From contig JAVJQW010000007.1 in NCBI GenBank assembly GCA_040218735.1, positions 1 through 64,000 of the forward strand: a stretch of 64,000 nucleotides of DNA. The letters run 5' to 3'. The notes under the pieces were generated by a model that was not told the DNA's origin, searched no databases, and saw only the letters and a program-made list of their open reading frames with translations. The position numbers and the translations under genes were made by a program. Below are positions 1-64,000 of the stretch, piece after piece. The stretch is from Deltaproteobacteria bacterium (GTDB lineage Bacteria > Myxococcota > Kuafuiibacteriia > Kuafuiibacteriales > Kuafuiibacteriaceae). The number at the start of each line of letters is the position of its first letter. The first letter of the stretch is position 1.

Positions 1-155
1 CCCTCGACGCAGAACCGGAACAGCGAGCTGAAGCCACGCTCCACGTAGAGCTTTCGCCGCTCGATCTCCGCCATGAACCGGAGCGCCTGCACACCGCTCT
101 TCAGCTCGGCGCGAAGCGCTTCACGAAGTCCGCTCAGGAGATCGTTCTGGGTCAT
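1..155 (-). CDS. 5' part of a gene running off the window edge; probable DUF222/HNH endonuclease-type protein
   Basis: Manual translation from ATG at 155 gives MTQNDLLSGLREALRAELKSGVQALRFMAEIERRKLYVERGFSSLFRFCVE. The 'E..RRKLY...G.SSLF..C' pattern resembles the N-terminus of myxobacterial HNH/DUF222 proteins. Not in the ORF track. Confidence 0.55.
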   Translation of the reverse strand, partial: MTQNDLLSGLREALRAELKSGVQALRFMAEIERRKLYVERGFSSLFRFCVE

Positions 156-781
156 GCAAGACAGGTTGCAAGCGTTCGGGCTCATGTGTCGAACGTATCA
201 TCGAGCCCTCGAAACGCGATTGAGCAGGCCTCGAGGACGAGCCTCTGAGATCTGCGAGAACGCACGATACAGACCGTCAGCGTCCGAAGACGAGTCCAAG
301 CTCGAAAACTTCGAAACGGACTGCGTTCGTCGAGGAGGTGGCCCGGACGGGGCCTTTGATTCCGTCAACCCCTATGAGAGAAAAAGAACACTCCTCTGCA
401 ACTCAACTTGCGCGTCCGGCCATCCCCCTTGACCAGCCGGCGAATCTCACCGATTCATCGCAGCCCTCGACCGCCGCCGGCGCAATCATCCGACGCTCAA
501 CCCCCGTGGTCTCGTGAACGCGTCGAAGGCGGCGTGGGCGACTCGCGTGCGAGGCCGCGAAGATCCATCTGGGAGACGATCGCGCAGCGAGCGCGACGTG
601 GGGAGCATGGCGAGTGCCGCCGACCATCGAGCGGATCCGACCGCCGTCCTCCTGCCAACATGGAGCGCGGGCCGGCGGGGCACCAGCGTCGGGCGATGGT
701 CCAGGGTGCGTCGGGCGCGTCATGCCAACCCTACGGCCTTTCCAGGCGGGCCAGATCCACTAAGTTAATGGCATTGGGCCT

Positions 782-1696
782 CTAGGCTGATGCTGCGATC
801 AGCTCCCGGCTCGTCGTGACGAGCATGTCGAGGATCATCTTCGTGCGCGGGTCGCCCTGCGTGCGTTCGTGGCGAACGACCACGAGCTCGGCCGGTGGCA
901 TCTCCTCCACCGGGAGGCGCCGCAGGCGGCCGGCCGCGACGTGTTCGTGCGCGGTGACGTCCTCCATCATCATGAGGTAGCCGCCGCTGAGGCAGGCGTC
1001 GAGCGCGAGCGCGTGGGAGTCGACGGTGAGCGTCACGTGGCGGTTCATGCCCGACGGCCAGATCGCCTTCACGAGGCTCGGGCGTCGCTGCGCGACGAAC
1101 TCCTGGGCGGCGATGTCCTCGACGGTCACGGTCTTTTGTTCGAAGAGCGGGTGTTCACATCCCGCGTAGACGCCGAGGCTCACCTCGGCGACGACCTCGG
1201 GGATCAACGAGCCGCCGCACACGAAGTTGAGCGCGACGAAGAGATCGATCGCGCCCGACTCGAGGGCGTCGATCGCGCCTTCGGGTTCGAGGTGCACGAC
1301 GGAGAACCTCAGCTTGGGGGCTTCGCGGCGCAGCTTCAGGAGGGCGGGGAGGATGAAGACGCGGTCGAGCTGCCCGACGGTCGCGATGCGGCCGAACCCC
1401 GAGGTCTCTTTTGCGCTGACCGCGTCGATGACGCGGCACATGGTCGCCGTCGCCTTCTGGACTTCTTCCAGGAGCATGGCGCCGTTCGGGTTGAGCACGA
1501 GGCTGCGGCCGACCCGGTCGAAGACCTGGCAGCCGAGGCTCTCCTCGACGATGCGGATCGCGCGGGAGATCGCGGTCGGGCTGAGCCGGAGGCGCTCGGC
1601 GGCGCGGGTGATGCTCTCGGCCTCGGCGACCATCTGGAACACGGGCAGCCAGCGCCAGGCGTGCTCCAGCGGCTTCAGGGGGTCGTTGACGTCCAA
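782..1696 (-). CDS. LysR family transcriptional regulator
   Basis: LysR HTH 'WLPVFQMVAEAESITRAAERLRLSPTAISRAIRIVEESLGCQVFDRVGRSLVLN' followed by a substrate-binding domain. A TTG start at 1696 gives about 304 aa. Confidence 0.9.
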   Translation of the reverse strand: MDVNDPLKPLEHAWRWLPVFQMVAEAESITRAAERLRLSPTAISRAIRIVEESLGCQVFDRVGRSLVLNPNGAMLLEEVQKATATMCRVIDAVSAKETSGFGRIATVGQLDRVFILPALLKLRREAPKLRFSVVHLEPEGAIDALESGAIDLFVALNFVCGGSLIPEVVAEVSLGVYAGCEHPLFEQKTVTVEDIAAQEFVAQRRPSLVKAIWPSGMNRHVTLTVDSHALALDACLSGGYLMMMEDVTAHEHVAAGRLRRLPVEEMPPAELVVVRHERTQGDPRTKMILDMLVTTSRELIAASA

Positions 1697-1799
1697 GGCG
1701 ATCGCAGCCTCCCGCGCGGTTGTCGCGGCCGTCAATCGACGGTCGCCGCGGCGCGCCGCGTTGTCTACACTCTCGTCGTTGAATCCCCTCGACACACGC

Positions 1800-3230
1800 A
1801 TGGGATTTCGGAAGTCGGTCGAAGCGTCCGAGCCGGAGGTCGAGGCGCGTCCGGTGGGGACGCCGCTCGAGGTGCTCGCCGAGCACTACGACACCCGCGA
1901 GCGACAAATGGCGCGCGCGGTGGGCGTCGAGATGGATCCCCCCTCGCGGATCACGCTGGCGCTGCACGGTGTGAAGAGCGTGACGATGCCCGCGGCGTAC
2001 GCGATGTCGATGTTGGATCGTACGATCGCGTCGGCGGAGAAGGGCGAGCGCGTCGATGACGAGAGCACGGCCGGAACTCGTCGCGTCCTCGCGCACCTCG
2101 ATCGGTCGTGGGACTGGCTGCCGGTGCGGTCCGAGCTGCGCGGGTTGTCGCTCGATACGATCGAGAAGTTCGATGTCGATCTCGACCATCTCCGCGGGCG
2201 AATGGACGCAGCGCTGAAGGTCAGCGATGGAGCGCCGACGCTGCACGCGGATCTCGCGGCGCTCGCCGCGCGCATCGACGCGTGGCGCGAGGTTCCTGTC
2301 GCCGGCCCGGTGCAGCGGGTGACGCTCGCGGACGGCAAGGAGATCTTCGTCTCCCAGGCCGACCTCACCGACATCCCCGGCATCCTCGAGATCCAGAAGC
2401 GGTATCAGCTCGCGCACCTCGACGCGTCGGATCACCCGGAGAACGGTTGGCTGGTGCAGATGACCTCCGAGGCGCAGCTTCGGTTCGCGATGCAGGCGTT
2501 CAAGGACTACTGGGTCGCGAAGGACGGTGACGGGACGATCATCGCGTACCAGGCGATCACGGCGCCGTCGTTCATCAGTCGCCCGCCCGAGAAACACCGT
2601 TACTTCGGGCCGCGTGCGGAAGAGGCCGAGGCGATCCTGCGTGGCGGGCAGTTCCTGTACATGTCGCAGATCGCGGCGCACCCGGATCACCGCGCGAAGG
2701 GGCTGGCGGCGGCGCTGCAGAACGCGGCGCTCGAAAACTACGATCCAGCGATGCCGCTCCTCGCGCACGCTGCGGTGTTCACGCAGAGTGACTTCGATCG
2801 GTGGGACGGCGCGGCGCCGTTCGAGGCGCACAACAACAACATCGCGTCGCACAAGTTCCACCTGAAGCTCGACTACGAGCCGGTCGCGTGGACGTCGGAC
2901 ATCGCGCGGACGACGCAGTTCAACTCGGGCTTCCCAACCAACGATGACGACACCGACGGGATCTGCGGCGTCCTCTACCTCGCGTTCCGCGACGGGCGCC
3001 CGGTCGATCGCGATGTCGATCCGCTCGCGCTGGTGATGGACCACCCGGCCGACACCGCCTCGCTGTCGTACGAGGCGTGGCAGAACCCGTTTCCGGCTGG
3101 GTGGCCAGACTTCGAGCTGATGCGTGCGTCCGCGCTCGAGTACGACATCGGCTTCCTGCCCAACCCGACCGGGCTGGCGGAGCACGAGCGCGAGATCAAC
3201 GCGCGTGAGCTCGACCGCTACCGTCGCTGA
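1800..3230 (+). CDS. Hypothetical protein with a GNAT acetyltransferase-like domain
   Basis: Acetyl-CoA motif A-like 'YMSQIAAHPDHRAKGLAAAL' and 'NIASHKFH'. Start placed at ATG 1800, divergent from LysR. Confidence 0.65.
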   Translation: MGFRKSVEASEPEVEARPVGTPLEVLAEHYDTRERQMARAVGVEMDPPSRITLALHGVKSVTMPAAYAMSMLDRTIASAEKGERVDDESTAGTRRVLAHLDRSWDWLPVRSELRGLSLDTIEKFDVDLDHLRGRMDAALKVSDGAPTLHADLAALAARIDAWREVPVAGPVQRVTLADGKEIFVSQADLTDIPGILEIQKRYQLAHLDASDHPENGWLVQMTSEAQLRFAMQAFKDYWVAKDGDGTIIAYQAITAPSFISRPPEKHRYFGPRAEEAEAILRGGQFLYMSQIAAHPDHRAKGLAAALQNAALENYDPAMPLLAHAAVFTQSDFDRWDGAAPFEAHNNNIASHKFHLKLDYEPVAWTSDIARTTQFNSGFPTNDDDTDGICGVLYLAFRDGRPVDRDVDPLALVMDHPADTASLSYEAWQNPFPAGWPDFELMRASALEYDIGFLPNPTGLAEHEREINARELDRYRR

Positions 3231-4441
3231 GCGCGTTCGCCGAAGACGCGATAGCCGTCGTTGGTGATCACCAAGATGTCCTCGATGCGCACGCCGTACG
3301 CGCCGGGCCGGTAGATGCCCGGTTCGTTCGACATCGTCATGCCGGGGCGCAGGACGGTCTTGTTGCCGCGCACGAGGTACGGCGCTTCGTGGCCGTCCAA
3401 CCCGATGCCGTGGCCGAGGCGGTGCGTGAACGCGGTGTAGTCTTCGCCGAAGCCCGCGTCGGTGATCACCTTGCGTGCTGCGGCGTCGGCGTCTTCACAC
3501 GCCGCGCCCGGTTTCAGGACTTCGAAGGCGGCGTCCTGAGCGGCGAGCACGGTGTCGAGGGCGCGCGCGGCTTCGTCGCTCGGTTTGCCGCACGGCCAGG
3601 TGCGCGTGATGTCGGAGCAGTACCCGTGGAGCTGGCCGCCGGTGTCGATCAACACGAAGTCGCCGTCGGCGAGTGAGCGCTCCTGGCCGGTGCCGTGCGG
3701 GAACGCGGCGTTCTCTCCGAACAGCACCAACGCCCAGACGTTGACGAGGCCGGCCGCGCGTTGGGCGTCGGTGACGATCGACTTCATCTGCCCTTCCGTC
3801 ATCCCGACTCGGGTGTTCGCCATCGCGACCTCGAGCGCGGCTTTGGTCGCGAGGTTGGCGCGCTCCATCAGCGCGAGCTCGGCGTCGCTCTTGATCATCC
3901 TCAGCCCTCGGACGATCGCGCTGCCGTCTTCGAGCTGTCGTCCAAGCGCATCTTCGATGCCGCGGACGATGAAGTCGCGCGTCCGAGGTTCGACGGCGAC
4001 GCGGCCTTCGCCCATCGCCTTCTTCGCGAGGGCGTAGGGATCTTCGTCTTCCTGCCAGAGGAGCAGCTCCGCGTCGGCGGCGCCGATGGACTCCTTCGCG
4101 CGGAGCGCTTCGAACGCGGGGGCGATCCACTTCGGTCTGCCTTCGGCCGGGACGACGAGTAGGAACGGGCGCTCGCTGGGCCGCCACGCGACGCCGGAGA
4201 GGTACCAGAGCGTTCGACCGGCTTCGACGACGAGCGCCGAGAGGCCGGCTTCGCCGATCCGCTTCTGTGCGCGTGCGAGGTGTTGGGCGTGGTGCGTCGG
4301 CGTGAGGGGTTGCGCGTCCTTGGTGAAACCGCGGAGCGACGTGAAGCGGTCCGGTGGAGCGGGTGTGGTCGCGCAGCCGAGGGCGGTGAGGGCCAGGCCG
4401 CTCGAACCGGCGTAGAGGAGGGTTCGGCGGTCGAGCAGCAC
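3218..4441 (-). CDS. M24 family Xaa-Pro dipeptidase/aminopeptidase P, Tat-exported lipoprotein
   Basis: 'DRRTLL' Tat motif and 'ALGC' lipobox. Metal motifs 'DTGG...SDITRT', 'HRLGHGIGLDGHE', 'NEPGIY' and 'GVRIED'. Confidence 0.93.
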   Translation of the reverse strand: MLLDRRTLLYAGSSGLALTALGCATTPAPPDRFTSLRGFTKDAQPLTPTHHAQHLARAQKRIGEAGLSALVVEAGRTLWYLSGVAWRPSERPFLLVVPAEGRPKWIAPAFEALRAKESIGAADAELLLWQEDEDPYALAKKAMGEGRVAVEPRTRDFIVRGIEDALGRQLEDGSAIVRGLRMIKSDAELALMERANLATKAALEVAMANTRVGMTEGQMKSIVTDAQRAAGLVNVWALVLFGENAAFPHGTGQERSLADGDFVLIDTGGQLHGYCSDITRTWPCGKPSDEAARALDTVLAAQDAAFEVLKPGAACEDADAAARKVITDAGFGEDYTAFTHRLGHGIGLDGHEAPYLVRGNKTVLRPGMTMSNEPGIYRPGAYGVRIEDILVITNDGYRVFGERAQRR

Positions 4442-4534
4442 GCGGGGACGCTAGCGCGGGCCCGTGCGTGGGTCGACCGGGTGCGTCCGAAGACGCTCGA
4501 CACAAGCGGCGGCTGCGTCGCAGGATGCGCCGCG

Positions 4535-4768
4535 ATGACGACCGACGACGTGAAGAAGCTCATCGAAGACGGCATCCCGGGCGCCGCGGCGTCCGTCACG
4601 GACCTGACCGGCACGGGTGATCACTTCCGCGCGGACGTGACGGCGGCGGCCTTCGAAGGCAAGTCGATGATCCAGCAGCACAAGATGGTCTACGCCGCGC
4701 TGGGGACGAACATCGAAGGTTCGAGCGCTCCGATTCACGCGCTGCAGCTGTTCACGAAGGCGTCCTGA
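4535..4768 (+). CDS. bolA: BolA/IbaG family protein
   Basis: 77 aa with 'GDHFRADV...AFEGKSMIQQHKMVYAAL...IHALQL', the BolA signature. Confidence 0.9.
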   Translation: MTTDDVKKLIEDGIPGAAASVTDLTGTGDHFRADVTAAAFEGKSMIQQHKMVYAALGTNIEGSSAPIHALQLFTKAS

Positions 4769-4775
4769 CGCCCGA

Positions 4776-5708
4776 TCAACGCGGCTCGCGCCCCTGGGCG
4801 TTGATGACCGCGACCTCGAACGAAGCCGAGGGTCCACCGACCGAGGCCACGAACGCATGGTAGTCGGCCACGTTGAAGCAGCCGACCGAGTTCACGTACT
4901 GCCCGACGCCGATGTGAAAGAGGATCTCGCCGGCGGTGTCACCGCGTCGGCGCGACGCTTCCCACTCCTCGGGTGAGTGCTGCCCGTCCTGATTTGTGTC
5001 GCGCACCGCGGGCAGTCCGTCGCGACCGTTGTGTTTCAGGATGTAGAAGCTCGGCGCGCCGTTGAAGTCACCGTTGGACGTCGCGCGGAACGCACCCTCC
5101 GCGACCATGCCGACGTCCTTGATGCCGTCGCCGTTCACGTCGCGTCCGATGCGGCCGCCCTCGAGCGTGGCCTGACCGGGGTGGGTGGAGCCGACGAACT
5201 CGTAGACCGTCGGGTCGCCGGGGAGATCGCGCAGCACGACGATCGTGTCGCTCATCTTCGGGTTGGCCCACGTCCCGTGGATCATGTTGCTCGAGGAATC
5301 GAGCCCGCGTATCGCGAGCACGTGTGTTTTGCCCGGTCGCCATCGACCACCGGCGGCTTCGAAGATCGCGCGGTAGTGCGCGAGTTTCTGCGCTACGGGG
5401 AGAGAGGCCGCCGCGAGGGTGATCGGTACGTCTTCGACGATGCGCTGGGCAGCGGGGGGCGGACGTTGAGTGGTTTCGAGCGGAGCGCCGGTACGCGGGG
5501 AACCGCAGCCCACCAGCACGGCGGCGGCCGCGATGCCGAGGCCGCCTCGCACGAGGTTCGTGAGGCGCTGTGAGCGGGGAACTGACGCGGACGAATTTCG
5601 TCGGCGGGTGGAGGGACCCCAAGGAATTTCAGCGGGGGCTTGCTCGGCGACGCGGTTCGACGAGGCGAGGGGTTCGAAGAGAACGCGCTCCGCCTGCCCC
5701 ACCCGCAT
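4776..5708 (-). CDS. Hypothetical protein with a C-terminal L,D-transpeptidase (YkuD/Tlde1)-like motif
   Basis: Hydrophobic stretch plus 'LVGC', Ca-loop-like 'DVNGDGIKD' and 'DTNQDG', and C-terminal 'FHIGVGQYVNSVGC' (H-x7-SxGC). Confidence 0.6.
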   Translation of the reverse strand: MRVGQAERVLFEPLASSNRVAEQAPAEIPWGPSTRRRNSSASVPRSQRLTNLVRGGLGIAAAAVLVGCGSPRTGAPLETTQRPPPAAQRIVEDVPITLAAASLPVAQKLAHYRAIFEAAGGRWRPGKTHVLAIRGLDSSSNMIHGTWANPKMSDTIVVLRDLPGDPTVYEFVGSTHPGQATLEGGRIGRDVNGDGIKDVGMVAEGAFRATSNGDFNGAPSFYILKHNGRDGLPAVRDTNQDGQHSPEEWEASRRRGDTAGEILFHIGVGQYVNSVGCFNVADYHAFVASVGGPSASFEVAVINAQGREPR

Positions 5709-5774
5709 GTACGAGGTATCGGCCGCCGAGCCGGGGTGGTGTGCGACATGGGTGTCGCATGTGGGACACCAGGC

Positions 5775-6083
5775 TCAGGCGACCAGGATGCGTTCGAGGT
5801 CCGTCGTGGTATTTGCGACCGGCGGCGCCTCGCCCCCGATGGAGACCAGGCGCAGCGGGATTCCACCCACTTCGATCGAGGTCTCCTGCACCGCGGGGGC
5901 CGCGTCGCGACCGAGCGCGGCGAGGACCTCGTGGTCCGCCTCGCCCACACCGGCGATGAGGAGCCCGTCGGTGTCGGCGAGGACCATCGAGCTCGCCCTG
6001 GTCCGGGCGGCGAGGGCGGTGAGGTACAGGCGCGAGGCTTCGGAGGGGCTGTCGGAACGTTGGCGTCGTCGTTCTTGGTGCAT
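5775..6083 (-). CDS. Small roadblock/LC7 (MglB-like) protein
   Basis: 'SMVLADTDGLLIAG' roadblock motif; 102 aa; AGGAAG RBS upstream. Confidence 0.6.
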   Translation of the reverse strand: MHQERRRQRSDSPSEASRLYLTALAARTRASSMVLADTDGLLIAGVGEADHEVLAALGRDAAPAVQETSIEVGGIPLRLVSIGGEAPPVANTTTDLERILVA

Positions 6084-6113
6084 GTCTTCTTCCTACATGT
6101 GCCCACCCGAGAC

Positions 6114-6129
6114 AGCAAAAAATCGGCCG
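6114..6129 (-). promoter_or_regulatory. Candidate sigma54 (-24/-12) promoter for the roadblock gene
   Basis: The minus strand reads CGGCCGATTTTTTGCT, which is GG-N10-GC with TTGCT. Confidence 0.45.
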
Positions 6130-6149
6130 TGGTATGTGCGGCGCCTCGA

Positions 6150-6794
6150 ATGGACCGCACGCCGGAACCGGAGCTCATGGAGGACGTCGCGCAGGCGGAG
6201 GCCTACGCACGTGCGGACTTCGACACCCCGAACGAAGCCTTCGTCGACCGCTTCTTGGCGACGTTCCCGGATTTCGTTCGCGGCTCGATAGTCGACCTCG
6301 GCTGCGGGCCGGCCGACATCCCGCTTCGACTAGCTCGCCGCCTCCCCGAGGTGCGCGTGACCGGCGTGGACGGTTCGGCGGCGATGCTCGCCCCCGGGCG
6401 CGCCGCGGTCGAAGCGTTCGACGGTCGCGTCGTCCTCGTCGAGGGGACGCTCCCTGGCGCGGTGGCAGGCCGCTTCGATGCGGTGATCTCGAACAGCCTC
6501 CTTCATCACCTCCACGATCCGGACGTGCTGTGGGCCGAGGTCGTCCGCGTCGCGAACCCCGGGGCGGTCGTGCTCGTCGCGGATCTGTCTCGGCCCGACA
6601 GCGCCGACGCGGTCGATCGCCTCGTCGAACAGTACGCGGCGAACGAACCCGAGGTCCTGCGGCGCGACTTTCGAAACTCCCTCCACGCGGCGTTCACGAC
6701 GGAGGAGATCGAGGCGCAGCTCGCCCGTCACGGGTTGGCGCTCGAGGTCGAGCGGATCTCCGATCGCCACGTCGCGATCCACGGCAGGTTGTGA
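6150..6794 (+). CDS. Class I SAM-dependent methyltransferase
   Basis: 'MDRTPEPELM...AEAYARADF', motif I 'VDLGCGPA' and 'SNSLLHHL'. Confidence 0.9.
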   Translation: MDRTPEPELMEDVAQAEAYARADFDTPNEAFVDRFLATFPDFVRGSIVDLGCGPADIPLRLARRLPEVRVTGVDGSAAMLAPGRAAVEAFDGRVVLVEGTLPGAVAGRFDAVISNSLLHHLHDPDVLWAEVVRVANPGAVVLVADLSRPDSADAVDRLVEQYAANEPEVLRRDFRNSLHAAFTTEEIEAQLARHGLALEVERISDRHVAIHGRL

Positions 6795-6872
6795 AGTCGA
6801 CTGCGCGCTGATTTCGCGGAGGGTGCGCAGTCAGCCTGACACTCGCGACACGAATGAATTTCGAAGCCGGCG

Positions 6873-6888
6873 TGGCACGCTGATTGAA
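6873..6888 (+). promoter_or_regulatory. Candidate sigma54 promoter
   Basis: TGGCACG-CTGA-TTGAA has a perfect -24 box and a GA variant at -12. It lies 14 nt before ATG 6902. Confidence 0.45.
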
Positions 6889-6901
6889 AATTCGTTCGCG
6901 C

Positions 6902-7723
6902 ATGAACACACGTGCTGCCGGTCTCGCGCTCATGACCTCCCTCCTGTTCGCCTGCGAAACGACCACCGACGATCCTGACGATCGCGACGCAGGCTCGACC
7001 TCCAACGTCCGCGACGCGGGGGACACGGCTCGCGATGCGGGCGAAATCGCCGACGCCGGAACGAACGCCGACGCCGGCAGCACCGACGCCGGGAGCACCG
7101 ACGCTGGCGCGATGCGCGACGGCGGGCCTGGAGCGTCGCGCGACGCCGGAGAAGCGCGCGACGCCGGCTCGACGCGCGACGGCGGAAGCGTCCGGGACGC
7201 GGGTCCACGGCCGGTGGTGTGCAACCCGACGTTCGGCCCCACGGACGCCTGCGGCGGCGACCCCGTCGGCGTGTGGACCTACGCGGCCGCCTGCACCGAC
7301 CAGGACTTCTACGCCGACCTCGCCACGATCTGCCCGGGCGTGCAGGTCTCGAATCAGCTCGTCACGACCGGCGGCACGGTCGAGCTGCGCGCCAACGGGA
7401 CGTTCACGCGCTCGGTCACGACGGTCGTGACCGCGGACTCGTCGTGGCCCGCGGTCTGCGCCACGCAGGGCTGCTCGGCGATCCAGCAGCTCCTCACGCT
7501 CAACGGGTTGACCGCGTCGTGCTCGCCCGGCGGGGGCGGCTGCGACTGTACGATCTCCGGCGAGGTCGGGACGTTCGACAACGGCGCGTACACCGTGAAC
7601 GGGAGCGTCATCGTCGCGGACGGTCTGCCCTACGACTTCTGCGTCGACAGCGGCGTGTTCGAGTACCGGGGCACCGCGCAGAACGCCGCCGACAACGTGT
7701 TCTCGTTCGTGCTCACGCCGTGA
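6902..7723 (+). CDS. Cys-rich lipoprotein with DAG low-complexity repeats
   Basis: Lipobox 'LFAC', repeated 'RDAG/DAG' units, then a Cys-rich domain 'CGGDPVGVW'. Confidence 0.8.
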   Translation: MNTRAAGLALMTSLLFACETTTDDPDDRDAGSTSNVRDAGDTARDAGEIADAGTNADAGSTDAGSTDAGAMRDGGPGASRDAGEARDAGSTRDGGSVRDAGPRPVVCNPTFGPTDACGGDPVGVWTYAAACTDQDFYADLATICPGVQVSNQLVTTGGTVELRANGTFTRSVTTVVTADSSWPAVCATQGCSAIQQLLTLNGLTASCSPGGGGCDCTISGEVGTFDNGAYTVNGSVIVADGLPYDFCVDSGVFEYRGTAQNAADNVFSFVLTP

Positions 7724-8521
7724 TCACGCACCGAGGAATTCGAGCAGCGCAGCGTTGATGAGCTCCGGCTGCTCGAGCGTCGACAGGTGACCGGCGCGCG
7801 GGATGATCTCCAGGCGAGCACCCGGGATCGCAGCGGCCAACCGTCGCGACACGGAGACCGGCTGCGGACGATCTTCTTCGCCGACCATGACCATCACCGG
7901 ACGATTCACCCGCGGGAGCGCGTCCATGATGCTCCCGCGTCCGAAGATTGCATTGCCGAACCGGATCAGCGCCTGCGGATCGTTGGCGGCGAACCGCTCG
8001 CGCCACGTCGAGAGCAGCTCCTGCTTCGACGCATCCGCGAACGAGGAAGCGCCGAACATCAACTTCATCGCCGTCGACAGCAGCGGCTTGATGCCGAGGA
8101 GACGGAGGATCGCGAACATGCCTTGGTACTTCAGCTGCGCGCGCTTCGGCTCCGGCCCGCCGGCGGCGTCCATGATCACCACCCGATCGACCAGCTCCGC
8201 GTGGTGCACGAGGAGCCGCGTCGCGATGAAGCCGCCCGTCGACAATCCGACGAAGTGGCACGGCGCAGCGTCGACGTGGCGGATCAGAGCGACGGCGTCG
8301 TCGACCAGCGACTGAAATTCGTAGGGCCCCGCCGCCCGGCCGCTGTCCCCGTGGTCCCGGTGGTCGTAGGCGATCACCCGGTACCGGGAGGCGAGCGCCT
8401 CGATCTGGGCCGCGAAGTGGCGGTGGTCGGCGAGGTAGCTGTGGCTGAAGACCACGGTCTTCGGCCCTTTTCCGTGTTCGACCCAGCTGAGGTCGATCCC
8501 GTTGATGTTGGCTCGTGGCAC
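7724..8521 (-). CDS. Alpha/beta hydrolase (PcaD-like)
   Basis: 'YDHRDHGDS', nucleophile elbow 'GLSTGG', 'GEED' and 'AGHLSTLEQP'; GTG start at 8521. Confidence 0.9.
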   Translation of the reverse strand: MPRANINGIDLSWVEHGKGPKTVVFSHSYLADHRHFAAQIEALASRYRVIAYDHRDHGDSGRAAGPYEFQSLVDDAVALIRHVDAAPCHFVGLSTGGFIATRLLVHHAELVDRVVIMDAAGGPEPKRAQLKYQGMFAILRLLGIKPLLSTAMKLMFGASSFADASKQELLSTWRERFAANDPQALIRFGNAIFGRGSIMDALPRVNRPVMVMVGEEDRPQPVSVSRRLAAAIPGARLEIIPRAGHLSTLEQPELINAALLEFLGA

Positions 8522-8589
8522 GATGAGGAGCGTACTTTCTTCGCGTCCTTTTCGCGCGGTGCTCGTCTGTTGGGGTGGAGGCAACGAAC

Positions 8590-9387
8590 ATGGATCAAAC
8601 CCGCAACGAAATTCGCCAACACTACGCCAAGGTCGCCGTAACCGAAGGTGCCGTGGGCTGCGCCCCCGGGTGCTGCGCCACGGGCGCCGGCGCGTCCGCA
8701 CAGATCGGCTACTCCGCCGAGGAGATGGCCGCCGTCCCCGAGGGCGCCAACCTCGGCCTGGGCTGCGGCAACCCCCAGGCGATCGCCGCGCTGAAGGAAG
8801 GCGAGGTCGTCGTCGACCTCGGCAGCGGCGCTGGCTTCGACTGCTTCCTCGCGGCCCGCCGCGTCGGGACCGGCGGCCGAGTCATCGGCGTCGACATGAC
8901 CATCGAGATGATCAACAAGGCCCGCGGCAACGCCGAGCGCGTCGAAGCGAAGAACGTCGAGTTCCGCCTCGGGGAGATCGAGCACCTGCCGCTCGCCGAC
9001 GCCACGGCCGACGTCGTCATCTCCAACTGCGTCGTCAACCTCAGCACGGACAAACCGTCCGTCTTCGCCGAGGCGTTCCGCGTGCTGAAGCCCGGCGGGC
9101 GCGTCGCCATCTCCGACGTGGTCGCGATGAAGGCGATCCCGCACGAGCTCACCGAGTCGTTGCTCGCCGTCGCGGGCTGCGTCGGCGGCGCCGCGCAGCT
9201 GACGGACGTCGAGCGGATGCTCACCGAGGTCGGCTTCGAGGACGTCCGCGTGACGCCGCGACCCGAGAGCCGCGAGGTCATCGCGGGCTGGATGCCCGGT
9301 ACGTCGGCGGAGGACTACGTGACGTCCGCGACGATCGAAGCGACCAAACCGGGCGGCGACTGCTGCGAGCCGACGTGCTGCGCATGA
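8590..9387 (+). CDS. arsM: Arsenite S-adenosylmethyltransferase
   Basis: 'NLGLGCGNP', 'VDLGSGAGFDC', 'ISNCVVNL', 'GCVGGA', N- and C-terminal CC pairs; GGAGG RBS. Confidence 0.92.
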   Translation: MDQTRNEIRQHYAKVAVTEGAVGCAPGCCATGAGASAQIGYSAEEMAAVPEGANLGLGCGNPQAIAALKEGEVVVDLGSGAGFDCFLAARRVGTGGRVIGVDMTIEMINKARGNAERVEAKNVEFRLGEIEHLPLADATADVVISNCVVNLSTDKPSVFAEAFRVLKPGGRVAISDVVAMKAIPHELTESLLAVAGCVGGAAQLTDVERMLTEVGFEDVRVTPRPESREVIAGWMPGTSAEDYVTSATIEATKPGGDCCEPTCCA

Positions 9388-9941
9388 GCTCGCTGGACGC
9401 CAAGACCTCCTGGGAGGCGCTCGCGAACGAGATGCGTCCGTTCGTTCGTCGCCGGGTCGCGTCGGAGGCCGACGCCGACGACGTGCTCCAGGAGGTCTTG
9501 CTCCGCGTCCACCGTGGGCTCGATGGCCTCGAAGACGAGCAGCGTTTCGCCGGGTGGATTCATCGCGTCGCGCACAACGCGATCGCCGATCACCTCCGCG
9601 TGCGTCAGCGGCACCCGATCGCGGAGGCGTCCGGCGAGGCGGCGGCCCCCGAGCTCGAACCGGAGGACACCACGCGAGAGGCGCTGAAGCAGACGCTCTC
9701 GCTGTTCGTCGCGCAGCTCCCTTCGCCGTACCGCGAGGCCATCACCCTCGTGGAGCTGGAGGGGCTGTCGCAGCGTGAGGCGGCCGAGCTCGTCGGCATC
9801 TCGGTGTCTGGGATGAAGTCGCGCGTGCAGCGCGGGCGGCAGCGTCTGCGAGACATGCTCGAGGACTGCTGCGAGATCGCGCTCGACGCGCGCAACAAGG
9901 TCCTCGACTGTCGCCCGCGCGGTGACGACTGCAACTGCTGA
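9384..9941 (+). CDS. sigZ: ECF RNA polymerase sigma factor, SigZ-like
   Basis: 'ADDVLQEVLLR', 'WIHRVAHNAIADH', 'SGMKSRVQRGRQRL...DCC', Cys-rich tail; ATGA overlap with arsM. Confidence 0.85.
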   Translation: MSSLDAKTSWEALANEMRPFVRRRVASEADADDVLQEVLLRVHRGLDGLEDEQRFAGWIHRVAHNAIADHLRVRQRHPIAEASGEAAAPELEPEDTTREALKQTLSLFVAQLPSPYREAITLVELEGLSQREAAELVGISVSGMKSRVQRGRQRLRDMLEDCCEIALDARNKVLDCRPRGDDCNC

Positions 9942-11030
9942 TCAGCGCGGCGTCTCGAATCGCTTCTTGATGTTCAGGAAGAACGACTCGTAATACTTGA
10001 AGCTGATCGTCGCCGCGACGGTGGCGATCAGCGACGCGCCGACGAACTCCACGAGCGGGTGGTGAAAACCGACGCGCGTCGACGCCATCTTGAACGCGTT
10101 CAGCGACAGCATGTGCATCAGGTACATGCCGTAACTCACCGTCCCCATCCATCGCACCGGGCGCCACGACAGGAGCGGTCGAAGGACGTGGTCCTCGCGG
10201 ATCACACACGCCGTCACGATCAGCACACACATAACGTGGATGCCCCAGTCGTCGTAGAGCGGCGTCGCGAGGAAGACGGCGGTCAGCACGAAGAAGAACA
10301 CCGGTGCGTAGCGCCAGCCGAAGATCTTGTAGAGCACGTCGAACGACGCGGGGCGGTGGAGCAGGTGGGCGAGCACGGAGCCCAGGCAGATGCCGGGTGC
10401 GACACTCAGTAGAATCGTCCGGAACAACCCGTCCGGCACGCCGATGACGCCGATCTGCACGAACAGCGTCGCCGTCACGAGCGTCAGCATGAACACGACC
10501 GCGCCACCCCAGCCGAGGCGCTTCGAGACGGCGGGCCACACCATGTAGAACTGCTCTTCCGTCGCGAGTGACCAGGCGAAGTAGAAGATGACGCGCCCGT
10601 GGTCGTACTCGACGAACCAGTTCGACGTGTACGTCGCGTAGAACGGGAGGTGATCGAAGAACGCCGACTTCGCGTTGGGGTCCTTCTCCACGAACCACAC
10701 GGCCGCGACGTAGACGAGCAGCACCGTGTAGTAGAGCGGGAAGATGCGCAGCGTCCGGCGCATGTAGAACTTCCGCAGCGAAATCTTCCCGGTCTTCTCC
10801 TTCTCGCGGATCAGCAGCGTCGTGATCAGGAAACCGGAGATCGCAAAGAACAGCGTGACGCCGTTGTTGCCGCGCGCGAACAGCGGGTTGTACGCGCCGT
10901 ACACGGTGCCGGCGGCGTGGTGCCAGATGACGGCGAGGATAGAAATGCAGCGAAGACCGTCGAGTGACGCGAAGAACTTCGTCTCGCGAAACGCACGATG
11001 CGCTTCGCCGCCTATCGGCGTCACGGTCAT
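9942..11030 (-). CDS. Acyltransferase 3 (OafA-like) membrane protein
   Basis: 'LDGLR', 'FFAISGFLIT', 'FYMRRTLRIFPLY', 'WSLATEEQFY' and 'SYGMYLMH'. Confidence 0.92.
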   Translation of the reverse strand: MTVTPIGGEAHRAFRETKFFASLDGLRCISILAVIWHHAAGTVYGAYNPLFARGNNGVTLFFAISGFLITTLLIREKEKTGKISLRKFYMRRTLRIFPLYYTVLLVYVAAVWFVEKDPNAKSAFFDHLPFYATYTSNWFVEYDHGRVIFYFAWSLATEEQFYMVWPAVSKRLGWGGAVVFMLTLVTATLFVQIGVIGVPDGLFRTILLSVAPGICLGSVLAHLLHRPASFDVLYKIFGWRYAPVFFFVLTAVFLATPLYDDWGIHVMCVLIVTACVIREDHVLRPLLSWRPVRWMGTVSYGMYLMHMLSLNAFKMASTRVGFHHPLVEFVGASLIATVAATISFKYYESFFLNIKKRFETPR

Positions 11031-11045
11031 CGCCCGGTCATAACA

Positions 11046-12026
11046 TCAGGCTTGCTCGGCGGCGATCTTCACGAGCGCCGCTTCGATGCGCGGCGCCAAC
11101 GGAAGGTACTCGTCCTCCAGCGTATACGGGAACGGGGTGTCGTAACCCGTAACGCGAACCGGCGCGGTTTCGAGGTGGTAGAAGCACCGCTCCGTCACGA
11201 GTGACACGAGCTCGGCGCCGTATCCACAGGTGCGCGGCGCTTCGTGCACCACGACGAAACGGCCGGTCTTCTTCACGCTCGCGGTGATCGCCTCGATGTC
11301 GAGCGGCAGCAGTGTACGCGGGTCGATCAGCTCGCAGTCGATCCCCTGCTCGGCGGCCTTGTCACACGCGGTGATCGCTTCGTGCACCATCGCCCCCCAC
11401 GCGACGACGGTGATGTCTTTGCCTTCCCGCAGGACCTTCGCTTCACCGAGCGGAATCGTATACGCCTCTTCCGGCACCTCACCGCGCGCCGCGCGGTAGA
11501 CGCGCTTCGGCTCGAAGAACATCACCGGGTCTTCGTCGTCGATCGCGGTGAGCAGCAGGCCCTTCGCATCGTACGGGTTCGACGGCGCTACGACCTTCAG
11601 GCCCGCGGTGTGGATGAAGTACGTCTCCGGGGACTGCGAGTGGTAGTGCCCGCCCTTGATGCCGCCGCCGACCGGCGTGCGGATCACCATCGGCGCGGCG
11701 TACTGGCCGCCGGACCTGAAGCGCATCTTCGCGAGCTCCGAGACGATCTGATCGAACGCCGGCCAGATGAAGTCCGCGAACTGGATCTCCGCGACGGGCC
11801 GCAACCCGTACAGCGCCATACCGATCGCGGTGCCGATGATGCCGCCCTCGGCGAGCGGGGTGTCCATCGTGCGCTCCGGACCGAACTTTTCGTACAGGCC
11901 CTTCGTCGCGCGGAAGACGCCGCCGAACTTGCCGACGTCCTCGCCGAGCACGACGACGCGCTCGTCGCGCTCCATCGCGATCGACAGCGCGCTGTTGACG
12001 GCTTCGATGATGTTCATCCGAGGCAC
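11046..12026 (-). CDS. 2-oxoacid dehydrogenase E1 beta subunit
   Basis: 'LGEDVGKFGGVFRAT', 'DTPLAEGGIIG', 'EIQFADF', 'HSQSPE' and 'FFEPKRVY'. Start is GTG 12026 or ATG 12017. Confidence 0.95.
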   Translation of the reverse strand: MPRMNIIEAVNSALSIAMERDERVVVLGEDVGKFGGVFRATKGLYEKFGPERTMDTPLAEGGIIGTAIGMALYGLRPVAEIQFADFIWPAFDQIVSELAKMRFRSGGQYAAPMVIRTPVGGGIKGGHYHSQSPETYFIHTAGLKVVAPSNPYDAKGLLLTAIDDEDPVMFFEPKRVYRAARGEVPEEAYTIPLGEAKVLREGKDITVVAWGAMVHEAITACDKAAEQGIDCELIDPRTLLPLDIEAITASVKKTGRFVVVHEAPRTCGYGAELVSLVTERCFYHLETAPVRVTGYDTPFPYTLEDEYLPLAPRIEAALVKIAAEQA

Positions 12027-12102
12027 GATGGGTCCCGTAGCCGACGGCCGGTAGGGGATCAAGCCTGCTCGTCCGGCGGCCTTTCGGTGTACGCTTCGGA
12101 CC

Positions 12103-12327
12103 ATGAAGGTCCGCATCGAATACTGCGTCGTTTGAAGCTACAAACCCCGAGCGTCCAGTCTGGGCGCCAAGATTCAATCGCGTTTCCCCGGGGCCGAGGT
12201 CGAGCTGATCGGCGGTGGCCGCGGAGACTTCATCGTCACGGTGGACGACGACGAGGTCTGGAACAAGAACCAGACGCACGGCGACTTCCCGAACGAAGAT
12301 CGGCTGGTGGCGTCGTTGAAAGGGTGA
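12103..12327 (+). CDS. SelW/SelT/SelH (Rdx family) selenoprotein with CxxU motif
   Basis: MKVRIEYCVV-U(TGA 12133-12135)-SYKPRASSLGAKIQSRFPGAEVELIGGGRGDFIVTVDDDEVWNKNQTHGDFPNEDRLVASLKG. Rdx signature residues occur on both sides of the TGA. Confidence 0.9.
12151..12167 (+). promoter_or_regulatory. Bacterial SECIS-like hairpin
   Basis: GCGTCC-AGTCT-GGGCGC stem-loop. The apical loop starts about 21 nt after the UGA and has G at position 2. Confidence 0.7.
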
Positions 12328-12331
12328 GGCC

Positions 12332-13480
12332 CTGAGCGAGGAGACGCTCTCCGTCGAGGTCGTCGAAGGTGTCGAGGCGATCGATCCCGAACAGTGGGAT
12401 CGGCTGCTCGACGCCGCGTCCTCGCCCTTCGTCGAGCACCGCTTCCTCGCGAGCCTCGAGCGCGCGGGGGTGCTCGGTGCCGACAACGGCTGGGTGCCGC
12501 GGTTCCCCGTCGTGAAGAAGGACGGCGTCGTCGTCGCCGCGGCGCCCGCGTACGTGAAGTTCCACAGCATGGGTGAGTTCGTCTTCGACCACTCGTGGGC
12601 GAGCTTCGCGGAGCGCGCCGGGCTGCGTTACTACCCGAAGCTCCTCGTCGGCGTGCCGTTCACACCCGTAACGGGCGCGCGGCTCCTCACCCACCCCGAC
12701 GAAGATCGCGACCTGTTGCTCGGCGTCCTCGGCGGCGTGCTCGTCGAGATGTGTCGCGCGTTCGAGCTGTCGAGCGTGCACGTGAACTTCGCGCGCTCCG
12801 ACGAGATCGAAGCGCTCGAACGCGGCGGCTTCATGGTGCGCCACGGCATCCAGTACCACTGGTACCGCCACGACGAGGAAGGCTTCGATGCGTACCTCGC
12901 GCGGTTCAAGAGCAAACGCCGCAACCAGATCAAACGCGAGGTCCGCGAGACGGAGAAGCAGGGCGTTACGATACGTACGTTGACCGGCGACGAGCTCACG
13001 CCGGACCTCGCGCCGACCGCGTATCGGATCTATCGATCGACGGTCGACAAACTCGTGTGGGGGCGGCGCTACCTCGAGCAGGTGGTGTTCGAGGAGTGGT
13101 TCCGCACGATGAAGGAGCGCGTCGAGCTCGTGGTCGCGGAGAAGGACGAGCGCATCATCGCGGGCGCCGTGAACTTCGCGAAGAACGGTCGCCTCTACGG
13201 TCGCTACTGGGGGTGCTTCGAGGAGCTACGGCACCTTCACTTCAACGTTTGTTACTACCATGGGATCCAGCGCGCCTTCGAACGTGGGTACGACGTCTTC
13301 GAACCCGGCGCGGGTGGCGAGCACAAACTCGTGCGGTGCTTCGAGCCGACGGTCATGAAGAGCGCGCATTTGATCCGCGAGCCCGCGCTGCACGAGGCCA
13401 TCGGCAACTACCTGGAGTCGGAGCGCGTCGCGGTGGAGCGCGAGCGCGAGATGATGCTGGAAGAGCTCGGGCTGCGGTAG
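12332..13480 (+). CDS. FemAB-like GNAT protein (DUF482 family)
   Basis: 'HSMGEFVFDHSWA', 'YYPKLLVGVPFTPVTG', 'LYGRYWG', 'LHFNVCYY' and 'FEPGAGGEHKL'. The conserved N-terminus 'EQWDRL...PFVEHRFLASLE' extends upstream of the tracked start to a CTG at 12332. Confidence 0.9.
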   Translation: MSEETLSVEVVEGVEAIDPEQWDRLLDAASSPFVEHRFLASLERAGVLGADNGWVPRFPVVKKDGVVVAAAPAYVKFHSMGEFVFDHSWASFAERAGLRYYPKLLVGVPFTPVTGARLLTHPDEDRDLLLGVLGGVLVEMCRAFELSSVHVNFARSDEIEALERGGFMVRHGIQYHWYRHDEEGFDAYLARFKSKRRNQIKREVRETEKQGVTIRTLTGDELTPDLAPTAYRIYRSTVDKLVWGRRYLEQVVFEEWFRTMKERVELVVAEKDERIIAGAVNFAKNGRLYGRYWGCFEELRHLHFNVCYYHGIQRAFERGYDVFEPGAGGEHKLVRCFEPTVMKSAHLIREPALHEAIGNYLESERVAVEREREMMLEELGLR

Positions 13481-13489
13481 ACTCCGCGC

Positions 13490-13948
13490 ATGGCGAAACG
13501 GACGCTGCAGCTCGTGGGGCTGCTCGGCGGGTTCCTCTTCACGGCGACGATCGGCGCGCGCGAGGCGGGATCGTGTTCGCTCGTCACCTACGGCCAGCCG
13601 TCGGTGCCGCTCACCGAAGCCGCGCTCGCCGCCCCGCTCGTGAGCACGCCGCTGTACCACGCCGACGAGAGCAGCGGAGGTTGCGGCGAGCCCGCGTGCG
13701 GTGGCGGACCGTGGACGGAGCTCGACGTCGAAGCGCTCGGGTTGGATCGTTTGGCGGTGCGCTCCACGGACGGAGAGATCCGGCTCTACGAGCCCGCGGG
13801 GCGGCAGCCCGACGGGCGCACGTTTCGGTTCATCTTCTACAGCTGGGAGCTCCCGAGCTCGGCCGAGATCGACGTCGCGACCGTCACGTCCTCCGACGAG
13901 CGCGGCGCGTGGACGTCCGTGACGTTGTCGGAGGAGCTGTTCCGCTGA
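13490..13948 (+). CDS. Hypothetical exported protein
   Basis: Signal peptide-like N-terminus; fills the gap between genes; TAGACT lies 6 nt upstream. Confidence 0.65.
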   Translation: MAKRTLQLVGLLGGFLFTATIGAREAGSCSLVTYGQPSVPLTEAALAAPLVSTPLYHADESSGGCGEPACGGGPWTELDVEALGLDRLAVRSTDGEIRLYEPAGRQPDGRTFRFIFYSWELPSSAEIDVATVTSSDERGAWTSVTLSEELFR

Positions 13949-13979
13949 ACGGTTCGCTCGTGGTATTCGCCGGCGCGCG

Positions 13980-14501
13980 ATGCAGACGGTCGAACAGCTG
14001 AAGCAGGGATGGGACGCCGCGCCCGCGTCACCGAAGGGCAAGGGCGTCGTGAAGGCGATCGGCGTGCGGAAGGGCAACGGCGAGCACGAGTCCGCCGAGC
14101 ACGCGGAGCTCACCGTCGAAGGTGGCTTGCTCGGGGATCGCTGGGCGGCCGGTGAAGATCCGAAACGCTTCGGACAACTCACCATGATGAACGTGACGGT
14201 CGCGAACCTGATCGCGCACGTGGGTCGCGCCGGGTACCAGTCGGGCGACAACTTCTTCGTCGACCTCGACCTCTCCGAGGAGGCACTCGCCGTCGGCGCG
14301 CGGATGCGGATCGGGACTGCGCTGATCGAGGTGACGCCCGAGCCGCACAACGGCTGCGCGAAGTTCATGGCGCGGTATGGCAAGGACGCGCTGCGGTGGA
14401 TCAGCGAGAAGGAGAACCGGCCGCTGCGGCTGCGCGGGATTCACTGCGAGGTGATCGAGTCGGGCCGCGTCGAAGTCGGAGGCACGGTCGAGGTCGTCTG
14501 A
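13980..14501 (+). CDS. MOSC domain protein
   Basis: 'GLLGDRW', 'GDNFFVD', 'EVTPEPHNGCAKF' and 'RLRGIHCEVIESG'. Confidence 0.88.
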   Translation: MQTVEQLKQGWDAAPASPKGKGVVKAIGVRKGNGEHESAEHAELTVEGGLLGDRWAAGEDPKRFGQLTMMNVTVANLIAHVGRAGYQSGDNFFVDLDLSEEALAVGARMRIGTALIEVTPEPHNGCAKFMARYGKDALRWISEKENRPLRLRGIHCEVIESGRVEVGGTVEVV

Positions 14502-14502
14502 G

Positions 14503-15921
14503 TCAGGGCCGTTCGCCCACGAGGATCATCGTGGTGGGCGGCCAGGCGAGCGGCTCGTGGGTCTGCGGGTCTCGCAGCTCCACCTGACCTCGCCACCGGT
14601 TCTCGACGATCCACGGGTTCACGTACGTCTCGGCGGTCCGGACCTCGAAGCCGGCGTCCTCGAGCGCGCGGCTCCACTCGCCGACGTCCCAGAAGCAGAA
14701 CGTCTCGTGCATCTCACTCGCCCAGTTGGCGTCGTAGTCCTTCTTCGTGAGGAACTCCGTCGCGTCGCGCAGTGACAGCCGGGGGAGCTCACGGGTCCAG
14801 TCGATCTCGATCGGTGCCGCGAGGAAGTCGCGTTCGAAGCGCTCGAGCTTCGCGCGATTCTTGGCGTCGCACCACAGCGCGACCTCGCGGTGTTTGTCGG
14901 GCGGGCCCACGACGTCGCGGATGACGAGCCGCCCGCCGGGGCGGGTCTGTTCGTACTTGTGCGCGAGGTAGGCGTGCACGGTGGCTTCGCCGTCGCCGTA
15001 GGACCACAGCTCGTGGAGCGTCGAGTTGCAGAGCGTAGTGTCGATCGAGCGGGGGAGGAAGATGCGCTCCATGAGGTTGCGCTGGTGGAAGTGGGTATAG
15101 GTTCCGCCGTAGTCACCGCGGCGTTGGCGTTCGAGGCACTGCGCCATGAACTCACCGCTGATTTCGAGGCCGATGAGATCCGCGTCGCGGAACTCACGGG
15201 AGATCGGTACGAGGAGGGCGCCGTCGCCGCAGCCTTCGTCGACGATCTTACCGTCCGCGATGTGTGGCTTCACGTCGTCGTACTTCATCTGGATGACGGC
15301 GGCGTTACTCATCGCGGTTTGGTAGACCGCGTAGTTGCGGGTCTCGGTCAGGCTGCCGGAGTCGTCGAGGAGCGGGTCGGTGTAGAGGCGTCCGACGCGG
15401 CGGGGGACCTCCGGGAAGTCTTCGAACACCGAGCGTGTGGCTTCACAGAGCTCGGCGACGAGCGCCGGGTCGGAGGCCCAGTCGACGCCGGCCGCGCCGA
15501 GGCGCGCGAGCACCTCGACGGGAGGCGCGCCGTCCCCCTCGACGTCGACGACTTCGAATCCGAGCGCGCGGTACTGCGCAGCGACCTCGGCGGTGTTGGT
15601 CGCAACGCGGCAGTTGTCAGGGGTGAGGATGACGTCGCCTTCCGTCTGTTCGGCGACGTCCTGGATGGTGTTCTTCGCGAACCGATCCGTGGGCGGGTAG
15701 TGCGGGATGCCGATGATGCGGTGGTCGAGCCCGGCGGCGCGCGCGAGGCGGTCGGCGCCGATGGCGCGGACGTGGAACGGGATCGGGTTGAAACGCGCGT
15801 GCGCGCGGTTCGCGGAGGTGATGGCGAAGAGCACGTGCATCCCCGAGAACGCGGCGAGGCGATGCGCCTGTGCGGCGGTGAAGACGTGGTGGCGCCCGGG
15901 GACGAGCAGGTAGCGCGTCAT
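14503..15921 (-). CDS. Fusion of an N-terminal nucleotidyltransferase-like domain and a class I SAM methyltransferase
   Basis: N-terminal 'PGRHH...FAITSAN...FNPIPFHVR'. C-terminal 'VDEGCGDG', 'NSTLHEL' and 'PGGRLVIRD'. Confidence 0.75.
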   Translation of the reverse strand: MTRYLLVPGRHHVFTAAQAHRLAAFSGMHVLFAITSANRAHARFNPIPFHVRAIGADRLARAAGLDHRIIGIPHYPPTDRFAKNTIQDVAEQTEGDVILTPDNCRVATNTAEVAAQYRALGFEVVDVEGDGAPPVEVLARLGAAGVDWASDPALVAELCEATRSVFEDFPEVPRRVGRLYTDPLLDDSGSLTETRNYAVYQTAMSNAAVIQMKYDDVKPHIADGKIVDEGCGDGALLVPISREFRDADLIGLEISGEFMAQCLERQRRGDYGGTYTHFHQRNLMERIFLPRSIDTTLCNSTLHELWSYGDGEATVHAYLAHKYEQTRPGGRLVIRDVVGPPDKHREVALWCDAKNRAKLERFERDFLAAPIEIDWTRELPRLSLRDATEFLTKKDYDANWASEMHETFCFWDVGEWSRALEDAGFEVRTAETYVNPWIVENRWRGQVELRDPQTHEPLAWPPTTMILVGERP

Positions 15922-16020
15922 GGCGACACTCGGCGTACGAGTGGTCGGGTGTAGGCGGCGGCGAACATATCCGGCCCTGGGACTTTACGCGGATGGGCGA
16001 GGTGAGGCATTCCATGTCTC

Positions 16021-17460
16021 ATGGTTCTCACACGCGCCCTCTCCGTTGGCCTCGCTGCGCTGTTGCTCGCCTCCTGCTCGGGGAACACCGATCGCGACGA
16101 TCTCGACAAGACCCCGCCGCCCGACGTGGCGGAGCTCGTCGCGCTGAACTTGTCGTTCGGTGGATTGCAGCACGAGGTCGGCACCCGCATCACGGCGAGC
16201 GCCGAGGCGCTCTACGACGACGGCACGAGCAAGGACGTGACGGCCGATGTCGCGTGGGCCATCGGTGACATGACGCTGCTCGAGGTCGGGCTGACGCCGA
16301 ACGAGTTCGTGGTCCTCGCGGAGGGCCGAGTTTCGATCACGGGGGTGTACGAGGGCGAGAGCAAGAGCGTCGACCTCCAACTCACGGCGCCGTCGCTGGA
16401 TTCGTTGGAGCTGTTCCCGCCGACGGCGGAGATCGGTATGGGCGCCGTGATTCGCCTGTCCGTCGTGGGTGTCTACAGCGACGGGACGCGCGAGACGATC
16501 ACCGACCTGGTGGACTTCGAGTCGGACACGCCGTCCGTGCTGCGCCCGAGTGAGAGTATCAAGGGTCGCCTGGTGACTTTCGGTACGGAGGGTTCGGCCG
16601 AGATCACGGTGCGGTTTGGTGCGCAGGTCGTTCGAGGAACTTACACGGTCGGACCGGCGCGGATCTTCAACCTCGCGGTGAGCACGCCGGCGCAGCGCAT
16701 CGGTGACGAGCCCGTGCAGCTCAACGCGGAGGCGGCGTGGACGGACGCGCGCACGCGCACGGACGAGACGACCAACGTGCAGTGGGTCTCGTCGGATCCT
16801 TCGATCGTGAGCGTCGATGCCAACGGCGTGGCCACGCGGGTCACGGACGGCACCGTGGTCATCACGGCGACGCTCCCGCAGACGAACCTCGGCGGCGCGG
16901 TGCGCCTGAAGACGCTCGGCGCCAGCGTCTGCGGCGACTACCCCGAAGTGCACGCCGCGGGCGTTCGTTACGGCGAAGTCATCGCGCCGATGTTCTGGCG
17001 GGACGCATACAACGAGGCCGGCGAGCAGGTGGACTTCTTCCTGGAGGACTTGCCGTGCGACACGGAGACGTACCAGACGGTGCTCTTCGTCGTGGGCGCG
17101 GGGTGGTGTGGCGTCTGCCCGGGGTACAAGCGAATGATCGATGCCTTGCAACCGCAACTCGAGGAAGCCGGAATGCGCGTGGTCTGGGTCGAGGCTCAGG
17201 ACGATGGCGGAAGTCCGGCGTCCAACGCGCAAGCGAACGGCATCGTGAACCGGACCCTCTCGAGCTCGACGAACCCTTCGATTCGGATCGGGGACGGCGA
17301 CGCAGAGGGCGGAGCTGCGCTTCCGTTCGTGCAGCCCATCACCGGCTTCCCGACTCCGATCGTGGTTCGCACGTCGGACATGGTCGTCATTGCGATCGGC
17401 CAGGGACACAACTTCCTCAACATCGCGAACAACCCCGACCAGCTCTACGGCGATCGCTGA
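16021..17460 (+). CDS. Lipoprotein with three Big_2 Ig-like domains and a C-terminal thioredoxin-like domain
   Basis: Lipobox 'LASC'; repeats 'YDDGTSKDVT', 'YSDGTRETIT' and 'WVSSDPSIVSVDANG'; 'AGWCGVC' CxxC motif. Confidence 0.82.
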   Translation: MVLTRALSVGLAALLLASCSGNTDRDDLDKTPPPDVAELVALNLSFGGLQHEVGTRITASAEALYDDGTSKDVTADVAWAIGDMTLLEVGLTPNEFVVLAEGRVSITGVYEGESKSVDLQLTAPSLDSLELFPPTAEIGMGAVIRLSVVGVYSDGTRETITDLVDFESDTPSVLRPSESIKGRLVTFGTEGSAEITVRFGAQVVRGTYTVGPARIFNLAVSTPAQRIGDEPVQLNAEAAWTDARTRTDETTNVQWVSSDPSIVSVDANGVATRVTDGTVVITATLPQTNLGGAVRLKTLGASVCGDYPEVHAAGVRYGEVIAPMFWRDAYNEAGEQVDFFLEDLPCDTETYQTVLFVVGAGWCGVCPGYKRMIDALQPQLEEAGMRVVWVEAQDDGGSPASNAQANGIVNRTLSSSTNPSIRIGDGDAEGGAALPFVQPITGFPTPIVVRTSDMVVIAIGQGHNFLNIANNPDQLYGDR

Positions 17461-17771
17461 CCGACTCGTATCGGACGCAGCTCACCGGGGTCCGCTAGCG
17501 AGCGGCGAGCGTCATCGCCTCTTTTCGGCCTCTCGACTCCGACCCGGCTCTTCGTTCTGCTCTCAAAGAATTTCGGAAGCTGTCCGCGGCCAACGATCAG
17601 CACCGAGTTCGCTGGGTGAATTTCACTCGGATGGGTTTTCCAAAGGCTTCTGAGGAGATGTGCAAAGCTCAGAGATCGTTCCCGAATTCGGAACTCAAGT
17701 TCCCGATTTCAGAGGGGTTTTCTCGGATTTTCGCTATTCAAACGTGAAGTCTGACTTGGTATTCCGGGCCG

Positions 17772-20700
17772 ATGTTCGTCGACATGCCCGATCCCACCTT
17801 GCCTCGTTGGCGCGAGTTCCGGAACGCCGCAGCTCGCTCAAGCCTACTCGCCGCTGGTCTGTTCGCGTTCAACACGACCACCGCTCACGCTCAACTCATC
17901 GGAAGCCAAACGAGTGGTTTGGTCAGTCCGAGCTCCCTCGCCGTTTCGAGCGATCCACCCTCCGGCAACCGGGGGGTCTACGCCTTCGCGATTTCACCCG
18001 AGACGCGCGCCGCGCGAGGCGCGGGGGCCCCGGCCGTCGAACTTCGATACAGCTCTGACCAGGGCGCCGGAATCGCGGGCGTCGGGTGGGACCTTCCGCT
18101 GCTCTATGTCGAGGAGGAGTTCTTTGGGCGGGTGCCGACATCGGCCGACAGCATCTCGTCGACTGGCTTCGCTCAGCGTCGGTACCGCTTCGTAGGAAGT
18201 ATGGATGCTTGTGAGCTCACCGCGGCCGGGGCCGGCGAGCTACGTTGCAGCGTCCAAAGGGGGGACCTCATGGTGTTCCTGCCACCGTCAGGGAGCAACG
18301 ACCATTTTCGTGCGTACGACGGAAGTGGTTCTCTCTACGTCTTCGGGTTGCGGGTCGATCTCGATCCGACGGTCGCCGGTGGCCACGGCTCGCAGCGTTG
18401 GTATCTCACGGAGCTCGTAGACTCGAACAGTAACTGGACCCGCTTCGACTATCGTCGGCGTGTGAATGCAAGCAGTGCTTGTGTCGCGGATGCGGAATCG
18501 AGCGACGAAGTGACGCTTCTTGCTGTCCGCTGGAACAACGTCTCCGCTCCCCCGAGCTTGTCCTCTGTTGATCTCGGTGCGGCGCGATGCGCGGACGGGG
18601 TGTTTCGTGACCGCCTCGTCGTCGACTACGAGGCCCGCGAAACGCCGCACTGGGACGTTCGCCTCGGTCGCACCGAGCGGACCGACATTCGCATCAAGAA
18701 GATCGAGGTGGAGAATCGACGCGGCACGAATGCTTGGGAGCGCTACCGTACCTACTGGCTGAAATACCACGAGGCGAACGTCACGCGACGCGACCGCTTG
18801 GAGTCTGTGACCGTCACGGGGGTGGGCTGCACTCAACCGCCGCAATACTGTACGCAGTCGCGCCTGCCTCCCACGACCTTCTCGTATTCGGACGGAGTCA
18901 CACATCTGAAGCCGCTGACCGAGATCGAGTCTCTCGCGGGGCTGCCAGACTGGTTGTCGAAGTCCGCCCTGGACGGCTCCTTGCGCCATGTCTCCTTCGA
19001 AGACTTCGACGGCGATGGACGACGTGACGTTGTCACTGAGGACTTCGGATCCGTTCCTCCGGGCGGGCCAACAGCGCTCGGGTACACCGCGAATGTCGCG
19101 TTCGCAAACGACACGGGATGGGATAGTCCGACGGTTGTCTGGCCCTCCCACTACAGCCCAGCGCTCGCCAACCCCAGCACGCAGCAGGTCGACCTGGATG
19201 GAGATGGGAAGCTCGATATCCTCGACAGTGACGGCAGCGTCTACTTCAACCTGGGGAACACGTATGAGCGCGCTGAAACTCACCCCATCAACCCGCAGGC
19301 CTATCCGCTCCCAGTGGCCTCGTGGGACTTTACTGGGGCCATCGCACACCTACAGGGCTCACCCAACTCGCGCGTACGCGAGTGCGTCGATGGTCTAACG
19401 AACCACATCGGCGTGCTTCTCGATTGCGTGACGATTACCGACCTCGAGATCGTAACTCGGTCGCGGATGGTCGAGCGGCACGCGCTGCTGATCGACATGA
19501 CCGGCGATGGAATCGACGATCTCGTCGTCGATGCCCGATCGACGACGACGTCGCCCCTGACCTGGTGGGTCTACCCAGGCTACAAATCGGGTCAACGATC
19601 CGGAGGTGTCAAAGCGGTGCCTGTAACCTGGACACTGTCCGGCACGCAGACGACGAACACGCGTGCTCCTCAGACGGTGAGACAGTTCTTCGACACGGCG
19701 AGCAGCGATAGCTCGTACACCTCGCAGCAGTTCAACGCGCTCATCGATGTCAACGGCGACGGCCTGCCCGACCTTCTGCATGCACCCAACCCGGGAACGA
19801 CCCAGTCAACGGATCGGACGACGGTCACGACGTACGTCGCCCTGAACGTAGGGAATGGCTTCGCTCAGATTCCATGGTCGCACCCAACGATGCCCATGAG
19901 CCGTCGATACACAAAGCAGACGGTCGGCTACTACGACATGAGATTCGACGCGATTGAGAAGGTGGCCGATTTCAACGGCGATGGGCTCTCCGACTACCTC
20001 TTCACGTCCGGCTGCGCTGGGAACATCTGTGTGCAGTTCGGAACCGGCGACGGGTTCGCTTCAACGGTCAATCTCACCAACGATGCGCCGGATAGTCGAT
20101 CTGGCTACCTCGAGCGAGGCTATGTCGTCGCATCCGACGGGAGCGGTGCGACGGCCCAAGGGCTTGTGGACGTAGACCATGACGGCCTGCTCGACCACCG
20201 CACGAACGCGGCAGGGACCTGGCAGTTCGTCCGCGCCGATACTCAGGGGATGGATAAATCGAAGTATGCGGACCTCCTCGTCCGAATCGACAATGGTCTC
20301 AGCTCCGGCCTCGACGTTCATTATGGAGCAGCCTCCCAGTTCTCGGGAGCACGCGCCCCCGGTCGATCGATCGTCGTTTCGCGCCTATCACCCTACTCCG
20401 CGTCGGAGGGGCCAGGTCCTAGTCACGACATCGAGTACTCGGGTGGCGCGGTCGTTTTCGACTCGTCCCTGAAACGATACGTATGGACCGGTTTCGAGAC
20501 CGTCGTTGCGAAGGCCGAGAGTGGGGAATGGACGACCTCGACCTTCGATATTTCTCCCTCGCCAGTGATGGGGCAGGTGCTCAATCTCGTGAAGCGGGAC
20601 TTGTCGGGCTGTCCATTCGAGGAAGTTTCTACGACGTTCGGGCTGCACAACACCGGATTCGGTCGCGTCATTCCCTACCCCGCCGTGCAGACGCGCCATG

Positions 20701-23700
20701 AACGTGAGTACTTCGCCCTGAATTGCTCAGCCGGCGGTGTGTATCCGCTCGCAACGTTCACGACACGCCGGGGCATCGAGCGGATCGACGACGACGGAAA
20801 TGTGCTCGAGCGCTACGACTTGGGCGACCTCACGCGAACCGATGACGACCTATGCACGGTCAACACACTTGCGGCGACTCCGGGAAGCCGCGTCAGGAAC
20901 CGGCCCGCTCGCACGGAGATCAAGACGACCTTCGACACGGCGACGAACCGCTGTTCACGCCTGCTTCGGGCGACGAACCGCTTGTATGACGGAGCTCTCG
21001 GGGACCCTTTCCAATCACTCGACCCTGGGGACGTCGCCCGGGGCAATCTAAAAGTCGTCGAGGAGGAGCTGTATTCAGTCGACATGACGATGCCAGAGCA
21101 ACTCGTCGATACGTTCGTCTCGACTCGGTACGCGTACGATGACCTGGGTCATCGAGTCGAAGAACTGCAGATGTTCGATGCACAGGACGGCACCCGTCTA
21201 CTTCGTACCTTCGATCCGCTCGACCGTCTCGTCTCCACGAGTGTCAAGAAGACCGGGCTGACGCAGGGCGTCCTCCCCTATGTCGAGCTCGAGACGACGT
21301 TCGACTATCAGCACGTGTCCGGCATGGTGACCTCCGAGACGGGGCCCGATGGCGTGCGAAGAACGATTTCATACGACCCGTTTGGTCGGGTCGATGAGGT
21401 CGACAAGATTGTGTCCGGGGCCACCTACGTCATGGCCGACTCCAGCTACGCCTATGTCGACTTGAACGGAGACGATGTCGTGGACCACTACAAAGTGACG
21501 ACCACGACCTACGAGACCGCGGAGGTGACTTCGACCACCTACTACGATGGGTTGGGCCGCAAGTCGGAGGCGCAGAGGACATTGGGGCCAGACTTCGGAG
21601 ATTCCGTGGTCACGACCCGCTTCAAGTATGATCCGGTCTACGGGCGCCTCTTAGAAGAGATCGGTCCGGAGTTTACGCCGCCTCAGGGGGCGGCTGTGAC
21701 CGCGCAGCGGAGGATCTTCATCAAGGATCCGATCGGTCGGCCTCTGTTCGACATCGTGGCGCCCATCGACGCGGTGCCTCCTGAGACCACGCCGTACGGT
21801 ACCGACGTCTCGAAGGGTATGTTCATGACGCGCTACACGTACTCGGTATGGAACGGAGGGCCGGACGGGGGCCTCGTGAAAGTGAAGAACGTGTATCCTC
21901 CTTTCGATCCAGCATTCCCTCACGCCCCCGGTGCGTCCGAGCCGCCGCCGCTCATTCAGCATTTCGATGCACGGGACCGCCTTCGGAAGGCCATCGATCG
22001 TGAGGGCCAGGAGGTGCGCTATGCGTACAACCCGCTTGGTCATCTCGTCTCCATCGAGAGGACGCTCGACCACGCGGGGCAGAGCATTCCAGTGACGGTC
22101 GTCGTCGATACGGACGCACTAGGTCGCCGTGTTGGTATCGACGACCCCGACAAAGGGGTGATTCGCTATGCGTACGACCATGCGGGAAATTTGACGCGGG
22201 TTTGGCAGGCCGACGCTCAGTTTCCGCTGTCGCCTACGCGAGGTCTCCAGATCGCCTATGACACGTTGGGGCGGCTACGTACGAAGAAGTCGATGGCCTG
22301 CAACGGCCCGACGCTCTGCCCATTCGCCGATGCTCCGAGCTCGTGGTCGTTCGATGGCAAGGTCAACACGACCTTCTACTATGACGACGCGGCAACCCTT
22401 CCGTCTCCGCTCGATGTCGAACACCCGGGCGTGGGTGCGGCCTCGGGCAAGTTGATCGCCGTTCAGCAGGGGACGCGGACTCCAGCACACACGGACTACG
22501 TCGTTTGGTACGGATACGACGAGATGGGGCACCGTTCCCTCGAGGGAACCTCGCCGCGCACGGGACCTTCCTTCGGACCTCTCGAACGAACGCCCTACTT
22601 CTCGGCCAAGGTCATGACGCCGGCGGGGAAGACGTTGTCGCTCACGGCCGGGGAAGGACGATGGCCGGGGGCTCCCGTCGAGCCCGGAGGAGCACCTCCA
22701 GCGAACTACAGACAACACGCGAGCTTCCAGCTCGCGTATGACTCGGCTGGGTACCTCCAGCGAGTCGACGATCCCGAGGCTGGCCTCACGATGTACGAGG
22801 TTTCGGATCTCGATCCTCGGGGCCTCCCACGACAGGCGACTCTGGCTTCGGGCATCGTCGTGCTCGACCACAGTTACGCGATTGATGGGCGTTTGTTGAC
22901 CAGTTCGGCCCAGGGGCCGAGCGGAACGCTGATGGATATCGCCCTCCAGGATTTCGACGGAACCGGCAACCTACTCAGGTACATCGACAAGAGGCACGAC
23001 TACCATCATCGTTTCGAGTTCGACGCGGACTCGCAACTCGTGGCCGCGCGAACCATCGGCTATGTCGACGGCACGCCAATCTACGGGCCGATCATCGACC
23101 GCGACTATGCCTATGACAGCATCGGCAACGTTCGCTCGATGACGGATAAGAGAGATCCCTCGCGGAGTCGAGTCTTCTTCTATCCGGACGACGGTACTCA
23201 GCCGAACACGCTCGTTGGTGTTCAAGAGCCTTCAACGATGACGACATCCTCGGTGCAGAGCTATCAGGGGAACATCACACAAAGCGCGGGGGTTTCTTAC
23301 GCCTATCAGATCGAAGACGTCCTGCGTACGATTAGCCTTCCGAACGGAGATCTCATCGAGTACGACTACAGCGGGACTCACGAATGGGTACGGCGTAGGA
23401 CCTATCGAGGCGGTGTCGTTGACGAGGATCGATACAGGATCTCGGACGGGGTGGCCTTGGATCGGACGTCTGCCCAGAACCCCAGTCTGGAAGTTACCTT
23501 TCGTGCCGGAGGAGTTAATCTATTTCGGAGGACGGTCGACATTGCGGCCCAATCCTCATCCGACGTCTTCTTTGTGGTTGATCACCTCGGTTCGATTCGA
23601 TCCGTGACGGACGATCAGGGGTCGGAGATTGCCGAAGCGTCCTACTACCCCTACGGCGAGCCCCTGGACTCGTCCTCCCCGCGTTTGGGTTTCGGCGGCC

Positions 23701-24632
23701 ATGAGCACCTCGCCGACACGAGCCTCGTCGACATGGGGGCGCGGCACTACGACCCGACGCTCGCCAGGTTCGTAGCCGCTGACACTCTCGTTCCGGGCGC
23801 AAGCCGAAGTGTCGAGTTCAACCGGTTCGCGTATGGCCAGAACAACCCGGTTTCCGTCGTCGATCGGAGCGGAAGGAACCCCGTTCTCGCTGCTGCCGTC
23901 TTCGGGGCGCTCCTGTGGACGGCTCGAGCAGCTGCCTACTACAGCTCGATCGAGAACCAGTCCGCCGGCAACGTCGTCAAGGGGATTCTGGTTGCGGCAG
24001 CGGTTGGCGCGGCCATGGGAGCGATCAGCTATGAGCTCGAGGTCCTCGGAATCTTCCATGGGCCGATGATGGGCGTGCTCGATCGATCTGCGCGATCGAT
24101 CGTCTTTCCCAGGACGTTCACCCGCGACAGAAACGCTGACGGCTGGGATTCGCTAAAGCGATTCGGCGCGGACGTTGTCGGGAGCCTGGTTCAGCTCGGC
24201 GCCGCAAAGATCTTGGGTCAGATTGACGTGCTCCCCGGGTGGGTGGCGTCTGGACTCGCACGGTTCACGGGGTCTGCATCGATGGCTACGTTCAATCGTC
24301 TGACCTCGGACAAGTCAGAGTTCACAGACGATCGCCTGCCTGGCTTCCTCGTCGGCTCCGCGGTTGCGAGCTTCGCGGGTGCTGCAGCTTCGTCGGAGCT
24401 CGCGGACTTTGCTCCAGATCCCACGAAGGTCGCGACCTTCGAGAGGACCGCGCAACGCGTGGCCGAGATGGCTGTCCTCGAGCTGATCAGTGTTTCCAGC
24501 GTGTTTGCGTCTTCGGTCGTCGATGTGGAGGTCAACCCGGGAAGGATGCAGGTCACCGACGACGGCCTCAGCATTTGGAGTCACTTCGGGGACAGTCTCG
24601 CCGAGCGCCATCTCAACGTTACGGCGCCCTAG
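17772..24632 (+). CDS. SpvB/TcdB-like + FG-GAP + YD/RHS repeat protein (TcB-TcC-like fusion) with hydrophobic C-terminal extension
   Basis: 'GIAGVGWDLP' (SpvB-like); 'DFDGDGRRD', 'DVNGDGLPD' and 'DFNGDGLSD' repeats; YD repeats; RHS core 'DHLGSIR...YYPYGE...GARHYDPTLARF...NNPVSVVDRSG'. Alternative start is ATG 17784. Confidence 0.9.
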   Translation: MFVDMPDPTLPRWREFRNAAARSSLLAAGLFAFNTTTAHAQLIGSQTSGLVSPSSLAVSSDPPSGNRGVYAFAISPETRAARGAGAPAVELRYSSDQGAGIAGVGWDLPLLYVEEEFFGRVPTSADSISSTGFAQRRYRFVGSMDACELTAAGAGELRCSVQRGDLMVFLPPSGSNDHFRAYDGSGSLYVFGLRVDLDPTVAGGHGSQRWYLTELVDSNSNWTRFDYRRRVNASSACVADAESSDEVTLLAVRWNNVSAPPSLSSVDLGAARCADGVFRDRLVVDYEARETPHWDVRLGRTERTDIRIKKIEVENRRGTNAWERYRTYWLKYHEANVTRRDRLESVTVTGVGCTQPPQYCTQSRLPPTTFSYSDGVTHLKPLTEIESLAGLPDWLSKSALDGSLRHVSFEDFDGDGRRDVVTEDFGSVPPGGPTALGYTANVAFANDTGWDSPTVVWPSHYSPALANPSTQQVDLDGDGKLDILDSDGSVYFNLGNTYERAETHPINPQAYPLPVASWDFTGAIAHLQGSPNSRVRECVDGLTNHIGVLLDCVTITDLEIVTRSRMVERHALLIDMTGDGIDDLVVDARSTTTSPLTWWVYPGYKSGQRSGGVKAVPVTWTLSGTQTTNTRAPQTVRQFFDTASSDSSYTSQQFNALIDVNGDGLPDLLHAPNPGTTQSTDRTTVTTYVALNVGNGFAQIPWSHPTMPMSRRYTKQTVGYYDMRFDAIEKVADFNGDGLSDYLFTSGCAGNICVQFGTGDGFASTVNLTNDAPDSRSGYLERGYVVASDGSGATAQGLVDVDHDGLLDHRTNAAGTWQFVRADTQGMDKSKYADLLVRIDNGLSSGLDVHYGAASQFSGARAPGRSIVVSRLSPYSASEGPGPSHDIEYSGGAVVFDSSLKRYVWTGFETVVAKAESGEWTTSTFDISPSPVMGQVLNLVKRDLSGCPFEEVSTTFGLHNTGFGRVIPYPAVQTRHEREYFALNCSAGGVYPLATFTTRRGIERIDDDGNVLERYDLGDLTRTDDDLCTVNTLAATPGSRVRNRPARTEIKTTFDTATNRCSRLLRATNRLYDGALGDPFQSLDPGDVARGNLKVVEEELYSVDMTMPEQLVDTFVSTRYAYDDLGHRVEELQMFDAQDGTRLLRTFDPLDRLVSTSVKKTGLTQGVLPYVELETTFDYQHVSGMVTSETGPDGVRRTISYDPFGRVDEVDKIVSGATYVMADSSYAYVDLNGDDVVDHYKVTTTTYETAEVTSTTYYDGLGRKSEAQRTLGPDFGDSVVTTRFKYDPVYGRLLEEIGPEFTPPQGAAVTAQRRIFIKDPIGRPLFDIVAPIDAVPPETTPYGTDVSKGMFMTRYTYSVWNGGPDGGLVKVKNVYPPFDPAFPHAPGASEPPPLIQHFDARDRLRKAIDREGQEVRYAYNPLGHLVSIERTLDHAGQSIPVTVVVDTDALGRRVGIDDPDKGVIRYAYDHAGNLTRVWQADAQFPLSPTRGLQIAYDTLGRLRTKKSMACNGPTLCPFADAPSSWSFDGKVNTTFYYDDAATLPSPLDVEHPGVGAASGKLIAVQQGTRTPAHTDYVVWYGYDEMGHRSLEGTSPRTGPSFGPLERTPYFSAKVMTPAGKTLSLTAGEGRWPGAPVEPGGAPPANYRQHASFQLAYDSAGYLQRVDDPEAGLTMYEVSDLDPRGLPRQATLASGIVVLDHSYAIDGRLLTSSAQGPSGTLMDIALQDFDGTGNLLRYIDKRHDYHHRFEFDADSQLVAARTIGYVDGTPIYGPIIDRDYAYDSIGNVRSMTDKRDPSRSRVFFYPDDGTQPNTLVGVQEPSTMTTSSVQSYQGNITQSAGVSYAYQIEDVLRTISLPNGDLIEYDYSGTHEWVRRRTYRGGVVDEDRYRISDGVALDRTSAQNPSLEVTFRAGGVNLFRRTVDIAAQSSSDVFFVVDHLGSIRSVTDDQGSEIAEASYYPYGEPLDSSSPRLGFGGHEHLADTSLVDMGARHYDPTLARFVAADTLVPGASRSVEFNRFAYGQNNPVSVVDRSGRNPVLAAAVFGALLWTARAAAYYSSIENQSAGNVVKGILVAAAVGAAMGAISYELEVLGIFHGPMMGVLDRSARSIVFPRTFTRDRNADGWDSLKRFGADVVGSLVQLGAAKILGQIDVLPGWVASGLARFTGSASMATFNRLTSDKSEFTDDRLPGFLVGSAVASFAGAAASSELADFAPDPTKVATFERTAQRVAEMAVLELISVSSVFASSVVDVEVNPGRMQVTDDGLSIWSHFGDSLAERHLNVTAP

Positions 24633-24652
24633 GCGGACCCACGTGCGGGACT

Positions 24653-26188
24653 CTAGGCTTCGACCGCCCTTCGGGCGCGGTCGAAGTCCCGCCACCCCTC
24701 CACGTTTGCCTGCGGCCACACCGGGAGGTCGAACGTCAGGCGATCGAAGTTCGTGAAGCTCGTGGGGCCGGCGCTCGCGACGGGGATGTTTCCTCGGTTC
24801 ACGGCGACGTAGAAGAAGCGGTAGTGGAAGAAGGTCTTCTGCACGATCGCGTCGGCTTGCCAGGGCGAGAGATCGATCTCCCGCCAGAAGCGAGGCGCGA
24901 TCGTGAGCGGTAGTCGCTCTGTCACCGCGATGCTCACCGTGCCGACGTCCAGGCGGACGACGCGCCCTGATTCGTTCTCACAGCGCGCTGCGACGACCGC
25001 GTGGATCGGGACCTCGGGTTCGCCAGCGCCCGTGTCGACGCCGCGCACGACCAGGTCGACTTCGGTGCCGAGCGGCGTGTTCCAGCAGGCGTCGACCGCG
25101 GCCGCGTCGTGCACGGGGACGTAGACACGTAACGTCTGGTCCGCGAGGAGCGCGCCGAGGAGGTGCGTGTTCCCGCCCGGGGAGCCCGCTCCGACGACGT
25201 CACAGGTGTCGACGAGGCTGATCGTCCCGGTGCGCTTCGCGAGGCGCTTCTTCTTCACCTCCGCGAGCGCCTCCTCCGCGCTGACGAACGGAGGTAGCGC
25301 TTCGTGGCGTAGCGCGAAGACGCGCTCCGCGAGCTCGTCGGCCAGGTGGTCGGCGAGCGCCGGGTCGTCGTCGGTCGTGACGTGCACCGCCCACCCCAGG
25401 TCCTTCGCGTCGTTGAACGGGTGGACCATGAACAGGTGGACGCTGACGACGCCCGCTCGCTTCTCGAGGCGGCGCATCTCGCGGAACACGCCGCGCATCG
25501 GCTTCATGAAGTCGACGGTCGTGCCGCCGCCGATCAGCATCGGGAGCTTGCGCCACGCGTGGGTCGGGCGGATGTGTCCCCGGAGCGCGCGGATCAACCG
25601 GGTGCCGGCGCGGAAGCCGGTCTGGAAGAGGTCGCGATGGGGGTTGGTGCGGTACGCCGTGAGCACCGTCAGCGGATCCGCGATCGACGGGGCGAGGTTG
25701 CCGTGGAGATCGAAGCTCGCGCCGACCGGGACGGCGAGCGCCGTCTTCACGTCTCGGATCAACACACCCTCCGGGGCTTCGTCGAGTCCTTCGACCTGCA
25801 TCGATCCGTGCAACGCGAGGTACACCGCATCCACTTCGCCGACGGATTTCATTCGTGTCGCGAGCCGGTCGCGAATCCACTGAAAACACTCCGGCGCGAG
25901 CTTGCCGCTCGGGACGGTCATGAAGCTCACGAGCGGGACGGTCTCGACGTCCCCCGCCGCGGCCGCCGCCGCGACGAAGCCCGACAGCTCCGCTTCGCGC
26001 AGGAATCCCTCCAGCTCGTGCCCTCGGAGCGTGCACTTCGCAGCGAGCGCCTCCCCCTCGTGCGCGTGGAAGTCTTCGAAGCTCTTCTGCGTCGTCGCCA
26101 GCGGCGAGAACGCATTGCCTTCGTGGAAGATGCGCGCGTACGCGATCCGCAGGGGGCGTCCGCCCCGTCCGAATTTCGTTCCGATCAC
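24653..26188 (-). CDS. M81 family metallopeptidase (MlrC-like)
   Basis: 'FHEGNAFS', 'LALHGSM', 'DLHGN', 'YRTNPHRD' and 'GAGSPG'; GTGA overlap with the upstream gene. Confidence 0.9.
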   Translation of the reverse strand: MIGTKFGRGGRPLRIAYARIFHEGNAFSPLATTQKSFEDFHAHEGEALAAKCTLRGHELEGFLREAELSGFVAAAAAAGDVETVPLVSFMTVPSGKLAPECFQWIRDRLATRMKSVGEVDAVYLALHGSMQVEGLDEAPEGVLIRDVKTALAVPVGASFDLHGNLAPSIADPLTVLTAYRTNPHRDLFQTGFRAGTRLIRALRGHIRPTHAWRKLPMLIGGGTTVDFMKPMRGVFREMRRLEKRAGVVSVHLFMVHPFNDAKDLGWAVHVTTDDDPALADHLADELAERVFALRHEALPPFVSAEEALAEVKKKRLAKRTGTISLVDTCDVVGAGSPGGNTHLLGALLADQTLRVYVPVHDAAAVDACWNTPLGTEVDLVVRGVDTGAGEPEVPIHAVVAARCENESGRVVRLDVGTVSIAVTERLPLTIAPRFWREIDLSPWQADAIVQKTFFHYRFFYVAVNRGNIPVASAGPTSFTNFDRLTFDLPVWPQANVEGWRDFDRARRAVEA

Positions 26189-27615
26189 GAGAACAGCTCC
26201 CCAAAGAACTTCACCAGGAGCGCTTCGCGCGCCTTCGGCGACGCGGCGTCGAGGAGACGGTGGATCATCGCCTGCTCCGTCGGCAGCTTCCCGTCGACGA
26301 TCCCCAGCTCGCGCATCATCATGCCGGCGTCCAGGTCGGCGCCGCCGCCCTGGCCGAGCATCTCCATCATCTGCACCACCGGCTCCGGCGCCTCCATCGG
26401 GTCGGGGAGGTCCACGACCGCTTCCTTCAGATCCGCCAGCAGCGCGCCGACCCGATGCGCGTTCGACGCATCGATACCGAAGTGGATGTGCGTCGGCGAC
26501 GTCCCGAACTTGTACGTCGGCTGCAGGTGCCAGCCCTTGGCCGTCATGCGATCCGCGAGGGTGAACAGATCCTTCTCCGCGACCACCGCGATGAGCCCCA
26601 TCGCTGGGTCCCCGACGACGGACAGACCGTCGATCGCGTTCACGCCGTCGACGAGCTGCCGCTTCGCCTCGTACATCTTGCCGAAGATCTCGCGGTACCC
26701 CGCGCGACCGAGGTGGCGCAGCACGGCCCACGCCGCCGCCATCGACGCGAGTGACTTGCTGCCGAGCGTCGTGGTGTTGATGACCGAGTAGCCGGTCCAG
26801 TGCGCGCACGTGAAGTACTGCGCGTCACGGAGCGCGGGGTCCCGGTGCATCAAGACGCTGATGCCCTTCGGCGCAAACGCGTACTTGTGTAGATCGACGG
26901 AGATCGACGTGACGCCTTCGACCGTGAAGTCGAACTCCGCCTGCTCGACGCCGAGCTCACGCTGGAAGGGGAGCACCCAACCGCCGATGCAGGCGTCGAC
27001 GTGGCAAAGAAGGCCGTGCTCCTTCGCGAGCGCGCCGATCTCCTCGATCGGATCGATCACGCCGTGCGCGTACGACGGCGCCGAACCCACGAGCAGGATC
27101 GTCTGGTCCGTAATCTTCGATCGCATGTCATCGACCGACGCACGCATCGTCACGGGATCCACCGCGACCGGGATCAGCTTCACCCCCAGGTAGTGTGCGC
27201 CCTTGTGGAAACACGCGTGCGCCGTCTCGGGGACGAGCATCTCCGGCGCCGTCACCTCGGGCCGCGTTCGGCGCGCAAAGTCACGCGCCGCCTTCACGCT
27301 CAACACGACGCTCTCGGTGCCGCCGGCCGTCGCGGTACCCACCGCCCCCTCGGGCGCGCGCAGGTGCGCCAACGCCGCGGCGACGACGTCGTTCTCGATC
27401 AGGCGCGCGCTCGGGTACGCCGTCGGGTCGAGGCCGTTGCCGGTCATGCACTTCGCGAAGGCGCGGCGGGCGATCTCCTTCGCCTCCTTGCCTGCGTCGT
27501 ACACGAACGCAAACGCCGACCCGTCGTGCGGGATGTCGTTCGCGGTCATCGCATCGAGTCGATCGAAGATCGCATCGTCGGTGAGGCCCTGTTCGGGAAA
27601 GACGTCGTTGGTCAT
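26185..27615 (-). CDS. Sphingosine-1-phosphate lyase-like PLP enzyme
   Basis: 'NGLDPTAYPS', 'TAGGTESV', 'AHACFHK', 'GSAPSYAHGVIDPI', 'HVDACIGG' and PLP lysine in 'SVDLHKY'. Confidence 0.88.
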   Translation of the reverse strand: MTNDVFPEQGLTDDAIFDRLDAMTANDIPHDGSAFAFVYDAGKEAKEIARRAFAKCMTGNGLDPTAYPSARLIENDVVAAALAHLRAPEGAVGTATAGGTESVVLSVKAARDFARRTRPEVTAPEMLVPETAHACFHKGAHYLGVKLIPVAVDPVTMRASVDDMRSKITDQTILLVGSAPSYAHGVIDPIEEIGALAKEHGLLCHVDACIGGWVLPFQRELGVEQAEFDFTVEGVTSISVDLHKYAFAPKGISVLMHRDPALRDAQYFTCAHWTGYSVINTTTLGSKSLASMAAAWAVLRHLGRAGYREIFGKMYEAKRQLVDGVNAIDGLSVVGDPAMGLIAVVAEKDLFTLADRMTAKGWHLQPTYKFGTSPTHIHFGIDASNAHRVGALLADLKEAVVDLPDPMEAPEPVVQMMEMLGQGGGADLDAGMMMRELGIVDGKLPTEQAMIHRLLDAASPKAREALLVKFFGELFS

Positions 27616-28217
27616 CACTTCTCCTCCTCGTCGCGCATGAGCGGACGCAGCACGTGGTCCCAAAGAAATTCGTGGATGGGCGCGAGATCGCACCCGGTCA
27701 TGACCCGCTGCACCATGAGGCCGTCGACGGTGCTGCGGATGAGGCGGATCAACGACTCGACGTCGCACGCATGCATGCGGCCGTCGTCGATCGCCTGCTT
27801 CAAGCGTTCGCGCATGATCGCGCGCTGCGCTTCGAAGGCGAGGTTGCCGATCTCGATGAAGCGGCTGGACTTGTCGATCCCCGCCGCGGCGATGGCCTGC
27901 GAGAGGAAGACGATGCGCTCCTCACGCCCGTCGTGGAACGCGTGAACGCCACGTACCTGCGCGTAGAGTTGGCGGAGCGGGTGATCTTCCGCCTCCATCT
28001 TCGCGATGACGAACTGCGCCTGCTCGAACAGGAGCCCCTCGAGCGCGTGCTCGACGATCTGCTGCTTGCTCGGGAAGTAGTAGAGCAGCGTGGGGCGCTT
28101 GATCCCGAGCGCGTCAGCGAGGGCCTGGTTCGACAGATCGAGGCCGCGCTCCTTCAGGATCTCCACCGCGCGGCGCGCGAGTTGCTGCCTCTTGGCGTGG
28201 TCGACCGGGCGTCCCAT
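27615..28217 (-). CDS. TetR/AcrR family regulator
   Basis: 'MGRP...LADALGIKRPTLLYYFPSKQQI'; TGATG coupling to the lyase gene. Confidence 0.92.
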   Translation of the reverse strand: MGRPVDHAKRQQLARRAVEILKERGLDLSNQALADALGIKRPTLLYYFPSKQQIVEHALEGLLFEQAQFVIAKMEAEDHPLRQLYAQVRGVHAFHDGREERIVFLSQAIAAAGIDKSSRFIEIGNLAFEAQRAIMRERLKQAIDDGRMHACDVESLIRLIRSTVDGLMVQRVMTGCDLAPIHEFLWDHVLRPLMRDEEEK

Positions 28218-28220
28218 TAC

Positions 28221-28260
28221 CTGACAAAACGTCAGACTATGTTTGCTGACGAAGTGTCAA
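28221..28260. promoter_or_regulatory. Twin TetR-type operators overlapping a TTGACA -35 box
   Basis: CTGAC-AAAAC-GTCAG (28221-28235) and CTGAC-GAAGT-GTCAA (28246-28260). TTGACA is on the minus strand at 28260-28255. Confidence 0.7.
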
Positions 28261-28306
28261 TGAATTTCGCTCGCGTTCGGTCAGGGGGCGGACCCGGTCG
28301 CTCGGA

Positions 28307-28501
28307 TCAGCAGAAGTCGGAGCAGGAGTCGTAGTACCCGCAGCGCTGGCAGCTGAGCTTGCAGCGGCGGCGCAGCATGGGCCCACAGCCGTTGGGGCAG
28401 TGGAACGCACCCTCGGCCGCCGGCGGATCCGCCGGGGCCTCCACGTCTTCGGCCGGTGCGGTCTGAGGTTCGCGGGGGGCGGTCGACTCGGCGGCGGTCA
28501 T
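28307..28501 (-). CDS. Small Cys-rich zinc-finger microprotein
   Basis: 64 aa ending in CPNGCGPMLRRRCKLSCQRCGYYDSCSDFC; TAAGGT lies 8 nt upstream of the ATG. Confidence 0.75.
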   Translation of the reverse strand: MTAAESTAPREPQTAPAEDVEAPADPPAAEGAFHCPNGCGPMLRRRCKLSCQRCGYYDSCSDFC

Positions 28502-28564
28502 CGCGGCGCACCTTAGCGGGCGCGCGCGTCGGCGTCGATCGTTCCAAGGTACAGTCGCCACACC

Positions 28565-30736
28565 GTGCGGTGCGCTCTCATCGTGTTCGCCGTCGCGCTC
28601 GGCGGCTGCACCGAATCGGTCGTGACGCAGCTCGACCTCCTGGACGACACCGAGTCGGTGGTGTTCTCCCGCGACGGATGTGGCGGTGACGACCAGCGCG
28701 AGCTCCTCGCGCTGCCGACGGAGGGCCTGCGCTTCGACTTTGCGTACTGTGAGAACCAACAGGTCGCGCTGCACGAGTACGACGCCGCCCTCGACACCCT
28801 CTGTCTGCAAGAGGGCCGCCTGATCCCGTTCGACGGGGCGGACCAGCTCGCGATACCGCACCGAGCACAGTCCGGAGTCGTGATCGATGACGAGGTGCGG
28901 TGGATGAAGCTGGCCTCGGATGAACGTTCGATCACCGCACCGGTCGTTCCCCGGATCGACGTCCTTGCGTGCGCGTCGGCCGAGCGCTGTATCGGGGAAG
29001 GAGATGCGTGCGTCTGCACCCAAGCGTGTGCCACGCCCGAGCGGCCGCAGCTCGAGGAGGTCGCCCTCCCCAGCGCCGAGTGCCCAGCCGGGTGGCTCGC
29101 CGCGACGCCGAGACCACAACTCCGTGTGTGTCGCGCGTACGACGCGGCTGTCGATTGCCCCGCAGGTGAGGTTGCGCTCCCCGGTCGCGGTTGCGTCCGA
29201 CTTCGCTCGGCGTGCGCGGGCGATGGATGGCCCGCCGCGTCCGCCGATACTTTCGTACGCAGCGGAGCCACGGGCGGCGACGGTACTCGCGCAGCCCCCT
29301 ACGGCGATCTCGAAGCGGCGCTGAACGTGGTCCCGCCGGGAGGCGTCATCGCGCTGGCGTCCGGCACGTACACGCTGCCGAGTATCCAGGGTGGGCACTT
29401 CTCGTTGATCGGTGCCTGCGCCGACGAGGTCCTGCTCGAGATGGACGGAGCCCGCCAACTCGGTGCGAGCGCGCTCGAGATCGAAGACGTCACCCTGGTC
29501 CTCGGTGCCACGCTCAATGTCCTCGAGACGACGACTGCGACCCTGACCCGCGTCGTCGTCGAGGGGGGAGGCGGTATCAACGTTCGGGGGTACGCCATGG
29601 TGCAAGACGCCGAGCTGTCGAGTCTGCTTCGCGTCGTCGGAGCGGCGCGCGTCCGGGGCTCTTGGCTCACCGGCGGCGTCACGGTGCGCAGCGGCGCGCT
29701 CCAAGTGTCCGGCTCCAGCGTCGTCACGGACGACCGCGTTGCGCTCAGCTCGGGCCTCGCTTCCACGCTTCACCTCGACCACTCGCGTGTCGCGTCGAGC
29801 TCGATCGCGCTCCAAGCGATTCAGGGCGGTGAGCTCCGGGTCACTGCGTCCGAAATCGACGGCCCGACCAACGTCTTCACGGATTCCGCCGTCATCGAGC
29901 GCACGTACATGAGAGGGGGTGCGCAGGCCTCGACGCTCGGCCGCTGTAACTCCGACGTCGACGAGGCGCACCTGACGGACGTCGTGTTGGAGTCGACGAA
30001 CGAAGACATCGAGGCCCTCGTTGTCTTCTGCTCGGAGATGACACGTTTCAACCGCGTCGCAACCTTCGGTGGACGCGCTCTACGCGTCTCGGTCGCGAAC
30101 GTTCGGCTCCAGGATGTGCGGATCTTCGACTCGACATTACACGGGGTGCAACTACAGGGCTCGAAGAGCGCAAACCTGACCCGAGTGCACGTCTCCGACG
30201 TGGCGCGCGTCGGCGTCGCCGTCGACGACAACTGGGACAGCCGTCTCCAAGGGGGCTTTCACGAGATTCGCGGTCTGTTCGTCGAGCGCGCGACCGAGGC
30301 GGCCGTGCGCTTCGACGATTCGGAGGGTGTGTGGCTGAGCGACGTTCACATCGTCGAGGCCCGCGGAGACGGCATCGTCGTCGCACCCAACTCCGTGCAG
30401 GAATCGATGTGGCAGTTCGATCACGTCTTCATCGATGGAGCGGACGGCTCCGAGGCGTGCGAAGAGGCCGTCAACCGAGCTTGCGCAGGCGCGGGGATCC
30501 TCGTCGATGGCGACTTCGGAGACACGAGCGTCTACTTCGAATTCGAGGACCTGGAGGTCGCGAGCGCTCAGACCGCACTTCATATCCTCGGCATCCTCGA
30601 CCTCGCGATGACGCGGGTCCTCTTTCGTGGCAGTCGCGTGGGCGTCTACGCGCTGACGCCGAACGTCCCCGCGCGAACCTTCGTGACCGATGTAACCTAC
30701 CGCGACAACGAAACCACGATCATCTTTGGTGATTGA
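28565..30736 (+). CDS. Cys-rich lipoprotein with a right-handed beta-helix (pectin lyase-like) domain
   Basis: Lipobox 'LGGC', 'GDGTRAAPYGDLEAAL...ALASGTY' and repeated beta-helix rungs. Confidence 0.8.
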   Translation: MRCALIVFAVALGGCTESVVTQLDLLDDTESVVFSRDGCGGDDQRELLALPTEGLRFDFAYCENQQVALHEYDAALDTLCLQEGRLIPFDGADQLAIPHRAQSGVVIDDEVRWMKLASDERSITAPVVPRIDVLACASAERCIGEGDACVCTQACATPERPQLEEVALPSAECPAGWLAATPRPQLRVCRAYDAAVDCPAGEVALPGRGCVRLRSACAGDGWPAASADTFVRSGATGGDGTRAAPYGDLEAALNVVPPGGVIALASGTYTLPSIQGGHFSLIGACADEVLLEMDGARQLGASALEIEDVTLVLGATLNVLETTTATLTRVVVEGGGGINVRGYAMVQDAELSSLLRVVGAARVRGSWLTGGVTVRSGALQVSGSSVVTDDRVALSSGLASTLHLDHSRVASSSIALQAIQGGELRVTASEIDGPTNVFTDSAVIERTYMRGGAQASTLGRCNSDVDEAHLTDVVLESTNEDIEALVVFCSEMTRFNRVATFGGRALRVSVANVRLQDVRIFDSTLHGVQLQGSKSANLTRVHVSDVARVGVAVDDNWDSRLQGGFHEIRGLFVERATEAAVRFDDSEGVWLSDVHIVEARGDGIVVAPNSVQESMWQFDHVFIDGADGSEACEEAVNRACAGAGILVDGDFGDTSVYFEFEDLEVASAQTALHILGILDLAMTRVLFRGSRVGVYALTPNVPARTFVTDVTYRDNETTIIFGD

Positions 30737-30742
30737 TTCGGT

Positions 30743-32032
30743 TCATTCACCGTAGGCCACGTTGGTGAACGTCGAGTCGAACTCTTCGATACTCATCGTG
30801 AACACCCCGTCGTTCGTCCCGTCCGCCGCGTTGCCGTCCGCGTCGACGGGCTCCGTGCGGCCCCATGGGTTCCGCAGCGTGACGGTGTCGTTCTCCTCGT
30901 CGTAACCCACGACGCTGTACGCGTGTCCCATGGGGAGGCCGTCGCGGCGGCTGTCACCCCACGGTGCGTCTTTGTGGATGTGCGCGGTCACCGCTTCGTG
31001 GTTGTCGAAGGCGTTCCGCAGCTTGGTGCGGGTGGTGTCGAGTGACGTCGTCGAAAGGAAGTCGACGTCGGAACCGTCGGTGAGGTTCGAAACCGCGGTC
31101 CCCGGCAGCGCGCCGTCCCCAGCGTCGCCGGCGACGTCGGTATCACCCTCCAGCTCGCCGTAGGCCTTCTCGAGAACCGTCATCCACAAGCCGTTCTCGC
31201 CGGCCGTGGAGTAGCGCGCGATCTCCGCGTCGGTGGGCGCATCGACGGTGACCGATTCATCCGGGAAGGCGACCGTGTACGTGCCGTCGCCGTTGTCGGT
31301 GATCATGTCTTCGAGCCGGTTCCGATCCGCGTCGCCGTGGTCCTGTGCGGCGATCGAACCCGCCGCCGCGTTGAGATCACACGTCCCGACTCGGCCCTGG
31401 CGCATGTGTTCCGTCGAAGCCTCTCCGACGAAGAGATCTCGGGACGTCTCTCGGATGCGTCGCTGGCCATCGCGGTACGCAAACTCGGTGCTGCGCACGG
31501 TGTCGTCGTCGGTGCCGAGCCGGCTGTTGTACTCCGCGAGGTCGCGCAGGGTGACGCCGTCGTTCTCGTCCCCCCACTCGTCGTCCGACAACTCTTCGAT
31601 CTCGTCCTGGCGGTGGTGCAGCGCTGCCGCCGCTGCCGCGTCGCTCCCGGTGTTGTCGGAGTCGTTCACGGCGGCGGCGACCTCCGACTCCGAGAGGTGG
31701 CCGTTGTCGTCCGTGTCCCACGCGTCGAAGTTCTCGATCGCCCGATCCACGAATCGGTCCTCGCCCTCCACCGGCGCAGGCAACGGCTCCTCCGACGGCC
31801 CCCGCGACTCCAGCATCGCGTGCAGTCGGAACTGCTGCTGGGAAGCGGACGCGTCCGCGAGGTGCCGCTGACGCGCCGACTGTCGCGTGTCGTTTCCGAC
31901 GCGCGGCTCGGGCGCGGTCTCGCCGGGAGTGGCGGACGCTGGCGCGTCAGCCGTAGGTTCCTCGGTGAGCACGGCGTCGGGAGCCGTGGTCGTGACGGTG
32001 GGCTGCGTTTCGGCGCGGGCGGGTGCAATCAT
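30743..32032 (-). CDS. C2 family (calpain-like) cysteine protease with EF-hand
   Basis: 'QGRVGTC', 'LEKAY', 'GHAYSV', 'RNPWG' and EF-hand 'DTDDNGHLSESE'. Confidence 0.88.
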   Translation of the reverse strand: MIAPARAETQPTVTTTAPDAVLTEEPTADAPASATPGETAPEPRVGNDTRQSARQRHLADASASQQQFRLHAMLESRGPSEEPLPAPVEGEDRFVDRAIENFDAWDTDDNGHLSESEVAAAVNDSDNTGSDAAAAAALHHRQDEIEELSDDEWGDENDGVTLRDLAEYNSRLGTDDDTVRSTEFAYRDGQRRIRETSRDLFVGEASTEHMRQGRVGTCDLNAAAGSIAAQDHGDADRNRLEDMITDNGDGTYTVAFPDESVTVDAPTDAEIARYSTAGENGLWMTVLEKAYGELEGDTDVAGDAGDGALPGTAVSNLTDGSDVDFLSTTSLDTTRTKLRNAFDNHEAVTAHIHKDAPWGDSRRDGLPMGHAYSVVGYDEENDTVTLRNPWGRTEPVDADGNAADGTNDGVFTMSIEEFDSTFTNVAYGE

Positions 32033-32046
32033 CGCCCCTCGCCAAC

Positions 32047-32061
32047 GCACGAAGCGCGCCA
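32047..32061 (-). promoter_or_regulatory. Candidate sigma54 promoter of calpain 1
   Basis: TGGCGCG-CTTC-GTGC (GG-N10-GC), 14 nt before ATG 32032. Confidence 0.5.
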
Positions 32062-32147
32062 GCGCGTACGCGCTCCAGACCACGTCCGGCGGGTGACAAC
32101 TCGGGAGCCGCCTGGGGTTGACGAACTGTCAGGCGGTGGCGCTCGCG

Positions 32148-35045
32148 CTAGCGACCAATGAGGCTATCCACGAGCACGCGGAGGACCTGGACGTCGTACG
32201 GCTTCTCCAGCCGGTGGTGAGGGACGGAGCGCAGGAACGTCTGAACCCACGGCGTGAAGATCCCTCCCGTGAGGAAGATCGTCCGCTCGGCCAACTCGGG
32301 GTAGCGGCGCTGCACCTCTTCGAACAGCTCGACGCCGTTCGTGCCGGGCATCATGAGGTCGCAGATCAACACGTCGAACGGACCGTCCTCCTCCAGTCGA
32401 ACCAACGCCGTCTTGGCGTCCAGAGCCCCCACCACACTGTGACCCATCGCGAGCGCGCGTTCGGCGGAGCGAAGCACGATCGGCTCGTCGTCGACGACCA
32501 GCACTTTGCCTCGGCGCGCCTGCGCCACGACGGGCTCCGGCTCCGACGTCGGTGTCTCGGCGGAGGGCGCGAGCGGAAGTTTGACCCGGAACGTCGTCCC
32601 GCGCCCCAACTCACTTTCGAACGTCAGCTCCCCGTCCAACGACTTGACGATGCGTTGGCAGATGGAGAGGCCGAGCCCCGTTCCCACACCTGAGGGTTTC
32701 GTCGTGAAGAAGGGCGTGAAGATCCGCTTTCGAACCGACTCCGGAATACCTTCTCCCGTGTCGGTGACCTCCACGATGAGACGCTCGTCCTGCTCGAACG
32801 CCGATACCGTGATCGCGTTCTCCTCGTAGTGACCGCGCGGGATGGCATGAGCTGCGTTGATGACGAGGTTCAAGAAGACCTGACTCAGTCGCGCCTCGTT
32901 CCCATAGGCCGGCGGCACGCCGTCGTATCGTGTGACCACGCGCGCGCGCTGCCGCACCTCGTTGCGCGCGACACGCAGCGTCGAGTCGAGGAGACGAGGG
33001 ATGTCGACCGGCTCGCGTCGTTCCTTCTCGACCCTCGAGAACACCTTCAGGTCCCGAACGATGGTGCGAATCCGATCGCCCGCGTCACGGGCGTCGACGA
33101 GGGCCTCGACGATCTCCGGGGACACCGGTGCTTGCTCCGATATCCGCTCGAGCTCACCGACGGCGAGCTCGATGTTTACGATGAGCGCCTGCATCGGGTT
33201 GTTGATCTCGTGGGCGACGCCCGCCGCCAGCAGTCCGACCGAAGCCATTCGATCCGCAACGATGAGTTTAGCGTCGGTGGCCTTCTTCTCGGTCACGTCG
33301 CGCGCAATGACGACCACTCCGGCTCGTGAGTCCTCCTGCGCAACGGGCGCCATCTTGATCCAGTAGATGACTTCCTCGCCGTCGTCTCGGGCGTACGCCT
33401 CTTCCCAAGACTGAGCCTCGCCGGTCTCCACCACGGCCTGCAGGCGTTCTCGCATCTCGGCCGCCTCGTGCCCCACCTTCAGTCCGAGCAGATCACCGTC
33501 CTTCACGATGACTTCGTCCGGCGCGGAGGTCCGCGACACGTAGCGAACGAGCCCCTCGCGATCCACGAAGACCACGATGTCCGGGGCGTACTCGAGCACC
33601 GCGTCCAAGAAGGCGGTGCGCTCGCGCGCGACCTTCTCCGCACGCTTTCGCTCCTCGAACGCCGCCCCGAGCGCCAGGACTTGGGCGATCTGGTTGGCAA
33701 TTGCGCGCGTAAACGAGGACCACGTCGATCCCGAGAGCTCGCTGGTCCGCGAAAACATCGCGAGCACACCCAAGGCCTCGCCCACGTAAGTGAGGGGGAT
33801 GAGTAGAGCGCTACATGTTTCGCTGCGGCCGAGCACGTCCTCGGCGACCGCCGGATCGATGTCCTCGGAGGGGAGTTGAATGGACTGCCCCGTGCGAAAG
33901 CACCGTTCCACGAGCTCGGGGTGTCCGAACAGCGTGTCACATTCGTCGGCGTCCCATTCACGGGCGCCCACGATGGAACGAACCGACAGCGCGTCTCCTT
34001 CGCGTAGATAGAGCGCACCCAGCGAGATGCTCCCGGCGTCGAAGCACGCGGCGAGCGCCTCGTCGAGCGCGACGTCGAGCCCCCGCTGGCCGAGGACCAA
34101 CTCCGAAACGTTCGAGAGGATGGCCAGCTCCGCGGAGAGGGTCGTGCACCGCTGCGACAGGTGGCTGTTCAAGAGGACCTGCCGCTCCAGCTGGCTCACG
34201 ACGCGGTGGAGTCGGTCTTGATCGAGCGATGACTGCGACGGCGTCACATTCGGCGGGGGTGACCGCAAGGCGTCCTCGAGCGCGCGTAGCACCTGCGACA
34301 ACGAGGGCGTCCTCACGACGAGGTCGACGGCTCCCGAGTTCTTGGCGAGCTCGCGATCCGCATCTGCGGTGTAGCTCGAAGTCACCAGCAGCACCGGTAT
34401 CTTGCGGTGAGCGTCGCTCGACCGGATGGCGTAGGCCATCTCGAACCCATCACAGCGCGGCATCATCACGTCCGCGACCACGGCGTCGACATCGCGGTTC
34501 CGCACGATCGAGAGGCCCTCGGCGCCGTCGCTCGCGGTGAGCACGTCGAAGCCGACTTGCTCCATGCTGATCCTGAGGAGCTTCAGTTGAAGTGGGTCGT
34601 CGTCGACGACGAGGACCGTCTTGCCCGCCCCGAAGGGGCAGCCGTCCACGTTCCCCCGCAAGCGAGCATCGACGATCGATGCGAGCCGTCCTGGATCGAC
34701 CGGCTTGCCCACGACGTCGTCGAAGCCGGCCGCCGCCAGGCGCCCCTCCTCGAAGTTCGAAATCATGCTCGAGAACGCGATGATCGTGGTGTCCGCGCCG
34801 CCCTTCGAACGCAGCGGTGCGACGAGCTCGAATCCATCGAAGTCGGGGAGGATGAGATCGAGGAGCACGAGGCGAGGTTGGTGTTGCTCCATGAGACTCA
34901 GGCCGGTCGCGCCGTCGGGAGCCTCCAAGATGTGGTAGCCCTGCTCCGCGAGCGCGAACGCAACGAGCTTGCGGGTGGTCGAGCTGTCGTCGATGCAGAG
35001 GATCTCTCGAGCATCGCCTCGGTTGGAGTCTTCGGTGAGGCTCAT
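32148..35045 (-). CDS. Multi-receiver hybrid histidine kinase (REC-REC-GAF-PAS-HisKA-HATPase-REC)
   Basis: Three REC domains, H-box 'AHEINNP', 'NLVINA' and 'FFTTKPSGVGTGLGL'. Confidence 0.93.
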   Translation of the reverse strand: MSLTEDSNRGDAREILCIDDSSTTRKLVAFALAEQGYHILEAPDGATGLSLMEQHQPRLVLLDLILPDFDGFELVAPLRSKGGADTTIIAFSSMISNFEEGRLAAAGFDDVVGKPVDPGRLASIVDARLRGNVDGCPFGAGKTVLVVDDDPLQLKLLRISMEQVGFDVLTASDGAEGLSIVRNRDVDAVVADVMMPRCDGFEMAYAIRSSDAHRKIPVLLVTSSYTADADRELAKNSGAVDLVVRTPSLSQVLRALEDALRSPPPNVTPSQSSLDQDRLHRVVSQLERQVLLNSHLSQRCTTLSAELAILSNVSELVLGQRGLDVALDEALAACFDAGSISLGALYLREGDALSVRSIVGAREWDADECDTLFGHPELVERCFRTGQSIQLPSEDIDPAVAEDVLGRSETCSALLIPLTYVGEALGVLAMFSRTSELSGSTWSSFTRAIANQIAQVLALGAAFEERKRAEKVARERTAFLDAVLEYAPDIVVFVDREGLVRYVSRTSAPDEVIVKDGDLLGLKVGHEAAEMRERLQAVVETGEAQSWEEAYARDDGEEVIYWIKMAPVAQEDSRAGVVVIARDVTEKKATDAKLIVADRMASVGLLAAGVAHEINNPMQALIVNIELAVGELERISEQAPVSPEIVEALVDARDAGDRIRTIVRDLKVFSRVEKERREPVDIPRLLDSTLRVARNEVRQRARVVTRYDGVPPAYGNEARLSQVFLNLVINAAHAIPRGHYEENAITVSAFEQDERLIVEVTDTGEGIPESVRKRIFTPFFTTKPSGVGTGLGLSICQRIVKSLDGELTFESELGRGTTFRVKLPLAPSAETPTSEPEPVVAQARRGKVLVVDDEPIVLRSAERALAMGHSVVGALDAKTALVRLEEDGPFDVLICDLMMPGTNGVELFEEVQRRYPELAERTIFLTGGIFTPWVQTFLRSVPHHRLEKPYDVQVLRVLVDSLIGR

Positions 35046-35437
35046 CTCATTTCCTGTCGGGGTGAAACACAGTCGAGGAACTCCCCGACGACGTCCAGAA
35101 AGGTGTTCGTGTCGATCGGCTTCGATACATACCCATCGCACCCGGCGGCGAGCGCACGGTTTCGATCACCTTTCATCGCTCGCGCCGTGACCGCAACGAC
35201 GACGATGTCTTCGGTGGCGGGATCCGACTTGAGTTGACGCGCCAACTCGAGCCCGTCCGCGTCCGGTAGCTGCAAATCTAGCAGCAGCAGATCAGGCCTC
35301 CGCGCGGCGATCATCCGCTTGGTCTCACGTGCGTCGGTGGCTCCGCCGACATCGTACCCACCGAGCTTCAAGAGGTAGGCCACCAGCTTCAGGTTGGCAG
35401 GGTTGTCGTCGACGACGAGGATGTAGGGCGTACTCAC
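35042..35437 (-). CDS. Single-domain response regulator (DivK-like)
   Basis: 'ILVVDDN', 'LLDLQLPDADGLE' and 'VTARAMKGDR...AGCDGYVSKPI'. Confidence 0.92.
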   Translation of the reverse strand: MSTPYILVVDDNPANLKLVAYLLKLGGYDVGGATDARETKRMIAARRPDLLLLDLQLPDADGLELARQLKSDPATEDIVVVAVTARAMKGDRNRALAAGCDGYVSKPIDTNTFLDVVGEFLDCVSPRQEMR

Positions 35438-35438
35438 T

Positions 35439-36899
35439 TCAGAGCACCTCGAGGACCGACGACTCGACGCGTCGCGGGAAGACGGCAAAGAAGGTGCAAC
35501 CTCGGTCGGGGTTCGGCCGTACACCCACGTGTCCCCCTTGCGCCTCTACGATTCGTTTCGTGAAGGCGAGCCCGAGGCCCGTGCCCTGGCGCCGCCGTGA
35601 TCGTCCCGCACCAATCTGCTGGAACTCGGTGAAGAGTCTTCCCAGGTCCTTGGGGTCGATACCGTCGCCGTCGTCTTCGACCTCGATGCGAAACGCGTCC
35701 GGTCCTTCGGGGAGGCTGCGCACGATCACTTGTCCTTCGCGCGCGGCGAACTTCAGGGCGTTGGAGAGGAAGTTGTAGAGCACCTGCGTGAGGCGTACTG
35801 CGTCGACGTAGACGCGAGGCACCTCATCCGAGAGCTCCGTCCGGACGCGCACGCGTCGTTCGGTCTCGGACGAGCGGAGGATCATGACGACTTCTCTGAT
35901 TGCGTCCCGCAGGTCGAGCTCCTCCGGATGGAACTCCATTCGGCCAGCCTCGACTTTGGCCAGGTCGAGGATGTCGTTGATCAGTCGCAGAAGGTGTCGG
36001 CCGCTCGAGAGAATGTCCCCGAGGAACTCACGGTATTCGGGCGCGTCCGGCGCGACCTTGCCGCTGTGAAGCAGCTGCGAAAATCCGATCACCGCATTCA
36101 GCGGCGTCCGAAGCTCATGAGACATGTTGGCCAGGAACTCACTCTTCAGGCGGTTGATCTCGTGCATGCGGTGGTTCTCGGCCTCCAGCTCGTTGGCTCG
36201 CCGCCGGAGCTCCGTCGCCTTCCGGGCCTCCGTGACGTCGCGGAGGGAAGCGAGCGAAGCGGGCTCCGACTTCCACGTCATGGGTACGACGCGCATCTCA
36301 CACACCCGCTCGCCGTCGCGTCGCGGGACCCCGACCTCGGTGGTGGTGCGGTCCTTCACCGAGAAGGCCATCGTCTCTCCGAGGAGCGCGCAACGCTCGA
36401 CTCCGAATAGATCCACCGCGGCCTGGTTGACGTAGCGGACCGTCTTGTCGGTACCCACGACCAAGATCGCATCGGGTGTGGTTTCGAGCAGCGCGGCGAT
36501 CTCGGCGTGACGCGCTTCGGCGCGGTTGCGTTCCACCACGTACAAGACACACCGCGAGAACAGCCAGCTGTTCGCCTCCTCTTTGGACAGGACCTCGGCG
36601 GCACCCTCGGCCCGGAGCTCGTCGCGCAGGTCGGTCCTTGCGGCACCCGAGACGACGACCACGGGCACGTCCTGTGCGGCGGCGCGAACCCGTCGGAGTG
36701 TGTCGACACCGCGCGAGTCGGGGAGGTCGAGGTCGAGGAGGACCGCGTCGAACATCGAGCGTTTCAGCTGCTCGGTGGCGTCCGCGAGCGTTTGACTGAC
36801 ACACATGTCGACGACGGCGGCTGGCGACTCGTCGAGCCACTCCCGCGCCAGGTCGGCGTCACCCGGGTTGTCCTCGACGAGGAGAACGTGGAGGTTCAC
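35439..36899 (-). CDS. Hybrid histidine kinase (REC-PAS-HisKA-HATPase)
   Basis: 'LLVEDNPGDA', 'LLDLDLPDS', PAS 'PDAILVV', 'MSHELRTPLN', 'SNALKF' and 'GTGLGL'. Confidence 0.92.
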   Translation of the reverse strand: MNLHVLLVEDNPGDADLAREWLDESPAAVVDMCVSQTLADATEQLKRSMFDAVLLDLDLPDSRGVDTLRRVRAAAQDVPVVVVSGAARTDLRDELRAEGAAEVLSKEEANSWLFSRCVLYVVERNRAEARHAEIAALLETTPDAILVVGTDKTVRYVNQAAVDLFGVERCALLGETMAFSVKDRTTTEVGVPRRDGERVCEMRVVPMTWKSEPASLASLRDVTEARKATELRRRANELEAENHRMHEINRLKSEFLANMSHELRTPLNAVIGFSQLLHSGKVAPDAPEYREFLGDILSSGRHLLRLINDILDLAKVEAGRMEFHPEELDLRDAIREVVMILRSSETERRVRVRTELSDEVPRVYVDAVRLTQVLYNFLSNALKFAAREGQVIVRSLPEGPDAFRIEVEDDGDGIDPKDLGRLFTEFQQIGAGRSRRRQGTGLGLAFTKRIVEAQGGHVGVRPNPDRGCTFFAVFPRRVESSVLEVL

Positions 36900-36901
36900 G
36901 A

Positions 36902-38422
36902 CTACTCCTCCGGGTTGAAGAGTCCGCCGATCCGCGTCAGCTCGTCGAGTGCGACCTGTTGCGGGAAGCCAGAGAGGATCCCGGAGATGTTCCGGAACGG
37001 CTTGCCGATGTGCATGCCCTCTCCGTCGATCGTGAACTCTCGGATGTCCTTGTCGTGCATCGAGCCACGCATCTTCAGGACGGTGAGCCCGCGACGCATC
37101 TCCCCGAGCATCTCCACGTACCGCAGCAGGATGATGGAGTCCGTGATGGTCGAGATGTGCGCTTCGGTGACCGAGCTCCCGCCGAGCAACGTGGGCGTCG
37201 TGGCGGTGAAGAGCCCGCCGATCTCCTTGTGTTTGATGAACGACGTGATCCCGATGACGAACTCGCGATAGCCCTTGAGCGAAGAGACACGCTCCAGCGC
37301 GGAGAGGCTGTCCACGGCGATGCGGTTCGGCTTGAACTTGTCGATCGTCTTCTTGATGCGGATGAGGTGGTCCTCGAGCCCCATCGCTTCCGGGTACAGA
37401 CAGACGACCTCGAGGAGCCCGTCGCGTTCCATCTGCTCGAAGTCGACGCCCCACCCGGTCGCGTTGCGGAAGAGCTGATCGCGACTCTCTTCGAACGCAA
37501 AGAGCAGGCAGCGCTCACCCTTCGCGGCACCTCCCTCGATGAACTCCGTGCACATCAACGTCTTGCCGCAGCCGGTCGCGCCGGTGACGAGGATGATCGA
37601 GTCGCGAAAGAAACCGCCGCCGCACATCTTGTCGAGCTCGTCGTTTCCGGACTGGATGCGAATGTTCGAGGAACCCTGCTTCAGCTCCATGGCCGAGAGG
37701 GGGATGACGACGATGCCTTCCTGCGGAATCACCGTGAACGGATACTCACCTTTTTGGTGAGGCGTTCCGCGAAACTTGAGCGTCTCGATCGTTCGCCGTC
37801 GCTTCTCGTCCTCGAGGATGTTGCGAAGGACGACCACGTTGTCCGCGACGAACTCCTCGACGCCGAAGCGACTGATGTCTCCGTACTCATCCCGCCGCTC
37901 CGCAGTCATCACGGACGTGACGCCGAGCTGCTTGAGTGCACTCGCGATTCGGAAGAGCTCACGACGAACGATTGCGGCATCCGAGAACTGCGTGAAGATG
38001 GCGCCGAGTGAGTCGAGCGACACGCGCTTGGCGTTCGTGCGGCGAACCGCATGCTCGATGCGCGTCATCAGCGCCCCGAGGTCGTAGGCACCCGTCACGA
38101 CGATCTCCTCGGGTTGAGGTGATGCATCGACGAAGGCCCACATGCCCTCCGCCTCCCAGCTCGGGATGTCCCAGTCGAGCCCCAACATGTTGCGACGAAT
38201 GTCGCCCGGGGGCTCCTCGAAGGTGACGAACACGCCGGGTTCTCCGCGCTTGACGCCCTCCGCGAGGAACTGCGCCGCGAAGATGGTCTTCGCGCTACCT
38301 GCGGTCCCGGCCACCAGAGTGGTTCGTACTTCCGGCAGCCCTCCTTCGGTGATCAGGTCGAGGCCGGGGATGCCGGTCTCGAGCTTCTGAACGGGGGCAC
38401 GATCGATGGTGGAAGATTTCAT
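36902..38422 (-). CDS. kaiC: Circadian clock protein KaiC (double RecA-like domain)
   Basis: CI Walker A 'GTAGSAKT', CII Walker A 'GATGCGKT', catalytic 'FEE' in both halves, phosphosite context 'HISTITDS' and C-tail '[12 protein letters not shown]'. Confidence 0.97.
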
Positions 38423-38721
38423 GAGCGCTCCTCGTATCCGCCCGTCGGGCTCGGCTGAAGGTCCAGGCCCAGCAGGACCTTCTCGGTGTCCGATAGGTCG
38501 CCGATGATTCGTCGCAGGGGTAGCGGGAGCGACTTGATGAGCGTCGGCGTCGCGAGGATCCGCTCGTCCTCCGCGAGCTGCGGCCGTTCGATGATGTCGA
38601 AGACCTGCATCTCGTACTTACCTTCGAGCTCGACGCGACAAATGCGCTCGAGGTTTTCGATCGCTCGTTCGGAACGCGGCGTATTACCGGTGATATAGAG
38701 TTTCAAGATGAACCGATTCAT
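38419..38721 (-). CDS. kaiB: Circadian clock protein KaiB
   Basis: '[15 protein letters not shown]', '[32 protein letters not shown]...VLLGLDL'; ATGA overlaps on both sides. Confidence 0.96.
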
Positions 38722-39587
38722 GAACCAACCCCCATGGTTCGGGTGACTCGAGTTCGGTAGAACGAGACGAGATCGCCCATGAGCTCTAGGAGGACTAGAC
38801 GAGCCTCCTCGACGTACGCCGTAGCCCGTGCCGCCGTGCAGTTCGCGATCAGCGAACGCACCGCGAGCGTGTGAATTTCGATGACGTCTCGGGGGCTGCT
38901 CCGCACGAAGCCAAGGCGGTCCGAGAGCTCCAGTACTGCTCCGTGATACTCGGTGGTCTCTTTGTGGACGCGATGCTCGAGGGCCATCTCGAGGATTCGC
39001 GCATAGTCCTCGATCGCCCGCTCGAAGGCCTCCGGCGCGGTGTCCCGGAGCCGCCCCGCGGCGTAGAGCTGCGCGGTGACCGCCGTGCCTGGATCCCTCG
39101 AGAGCTCTTCGATCCCGGCGATCTCCTCGTCGCGTCGCTCGCGCTCTCGCGTCTGCTCCAGCTCGCGCTGCAGACGCGCGCGCTCGAGCGCGTAGCGGAT
39201 CGCGCGCGACAGCAGCGAGGCATCCAAGGGCGCCTTCGGCACGTAGTCTTGTGCGCCACGCTCGACCGCGTCGCGGCCCAAGGCTTCGTCGCGTGGTGAG
39301 CTCACCAGCACGAGGACCGGCACCTGCGGGGCGCACGTGTGGAGGCGCGCGAACGTGTCGAGGCCGCTCGAATCGGGCAGCTCGAGACCGAGGAGCACCA
39401 GCTCGAAGCGGCGGTCCACCAGGGCCGTGATGGCCTCGGCGAGGGTCTCCACGCTCGTGATTTGCCAGGAGGTGAAGGCCTCACGGCACGTCTGCTCGAC
39501 GCTCGCACGGTCGTGGGCGACGCTCTCGACGAGCAGGATCTCCGCCGTCTGGGTTTCTTCGTTCCCCCGGTTGTTCAGCCCGGCCAC
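38718..39587 (-). CDS. KaiA3-like protein (degenerate receiver plus KaiA-like C-terminal helical domain)
   Basis: N-terminal REC fold. The C-terminus '[20 protein letters not shown]...[22 protein letters not shown]' resembles, from memory, the KaiA3 (Sll0485) family. Coupled to kaiB. Confidence 0.8.
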
Positions 39588-39677
39588 GTCGAGAGTGTCG
39601 ACGCTATCGGGGGATCTCGGGAGTCGCGAAGGTGCCGATTCTCTGTCAGGAAATTGCCGACGCGCGTGTCCGCAGTG

Positions 39678-40310
39678 TCACTCGACGACGCCGTTCTGGA
39701 GCGCATAACGCGCGATATCGACGTAGGAGCTCAGCCCGGTCTTCTCGCGGATGCGGGCCAGGTACGTGGCTACGGTCTTCTCGCTCAACGAGAGCTCCGC
39801 CGCGATCTCCTTGAGCGCCCCGCCCAGCGCGATGCGCCGAAAGATGTCGAGCTCTCGGGGGGAGAGTGACTCGTGCGGGAGGCTCGGTGGCGGCTGGCCG
39901 ATCGACTTGGCCACGGCGTTGGCGGTCTCCGGGTGCAGATACTTACCGCCGCTCGACGCCTGCTCGAAGGCCTCGACCAGGTCTTCGGCCGCGCGGTGTT
40001 TGTGGAGGATCCCGTTCGCTCCGGCCTGGAGCGTCTGCACCACGTACTCGACCTCGGTCAGCGCGGTCAGCACGAGGATCGGGACCTCTTCGTAGCGGCT
40101 TCGAATCGTCCCGATGAGCTCCACGATTCCGCGGCCCGGCATCATGATGTCGAGGATGATGCAGGTCCACGCATGGGCGTCGAGCACCGCGAGCACCCCG
40201 GTCTCGTCTTCCGCTTCGTGGACCTCGATGTCTTCGAACGCGTCCGCGATCGTCTCGCGCACACCTCGGCGCGTAATCGCGTGGTCGTCGGCCACGAGCA
40301 CGTAGCGCAT
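39678..40310 (-). CDS. NarL/FixJ family response regulator (REC-LuxR HTH)
   Basis: 'VLVADDHAITRRG', 'LDIMMPG' and 'LSPRELDIFRRIALG...IAAELSLSEKTVATY'. Confidence 0.95.
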   Translation of the reverse strand: MRYVLVADDHAITRRGVRETIADAFEDIEVHEAEDETGVLAVLDAHAWTCIILDIMMPGRGIVELIGTIRSRYEEVPILVLTALTEVEYVVQTLQAGANGILHKHRAAEDLVEAFEQASSGGKYLHPETANAVAKSIGQPPPSLPHESLSPRELDIFRRIALGGALKEIAAELSLSEKTVATYLARIREKTGLSSYVDIARYALQNGVVE

Positions 40311-40312
40311 CG

Positions 40313-41812
40313 TCAGCTCCTGTCCTGCCAGGGCACGGTCACCCGAACGCGAGTGCCCGTGGGTTGGGATCGATCGATGGATGCCGTGCCGCCCAGGCCT
40401 TCGGCCCGCTCCCTTACGCCGAGGAGGCCGAGTGAACGAGGTGAGTCGATCAGGGCTTCGTCGATCCCGACGCCGTCGTCGGCAACGACGAGCTCGAGCT
40501 CGTCATCACGCCGCTTCAGCGTGACGTACACGTTCTTGGCCACCGCGTGTCGGGCGACGTTCGTGAGGAGCTCCTGAAGGACGCGGAACAGCTCCGTCTC
40601 GATCTTGTTTCGTGGACGACCGAGCTCTGCGATCTCGAGGCTGACCTTCGTTCGCGCGCGACTCTCGAAACGCCTCGCTTCGTCGCGCACGGCGGCGGCC
40701 AGACCAAAGGAGTCGAGCGCCGCGGGGCGAAGGCGCGCCGCGATTCCGCGCACGGCTTCCGCCATCTCGTCGGTGAGCGCCGACGTCTCGTGCAGTCGGA
40801 CATCGACCTCGCTCGGGATCTTGGAGCCGCGGAGGTGCCGCTCGATCCACTTGAGGTCCATCTTGATCGCCGTGAGCATCTGACCGAGGTGATCGTGGAC
40901 CTCGCGCGAGAGGCGGGTCTGCTCTTCCTCGCGGATCTCGTTGAGGCGCTTCGTCAGCGCGCGCATTCGCTGCTCTCGGTCGACGAGCTCGGCGTTGCGT
41001 CGTCGCACCTCGCGACCGCGCCGTTCCAGCTCGGTGATGTCCCGGCAAACGATGGTGCGTCCGTGGACCTTGCCGTGTTCATCGCGCAGCGGAGTCACCG
41101 CGACGGAGGCGGTGATCTCCTCGGAGCGTCGCGCGATCTGAATGACGTCCTTGACGACCGTCGATCCGTTGAGACGTTGGGCCGCAGCTGCGACCTCACG
41201 AAGGCCCACCACCTCGGCGCGCTCCGACGCGAGCTCTTCGATGGGTTTGCCCACGGCGGTCGCGCTGGGGATGTCGAAGAAGCTCTCGGCGGCGAGGTTC
41301 CAGCTCGTGACGATCCCGTCGACGCTCGTACTCAGGATGGCGTCTGCCGTGCTGCCGACGAGCGAACCCATGAGTGAACGCACACGCTCCTCACGCTTCC
41401 GTGCGCTCGACTCACCCATCCGGGCCATCGCGAAACCGAGCGCCCGCGTCAGGTTCTCGATCCCGACGTCGTTCTTGGAGATGTAGTCCTGAGCGCCCTC
41501 CGTCAGGCACGCGAGTGCGAGCGCCTCGTCCTCGAGCGCGGTCAACACGAGGATCGGGGTGTTCGCGGCGACTCTGCGTATCGCCCGAACACACTCGATG
41601 CCCACGCAGTCCGGGAGGCGAAGGTCGAGGATGATGGCGTCGACCGCCTCGTCTGCCAGAACCGCGTGAGCGGCCTTCATCGTCTCCGCACGGAAGATGG
41701 GGAGCTCGATGTCCGGGGCGTCCTCCTCCAACAGGCTGACGATGTAGTCGGCGTCGCCGGGGTTGTCTTCGACGATGAGGAGGCGAGGGACCTTGCTCTC
41801 GAAGCGCCTCAC
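40313..41812 (-). CDS. REC-PAS-HisKA_3 sensor kinase (NarX/UhpB type)
   Basis: 'LSREVHDHLGQMLT', 'QELLTNVARHA', 'DDGVG' and 'GLLGVRERA'; N-terminal REC. Confidence 0.93.
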   Translation of the reverse strand: MRRFESKVPRLLIVEDNPGDADYIVSLLEEDAPDIELPIFRAETMKAAHAVLADEAVDAIILDLRLPDCVGIECVRAIRRVAANTPILVLTALEDEALALACLTEGAQDYISKNDVGIENLTRALGFAMARMGESSARKREERVRSLMGSLVGSTADAILSTSVDGIVTSWNLAAESFFDIPSATAVGKPIEELASERAEVVGLREVAAAAQRLNGSTVVKDVIQIARRSEEITASVAVTPLRDEHGKVHGRTIVCRDITELERRGREVRRRNAELVDREQRMRALTKRLNEIREEEQTRLSREVHDHLGQMLTAIKMDLKWIERHLRGSKIPSEVDVRLHETSALTDEMAEAVRGIAARLRPAALDSFGLAAAVRDEARRFESRARTKVSLEIAELGRPRNKIETELFRVLQELLTNVARHAVAKNVYVTLKRRDDELELVVADDGVGIDEALIDSPRSLGLLGVRERAEGLGGTASIDRSQPTGTRVRVTVPWQDRS

Positions 41813-42231
41813 GGGAGCCTCGCGACGCCGAGCCAGAACGACTGGATCGAGCGAACGGCGGCTTCGAACTGTTCGAGCCCGACCGGCTTCGTGACGTAGC
41901 AGTTGGCCCCCAACGCGTAACTCTCCGCGATGTCCGGCGCCGCGTCCGACGAGGTCAGCACGACGACGGGCAGCCGCGCGAGCGTCGGGTGCGCTCGAAG
42001 GTGCGCGAGGACGTCGTGCCCGGACTTACGGGGGAGGTTGAGATCGAGGAGCACGAGATCAAACGCCTCCTGGGCGTCGTTGGCGCTCGCTTCGAGCTTC
42101 GCGATCGCATCGATGCCGTCGATCGCGATCGAGAACGCGAGTGTGGCGTCACCGTCGCGGAGTGTCTCTTGCGTGAGGTCGACGTCTCCCGGGTTGTCTT
42201 CGACGAGGAGGATGCGACGGAGTTGGTTCAT
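41809..42231 (-). CDS. Rcp1-like single-domain response regulator
   Basis: 'ILLVEDNPGD', 'LLDLNLPRKSG', 'VLTSS' and 'SYALGANCYVTKP...FW'. Confidence 0.92.
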   Translation of the reverse strand: MNQLRRILLVEDNPGDVDLTQETLRDGDATLAFSIAIDGIDAIAKLEASANDAQEAFDLVLLDLNLPRKSGHDVLAHLRAHPTLARLPVVVLTSSDAAPDIAESYALGANCYVTKPVGLEQFEAAVRSIQSFWLGVARLP

Positions 42232-44777
42232 GCCGACACCTCCGCGCTCTGCAGCGTCACGAAGAACGTGGTGCCGCCGCCCGGCGTCGCCTCGAACCAG
42301 ATTCGGCCTCCGTGACGCTCGACGATGCGCTTCGTGATCGCGAGCCCCATGCCGCTGCCCTCGTAGGTACCGATCGGGTGGAGCCGCTGGAACATCTGAA
42401 AAACGCGCTCCGCCTGCTCCGGATCGATACCGATGCCGTGGTCGATGACCGCGACGCGCCACGCGCTCCCTTCGGCGCAGGCCTCGATACGGACGCGCGG
42501 CGCCGCCTCCCCGTGGAACTTGATCGCGTTCTGGATCAGGTTCTGGAAGAGCTGCGCGAGCTGCACCGGATCCCCCTCGACGGTGGGGAGAATGTCGTAC
42601 GTGACTTCGCCGCCCGTCGTGTGGAGCGTGCTCGCGAAGGATCGAACGACGCGTTCCATGAGCACGCCGAGGTCGACCGGTTCGAACGGACGACCTTGGG
42701 AGCCGACGCGTGAGTACTCGAGCAGCGCGTGAACGAGCGCCTGCATGCGCCGCGTACCGTCGACCGCGTAGCGAATGTACTTGTCCGCGCGCTCGTCGAG
42801 TTGCCCTTCGTAGCGGCGCGCGAGGAGCTCCGAGTAGTTCGCGACCATGCGGAGTGGTTCCTGAAGGTCGTGCGACGCCACGTACGCGAACTGCGCGAGC
42901 TCGGCGTTGCTTCGCTCCAGCTCTTGCTCGCGCGTGATGCGTTCGGTGAGGTCGGTGATCGACGCAATCGTCGACAAACCCGACGGACCGTCGATCGGCG
43001 TGAGCCCGACTTCGACGGTGACCTCGCTGCCGTCGCGGCGGACGGCGCGCAACTCGCGGCCCTTGCCCATCGGTCGCTTCGAAGGGGCAGCGTTGAACGA
43101 GCGGATGTGGTCGCCGTGTTCGCCGCGCACGTGGGCGGGGACGAGCCCGTTGACGTGCTGCCCGAGGAGCTCGCCCTCGTCGTACGCGAAGAGATCGTCC
43201 GCGGCTTGATTCGTGAGCGTGATGACGCCCTCGCGATCGACGATCACCATCGGGTTCGGCGTCGCCTCGATGATGCGAGCGAACCACGCAGCCGAACGCT
43301 CGATCTCCGTCACGTCGACCACGGAGACGAGCGTATACCATTCGGTCTCCGCTGCGAGTCGGGTCCGGACGACCTGGAGCGGAATCTCGTGGCCGTCGCG
43401 ATGTCGACCGAGGCACCGCTCGGATCCTGCGTCCGCGTCGACCTCGGAGTCGGCGTCTTCGATGTCCGGGAGAAGGGTACGTACGGACGCGCCGATCAAG
43501 TCGCCGTCCTTCGCACCGAAGATCGCCAACGCCGCAGGGTTGGTGTGCACGATCGTTCCGTCGCGGGTAGTGACCAGCTTGCCGTTGGGGGAGCGGTCCA
43601 CGACGAGCCGGAACTGCGCGCTCTGCTTTGCGAGGCGTGCATTGCGATCGAGAATCGTCGTGCGCATGGTTTCGAACGCGCTCGCGAGGGTGATGACCTC
43701 TCGACCCCCGTGTTTCGGGAGCGACGGGCCCGGCGCGCCGTCCGATGCTTCGAGCGCGGCGACAGCGGTAGTCAATCGTTCCAGGGGTTGGGTGAGTGAG
43801 CGTGCAATAAATGCAGAGAGCAGCAAACCCACCAAGATCGTGACCAGCCCGACGACCCAGACCGTTTGGACGGCGCGATCGATGGGGCCGCGGAGGTCCG
43901 ACAGGGGCGTCGACTCGACGAACACGAGCCGCTCCGCGTTGCGTTCCCACGGCCGCGTTGCATAGACGAGCGCGTCGAGCTGGATCGTCTGCGGGGAATG
44001 AGAAGCCAGCGCGGTCTCGAGAAACGGGAGCTCCTCCCCGGCTCGGTGTTCGTGCCCCAGCTCCGTCGCGAACGTGTGCTCCGCGTCGGGGTGCAGCAGG
44101 AAATCCCCGCGTGCGTCGATCAGGTAGACGGCGCCCTCCGCCGACGCGGCGGTCATGTCCGCAAAGATGTTGGTCATGTCCAGGTTGAGCACGAGGATGG
44201 CGCGTGCTCCGCCGTCCGCTCCGACGGGGCCGGCGATTCTCAGCGTTGGTCGGTACGGGACCTCGATGCGGTGGTGCTCCTGGTTGAGCTCGATCTTCGA
44301 GACGAAGAGCTCGTCGCCCTCGAGCGCGGCGGCGCGTTGAAAGTAGGGGCGGTGTGCCTTCGTTTGAAGGTCCTCACGTGGGACCACGCGCGGCGGTCCT
44401 CGCGGGCTGCGCTCCACGCGGATGCGCTCGTGGCCGGTCGGGTGATCGAGCACCCGTAGCTGGAGGATCGCCGGGTGGCTGGCCACCACCGACACCAGGT
44501 GGGCGGTCAGCCGTGTCTCCACTGTATCGTCCTGGGATGCGGACGCGAGGAGCTCCGCAACGAGCGGGCTCGTCCGAAGCTCGACGATCTCGGACTTCGC
44601 CGCGTCCAAGTGCTGCGTGAGCATCGCGGCGAGTCGATCGGTGCGGCGGTGCATCGAACGGGTCGCGATGGGCAGCAGCGATGCTTCGAGTCGAACGCCG
44701 ACCAAGACGACGGTTGCGGCGATCGAAACGAAGACGAGGCAGGCACTCGCGAGCCCAAAACGCCTCGCGATACTCAT
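42228..44777 (-). CDS. Membrane sensor kinase (Cache-HAMP-PAS-PAS-HisKA-HATPase)
   Basis: Two TM helices, Cache-like 'LQTKAHRPYF...IELNQE', HAMP, two PAS domains, H-box 'ASHDLQEPLR' and 'YEGSGMGLA'. Confidence 0.93.
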   Translation of the reverse strand: MSIARRFGLASACLVFVSIAATVVLVGVRLEASLLPIATRSMHRRTDRLAAMLTQHLDAAKSEIVELRTSPLVAELLASASQDDTVETRLTAHLVSVVASHPAILQLRVLDHPTGHERIRVERSPRGPPRVVPREDLQTKAHRPYFQRAAALEGDELFVSKIELNQEHHRIEVPYRPTLRIAGPVGADGGARAILVLNLDMTNIFADMTAASAEGAVYLIDARGDFLLHPDAEHTFATELGHEHRAGEELPFLETALASHSPQTIQLDALVYATRPWERNAERLVFVESTPLSDLRGPIDRAVQTVWVVGLVTILVGLLLSAFIARSLTQPLERLTTAVAALEASDGAPGPSLPKHGGREVITLASAFETMRTTILDRNARLAKQSAQFRLVVDRSPNGKLVTTRDGTIVHTNPAALAIFGAKDGDLIGASVRTLLPDIEDADSEVDADAGSERCLGRHRDGHEIPLQVVRTRLAAETEWYTLVSVVDVTEIERSAAWFARIIEATPNPMVIVDREGVITLTNQAADDLFAYDEGELLGQHVNGLVPAHVRGEHGDHIRSFNAAPSKRPMGKGRELRAVRRDGSEVTVEVGLTPIDGPSGLSTIASITDLTERITREQELERSNAELAQFAYVASHDLQEPLRMVANYSELLARRYEGQLDERADKYIRYAVDGTRRMQALVHALLEYSRVGSQGRPFEPVDLGVLMERVVRSFASTLHTTGGEVTYDILPTVEGDPVQLAQLFQNLIQNAIKFHGEAAPRVRIEACAEGSAWRVAVIDHGIGIDPEQAERVFQMFQRLHPIGTYEGSGMGLAITKRIVERHGGRIWFEATPGGGTTFFVTLQSAEVSA

Positions 44778-44856
44778 GTTCTCGCCGACCGGGCCGATGG
44801 GTTCGAAGGAGTGGTGTCGGCCGCGTTGGCCTTCATCCGCACCGTCGTACCACCGC

Positions 44857-44872
44857 GCAGCGATGGTGCCAA
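44857..44872 (-). promoter_or_regulatory. Candidate sigma54 promoter for the sensor kinase/kai gene run
   Basis: TTGGCACC-ATCG-CTGC (GG-N10-GC), about 80 nt upstream of ATG 44777. Confidence 0.45.
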
Positions 44873-44931
44873 CGCGGTGGTGTGGATGGGCTACCGCAAC
44901 GTTTGCGCCTCTGGGATCCGTGTTGGAAGTG

Positions 44932-45900
44932 ATGACGAGCGGGGAGGCGATTCGAGTCGACGCGGGTCGGCGGACGCGTCTGTTGATCGTCGACGACGAA
45001 CCCACCGTCGCTCGTTCGATCGCCCGGGCGCTCGAGTTCAGTGGGTACGAGACCTGCGTCGCGTCGTGCTACGCCGAAGCGATCGATCTCGTCGACAGCA
45101 TCGATCTCCTCCTGACGGACATGCAGATGCCGGGGCCCTCCGGGTTGGACCTCTTGCTGGAGACGCAGCGTCGGCGTCCCGATGTGCCGGTGGCGATCAT
45201 GACGGCGTACGCGTCCGTGGAGGACGCGCTCAACGCGATGCAACACGGCGCGTACGACTACCTGCTCAAGCCCTGCAACACGGATGAGATCATCCTCAAG
45301 GTCGAGTTGGGACTGAGGCTGTCGCGTTATGAGCACGAGCTTCGACGCCAGAACGACGAACTGCTCGCGATGTCGAAGCGACTCGCGCACCAGAACTCGG
45401 AGCTGGAGCGGCTCGCGACGACCGACGACCTCACGAAGTTGGCGAACCGCCGTTCCTTCCTGCGGCGACTCGACGAGGCCGTTGCGAGCGCGACGCGGTA
45501 TCGCCAGCCGTTGTGTCTACTCATGCTCGACATCGATCACTTCAAACGAATCAACGATGGGTTCGGTCACCCTCGCGGTGACGCCGTGTTGGTCGAAGCC
45601 GCAGCGCGACTTCGGGCGAGCGTGCGTGAGGTCGATCTCGTCGGCCGGCTCGGCGGTGAAGAGATAGGCGTGCTCCTCCCCAACACGGAGCTGGACGGTG
45701 CGCTCGAGCTCGCCGAACGAATCCGCGTTCGCATCGGTCGCGAAGACTTCGAGGAGGTTGGTCGCGTGACGGCCTCCATCGGAGTCGCATCGCTTCAGGC
45801 CGACGCCGCGCGGTTGATCGCCGAAGCGGACGAAGCGCTCTACGACGCCAAACGCAGCGGCCGCGATCGCGTCGCGTTTTCGTCGGTGCGCGCCGCCTGA
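44932..45900 (+). CDS. REC-GGDEF diguanylate cyclase
   Basis: REC 'LIVDDE...TDMQMPG'; 'DIDHFKRINDGFGHPRGD', I-site 'REVD' and 'GRLGGEEI'. Confidence 0.93.
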   Translation: MTSGEAIRVDAGRRTRLLIVDDEPTVARSIARALEFSGYETCVASCYAEAIDLVDSIDLLLTDMQMPGPSGLDLLLETQRRRPDVPVAIMTAYASVEDALNAMQHGAYDYLLKPCNTDEIILKVELGLRLSRYEHELRRQNDELLAMSKRLAHQNSELERLATTDDLTKLANRRSFLRRLDEAVASATRYRQPLCLLMLDIDHFKRINDGFGHPRGDAVLVEAAARLRASVREVDLVGRLGGEEIGVLLPNTELDGALELAERIRVRIGREDFEEVGRVTASIGVASLQADAARLIAEADEALYDAKRSGRDRVAFSSVRAA

Positions 45901-45902
45901 GC

Positions 45903-46574
45903 TCAGTCGAGGAGGTCCGTCACGATCCGGTTGTGCGCGCCGCGCTCCGCGTCGACATAGCGGTGGTGCTTCGCCTCGATCACGCGACCACTCTCCGTCG
46001 CGACGTGCACCTCGTACTTCGTGGGGCCGTCGACGAGGTCGAAGGAGCGCGCGAAGCGCCCGGCAGCGACGCGGCGGAAGACACACCGGTACGTCGAGTC
46101 GATCTCGAACAGCGCCGGCGTCACCGTCGCGTTCATCGCCGCCTGAAGCTGGGAGCGATAGGTGTCGTCGCGCGCCGCGATCGCGAGGTTGGCCTCGGCC
46201 ACGGTACGCAGCGCGACCTCCGCCGTGACGCCGCGGTTCAGCCCGTCGTCCAGCGCCGTCATCGACGCGCGCTCGATGCGCGCCTTGCCGTCCGCGTTGG
46301 CGAGCACCGCGACCACGACGACGGTCGACGCGATCGAGAACGCCGCGAGCGGAGCGAGGATCGGTCCGCCGCGAGTGATGCCGAGGAACGCGAGGACCAG
46401 CAGCCCGCCGAGACCGACGAGGTCGACGATCCCGGGCAGCGGTCGCATCACGGCCACGCACGCACCCGACGTCGGCGCGTAGTCGTCCGGCGCGAGCCAC
46501 CCGGGGACGTCCGCGAGGCCGCTGGACATCGCGACCGTGACGATCGCGACGAGCAGCCAGGGGAGGGCGCGCAT
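45903..46574 (-). CDS. Hypothetical membrane protein
   Basis: Several hydrophobic segments; TGATG coupling to the DUF2330 gene. Confidence 0.6.
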   Translation of the reverse strand: MRALPWLLVAIVTVAMSSGLADVPGWLAPDDYAPTSGACVAVMRPLPGIVDLVGLGGLLVLAFLGITRGGPILAPLAAFSIASTVVVVAVLANADGKARIERASMTALDDGLNRGVTAEVALRTVAEANLAIAARDDTYRSQLQAAMNATVTPALFEIDSTYRCVFRRVAAGRFARSFDLVDGPTKYEVHVATESGRVIEAKHHRYVDAERGAHNRIVTDLLD

Positions 46575-47599
46575 CACTTCGCCCGCTTCCTCCGGCGCCA
46601 CCAGACGAACAACCCGATCAGCAGCAGCACGTCCACAGGGATCGGGATCGTCGTGCGATCGTCCACGACGTCGGGCGGTGGTTTCAGGATCGGCGCGTCA
46701 CGGTGAGGCGCGAAGAACACGTCGTCGACGCCGTTCCGCGGCGCGCTTCGATCCACCCACGCGTGCAGCCACGCGTCGGCCGCGACCTTCACGCCCGCGA
46801 CTTCGCCGAGGCCGTGCGGCGCGCGGTAGACCGTCTCCCCCGGCCACGCCTTGCCGGCCAACATCCCGCGCATCGGAGCGGGCGCGACGAGGAACACCCG
46901 CAGCGCGCGAGGGCCGGTCATCGAGTCGGAGCGTTGGGACGCGGGTTCGCGGTACGGATAGAACGGCTCGTCCGTCGCGAACGTCATGCGCACCGCGGAG
47001 GTCGAGACGCTCGAGCCGTCCGCGTTCTTCGCGATCGTGAACGCGGTGAGCTTCCACTTCTTGTCGACGTAGGCCGTGAGCCACGCTTCGAGGTCGTCGG
47101 TCTTCGCGAACCCACGCGCGTCGAGCCAGTCCGCGAGCGCCGCCGGGTCGTCGGCGGCGAGCACCACGGCGTCGTAGCCGCCGACGCGCTGGGTCTTCAG
47201 GACGGCGACCCGTGGCGCACCCGCGATCGACTTCTCGGCCGAGCGCCCGAGGAACATCGTGAACGGCGCGAGCACCAGCGAGAAGGGGAAGAGCTTCGGG
47301 CCCGTCTTGACGACCGTCTCGGGCTCGATCGCCCGCGCCAGTTCGTCGAAGACCGAATCGTCGACCGCGGCCAGGTCGGGCACCGACGGCGAGGGCACGA
47401 GGAACCCGAACGACGCCGCCCCGGTGTCGAAGCGCGCGCGCCGGACGAAGTGCTGCTGCTTCGCGGCCGGATCCCAGACGATCAGGGCCTCCTCCTCGAC
47501 GATGGCGACCTCGACCTCGGGCGGGGGCGCCGGGGCGCAGGGCCGCGCTTCGCGGGGGAGGGCGAGGGCCAGGGCGGCGAGGGCGACGGCGCGCTTCAC
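46574..47599 (-). CDS. DUF2330 domain protein
   Basis: Signal peptide followed by 'C', 'ALIVWD', 'FGFLVPSPSVP', 'VGGYDAVVL' and a C-terminal TM with basic tail. Confidence 0.85.
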   Translation of the reverse strand: MKRAVALAALALALPREARPCAPAPPPEVEVAIVEEEALIVWDPAAKQQHFVRRARFDTGAASFGFLVPSPSVPDLAAVDDSVFDELARAIEPETVVKTGPKLFPFSLVLAPFTMFLGRSAEKSIAGAPRVAVLKTQRVGGYDAVVLAADDPAALADWLDARGFAKTDDLEAWLTAYVDKKWKLTAFTIAKNADGSSVSTSAVRMTFATDEPFYPYREPASQRSDSMTGPRALRVFLVAPAPMRGMLAGKAWPGETVYRAPHGLGEVAGVKVAADAWLHAWVDRSAPRNGVDDVFFAPHRDAPILKPPPDVVDDRTTIPIPVDVLLLIGLFVWWRRRKRAK

Positions 47600-47718
47600 G
47601 CCGCCATCATGCCCGGGGCCGCCCGGAGCCTCCACATCTCGTGGCCGGCCGGTGCGACGACGCCCACAGGTTGCGTTTTCTTGCCTTTTGCGCCGGATCC
47701 GCAGGATCCTGGAAAGGC

Positions 47719-48855
47719 GTGGCTCGCAAACGCAACACGGCGCCCCAGACGGGCGACCTCTTCGCGCCCCGCCCGGCCCGCGCCGAGCGGCCGGCGGAGC
47801 CGCGTCCGCCTACGCCGCCACCCGAGGATCCGCCGGCACCGCCGACGACGCAGTCCAAACGCGAGAGCCTCTACTTCGACGAGCCGTTCCGCGAGTTCGA
47901 GCACAACGGTGGAGTACACCTCGCGGATTCGATCCTCTGGTGCGACGCCGACCGCCGCCACGACCTGTGTTTCATCTCGCACGCGCACGCGGACTACATC
48001 GGGAAGAACCGCCGCATCCTCGCGACGGATCAGACGGTGCGAATCCTCACCCGCGGTACGGGGAAGATCGACTCACTCACGTCGCCCTACCGGCGCAGCT
48101 TCACGCTCGGACCGCTGACGCTCGAGATGCATCCGGCGGGTCACGTCCTCGGTTCGGCGCAGCTCCTCATCACGCGCGACGACCGGCGAATCGTCTACAC
48201 GAGTGACATCAACACGCGCGTCACCGCGACGGCCGAGGCCGCGGAGCCGATCCCCTGCGACGTCCTCGCGATCCCCGCGACGTACGGACTGCCGGCGTAT
48301 CGGTTCCCACCACGCGAGGAGGTCATCGCGAACATCGAGAAGTTCGTCGCCGACTGCCTCGAAGACCGCGCGACGCCCGTCCTCATCGCGAACCAGATCG
48401 GCACCGCGCAGGAGCTCATGCAGATCCTCGGCAAGGCCGGGCATCGCCTCCGCGTGCACCGTTCGATCTACGACGTCGCGAAGATCTACAAGGAGCACGG
48501 CATCGACTTCCCCGGCTCGCGTCGCTTCCAGGGCTCCCCGGCGCGCGACGAAGTCGTCCTGTTCCCGCCGATACTCCGGCGCCACGCCTCCATCCGGCGC
48601 CTCCGCAAGTACCAGACGGCGTTGGTCACCGGGCGCGCACTCGACGAGGCCTTCGTCCATCGCCACCGTGTCGATGCGGCGTTTCCGCTGTCGGACTCCG
48701 CGGACCACGAGGAGCTCCTCGCGTTCATCGAAGCGACCGGCGCCTCCGAGATCTACCTCGTGGGGGGACACATCGAGGAGTTTGGCGAGACACTCCGCGC
48801 GCGTGGGCATCGTGTGTATTCGCTCGTGCCTCCGCAACAACTCAGCCTCTTCTGA
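47719..48855 (+). CDS. MBL-fold (beta-CASP-like) hydrolase, ligase-associated exonuclease-like
   Basis: 'FISHAHADY', 'HPAGHVLGSAQ', 'YTSD', 'TYGLPAYRFP' and 'FPLSDSADH'. Confidence 0.85.
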   Translation: MARKRNTAPQTGDLFAPRPARAERPAEPRPPTPPPEDPPAPPTTQSKRESLYFDEPFREFEHNGGVHLADSILWCDADRRHDLCFISHAHADYIGKNRRILATDQTVRILTRGTGKIDSLTSPYRRSFTLGPLTLEMHPAGHVLGSAQLLITRDDRRIVYTSDINTRVTATAEAAEPIPCDVLAIPATYGLPAYRFPPREEVIANIEKFVADCLEDRATPVLIANQIGTAQELMQILGKAGHRLRVHRSIYDVAKIYKEHGIDFPGSRRFQGSPARDEVVLFPPILRRHASIRRLRKYQTALVTGRALDEAFVHRHRVDAAFPLSDSADHEELLAFIEATGASEIYLVGGHIEEFGETLRARGHRVYSLVPPQQLSLF

Positions 48856-48898
48856 ACCGTCATTTGACCGCCGACCCAGCCCGGCGCAGCATCCCGGC

Positions 48899-50464
48899 GT
48901 GCGTCTGCCCTGGTGCGCGCTTCTCGGCGCGATCGGCATCCTCTGCGGCGTGGCCCCCGCGTACGGTCAAACGGCGACGGCCTCCGTCGCGACGTCGTCG
49001 ACCGCCGCGCCGCCGCCCCCTGCGGTAGCTTTGAAGGTCACGCGGGCGGCACCGCCCGTCGTCGCCAAGAACACCGATTCGATGACGCTCGACGAGCTGG
49101 TCGAGGGCAAGGATCTGACGGGGACTCCGAAGCTGCCGCCGCGCGAGCCGGTGCTCCCTCCGGTCTCTGCGAAGCCCGGCGAGGATCGCCCGCTCCCGAA
49201 CTACGACGGTCGCGATCCCGAAGGCACCAACGCCGCACAGGCGTTGATCTGGTTGCCGCGCGTCGTCTTCTTCCCGGTGCACCTCGTGTTCGAGTACCTG
49301 GTTCGCTTCCCGCTCGTGCAGGGGCTCACGAAGATCGAGGAGCACTACGTCATCAAACGCGTCGAGCGCATCTTCACGTGGCGCGACGGCAAGTCCGGCG
49401 TGTACCCGACGTTCCTCGCGGACTTCGGGCTCCGCCCCGCGGTCGGGCTGACGACGTTCCACCGCGACCTCTTCGTCCGCGGCAACACGTTCAACGCGGC
49501 GATCGGAACGTGGGGGCCGAAGTGGCTCCGCATCTCGGCGACGAACGAGACCCTCGTGCTCGACGAAGACACCGGTCGCGTCGAGCTGTCCGGCTTCTTC
49601 GACACCCGCCCCGACCAACCGTTCTACGGCGTCGGGTCGGCGACTTCGAAGGAGGACGAGGTGCGGTTCCAGTGGTCGCGTTGGCAGGTCGGCGGACGTT
49701 TCCTCGCGTCGCTCGGTGGCTTGTCCCGGCTGCAGTTCGGGACGGCGTTTAGACACGTCGACTTCCTCGACGACCCGATCGATCCGCCGTACGACCCCTC
49801 GCGGATGAGCGCACCCGGCTTCGACGCGGGGAGCTACGAGATCCTCGAGTCGGAGGCGCGCCTCAAGATCGACACGCGCGACCCCGACACCGAGTTCAAG
49901 GGCGGAACCGGCTACCTCCTCGAGCTGTTCGGGACGTTTGCCTTCGACCCCTCCTCGACGAGCCGCAACTACGTCCGCTGGGGCGCCGAGACGGCGGTCT
50001 TCTACGACTTCACCGAGCGCGGGCACGTGTTGGCGCTGCGCCTTTCGACGGAGATCGTCGAAGAGACGGGCGGCACCGAGGTGCCGTTCACGGAGCTCGC
50101 GTCGCTCGGAGGGCTCGAGTCGATGCGCGGCTTCCTGCCCCGGCGCTTCGTGGGCGACAGCGCGGTGTTCGGCACGCTGAGTTATCGCTACCCGGTGTGG
50201 TCGATGATCGACGCGGAGGTGTTCTCGAGCGTCGGCAACGTGTTCGACGAACGACTCCAGGGCTTCGCGTTGAAGCGCCTCTACCTCAACTCGGGCATCG
50301 GGCTGCGGACGAACCTCGACCGCGACGTCGCGCTCACGTTCATGTTCGCGGTGGGCTCGAATCGTTTCGACGGTCTGCCGACGCGACCCGATCTGCCCCG
50401 GGCGGAGCGCGACTTCCGCATCGAGTCGTACCGCATCGTCTTCGGCCTGACGCAGGGGTTCTGA
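48899..50464 (+). CDS. Omp85 (BamA/TamA) family outer-membrane protein
   Basis: Signal peptide, 'LGGLESMRGFLPRRF', 'YRYP', 'GIGLR' and terminal Phe. Confidence 0.85.
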   Translation: MRLPWCALLGAIGILCGVAPAYGQTATASVATSSTAAPPPPAVALKVTRAAPPVVAKNTDSMTLDELVEGKDLTGTPKLPPREPVLPPVSAKPGEDRPLPNYDGRDPEGTNAAQALIWLPRVVFFPVHLVFEYLVRFPLVQGLTKIEEHYVIKRVERIFTWRDGKSGVYPTFLADFGLRPAVGLTTFHRDLFVRGNTFNAAIGTWGPKWLRISATNETLVLDEDTGRVELSGFFDTRPDQPFYGVGSATSKEDEVRFQWSRWQVGGRFLASLGGLSRLQFGTAFRHVDFLDDPIDPPYDPSRMSAPGFDAGSYEILESEARLKIDTRDPDTEFKGGTGYLLELFGTFAFDPSSTSRNYVRWGAETAVFYDFTERGHVLALRLSTEIVEETGGTEVPFTELASLGGLESMRGFLPRRFVGDSAVFGTLSYRYPVWSMIDAEVFSSVGNVFDERLQGFALKRLYLNSGIGLRTNLDRDVALTFMFAVGSNRFDGLPTRPDLPRAERDFRIESYRIVFGLTQGF

Positions 50465-50468
50465 GAAA

Positions 50469-52220
50469 ATGAAGAAGCTCGCAGTCCTCCTCTCGATGTC
50501 CCTCGCCGCGTGCGCGACCGACGTGCGTCGCTTCCCGCTCGCCGATCCGCTGTGGATCGACGAAGACCAGAACCACGTCCCCGAGAAGCCGTCCGACTAC
50601 TACTCCGGGCTGATGGCCGACGGCGCCGACATGATGGCGTTCTATCCGCTGTCGCGGATGTGGACGTTCCCGCTGGCCAAGGAAGCCGCCAACGCCAACG
50701 CGCTCGACGAGGTCCCGAACAGCTCGTGGTTCACGAACCGCATCGGCCTGCATCCGGTCACGCCCGAGGAGGCCGCGCTCGGTGCGTGCAACGGGCAGCC
50801 GAAGCTCGACCCCGCGGACGGCAAGTGGATCGTCAGCGGCGCGAAGCCGAACGGCGCGAACCCGGGGTTCTTCATCAAGGCGCCGAACGGTCAGCGGTAC
50901 CTGCTGAAGTTCGACGGCCCGCAGCAGCCGCCGCGCGCGACGTCGGCGGACGTGATCGGTTCGAAGCTCTACTGGACGGCCGGGTTCTTCACGCCGTGCA
51001 ACCAGGTCGTCTACTTCCCCGAGACGATCTTCGCGATCGACCCGGAGGCGACCGCGGAGAACGAGTTCGGCGAGAAGCAGCCGATCACCGACGCCGACAT
51101 CGACAAGACGCTCTCGAAGGCGTTCCGCCTCAAGGACGGGCGTCTGAGGGCGTCGGCGAGCCAGTTCGTCCCCGGGCGACCGATCGGGCCGTTCACGTAC
51201 CAAGGCACGCGCGGCGACGATCCGAACGACATCATCCCGCACGAGGACCGGCGCGAGCTGCGCGGGTCGTACGTCTTCGCGGCGTGGATCAACCACTTCG
51301 ACTCACGCGAGCAGAACACCCTCGACGTGTGGTCGAAGGACGGCGAGCGCGAGTTCATCCGGCACTACATCATCGACTGGGGTGACTCGTTCGGGAGCCG
51401 GTGGCCGCACGATCAGATCAGCCGCCGCCTCGGCCTGTCGTACTACTTCGACTTCCAGCACGTGTTCCTCGACCTCATCACGTTCGGGCTGATCCCGCGC
51501 GCGTGGAACCGCTCCGAGGTGAGCGCGGAGGAGATCTTCGGTTACTACAACGTCGAGCAGTTCGACCCGGTCGACTACCGGCCCGGCTACCCGAACCCCG
51601 CCTTCGACGCACGTCAGCCGCGCGACCTCATGTGGGCGATCCGGGTCCTCGCGCGGTTCACGCCGGAGCACCTGCGCGCGATCATCGCGCAAGGCAAGTT
51701 GCCGGACCCGCGCCAGGAGCGCGAGCTGTACCGCGTGCTGCGCGGACGTCAGTTGAAGCTGATCGAGTCCGTCGTGACGAAGTACTCGCCGCTCACGAAC
51801 TTCAAGCTCGTTCGCCGCAAGGCGGACAGCAAACGGCAGTCGCTGTGTTTCGAGGACATCGCGCTTCAGTACGGCGTCGTCAGCTCCACGGTCGCGACGT
51901 ACAAGATGCGCTTCATGGGCGGGGAGGCCGCCGACGAGGAGCTCGGTTGGCTGCAGTTCCGGCCGGACTCCGACCACCCGCACCGAAGCTGCGCGGCGCT
52001 CCCGATCGGCCACCGTCGGCCGGCGGACCTCGTCGACGCGAGCGCGCCCGACGACGACCCGAAACGCTACGGCATCATGCGCATCTTCGTGCACCAGACG
52101 CGCTCGGTGCTGCCCACGTCCGAGACCCGCGTACACATGTACGATCTCGGCCGCGAACGTGGGTTCAAGATCGTCGGGATCGAACACCCGACGAACGCCA
52201 CGAGACCCGACGTCTACTGA
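50469..52220 (+). CDS. Lipoprotein with a putative atypical (PI3K/HipA-like) kinase fold
   Basis: Lipobox 'LAAC'; 'KPNGANPGF', 'YLLKFD', 'NHFDSREQN' and 'YIIDWG'. Confidence 0.65.
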   Translation: MKKLAVLLSMSLAACATDVRRFPLADPLWIDEDQNHVPEKPSDYYSGLMADGADMMAFYPLSRMWTFPLAKEAANANALDEVPNSSWFTNRIGLHPVTPEEAALGACNGQPKLDPADGKWIVSGAKPNGANPGFFIKAPNGQRYLLKFDGPQQPPRATSADVIGSKLYWTAGFFTPCNQVVYFPETIFAIDPEATAENEFGEKQPITDADIDKTLSKAFRLKDGRLRASASQFVPGRPIGPFTYQGTRGDDPNDIIPHEDRRELRGSYVFAAWINHFDSREQNTLDVWSKDGEREFIRHYIIDWGDSFGSRWPHDQISRRLGLSYYFDFQHVFLDLITFGLIPRAWNRSEVSAEEIFGYYNVEQFDPVDYRPGYPNPAFDARQPRDLMWAIRVLARFTPEHLRAIIAQGKLPDPRQERELYRVLRGRQLKLIESVVTKYSPLTNFKLVRRKADSKRQSLCFEDIALQYGVVSSTVATYKMRFMGGEAADEELGWLQFRPDSDHPHRSCAALPIGHRRPADLVDASAPDDDPKRYGIMRIFVHQTRSVLPTSETRVHMYDLGRERGFKIVGIEHPTNATRPDVY

Positions 52221-52846
52221 ACGGTCACCAGCTCGATCGAGGGCTTCGTCATCCCGCCTTCGATCGCGTGCACCTGAGGCTCCGCGTTCTTCGCGACCTG
52301 CACCCCACGCAACACCACCCGCGCGAAGTCGGCCGCCGCGACGAACCCGCCTTCGTCGGCGCGGTTGTCGTGCGCGAAGCTCATCGCGATCGTCACCTTG
52401 GCGTCGCCGCCCGCGAACACCCCGCCGCCTTGCTCGGCGCGGTTGCCCGCGAACGTCGTTCGCTCGGCGCGCAGCACGCCGCGTTCGACGTACGCGCCGC
52501 CGCCGCGGTGTTTGGCGCGGTTGCCGCTGAGGACGCAGTCGAGGAGCCGAACGCGGGCTTCGTTGTCGATCGCGAGCGCGCCGCCGTAGCGGCCGCGGCC
52601 GTTGACCACCGTGAGGCCCTCCAGGGTCACCTCGCCGTCGTCCACGCGGATCGCCGTACCTTCCTTCGCCGCGTCGAGCACGGTCTCTCCCGGCACGCCG
52701 ACGATGTGAATCGAACGACGAATCACGATCGCCCCGACGTAGGTCTTCGGCTCCAAACGCACCGTCGCCCCGGGCTCCGCCTGGTCGATACGCTGCTGTA
52801 GCTGAGTCGTCGTCACTGTCGCCGCCATCGTCATCATCAGCACCAT
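52214..52846 (-). CDS. Right-handed beta-helix repeat protein
   Basis: Pmp-like repeats 'GGAL', 'GNRA...GGG' and 'DNRADEGG'; TGATG coupling to calpain 2. Confidence 0.8.
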   Translation of the reverse strand: MVLMMTMAATVTTTQLQQRIDQAEPGATVRLEPKTYVGAIVIRRSIHIVGVPGETVLDAAKEGTAIRVDDGEVTLEGLTVVNGRGRYGGALAIDNEARVRLLDCVLSGNRAKHRGGGAYVERGVLRAERTTFAGNRAEQGGGVFAGGDAKVTIAMSFAHDNRADEGGFVAAADFARVVLRGVQVAKNAEPQVHAIEGGMTKPSIELVTVQ

Positions 52847-53829
52847 CACGCGTCGTTGATCTTGAGGCTGTCGAAGTTCGCCCGGAGTTTGTCGAGCGGC
52901 ACCTCGTAGATGCTGTCTTCGAGCTTCCGAGATCCGTCGTTCACGCCCCACGGGTTGTAGATGCGGATGTACTTCTTGCCGTCGCGCTCCACCGCGCCGA
53001 GCACGGCGTACGCGTGGTCGCCCGGGTAGTCGGTCGCGCCGTCCTTCGTGCTGAGCGTCATCGGGTGCCCGCCGCGCTCCGCGGCCTTCACCTTGTCGTA
53101 GATGTCGTTCGGGTCCGTGGTGGAGCCGATGCTCGTGTTGCGTGAGCTGCGCCCGGTGATGAGCTCCATCGCGCGCCCGGAGTTTCCGCCTTCGATCTTG
53201 TCGTAGCCGCCCTTGTACTGCGCGTAGGCCTTCTCGATGAGCGCCGGCCACAGCGTGTTGTTCTGGTTCCCGGGGGTCGGGTCGGCGTAAGAGTGTTTGC
53301 CGTCGGAGTTGTGCGGGAACGTCGGCGTGACGTTGACCGGCACCGTCTTCCACTTGCCGCCCTCCTTCACCCGGAGGCGCACCGTGTACGTCCCGTCGTC
53401 GTTCTTGCTGATCATGTTCCTGAGGAGGTTCGGGTCGGTCTTGGCGACCGCGGCCATCGCGCCCATGAGGTAACAGTCGCCGAGCCCGCCCTGGTCGACG
53501 TCGGCGACCGTCGGGTCGACCGTGCGTCCGTCCTTGGTGCGGAACGCTTCACCCTCCACGCGTTTGTACGTGACGGCGTCGTCCGTCGGCACGCCGGGCT
53601 CCTTGCCGGTCGACGTGAGACGCGCCTGAAGCTGCGCCGCGATCGGATCGTTCGAGACCCGCGCGCTGGCGTAGAGCGCCGTCTCCGCGGTCGGCATCGA
53701 GACGAACGCCAACGCCTCTTCGTTCGGGATGTCGTGTGAAATGGCGATCGTCGTGTTGCGCGAAGGGATCTGATCCGGATCCGCGGCTCCGCCGACGCCA
53801 TGAGCTCCTGCTGTCGTGACTCGCACCAT
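52846..53829 (-). CDS. C2 family (calpain-like) cysteine protease
   Basis: 'DQGGLGDCYL', 'WPALIEKAYA', 'DHAYAV' and 'YNPWG'. Confidence 0.92.
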   Translation of the reverse strand: MVRVTTAGAHGVGGAADPDQIPSRNTTIAISHDIPNEEALAFVSMPTAETALYASARVSNDPIAAQLQARLTSTGKEPGVPTDDAVTYKRVEGEAFRTKDGRTVDPTVADVDQGGLGDCYLMGAMAAVAKTDPNLLRNMISKNDDGTYTVRLRVKEGGKWKTVPVNVTPTFPHNSDGKHSYADPTPGNQNNTLWPALIEKAYAQYKGGYDKIEGGNSGRAMELITGRSSRNTSIGSTTDPNDIYDKVKAAERGGHPMTLSTKDGATDYPGDHAYAVLGAVERDGKKYIRIYNPWGVNDGSRKLEDSIYEVPLDKLRANFDSLKINDA

Positions 53830-53843
53830 GTCGAAGGGCATTC

Positions 53844-53858
53844 GCAAACGCAGGACCA
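53844..53858 (-). promoter_or_regulatory. Candidate sigma54 promoter of calpain 2
   Basis: TGGTCCT-GCGT-TTGC (GG-N10-GC), 14 nt before ATG 53829. Confidence 0.45.
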
Positions 53859-54092
53859 CTTCGCCGTGCCCATGTCGCACTCGAACGATCTCGCGCACGT
53901 AGCGTCGCGCGCTCTCCGGAGGGCCCGTTCCCACTCCCAACCCGCGTTCCCAATTCGGGCACCCCCGCGATCCCAACTGCGGGTGAGTCCTGTGATGCAC
54001 GTCGCGCAAAAATCGAAGAACGCGCGAACCGAACGGACGTTGATATCCAGCGAGGCCACGATGGTGGGCTCGAAAGAAAGAGGAGGATTCAC

Positions 54093-54611
54093 ATGAACAA
54101 CAAGACGAAGCTCTCGACCCTGATCGTGACCGGCATCTTCGGCGCCGCGAGCATCGCCGCCGCTTCACCGTCGCTGCTCGCGCCGCGACCCGAGTCACTC
54201 CCCACGCCCGCCACGCTCCCGGTACCGATCGAGGCGCGCGCTGAGCAGCCGGACGTCCTCTCCAAGACCACGAAGGACCGGCGGAAGATCGTCCGCGTGA
54301 AGAAGAAGGGGCTCCCGAAGATCGCCCCGAAGTCGCAGCTCTTCATGAAGCTCGACGCAAACGCCGACGGCTTCGTGTCCTACGCGGAGATGCAGCGCGG
54401 TACGCCGATGAACGCGAAGAAGCACTTCGCTCGCCTCGACTCGAACGGCGACGGCAAGCTGTCGATGGACGAGATGAACGCTCGCGGCAAGCGCGACGCG
54501 AAATTGAAGAAGTCGAAGAAGGCGAAGGCCAAGCTCGCGAAGAAGAACGTGAAGCTCGACCGCGAGGGGCGCGCGAAGCACGACGCGAAGAAGATGCGCC
54601 GCCGCTCGTAG
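54093..54611 (+). CDS. Exported EF-hand protein, Lys-rich
   Basis: Signal peptide; EF-hands 'DANADGFVSYAE' and 'DSNGDGKLSMDE'; strong GAGGAGG RBS. Confidence 0.88.
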   Translation: MNNKTKLSTLIVTGIFGAASIAAASPSLLAPRPESLPTPATLPVPIEARAEQPDVLSKTTKDRRKIVRVKKKGLPKIAPKSQLFMKLDANADGFVSYAEMQRGTPMNAKKHFARLDSNGDGKLSMDEMNARGKRDAKLKKSKKAKAKLAKKNVKLDREGRAKHDAKKMRRRS

Positions 54612-54678
54612 ACCTCGGCACAACTGAAGACACGACGACGGCGCGCTTCCTCGGAGGCGTGCCGTTCTTCGTTGGGGA

Positions 54679-56595
54679 TCACATTCGCGTGAGGAACACC
54701 GCGACGATCGCGATGACCAGCGCGATCCCGGTCACCACCAGCGCCGGCATCACCCAGTCGACCTTGCGCGGCGGCGCCTCGGGGAGCGTGGCTTCGGGGA
54801 CCGCCTCCGCGCGGAAGCCCGCCGGCGGATCCGTGCGACGGACGTCCGCCGGGTCCTGCGTCGGCACCGTGGCGCGGTGCACCTGAATCGGCTGCCGTTG
54901 GTTCACCGGACGCTCGGGGCGTTCCGGCCGCTCCGCACGCTCGGGGCGCCGGTCCTGCGTGCGCACCTTCTCTCGGATCGCGCGGCCCTTGGTGTTCGCG
55001 GGCGGCGGCGGCGCGGCCGAGACGTTCACCACCGAAGGCGGCGGCATCGCGTCGTCCTCGACGCGAACGTTCGACAGGCGCGTGGGGGCGTCGCCGTCGT
55101 CGTCGAGCGGCTCCTGTGGCGCGCCGAACCCGGACGGCGGCGCGCTCATCATCACCGTCATCTCGTCGTCGCGGTAACCGCCGACGGAGGACACACCGAG
55201 CACCGGCGCGGACTGGATCGTGCCCTCGAGGTCGTCGTCGAACGCGTCTTCGGGGCGCGGCGGCGGACGCTGCGCGGCCGTCTCTTCGCTGCGGATCGGG
55301 TTCGCCGGGTAGTGCGCGATCTGCGTCGGTGCGTCGACGGAGGCGCGCGGCGGGTGGTCGGCGGTGATCTCGTCGTGCGTTCGGACGAGCGTGCCTTCCT
55401 CCATCTCGTTGCGCGGCTCTTCGTTGGGCACCGCGGCGTCCGTGACGACGCGATCGATCTCCTTGTTCTTCTTGCGCTTCTGTTTGCGCTGCGCCGTCTC
55501 GATCTGCCGCGTCCACTCGATCGGAAGCTCGCCGCGGCCGAACACCGACAGCGCGCCTTCACGCGACGTCGCGATGATGATCGAGTGCTCCGACGCGTTG
55601 TCGAACGCGAGCTCCGCGAGGTCCGGCACCGGCGGGGGCGAGAAGTCCACCTTCGGGTAGAGCTTGTGCAGGTACCGGATGAAGTCTTCGCGTTCGTCGC
55701 GCCCGCTGCGCAGCGTCTCGACGAAGTCGAGCATCTCCTGCGCGTCCTGGTAGCGGTCCTCGGGGCGCACGCCGACCGCCGTCATCACCAGCGTGTCGAT
55801 CTCCTTGGGGAGGGTCGGGATCACCGACCGCGGCGGGCGGTGCTTCGGGCTGAGCACGCGCTGCCAGAGCGTCGCCTGGTCCTGTTCGTCCACGAGGCGG
55901 TCGCCCGTGAACACCTCGAACAACATCACGCCGGTCGAGTAGATGTCCGCGCGTCCGTCGATGCGTTCGTGGCGCGCCTGCTCCGGGGACATGTAGCCGT
56001 ACTTTCCGACGGCGAGCGCGCCCTGCGTACGTGCCGGGAGCAGGTCGGTGCGTGCGAGGCCGAAGTCGATCAGCTTCACCGATCCGTCGAAGCCGATGAG
56101 GACGTTCTGCGGAGAGATGTCGCGGTGGACGAGGCCCATGTGGCGACCGTGCTCGTCCGTGAGGCTGTGCGCGTAGTCGAGGCCCTTGAGGAGGTTCGCG
56201 GTGACGTAGAGCCCGAGGTGCGTGGGCATTGGCTCGCCGCGTTCGTAGGCGCGGTCGAGGACGTCGCCGAGGTCGCGCCCGTGCACGAACTCCATCGCGA
56301 TGTAGTAGTCGGCGTCGACCTTTCCGGCGTCGAAGACACGGATGATGTTCCCGTGTCCGATGCGAACCATGATCTTCGCCTCGTCGGCGAATCGGCCGAC
56401 GAACTCTTCGTCACCGGTGAGGTCGCCGCGGATGGTCTTGATGACGCAGCGCCGCCGGACACCCTTGGCCTGCGCGAGGAACACTTCGCCCATTCCGCCG
56501 CGCGAGAGGGACTTCTCCAGCACGTACCGCCCGAACGAACGCGGAAACTTCTTCTTCATCCCGACGACCGGGGCGTTCTCGAGCGGGTTGGGCAC
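54679..56595 (-). CDS. Hanks-type Ser/Thr protein kinase with C-terminal TM
   Basis: 'SRGGMGEVF', 'VIK', 'HRDISPQN', 'DFGLA' and 'YMSPEQ'. Confidence 0.95.
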   Translation of the reverse strand: MPNPLENAPVVGMKKKFPRSFGRYVLEKSLSRGGMGEVFLAQAKGVRRRCVIKTIRGDLTGDEEFVGRFADEAKIMVRIGHGNIIRVFDAGKVDADYYIAMEFVHGRDLGDVLDRAYERGEPMPTHLGLYVTANLLKGLDYAHSLTDEHGRHMGLVHRDISPQNVLIGFDGSVKLIDFGLARTDLLPARTQGALAVGKYGYMSPEQARHERIDGRADIYSTGVMLFEVFTGDRLVDEQDQATLWQRVLSPKHRPPRSVIPTLPKEIDTLVMTAVGVRPEDRYQDAQEMLDFVETLRSGRDEREDFIRYLHKLYPKVDFSPPPVPDLAELAFDNASEHSIIIATSREGALSVFGRGELPIEWTRQIETAQRKQKRKKNKEIDRVVTDAAVPNEEPRNEMEEGTLVRTHDEITADHPPRASVDAPTQIAHYPANPIRSEETAAQRPPPRPEDAFDDDLEGTIQSAPVLGVSSVGGYRDDEMTVMMSAPPSGFGAPQEPLDDDGDAPTRLSNVRVEDDAMPPPSVVNVSAAPPPPANTKGRAIREKVRTQDRRPERAERPERPERPVNQRQPIQVHRATVPTQDPADVRRTDPPAGFRAEAVPEATLPEAPPRKVDWVMPALVVTGIALVIAIVAVFLTRM

Positions 56596-56598
56596 GGT

Positions 56599-59538
56599 CT
56601 AGCTCTGTGAAATCCTCGAGCCCATCACATCGGTGACGAGCTGCAACACCTGGTCGTAACGGAAAGGTTTCGCAACGACGAGGTCGACCCCCTTGGTCGA
56701 CAGCTCGTCTTCATCGATCGTCGAGCCCCACCCGGTGATCAGACCCACCGGGGTTCGCGGGCTCTTCGCCTTGATGCTCTGCGCCACCTCCCATCCGTTC
56801 ATGCCGGGCATTCCCAAGTCCGTGAAGACGACGTCGAACTGTCCGTCAGCGAACCGAGCGAGCCCTTCGGCACCGCTGCCCACTGCGACGACTTCATGCG
56901 CACCGGACCGGAGGATATCAGCGAGCACGTCCCTTACCGCAACGTCGTCGTCGATCACGAGAATTCTCGCTGCATTCGATGGGTTAGGCGACTCCTCCAG
57001 CTGGGGTAGGGGGGTCAGGCCCTCGTGGGGGCCGTAGGTCAGGTCGCCCTGCGTCATCGGGAGGAGGACGCGGATCGTGCTCCCCTGGCCCCGTTTCGAC
57101 CGCACGGCGATCTCTCCTTTGTGCCTTTGGACGATCCCGTACGACACCGACATCCCGAGCCCGGTGCCGCGCGTGCCCTTCGTCGTGAAGAACGGATCGA
57201 AGACCTTGTTCTTCGTCTCCTCGTCCATCCCGATGCCCGTGTCCTCGACCTCGAACCACGCGCGCTCGGCCTCCGCGTCCGTGCGGATCGCGAGTCGACC
57301 GCCGTGGGGCATCGCGTCGATCGCGTTGTGGATGAGGTTCGTCAGCACTTCGCGCAGCTCGGTCGCGTTGCCTTTTACGGGGCCGACCTCGCCGAGTGAC
57401 ACCTGAAGATCGATGTCGATGCCCATGTCGTTGACGCGGGTCGTCGTGAGGTCGACGGCGTCGCGGACGATCGGGTTGAGGTGCACTTCGACGAGCTCAC
57501 CCTCCGCCTTCTCCTTCGCAAACTCCTGGATGCGCCGCACGGTGCCGGCGCCGTCGAGCGCGGCCTTCTCGATCACCTTGAGCGACTTGCGCATCTCGGG
57601 GTCGCGGATCATCACGCGGAGCATCTGCGCGCGACCGAGGATCGCGGACAGCACGTTGTTGAAGTCGTGCGCGACGCCCGCGGCCATCTCGCCGAGGCTC
57701 TGCAGCTTCTCGCTGCGGACGAGGCGGTCCTTTGCGTCGCTCAGATCGCGATAGGCACCTTCGAGGTCGGAGAACACCCGCGCGTTCTTCAACGAGATCG
57801 CCATGTGCGCGGCGAGGTCGCCGAGGAGATCGAGGTCGCGCTGGCGGAACCGTTCGTCCGAGCTCACGACGAACACACCGACCGCGGCGTGGTCCGCGAC
57901 GATCGGCACCGCCGCCGACCACCACTTCACGTCGGGACCCGACGGGTGCTGCAGCTGCATCTTCCCCGGCTCCACCACCGCCACCTGCTTCGACTCGAGC
58001 GCGCGGCGGTACGGGCGGATCGTCTGCACGTCGATGGGCTCGTGCAGCCGAACGACGAGGTCCTCGCCCGGGGAGGGGCGGTCGATCGTGCGTACGCTCG
58101 CGTGGGTGTCGTCGCGGCGGAGGATGATCAGCGACGCGCGCCGGTAAGGCACCAACCGCTGCAGGCGTTCGCCGACGATCCGGAACACCCCCTCCACGTC
58201 CAGCGTCGACCCGATCGCACGCGCGATCTCCGAGAGCGCCTGCAGCCGGTCCACGCCCTCGCTCGCCTTCTTGTAGAGGCGGGCGTTCTCGATCGCGACC
58301 GCAATCTGTCTTGCGACCGCCGTGAATAGGCTGATGTCTTCTGGGAGGAACTGCCGCGGCTCGCGCGTGAACACCGTGACGACGCCCGAAGGTCGGTCGT
58401 GGCTGATCAGCGGGAGCGCGACGGCCGACCGGAAGCCCTCGTGCGACGCCGCGCCGTGTTGGATGCGCTCATCTTCGTGAATGTCTTCGATTCGCTGGAG
58501 CTCCCGCGTCACGAGCGCGAGCCCGAGCACGCCGTCCTCCGCGGTGCGCGTGCGCATCTCGCGGATGAACGTCTCACTCGCGCCGCGGCAGTGGACCGAC
58601 GCGAACTTCGTTCCGGCGTCGTCGAGGATCCAGATGCCGGCGGCGTCGACGCCGAGGAGCTCGATGAGCCGTTCGACGACGCCCTCCAGGATGGCGCCGA
58701 GGTCGCGCACCTCGGTGATCGCGGCGGCGACCGCGTTGAGCACCGACAGCTCGTGGTTCTTTCGGAGGAGGGTGCGCTCGTAGGCCTTGCGACCGGTGAT
58801 GTCGGTCGGGATGCCGAGCACGGCGGGCTCGCCGTCGAACTCGATGTACGAGACCGAGACCTCGAGGTCGAAGGTGCTCCCGTCCTTCCGTTGGCCGCGG
58901 AACTCGTAGCGCGTGGGGAGGGGTTGCTTCGAACGCAGCCGGCTGCGCTCGGCGACCATCGGCTGTGACTCGGGCGCGACGAGCCGGTCGTAGGACATCT
59001 GCGGCGCGAGGATCTCCGCCGTGGTGTAGCCGAAGAGCTCCGCGAAGCGCTGGTTCACGTAGCGGAAGCGATCGCCGACGAGGATGTAGAACGCGTCGTT
59101 GCTCCGCTCGACCAGACCGCGGAACTGGAGGTTTGCGTCGCGGAGCTGATCGTGGAGCGCCTGCGTGGCGATCGCGCGGTCGATGATCAGCGGGAGCGTG
59201 CGGTCCGACGCGCTGTTCTTCACGAGCACGTCGACGGCGCCGCGCTGCATCGCTTCGAGCGCGACGGTCTCGTCGAGGCGGTCGGTGATCATCACGACCG
59301 GCGGCGCCTCGGGTTCGAGGCGGATCTCGTCGAGCAGCGCGATGGCGTCCATCACGGCGTCGTCGAGGACGACGCCCGCGACGGGGTGGGTCGCGAGGTA
59401 GCGGATCGCTTCGTCGCCGGTGCTCACCGGGACGACCTGCATGTCCGGCACCTCGGCTTCGATCACTTCGATGGTGCGCGCACGATGGCCCGACTCGGCC
59501 TCGATCAGCAGGATCGTGCGTCGGCTGGTTTCGCTCAC
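56599..59538 (-). CDS. Hybrid histidine kinase (REC-PAS-GAF-GAF-HisKA-HATPase-REC)
   Basis: 'AHDFNN', 'NLIHNAIDAM', 'FFTTKGTRGTGLG' and REC domains at both termini. Confidence 0.94.
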   Translation of the reverse strand: MSETSRRTILLIEAESGHRARTIEVIEAEVPDMQVVPVSTGDEAIRYLATHPVAGVVLDDAVMDAIALLDEIRLEPEAPPVVMITDRLDETVALEAMQRGAVDVLVKNSASDRTLPLIIDRAIATQALHDQLRDANLQFRGLVERSNDAFYILVGDRFRYVNQRFAELFGYTTAEILAPQMSYDRLVAPESQPMVAERSRLRSKQPLPTRYEFRGQRKDGSTFDLEVSVSYIEFDGEPAVLGIPTDITGRKAYERTLLRKNHELSVLNAVAAAITEVRDLGAILEGVVERLIELLGVDAAGIWILDDAGTKFASVHCRGASETFIREMRTRTAEDGVLGLALVTRELQRIEDIHEDERIQHGAASHEGFRSAVALPLISHDRPSGVVTVFTREPRQFLPEDISLFTAVARQIAVAIENARLYKKASEGVDRLQALSEIARAIGSTLDVEGVFRIVGERLQRLVPYRRASLIILRRDDTHASVRTIDRPSPGEDLVVRLHEPIDVQTIRPYRRALESKQVAVVEPGKMQLQHPSGPDVKWWSAAVPIVADHAAVGVFVVSSDERFRQRDLDLLGDLAAHMAISLKNARVFSDLEGAYRDLSDAKDRLVRSEKLQSLGEMAAGVAHDFNNVLSAILGRAQMLRVMIRDPEMRKSLKVIEKAALDGAGTVRRIQEFAKEKAEGELVEVHLNPIVRDAVDLTTTRVNDMGIDIDLQVSLGEVGPVKGNATELREVLTNLIHNAIDAMPHGGRLAIRTDAEAERAWFEVEDTGIGMDEETKNKVFDPFFTTKGTRGTGLGMSVSYGIVQRHKGEIAVRSKRGQGSTIRVLLPMTQGDLTYGPHEGLTPLPQLEESPNPSNAARILVIDDDVAVRDVLADILRSGAHEVVAVGSGAEGLARFADGQFDVVFTDLGMPGMNGWEVAQSIKAKSPRTPVGLITGWGSTIDEDELSTKGVDLVVAKPFRYDQVLQLVTDVMGSRISQS

Positions 59539-60644
59539 GGGATGATCTGCGGCGTCGCGACGGAGAAGAGATAACCGGCCGTGCTGTTCGGGTCGTAGTC
59601 GTTGGTGAGTCCGGCGACGAACAGGCGCTGCACGGTCGCGCCGTCCACCGAGGCCATGAAGAAGCCGAGCGTGGGGAGGTCGCCGTTGACGTCGGTGATG
59701 AGGCCGTCGATGACCATGACCTCGTTGCGGAAGTAACCCGCCGACACCGGGAAGGTGCGGTGGAAGCCGCCGACCTGTTCGACGACCGGGAAGCCGACCT
59801 GCTGCGTGGAGATGGCTTCGATCAGACGCGCCTGCACGTTGTCCGGCGCGCCGCCGGTGAGCGAGAACTCGAGACCGTTCTGCGGGAGGATGATCGTGCC
59901 CGGGATCGGCCACGCGACGTGTTGCCCGAAGCAGCGATAGACCGTCTGCCCGACGGCGACGCCGGGCGCCTGGCAGACGTACGAACCCATCTTGGTGATC
60001 GGGTCGTGCAGCCAGATGCCGTAGGAGGTCGGGCCGCTCCCGCTGAGGGTGCGCGCGTCGAACTCACTCCACACGAGGCGGTAGGAGCGGTCCATCGGCT
60101 CGAAGCGCGGGGCGTCCTGCACGAAGCCTTCTTTTTCGATCAGGATGCGTGGGTCGCTGCCGTCGGCGTTGGCGACCATGATGTACGCCTGGGAGAAGCC
60201 GGTGTCGCCGATCGCTTGGTTGAGGTCCTCGCGGACCCACGCGACGAGCTGGCCGTCGAAGGACACCGCCGGGAGGGAGTCGACGAACCGCGTGCCGTCG
60301 GTGTCGCTGATTTGCCGGACGCGACCGTTGCGGTTGATGAGGAAGATGCCGTCGTCGCTGCGCGCGAACGCGATGCCGTTGCCGCCGGGTGAGACGGACG
60401 GCTGCCACTCGTTCCCTTGCGCCTCGGTCAGGCGGAACGCGGGTTGGGAGCCGATGTCGCCGGCGGCGGGGATGGGCGTGACGTACAGGTCGTACCCGTT
60501 GGAGGCCTGGATCGCGCGGGTGGCGAACACGACGCCCCCCGACAGCGAGGCGTACGGCTGGAGGATCTCGGTGTCGTCGAGGCCCGCCGCCTTCCCGCAT
60601 CCGGCGGCACCCGCGACGAGCGCGAGGATCGTGAGCACACGCAT
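59535..60644 (-). CDS. TolB-like/PD40 beta-propeller lipoprotein
   Basis: Lipobox 'AAGC', 'PSVSPGGNGIAF', 'PAVSFDGQLVAW' and 'ANADGSDPR'. Confidence 0.8.
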   Translation of the reverse strand: MRVLTILALVAGAAGCGKAAGLDDTEILQPYASLSGGVVFATRAIQASNGYDLYVTPIPAAGDIGSQPAFRLTEAQGNEWQPSVSPGGNGIAFARSDDGIFLINRNGRVRQISDTDGTRFVDSLPAVSFDGQLVAWVREDLNQAIGDTGFSQAYIMVANADGSDPRILIEKEGFVQDAPRFEPMDRSYRLVWSEFDARTLSGSGPTSYGIWLHDPITKMGSYVCQAPGVAVGQTVYRCFGQHVAWPIPGTIILPQNGLEFSLTGGAPDNVQARLIEAISTQQVGFPVVEQVGGFHRTFPVSAGYFRNEVMVIDGLITDVNGDLPTLGFFMASVDGATVQRLFVAGLTNDYDPNSTAGYLFSVATPQIIP

Positions 60645-60721
60645 CCGTACGGATCGTACCCGAGAACGAGCGCATCCGGCCACTTCGTGGGGGGTGCGGA
60701 GTTGGTGTAGGGTCCGCCGAC

Positions 60722-62191
60722 ATGACACGCGATTTGGTCCTCGCCATCGATCAGGGAACGACCGGAACGACCGTTTTGGCGGTCGACAAGACGCTCGAGG
60801 TGATCGCCAAGGAGAACCGCGAGTTCCGGCAGATCTACCCCAAACCCGGCTGGGTGGAGCACGACCTGGAGGACATCTGGGCCTCCACGGAGGCGACGCT
60901 CGCCGCGGTGCTCGCGCAGGTGGACGCAAACCGCATCGCCGCGATCGGCATCACGAACCAGCGCGAGACCGTCGGGCTGTGGGAGCGCGACACGAACAAG
61001 CCGATCCACAACGCGATCGTGTGGCAGTGCCGGCGCACCGCGGATCGGTGCAAGGCGCTCAAGGACGCGGGGCACGAGCCGCGCATTCGCAAGAAGACCG
61101 GCCTGGTGCTCGACCCGTACTTCTCCGGGACCAAGGCGGCGTGGCTCCTCGACGAGGTCGAGGGCGCGCGGAAGCGGGCGGAGGCGGGCGACCTCGCAGC
61201 GGGGACGATCGACACGTTCTTGGTGTGGCGGCTGACCGGCGGCGCGGCGCACGTGACCGACGTGTCGAACGCGTCGCGCACGATGTTGTGTGACCTCGCG
61301 ACGCTCGACTGGGACGACGAGCTGCTCGGCATCCTGAACGTGCCGCGCGCGATCCTCCCGTCGGTGCGCTCGTGCGCCGAAGTGTACGGCACGACGAAGG
61401 GCGTGAAGGGGCTGCCGGACGGCATCCCGATCGCGGGCATGGCGGGCGATCAGCAGGCGGCGCTCTTCGGCCAGGCGTGTTTCGTGCCGGGCGAGGTGAA
61501 GTGCACGTACGGGACGGGCGCGTTCATCCTCGTGAACACCGGCTCGGAGCTACACCACTCCTCGACGGGGATGCTCACCACCGTGGGCTGGCGCATCGGG
61601 GACGGCCAACCGACGTATGCGCTGGAGGGCGCGGTGTTCATCGCGGGCGCGGCGGTGCAGTGGCTGCGCGATGGGCTGGAGCTGTTCGACTCGGCGCCCC
61701 AGATCGAAGCGCTCGCGAAGTCGGTCCCGAACTCGGGTGACCTCGTGTTCGTCCCCGCCCTGACGGGGCTCGGCGCGCCGCACTGGAAGCCCGAGGCGCG
61801 CGGGTTGATCAGCGGCATCACGCGCGACACCACGAAGGCGCACCTCGCGCGCGCGACGCTCGAGGGCATCGCGCTTTCGTGCCACGAGGTCATCACCGCG
61901 ATGCAGCAGGAGACGGGGAAGCTCGCGCAGATCCGCGTGGACGGCGGCGCGGCGGCGAACGATCTGCTGATGCAGATCCAGGCCGACCTCGCGGGCACCG
62001 AAGTCGTGCGCCCGAAGATGCTCGAGACCACCGCCGCCGGCGCCGCGTTCCTCGCGGGCCTCGGCGCGGGCGTGTTCGAGTCGCAGGACGCGATCCGCGA
62101 GGCCTGGCGCGAGGACCGGAGGTTCACGCCGAACGCGGGGGCGGCGGATCACCTGTTGGAGAAGTGGAGGGCGGCGGTCCCGAAGGCCTAG
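60722..62191 (+). CDS. glpK: Glycerol kinase
   Basis: 'AIDQGTTG', 'GITNQRET', 'DPYFSGTK', 'GDQQAALFGQ', 'KCTYGTG' and 'ETTAAGAA'. Confidence 0.97.
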   Translation: MTRDLVLAIDQGTTGTTVLAVDKTLEVIAKENREFRQIYPKPGWVEHDLEDIWASTEATLAAVLAQVDANRIAAIGITNQRETVGLWERDTNKPIHNAIVWQCRRTADRCKALKDAGHEPRIRKKTGLVLDPYFSGTKAAWLLDEVEGARKRAEAGDLAAGTIDTFLVWRLTGGAAHVTDVSNASRTMLCDLATLDWDDELLGILNVPRAILPSVRSCAEVYGTTKGVKGLPDGIPIAGMAGDQQAALFGQACFVPGEVKCTYGTGAFILVNTGSELHHSSTGMLTTVGWRIGDGQPTYALEGAVFIAGAAVQWLRDGLELFDSAPQIEALAKSVPNSGDLVFVPALTGLGAPHWKPEARGLISGITRDTTKAHLARATLEGIALSCHEVITAMQQETGKLAQIRVDGGAAANDLLMQIQADLAGTEVVRPKMLETTAAGAAFLAGLGAGVFESQDAIREAWREDRRFTPNAGAADHLLEKWRAAVPKA

Positions 62192-62197
62192 CCGGCT

Positions 62198-62399
62198 GAC
62201 GAAGTCAGCCCGGCCCCTTGAACTTGAACTTGCCCTTACCCTTGCCCTCATGCGGCGAGCGGTTCTCGGAGAGATAAGAGGAAGCGGGGCCCGGGGAGGG
62301 TGCCTTCCGTTCATCCACTGAGTGGATTCAATCCCTTTCGCATCCAGGGCAAGGGTCAGTTCAAGTTCAAGTTCAAGTTCGGCCGGGGCCGACTTCGTC
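62198..62399. repeat. Imperfect ~57-61 bp inverted-repeat element with (TTGAAC)n hexamers and a central palindrome (MITE/REP-like)
   Basis: The left arm 62198-62254 and right arm 62339-62399 are imperfect reverse complements. ATCCACT-G-AGTGGAT lies at 62313-62327. Confidence 0.8.
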
Positions 62400-62409
62400 T
62401 GGCCCCGGC

Positions 62410-64000
62410 TCAGCGGTCGAAGAACACGCCGCCCATGTACCCCTTGTCGCGCAGCTCGATGAGGAGCTCGAGGTTCGGCTTCGTGTGCTGGCCCTTGAGC
62501 ACGTCGGCCCACGTCGGGGCGACGAGGTTGTAGTTGCCTCCGGTCGTCGTCCCCTTCACCGCGTGATGGATCGCGTGAATCTGCGACATCTTCGCCATCC
62601 ACTCGCTCTTCAGGAGCGGGCGTAGGAAGGCCGGCGCGTCCTCGATCACCTCGTTTGCGCGACCGTGCATCTTCGGGTGCAGCAGCGCAGGTCCGCCCGG
62701 CATCAGCAGGGAGGTGAGCCAGAAGATCGAGTGGAACGCGGCGCCGGGGCCCCCGCCTCCGCTCGCGCGTGCCGCGATCTCGGCGGCGGCGCTGAGACCG
62801 ACGAACAGCGGTGACTGCGCGACCCACCAAAAGAACATCTCGCGGGGCGGGAGCTTGAGGCCGTACGAGCTGTCTTCGAGCGCCTTTTGTGCCAGCGGCG
62901 ACTCGCGCTCCGCGATCTTCGCGTCCAGGCGCGCCTTGTCCTCGGGGCTGGCGAACTGGTCGGCGAACTGCCCGCGCCGGTAGGTCATGCCGTGGTGATA
63001 GCGGTGGTGCCGCGCGCCACGCTCCATCGGATGGGATAGGACCTTGGGGAGCGCGTCCTCGTACTTCGCGATGAGGCGATCCGTCGCGTGGTAGATGAAC
63101 TGGTGGAGGTTGCTCTCCGAGACCGACCACGCCGCCCAACCCAAGGAGAGCGCGGCGAGGCCCGGCGCGCCGGTCTTGGCGAAGGCGAGGGCGAGCATCG
63201 AGAGGCTCGCGAGGTGCCGCTGACCGAGGACGAAGTCCTCGCCGGGCGCCAGGTTCTCGAGCGCGGCGGCGCGTCCGCGGCGGACGTCCTGGAACGCACA
63301 CGCGTGGAATGAACGCGCCTCGGCGCCGGCCTTGCGGAGGACATTGCCGGGCAAGCGACGGTACGGCTCCTCCGGGTCGTGCGGCGTTCGAGTGAGCTGC
63401 GTCCAGCTCTTCGCGAGCATCGTTCGAACGGTCTGCTCGAGATCGGCAGCCTCGGGGTGACCTTCGAGCACGCCCCACCGCGCGAGGAAGAGGACGGCCG
63501 AGTGCTCTACGACGGTGAGCGGCTCCCGCGCTTGCTTCTTCTCCATGCCGTCGACCCAGGCTCGGATCGAGGCGATGGCGTCCACCGGCGGCGCGTCCTT
63601 CACCGCCTTGCGGACCTCGATAGCGCTCGTCAGCGCGGCGACGGCGTCGTCGGTCGATGCGCGCAACGACGCGCGTCCGGCGTCGTCCAGCTTCGGCGGC
63701 ACGAAGCTTTCGACCAGCTCCGCGGGCGCCTTGGCGAGGCGGACGAAGTCATCGAGCGTCACGTGTCTTGCGTTGCGAAGGACCCGGGCCGTCTTGCGCC
63801 CGTACTGCTCGGCGAACTGGCCTGCGACGCGAGAGGCGTTGGGGAAGTTCTCTGCCGCCGCCGTGAGGCCACGCTCGATCGGTTCCAGGGCTGCGCTCGC
63901 GATGCGACTGCGCTGCGCGGTCGCCGAGGGAGGCAACGGCTCGGACACGTCGACGGACGGCCGAACGTCGGGGCCGAGCGGCGGGGCGTTGCGGGTCGCT
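62410..64000 (-). CDS. Protein with a C-terminal fatty-acid hydroxylase/sterol desaturase-like di-iron domain; true start uncertain (GTG 63948 or beyond the window)
   Basis: His boxes 'ESNLHQFIYH', 'HHRYHH', 'HPKMH', 'HAIHH' and 'NYNLV', with TM segments. Confidence 0.7.
   Translation of the reverse strand, partial: ATRNAPPLGPDVRPSVDVSEPLPPSATAQRSRIASAALEPIERGLTAAAENFPNASRVAGQFAEQYGRKTARVLRNARHVTLDDFVRLAKAPAELVESFVPPKLDDAGRASLRASTDDAVAALTSAIEVRKAVKDAPPVDAIASIRAWVDGMEKKQAREPLTVVEHSAVLFLARWGVLEGHPEAADLEQTVRTMLAKSWTQLTRTPHDPEEPYRRLPGNVLRKAGAEARSFHACAFQDVRRGRAAALENLAPGEDFVLGQRHLASLSMLALAFAKTGAPGLAALSLGWAAWSVSESNLHQFIYHATDRLIAKYEDALPKVLSHPMERGARHHRYHHGMTYRRGQFADQFASPEDKARLDAKIAERESPLAQKALEDSSYGLKLPPREMFFWWVAQSPLFVGLSAAAEIAARASGGGGPGAAFHSIFWLTSLLMPGGPALLHPKMHGRANEVIEDAPAFLRPLLKSEWMAKMSQIHAIHHAVKGTTTGGNYNLVAPTWADVLKGQHTKPNLELLIELRDKGYMGGVFFDR

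Follow-up and report, generated by a model that had tools for sequence, protein, structure and literature searches.

The KaiA3-type protein encoded directly upstream of kaiB in the window, that is, the whole stretch of 64,000 nucleotides analysed here, carries a receiver domain in which Gly takes the place of the phospho-acceptor Asp. On the best reading, it is probably a KaiC activator that acts independently of phosphorylation and whose receiver has recently become a pseudo-receiver. As had been put forward in a preliminary description of this DNA, the domain is a pseudo-receiver by sequence criteria, with the acceptor Asp, the second acidic residue of the metal-binding pocket, and the Thr all gone from a fold that is still recognised as that of a receiver.

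Organization of the kai locus

The KaiA3-type gene lies on the minus strand together with kaiB, kaiC, and several genes of two-component systems:

35439..36899, minus strand: downstream hybrid histidine kinase (open reading frame; receiver residues E-D-D-S-K by hmmalign; kinase part read from the translation)
36902..38422, minus strand: kaiC, 506 aa (NCBIfam KaiC NF006799, E 1.9e-219, 729.5 bits)
38419..38721, minus strand: kaiB, 100 aa (NCBIfam KaiB NF006798, E 1.7e-33; Pfam KaiB, E 1.5e-27)
38718..39587, minus strand: KaiA3-type gene, 289 aa, GTG start, encoding a receiver, a long linker helix, and a KaiA-like C-terminal domain (ORF list, Pfam, AF2)
39678..40310, minus strand: upstream NarL/LuxR-type response regulator, receiver plus GerE HTH (Pfam Response_reg, E 1.2e-21; GerE, E 2.5e-14)
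40313..41812, minus strand: upstream hybrid kinase, receiver plus PAS, HisKA_3, and HATPase_c (Pfam; receiver residues E-D-D-T-K by hmmalign)

Read on the minus strand, the ATG of kaiB overlaps the stop of the KaiA3-type gene as ATGA, and a putative GTG start of the downstream hybrid kinase, a candidate from a start scan, lies 2 nt past the kaiC stop. On the other side, the NarL-type regulator gene, whose product has a canonical Asp (receiver residues D-D-D-T-K by hmmalign), ends 90 bp upstream of the KaiA3-type start. The order kinase, NarL regulator, KaiA3-type gene, kaiB, and kaiC is identical in a genome of the same genus (G011). Moreover, the synteny of the KaiA3-type gene, kaiB, and kaiC is found in 7 of 10 full-length loci from other genomes, with kaiB also present at an eighth, and full-length homologues stand upstream of kaiB-kaiC in cyanobacteria and in other phyla. 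The host genome, of 11.6 Mb (GC 66.6% in the window), contains a single kaiC match at E <= 1e-10. Consensus scans of positions 36700-42000 returned no promoter-like sites for sigma-70, which is uninformative for a GC-rich host, and four terminator-like sites against 2.2 expected, which is equally uninformative.

The window KaiC shares 73% identity with its counterpart at the KaiA3-type locus of Cyanothece sp. BG0011 and 60-73% with the KaiC of cyanobacterial KaiA3-type loci in general, this identity being the sole basis for a KaiB3/KaiC3 subtype assignment. In tblastn, the window protein is matched from residues 11-49 to 278 at 33-36% identity by L004 of Cyanothece, by L005 of a cyanobacterial MAG, and by L020 of Rivularia, with kaiB as the next gene in all three; the full-length similarity to such cyanobacterial KaiA3-type genes amounts to 33-38% identity.

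The KaiA-like C-terminal domain

The protein and its active-site residues are laid out along the gene as follows:

38721..39092, minus strand: KaiA-like C-terminal helical bundle, aa 166-289, with the predicted dimer interface (PDB profile, VIA-align)
39099..39221, minus strand: long alpha5/linker helix, aa 123-163, from the receiver to the C-domain (DSSP H123-163)
39222..39542, minus strand: receiver (pseudo-receiver) domain, aa 16-122, full (beta-alpha)5 topology (DSSP of the AF2 model, Foldseek)
39234..39236, minus strand: Lys118 (AAG), the conserved receiver Lys, kept in DYVPK (hmmalign, codon check)
39303..39305, minus strand: Val95 (GTG) in place of the conserved Thr/Ser, last residue of beta4 (hmmalign, codon check, model)
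39387..39389, minus strand: Gly67 (GGT) in place of the phospho-acceptor Asp, last residue of beta3 (codon translation, hmmalign)
39522..39527, minus strand: Glu21-Ser22 (GAG AGC), acidic metal-binding pocket with the second acidic residue gone (codon check, hmmalign)

The C-domain contains two near-invariant motifs, PRDVIEIH and ELMGxLxxYR. A profile search against the PDB gave the C-domain of KaiA (1v2z) as the best match, at a marginal E of 0.0045, with KaiA accounting for 8 of the 24 rows. VIA-align places KaiA entries in all of its first six ranks (Z 11.1-12.2, rmsd 2.3-2.8 A over 90-101 residues), although for helical bundles a Z of less than about 13 need not be specific. With the C-domain alone, no Foldseek match reached E <= 0.001, and the KaiA entries, though ranked first, were weak (E 0.16-1). 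The sequence matches and the synteny lend further weight to the assignment as a KaiA-like domain.

A homodimer model scored 0.56 against 0.00 for the best control, with at least 68% of contacts in common between runs and a partner pLDDT of at least 76. The predicted interface is formed by residues 229-235 and 263-282, within the conserved C-domain motifs. Among solved structures, 20 of 30 homomers and 1 of 23 single chains attain the pass mark, and passing it may here reflect likeness to KaiA dimers, which are solved. Among family members with other architectures, PAS, GAF, or MEDS domains are fused to the C-domain in 35 of the 38 scanned non-receiver members and, thus, this output domain seems to be driven generally by an N-terminal sensor.

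The KaiA3-type identity of the protein, as first proposed, is therefore upheld by its receiver fold, its KaiA-like bundle, its site upstream of kaiB, and its homology to cyanobacterial orthologues.

The receiver domain and its active site

The receiver is matched by Pfam Response_reg (PF00072) at residues 17-126 (E 1.7e-11, with a score of 44.7 bits where the cut-off is 30.2), and no other Pfam family, including that of KaiA, matches the protein at E <= 0.01. The AlphaFold2 model has a pLDDT of 91.2 (88-98 in the receiver block), and Foldseek with the whole protein returns receivers only, the best at E about 2e-7. According to DSSP, the domain runs through beta1 (16-20), alpha1 (24-37), beta2 (42-46), alpha2 (49-58), beta3 (63-67), alpha3 (76-85), beta4 (91-95), alpha4 (99-109), and beta5 (114-117). 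In this model, Gly67 closes beta3, Val95 closes beta4, and Lys118 falls just past beta5, which are the expected structural places.

The canonical receiver active site is replaced by E-S / G / V / K, with three of five positions lost. Reading the minus strand and translating its codons gave Glu21 as GAG (39525-39527) and Ser22 as AGC (39522-39524), and all the coordinates and motifs originally given for this receiver proved right. Val95 is followed directly by Ser96 at T+1; the Thr column is that of hmmalign, the MAFFT alignment behind the tree having placed Val95 in an insertion column. Besides Lys118, hmmalign shows Tyr115 (K-3), Pro71 (D+4), and Gly75 (D+8) to be kept. The acceptor Asp is present in all nine other REC domains of seven neighbouring ORFs (hmmalign), the KaiA3-type receiver alone lacking it.

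The Gly codon was checked against four runs, all of them in the form of assembled contigs. A contig of run X2 (record 5), from a different study, has no differences across 39099-39497, the Gly codon included. Run X1 is also identical, but the window itself may derive from it, so it was left out as independent evidence. Run X3, from a third study, contributes a 25,240-base contig in which 1501 compared bases show 84 substitutions plus 1 insertion (roughly 94% identity), and none of the differences listed falls at 39387-39389. By its length, this contig appears to encode the protein P0003, whose longest contig likewise has 25,240 bases; P0003 is 97-98% identical to the window protein and also has Gly. 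Gly67 is thus no assembly error: GGT is one base away from an Asp codon and contigs rather than raw reads were examined, but a single-base sequencing or assembly error (GAT to GGT) can be set aside as extremely improbable, given the identical codon in a different study, the Gly of P0003 matched to a contig with 84 other base changes, and the change of two further active-site residues.

Evolution and timing of the Asp loss

The orthologue from the same genus (P0004, genome G011) is 70% identical, stands in the same operon, and reads E-G / D / V / K, whereas a more distant relative (P0005, 61% identical) has the canonical E-D / D / T / K. In the tree, the window protein and P0003 group with P0004 at an SH-aLRT of 100, and then with P0005. 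Since P0004 keeps the Asp without the second acidic residue or the Thr, and P0005 is canonical, the loss of the Asp is young, stepwise, and nested, and, as read from these sequences, the form with Gly sits at a recent tip inside Asp-bearing relatives. The earlier reservation that close homologues might keep the Asp, leaving the Gly as a lone mutation, holds in one half, as the closest homologue from a separate species does keep it. The tip position also speaks against an evolutionary intermediate between KaiA3 and KaiA, which had been suggested as a possibility, the Gly form being no deep branch between the two. On the other hand, the proposal of an independent shift agrees with the tree, in which this Asp loss is separate from that of canonical KaiA and from those of the other Asp-less family members.

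Among the receivers fused to a KaiA-like C-domain, 10 of 98 lack the Asp, and the tree of these receiver-bearing members requires at least 5-7 separate changes to account for it. Another active-site residue is missing in 22 of the 88 that retain the Asp (22/98 overall). Given such repeated and independent losses, the His-Asp input looks dispensable for core function and is often dropped. Within the host's own order, which consists of a single family, the C-domain query matched 3 of 20 genomes, with the kai-linked copy limited to the host genome and G011, and the third match (G013) being weak (31% identity).

Compared with the G011 orthologue, the linker helix is the most conserved segment (81% amino acid identity), and dN/dS is 0.33 in the receiver, as compared with 0.17 in the linker and 0.18 in the C-domain; these ratios are rough because dS (0.8-1.1) is near saturation. 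Purifying selection still acts on the receiver, which is more relaxed than the rest of the protein but clearly not neutral. Therefore, the receiver must still do something, possibly active sensing rather than a passive role.

Comparison with known KaiA proteins and pseudo-receivers

KaiA3 (Sll0485) of Synechocystis sp. PCC 6803, from the KaiA3-KaiB3-KaiC3 oscillator, combines the same NarL-like receiver and KaiA-like bundle at the same site upstream of kaiB and kaiC. However, it keeps the acceptor Asp, as the preliminary description had stated and as is reported for D65 (PMC11372060), whereas the window protein has Gly and two more active-site losses. Its host is also a cyanobacterium, in contrast to that of the window; KaiA3 orthologues are listed for five non-cyanobacterial genera in the same source (PMC11372060). 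Asp-less KaiA3 proteins are already in print, since cases from Pleurocapsa and Microcystis were reported by Köbler et al. (2024, PMC11372060). In the present survey, other Asp-less members are L003, which is followed by kaiB-kaiC, and P0008; both show a receiver fold without phospho-acceptor, like the window protein, but with Phe and Glu, respectively, instead of Gly. These Asp-less members fall in the cyanobacterial clade of the tree, far from that of the window, and represent independent losses.

Canonical KaiA of Synechococcus elongatus (1R8J, 4G86, 5N8Y) also has an N-terminal receiver-like domain without the Asp, and its bundle superposes on the window C-domain with Z 11.8-12.2 and an rmsd of 2.7 A over 99-101 residues. 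Both genes precede kaiB-kaiC, and a C-domain dimer is predicted for the window protein. Nevertheless, the C-domains share only 13-18% identity, and no Pfam KaiA match is obtained for the window protein at E <= 0.01. The pseudo-receiver of KaiA is described as lacking alpha4 (PMC11372060), whereas the window receiver is a recognisable PF00072 domain with helix alpha4 (99-109) in the model. The view of the domain as KaiA-like is, thus, only partly borne out: the Asp is missing, but the full (beta-alpha)5 topology with alpha4 and the D+4 Pro, D+8 Gly, and K-3 Tyr are kept, so the likeness to the KaiA receiver is limited to the missing Asp.

About 4% of receiver domains have no Asp, and such domains often act constitutively or respond to non-phosphoryl inputs (Maule et al. 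2015, PMC4395418; PMC12632262). The window domain, a PF00072 receiver without the acceptor, resembles those treated in both sources. However, pseudo-receivers are described as depleted in the D+4 Pro, D+8 Gly, K-3 Tyr, and Lys (PMC12632262), all of which the window receiver keeps, making it more receiver-like than typical pseudo-receivers. The retention of Lys118, Tyr115, Pro71, and Gly75 is consistent with a recent change, and would also fit a switch machinery that is still in use.

A probable phosphorylation-independent activator of KaiC

The protein may form a dimer via its KaiA-like C-terminal bundle, as modelled, and activate KaiC. Judging from the aligned residues, the common ancestor of the genus would have lost the second acidic residue of the metal-binding pocket and the switch Thr, and the acceptor Asp would then have been lost as well in the window lineage, from a GAT-type codon to GGT; the functional course of the change would have been stepwise too. 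The receiver would persist as a folded module under selection, connected to the output domain by the long helix, and would pass on no His-Asp signal, so that the protein would act on KaiC independently of phosphorylation. Residual control would probably operate through the amount of protein, for example via the upstream kinase and the NarL-type regulator, or alternatively through sequestration by KaiB, which occurs in other Kai systems. For this protein, we infer that it cannot be phosphorylated, that it stimulates KaiC, and that it is constitutively active, and likewise how it might still be regulated. In vitro, recombinant unphosphorylated Synechocystis KaiA3 is reported to stimulate KaiC3 phosphorylation (PMC11372060) and, thus, the core activity has no need of receiver phosphorylation; in vivo, the level of KaiC3 phosphorylation is reported to be set by KaiA3 dosage (PMC11372060). 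Also described are pseudo-receivers that are active constitutively, with an adjacent two-component system determining their level (PMC12632262).

Alternative explanations

It is possible, though rather doubtful, that the genus has been caught with a KaiA3-type activator in the course of conversion from a phosphorylation-controlled receiver to a KaiA-style pseudo-receiver: the sister species has the Asp next to a metal pocket that is already damaged, the window lineage lacks the Asp too, and the operon of kinase, regulator, kaiA3, kaiB, kaiC, and kinase is common to both. Somewhat less likely is a neofunctionalised sensor, the reading of the preliminary description, in which the receiver would read a small molecule (such as oxidised quinone), the redox state, or a partner, and relay the signal to the KaiA-like domain along the linker helix, by analogy with the pseudo-receiver of canonical KaiA. 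The purifying selection on the receiver (dN/dS 0.33), the retention of Tyr115 and Lys118 as switch residues and of features of the beta3-alpha3 loop, and the habit of this C-domain family of fusing to many sensor domains (the PAS, GAF, or MEDS of the 35 members counted above) argue for sensing, and the pseudo-receivers of KaiA and CikA are reported to bind quinones near beta3-alpha3 / alpha3 or alpha1-beta2 (PMC12632262). However, no ligand pocket, Cys pair, or cofactor motif is in evidence in the window receiver. The changes from Asp to Gly, Asp to Ser, and Thr to Val are those expected of simple loss, with no new conserved feature; moreover, the change is very young, being absent from the same-genus orthologue, and alpha4 is kept, in contrast to the KaiA pseudo-receiver as described (PMC11372060).

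A decay under way, in which the His-Asp input or the whole receiver would have become dispensable after acquisition of the kai cluster and would be drifting toward loss of the domain or gene, is improbable. The confinement of the kai-linked copy to the host genome and G011 within the order and the relaxation of the receiver, with a dN/dS about 1.8 times that of the C-domain, would suit it, as would the 22 of 88 Asp-bearing family receivers that lack another active-site residue; the 73% identity of KaiC to a cyanobacterial KaiC fits horizontal acquisition. Nevertheless, the ORF is intact in the window, P0003, and P0004, translational coupling to kaiB is preserved, the receiver is modelled with very high confidence (block pLDDT 88-98), and its dN/dS, even if elevated, is well under 1.

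It is more improbable still that the protein is phosphorylated elsewhere (for instance, at Asp72 or at a Ser/Thr), or that the dead receiver binds an adjacent kinase as a decoy or modulator. The genes around it do include at least three for histidine kinases and several for receivers, and pseudo-receivers that interact with two-component partners are listed (PMC12632262), but Asp72 is the residue of the family-wide 'LPD' at D+5, which is no acceptor position, and the metal-binding pocket is damaged too (S22).

Implications for the KaiA3 family

For the favoured reading, a KaiC activator acting independently of phosphorylation, the locus is one more case of the recurrent Asp loss in the family and not a new kind of system. 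A proposal of 2024 places the input to KaiA3-type clocks in an unidentified kinase that targets the conserved Asp (PMC11372060), and the Asp losses counted above (10 of 98) bear on it. The genus provides a natural comparison that bears on the effect of receiver phosphorylation, with the Asp in one species, none in the other, and an identical operon. If the receiver were indeed in the course of conversion, this natural pair would replay the route to the pseudo-receiver of canonical KaiA, and a swap of three residues would make the role of KaiA3 receiver phosphorylation directly testable.

Organization of the kai region

The KaiA3-type gene lies upstream of kaiB and kaiC, and Response_reg (PF00072; residues 17–126, E 1.7e-11, 44.7 bits, cut-off 30.2) is the sole Pfam family in its product, for which the only NCBIfam matches, weak and partial, are to the receiver domains of numerous regulators. 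Its stop codon overlaps, in the sequence ATGA, the ATG of a 100-aa KaiB (NF006798 of NCBIfam, E 1.7e-33; Pfam KaiB, E 1.5e-27), and the kaiC start (38420-38422) overlaps in turn the kaiB stop (38419-38421). This tight coupling of genes on the minus strand (35439-39587) looks like a single operon, with a possible output kinase at its end.

Genes of the kai region
38718-39587, minus strand: KaiA3-type ORF, 289 aa, GTG start (ORF list)
36902-38422, minus strand: kaiC, 506 aa (NF006799, E 1.9e-219), directly after kaiB
35439-36899, minus strand: hybrid histidine kinase, 3' of kaiC, candidate GTG start 2 nt past the kaiC stop
39678-40310: NarL/LuxR-type response regulator (Pfam), upstream of the KaiA3-type gene
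40313-41812: receiver-PAS-HisKA_3-HATPase kinase (Pfam), upstream

Downstream of the kinase, a single-domain receiver (35042-35524, minus strand) carries Ala in place of the Thr (D-D-D-A-K), and beside it a 997-aa hybrid kinase (32148-35141, minus strand) contains three receiver domains, all with Asp.

A receiver without the acceptor aspartate

The active-site residues were read by single-codon translation, and receiver domains were aligned to a profile made from the first seven homologues, which places G67 in the acceptor column, E21-S22 in the acidic pair, V95 in the Thr/Ser column, and K118 in the Lys column.

Active-site positions of the receiver (minus strand)
Acidic pair, first: E21, GAG, 39525-39527
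Acidic pair, second: S22, AGC, 39522-39524
Acceptor Asp position: G67, GGT, 39387-39389
D+4: P71, CCC, 39375-39377
D+8: G75, GGC, 39363-39365
Thr/Ser position: V95, GTG, 39303-39305
T+1: S96, AGC, 39300-39302
K-3: Y115, TAC, 39243-39245
Conserved Lys: K118, AAG, 39234-39236

An AlphaFold2 model (74-sequence alignment; mean pLDDT 91.2, pTM 0.70) contains a complete (beta-alpha)5 receiver in which G67 ends beta3 (63-67), V95 ends beta4 (91-95), and K118 stands just past beta5 (114-117). Codons, alignment, and model thus bear out in every detail the preliminary description of a receiver with Gly for Asp, an altered acidic pocket, a lost Thr, and a retained Lys. In the profile alignment, the acceptor column holds Asp in each of the nine further receiver domains of the window, which lie in seven other ORFs. 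P71, G75, Y115, and K118 are all retained; the review PMC12632262 describes D+4 Pro, D+8 Gly, K-3 Tyr, and the Lys as depleted in pseudo-receivers, so their retention fits a very recent change.

The Gly codon was compared with assembled contigs only, and one run (X1), identical to the window but possibly its source, was left uncounted. A contig from another study (X2) spans 39099-39497 with 0 differences. A 25,240-base contig from a third study (X3) has 84 substituted bases and one inserted base within the 1501 compared, and none of the differences listed, in a table short of 49 rows, falls at 39387-39389. That contig probably encodes the relative P0003, whose longest contig, in the same source collection, is equally long; P0003 is 97–98% identical to the window's protein and has Gly at the acceptor position. 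Given the X2 contig and P0003, a one-base sequencing or assembly error is very improbable.

The KaiA-like C-terminal domain

When the last 140 residues were searched on their own, 1.84 billion cluster representatives yielded 1411 proteins at E <= 0.001, 880 of them at E <= 1e-10. A profile of 23 C-domains against PDB sequences matched best, at marginal E-values, the C-terminal domains of KaiA (1v2z, 0.0045; 1q6a, 0.0067; 5jwr, 0.021), with KaiA in 8 of its 24 rows. The C-domain modelled alone (pLDDT 88.4) gave weak Foldseek matches only, with KaiA at the top, while the top six VIA-align matches were all KaiA (Z 11.1–12.2, rmsd 2.3–2.8 Å, 90–101 residues), although for helical bundles Z values in this range do not settle the matter by themselves. 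The N-terminal domains of a stressosome protein (3zta, Z 10.5) and RsbR (2bnl, Z 8.9) came next, and that of RsbU (1w53) reached only Z 5.8.

Gene context and sequence matches agree with this structural ranking, and together they point to a KaiA-like C-domain. Both kaiB and kaiC follow directly in 7 of 10 full-length loci (Cyanothece sp. BG0011, Rivularia, Lamprobacter, an Anaerolineaceae MAG, two Gammaproteobacteria MAGs, and one unclassified MAG), kaiB alone follows in a cyanobacterial MAG, and neither is found within the flank in the other two. A receiver joined to a KaiA-like C-domain upstream of kaiB-kaiC is what Köbler et al. 2024 (PMC11372060) named KaiA3; architecture and synteny therefore uphold the KaiA3-type identity first proposed for this gene.

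The predicted homodimer passed its controls (0.56 against 0.00 for the best control, at least 68% of contacts common to runs, partner pLDDT at least 76). Among solved structures, 20 of 30 homomers and 1 of 23 single chains reach the pass mark. The confident interface of the homodimer (residues 229-235 and 263-282) corresponds to the near-invariant motifs PRDVIEIH and ELMG..YR. As solved KaiA dimers exist, this result shows a resemblance to them and does not count as separate proof of a dimer.

The C-domain (38721-39092) is a widespread output module that extends beyond receivers. Among 55 sampled proteins with no receiver match, the 38 of at least 250 aa were scanned and the 17 shorter ones left out; in 35 of the 38 the C-domain is fused to PAS, GAF, or MEDS, in some proteins with up to five PAS domains, and in three nothing was recognisable.

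Loss of the aspartate among relatives

P0003 shares with the window the residues E-S / G / V / K (acidic pair, acceptor, Thr position, Lys), the same-genus orthologue P0004 (68–70% identical) has E-G / D / V / K, and P0005 (53–61% identical) and more distant members have E-D / D / T / K. This series indicates that the replacement of the second acidic residue and of the Thr predates the species split, and that the Asp was lost later, in the window's lineage. The genome of P0004 (G011) has the same gene order as the window: kinase, NarL-type regulator, KaiA3-type gene, kaiB, kaiC.

A survey of sequences, irrespective of genomic context, covered 156 proteins, i.e., the best 150 of the 1411 cluster representatives plus close relatives. 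The seven-sequence profile found a receiver in 101 of them, giving 100 domains with the window's cluster counted once, 98 of which have a residue at the acceptor column. This is Asp in 88 and another residue in 10 (G, C, A, R, Q, E, P, N, and S twice); all five active-site residues are complete in 66 of the 98, and 22 keep Asp while missing another one. About 4% of receiver domains in general are without Asp (PMC4395418, section 6).

In a maximum-likelihood tree built quickly from 85 full-length members that carry a receiver (SH-aLRT support only, 14 of 82 inner branches starred, weak backbone, acceptor column kept as one of 290), P0004 groups with the window and P0003 (support 100), and P0005 comes next. 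Mapping the Asp on this tree, as had been suggested, makes the window's loss lineage-specific and requires at least seven changes between Asp and non-Asp family-wide, at least five of them forced by starred branches. As to whether the Gly is a lone mutation among close homologues, the answer is divided: P0003 shares it, but P0004, in the same genus, keeps Asp.

The cyanobacterial clade also contains Asp-less members, P0008 (Glu) and L003 (Phe). The latter locus, from an unclassified MAG (L003:336-1256), has no acidic pocket (TA / F), yet kaiB and kaiC follow; besides the window's, it is the second Asp-less case linked to kai genes, and the two losses are independent. Two cyanobacterial loci (L004:5860-6747 and L005:5953-6852) keep the acceptor Asp and have no Lys in the Lys column, where the tree alignment shows Leu, and their beta4 ends also differ (IIVEMD and IIAYSQ); thus, even Asp-bearing cyanobacterial KaiA3 receivers may be catalytically atypical.

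Possible acquisition of the cluster, and constraint

The window's KaiC, the only one in its genome (E <= 1e-10), is 70–73% identical to KaiC beside KaiA3-type genes of Cyanothece (73%), Anaerolineaceae, and Gammaproteobacteria. The C-domain query matched 3 of 20 genomes of the order, own genome included. The match was strong only in the own genome and G011; in the third (G013) the identity was 31%, comparable to that of the paralogue described below. The kai-linked gene was found in the two strongly matching genomes only. This sparse distribution and the KaiC identities suggest horizontal acquisition of the whole cluster.

The paralogue of the same genome (L082:1483-2334, minus strand, on G000:C59; 283 aa, C-domain 30% identical) has a canonical receiver (E-D / D / T / K), adjoins neither kaiB nor kaiC, and lies beside a gene for a secreted protein that is rich in repeats and has CxxCH motifs. 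An orphan second KaiB-family gene lies on another contig (G000:C42:388996-389232, minus strand, locus L084; 59 bits, above the Pfam cut-off).

Nei-Gojobori dN/dS between the window and the same-genus orthologue, values that are rough because dS is 0.8–1.1, varies along the protein.

dN/dS by region
N-terminal tail, residues 2-15: about 1
Receiver, residues 16-122: 0.33
Linker helix, residues 123-165: 0.17
C-domain, residues 166-289: 0.18

By these values, selection on the receiver is somewhat relaxed, and constraint persists.

Possible working of the Asp-less protein

For Synechocystis, PMC11372060 describes recombinant KaiA3, presumably unphosphorylated, as stimulating the autophosphorylation of KaiC3 and, with KaiB3, as sustaining an oscillation in vitro; in cells, the dosage of KaiA3 determines how far KaiC3 is phosphorylated. 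The stimulation implies a core activity independent of receiver phosphorylation. The window's protein is, as a whole, probably best read as a dimeric KaiC stimulator that has lost its His-Asp input. It would dimerise via the KaiA-like domain and stimulate the adjacent KaiC; the His-Asp input, which most relatives can receive, would be lost, and the receiver retained for a structural or allosteric role. Regulation would now be indirect, either transcriptional, via the upstream kinase and NarL-type regulator, or via KaiB. Transcriptional control by a neighbouring two-component pair is a model for other pseudo-receivers in the review PMC12632262.

The preliminary description favoured instead a shift towards the KaiA pseudo-receiver, with the receiver newly sensing a ligand, redox state, or partner. 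The missing Asp is indeed alike; however, the other receiver residues are retained and alpha4 is present in the model, whereas the KaiA pseudo-receiver is without alpha4 according to PMC11372060, and there is no further resemblance. The observation is confirmed and its interpretation supported only in part, and a new sensing function seems rather unlikely. Decay of the receiver after horizontal acquisition would suit the relaxed dN/dS and sits poorly with the remaining constraint; we give it little probability. Residual phosphorylation, or a decoy role, is less probable still.

The window's protein is a pseudo-receiver variant of recent origin, specific to its lineage, and belongs to a published family with repeated losses of the Asp, of which Köbler et al. 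2024 had already reported Asp-less members in Pleurocapsa and Microcystis. The interest of this variant is modest and resides mainly in the natural pair of Asp-present and Asp-absent proteins within one genus, which could be used for testing the input to KaiA3-type clocks.
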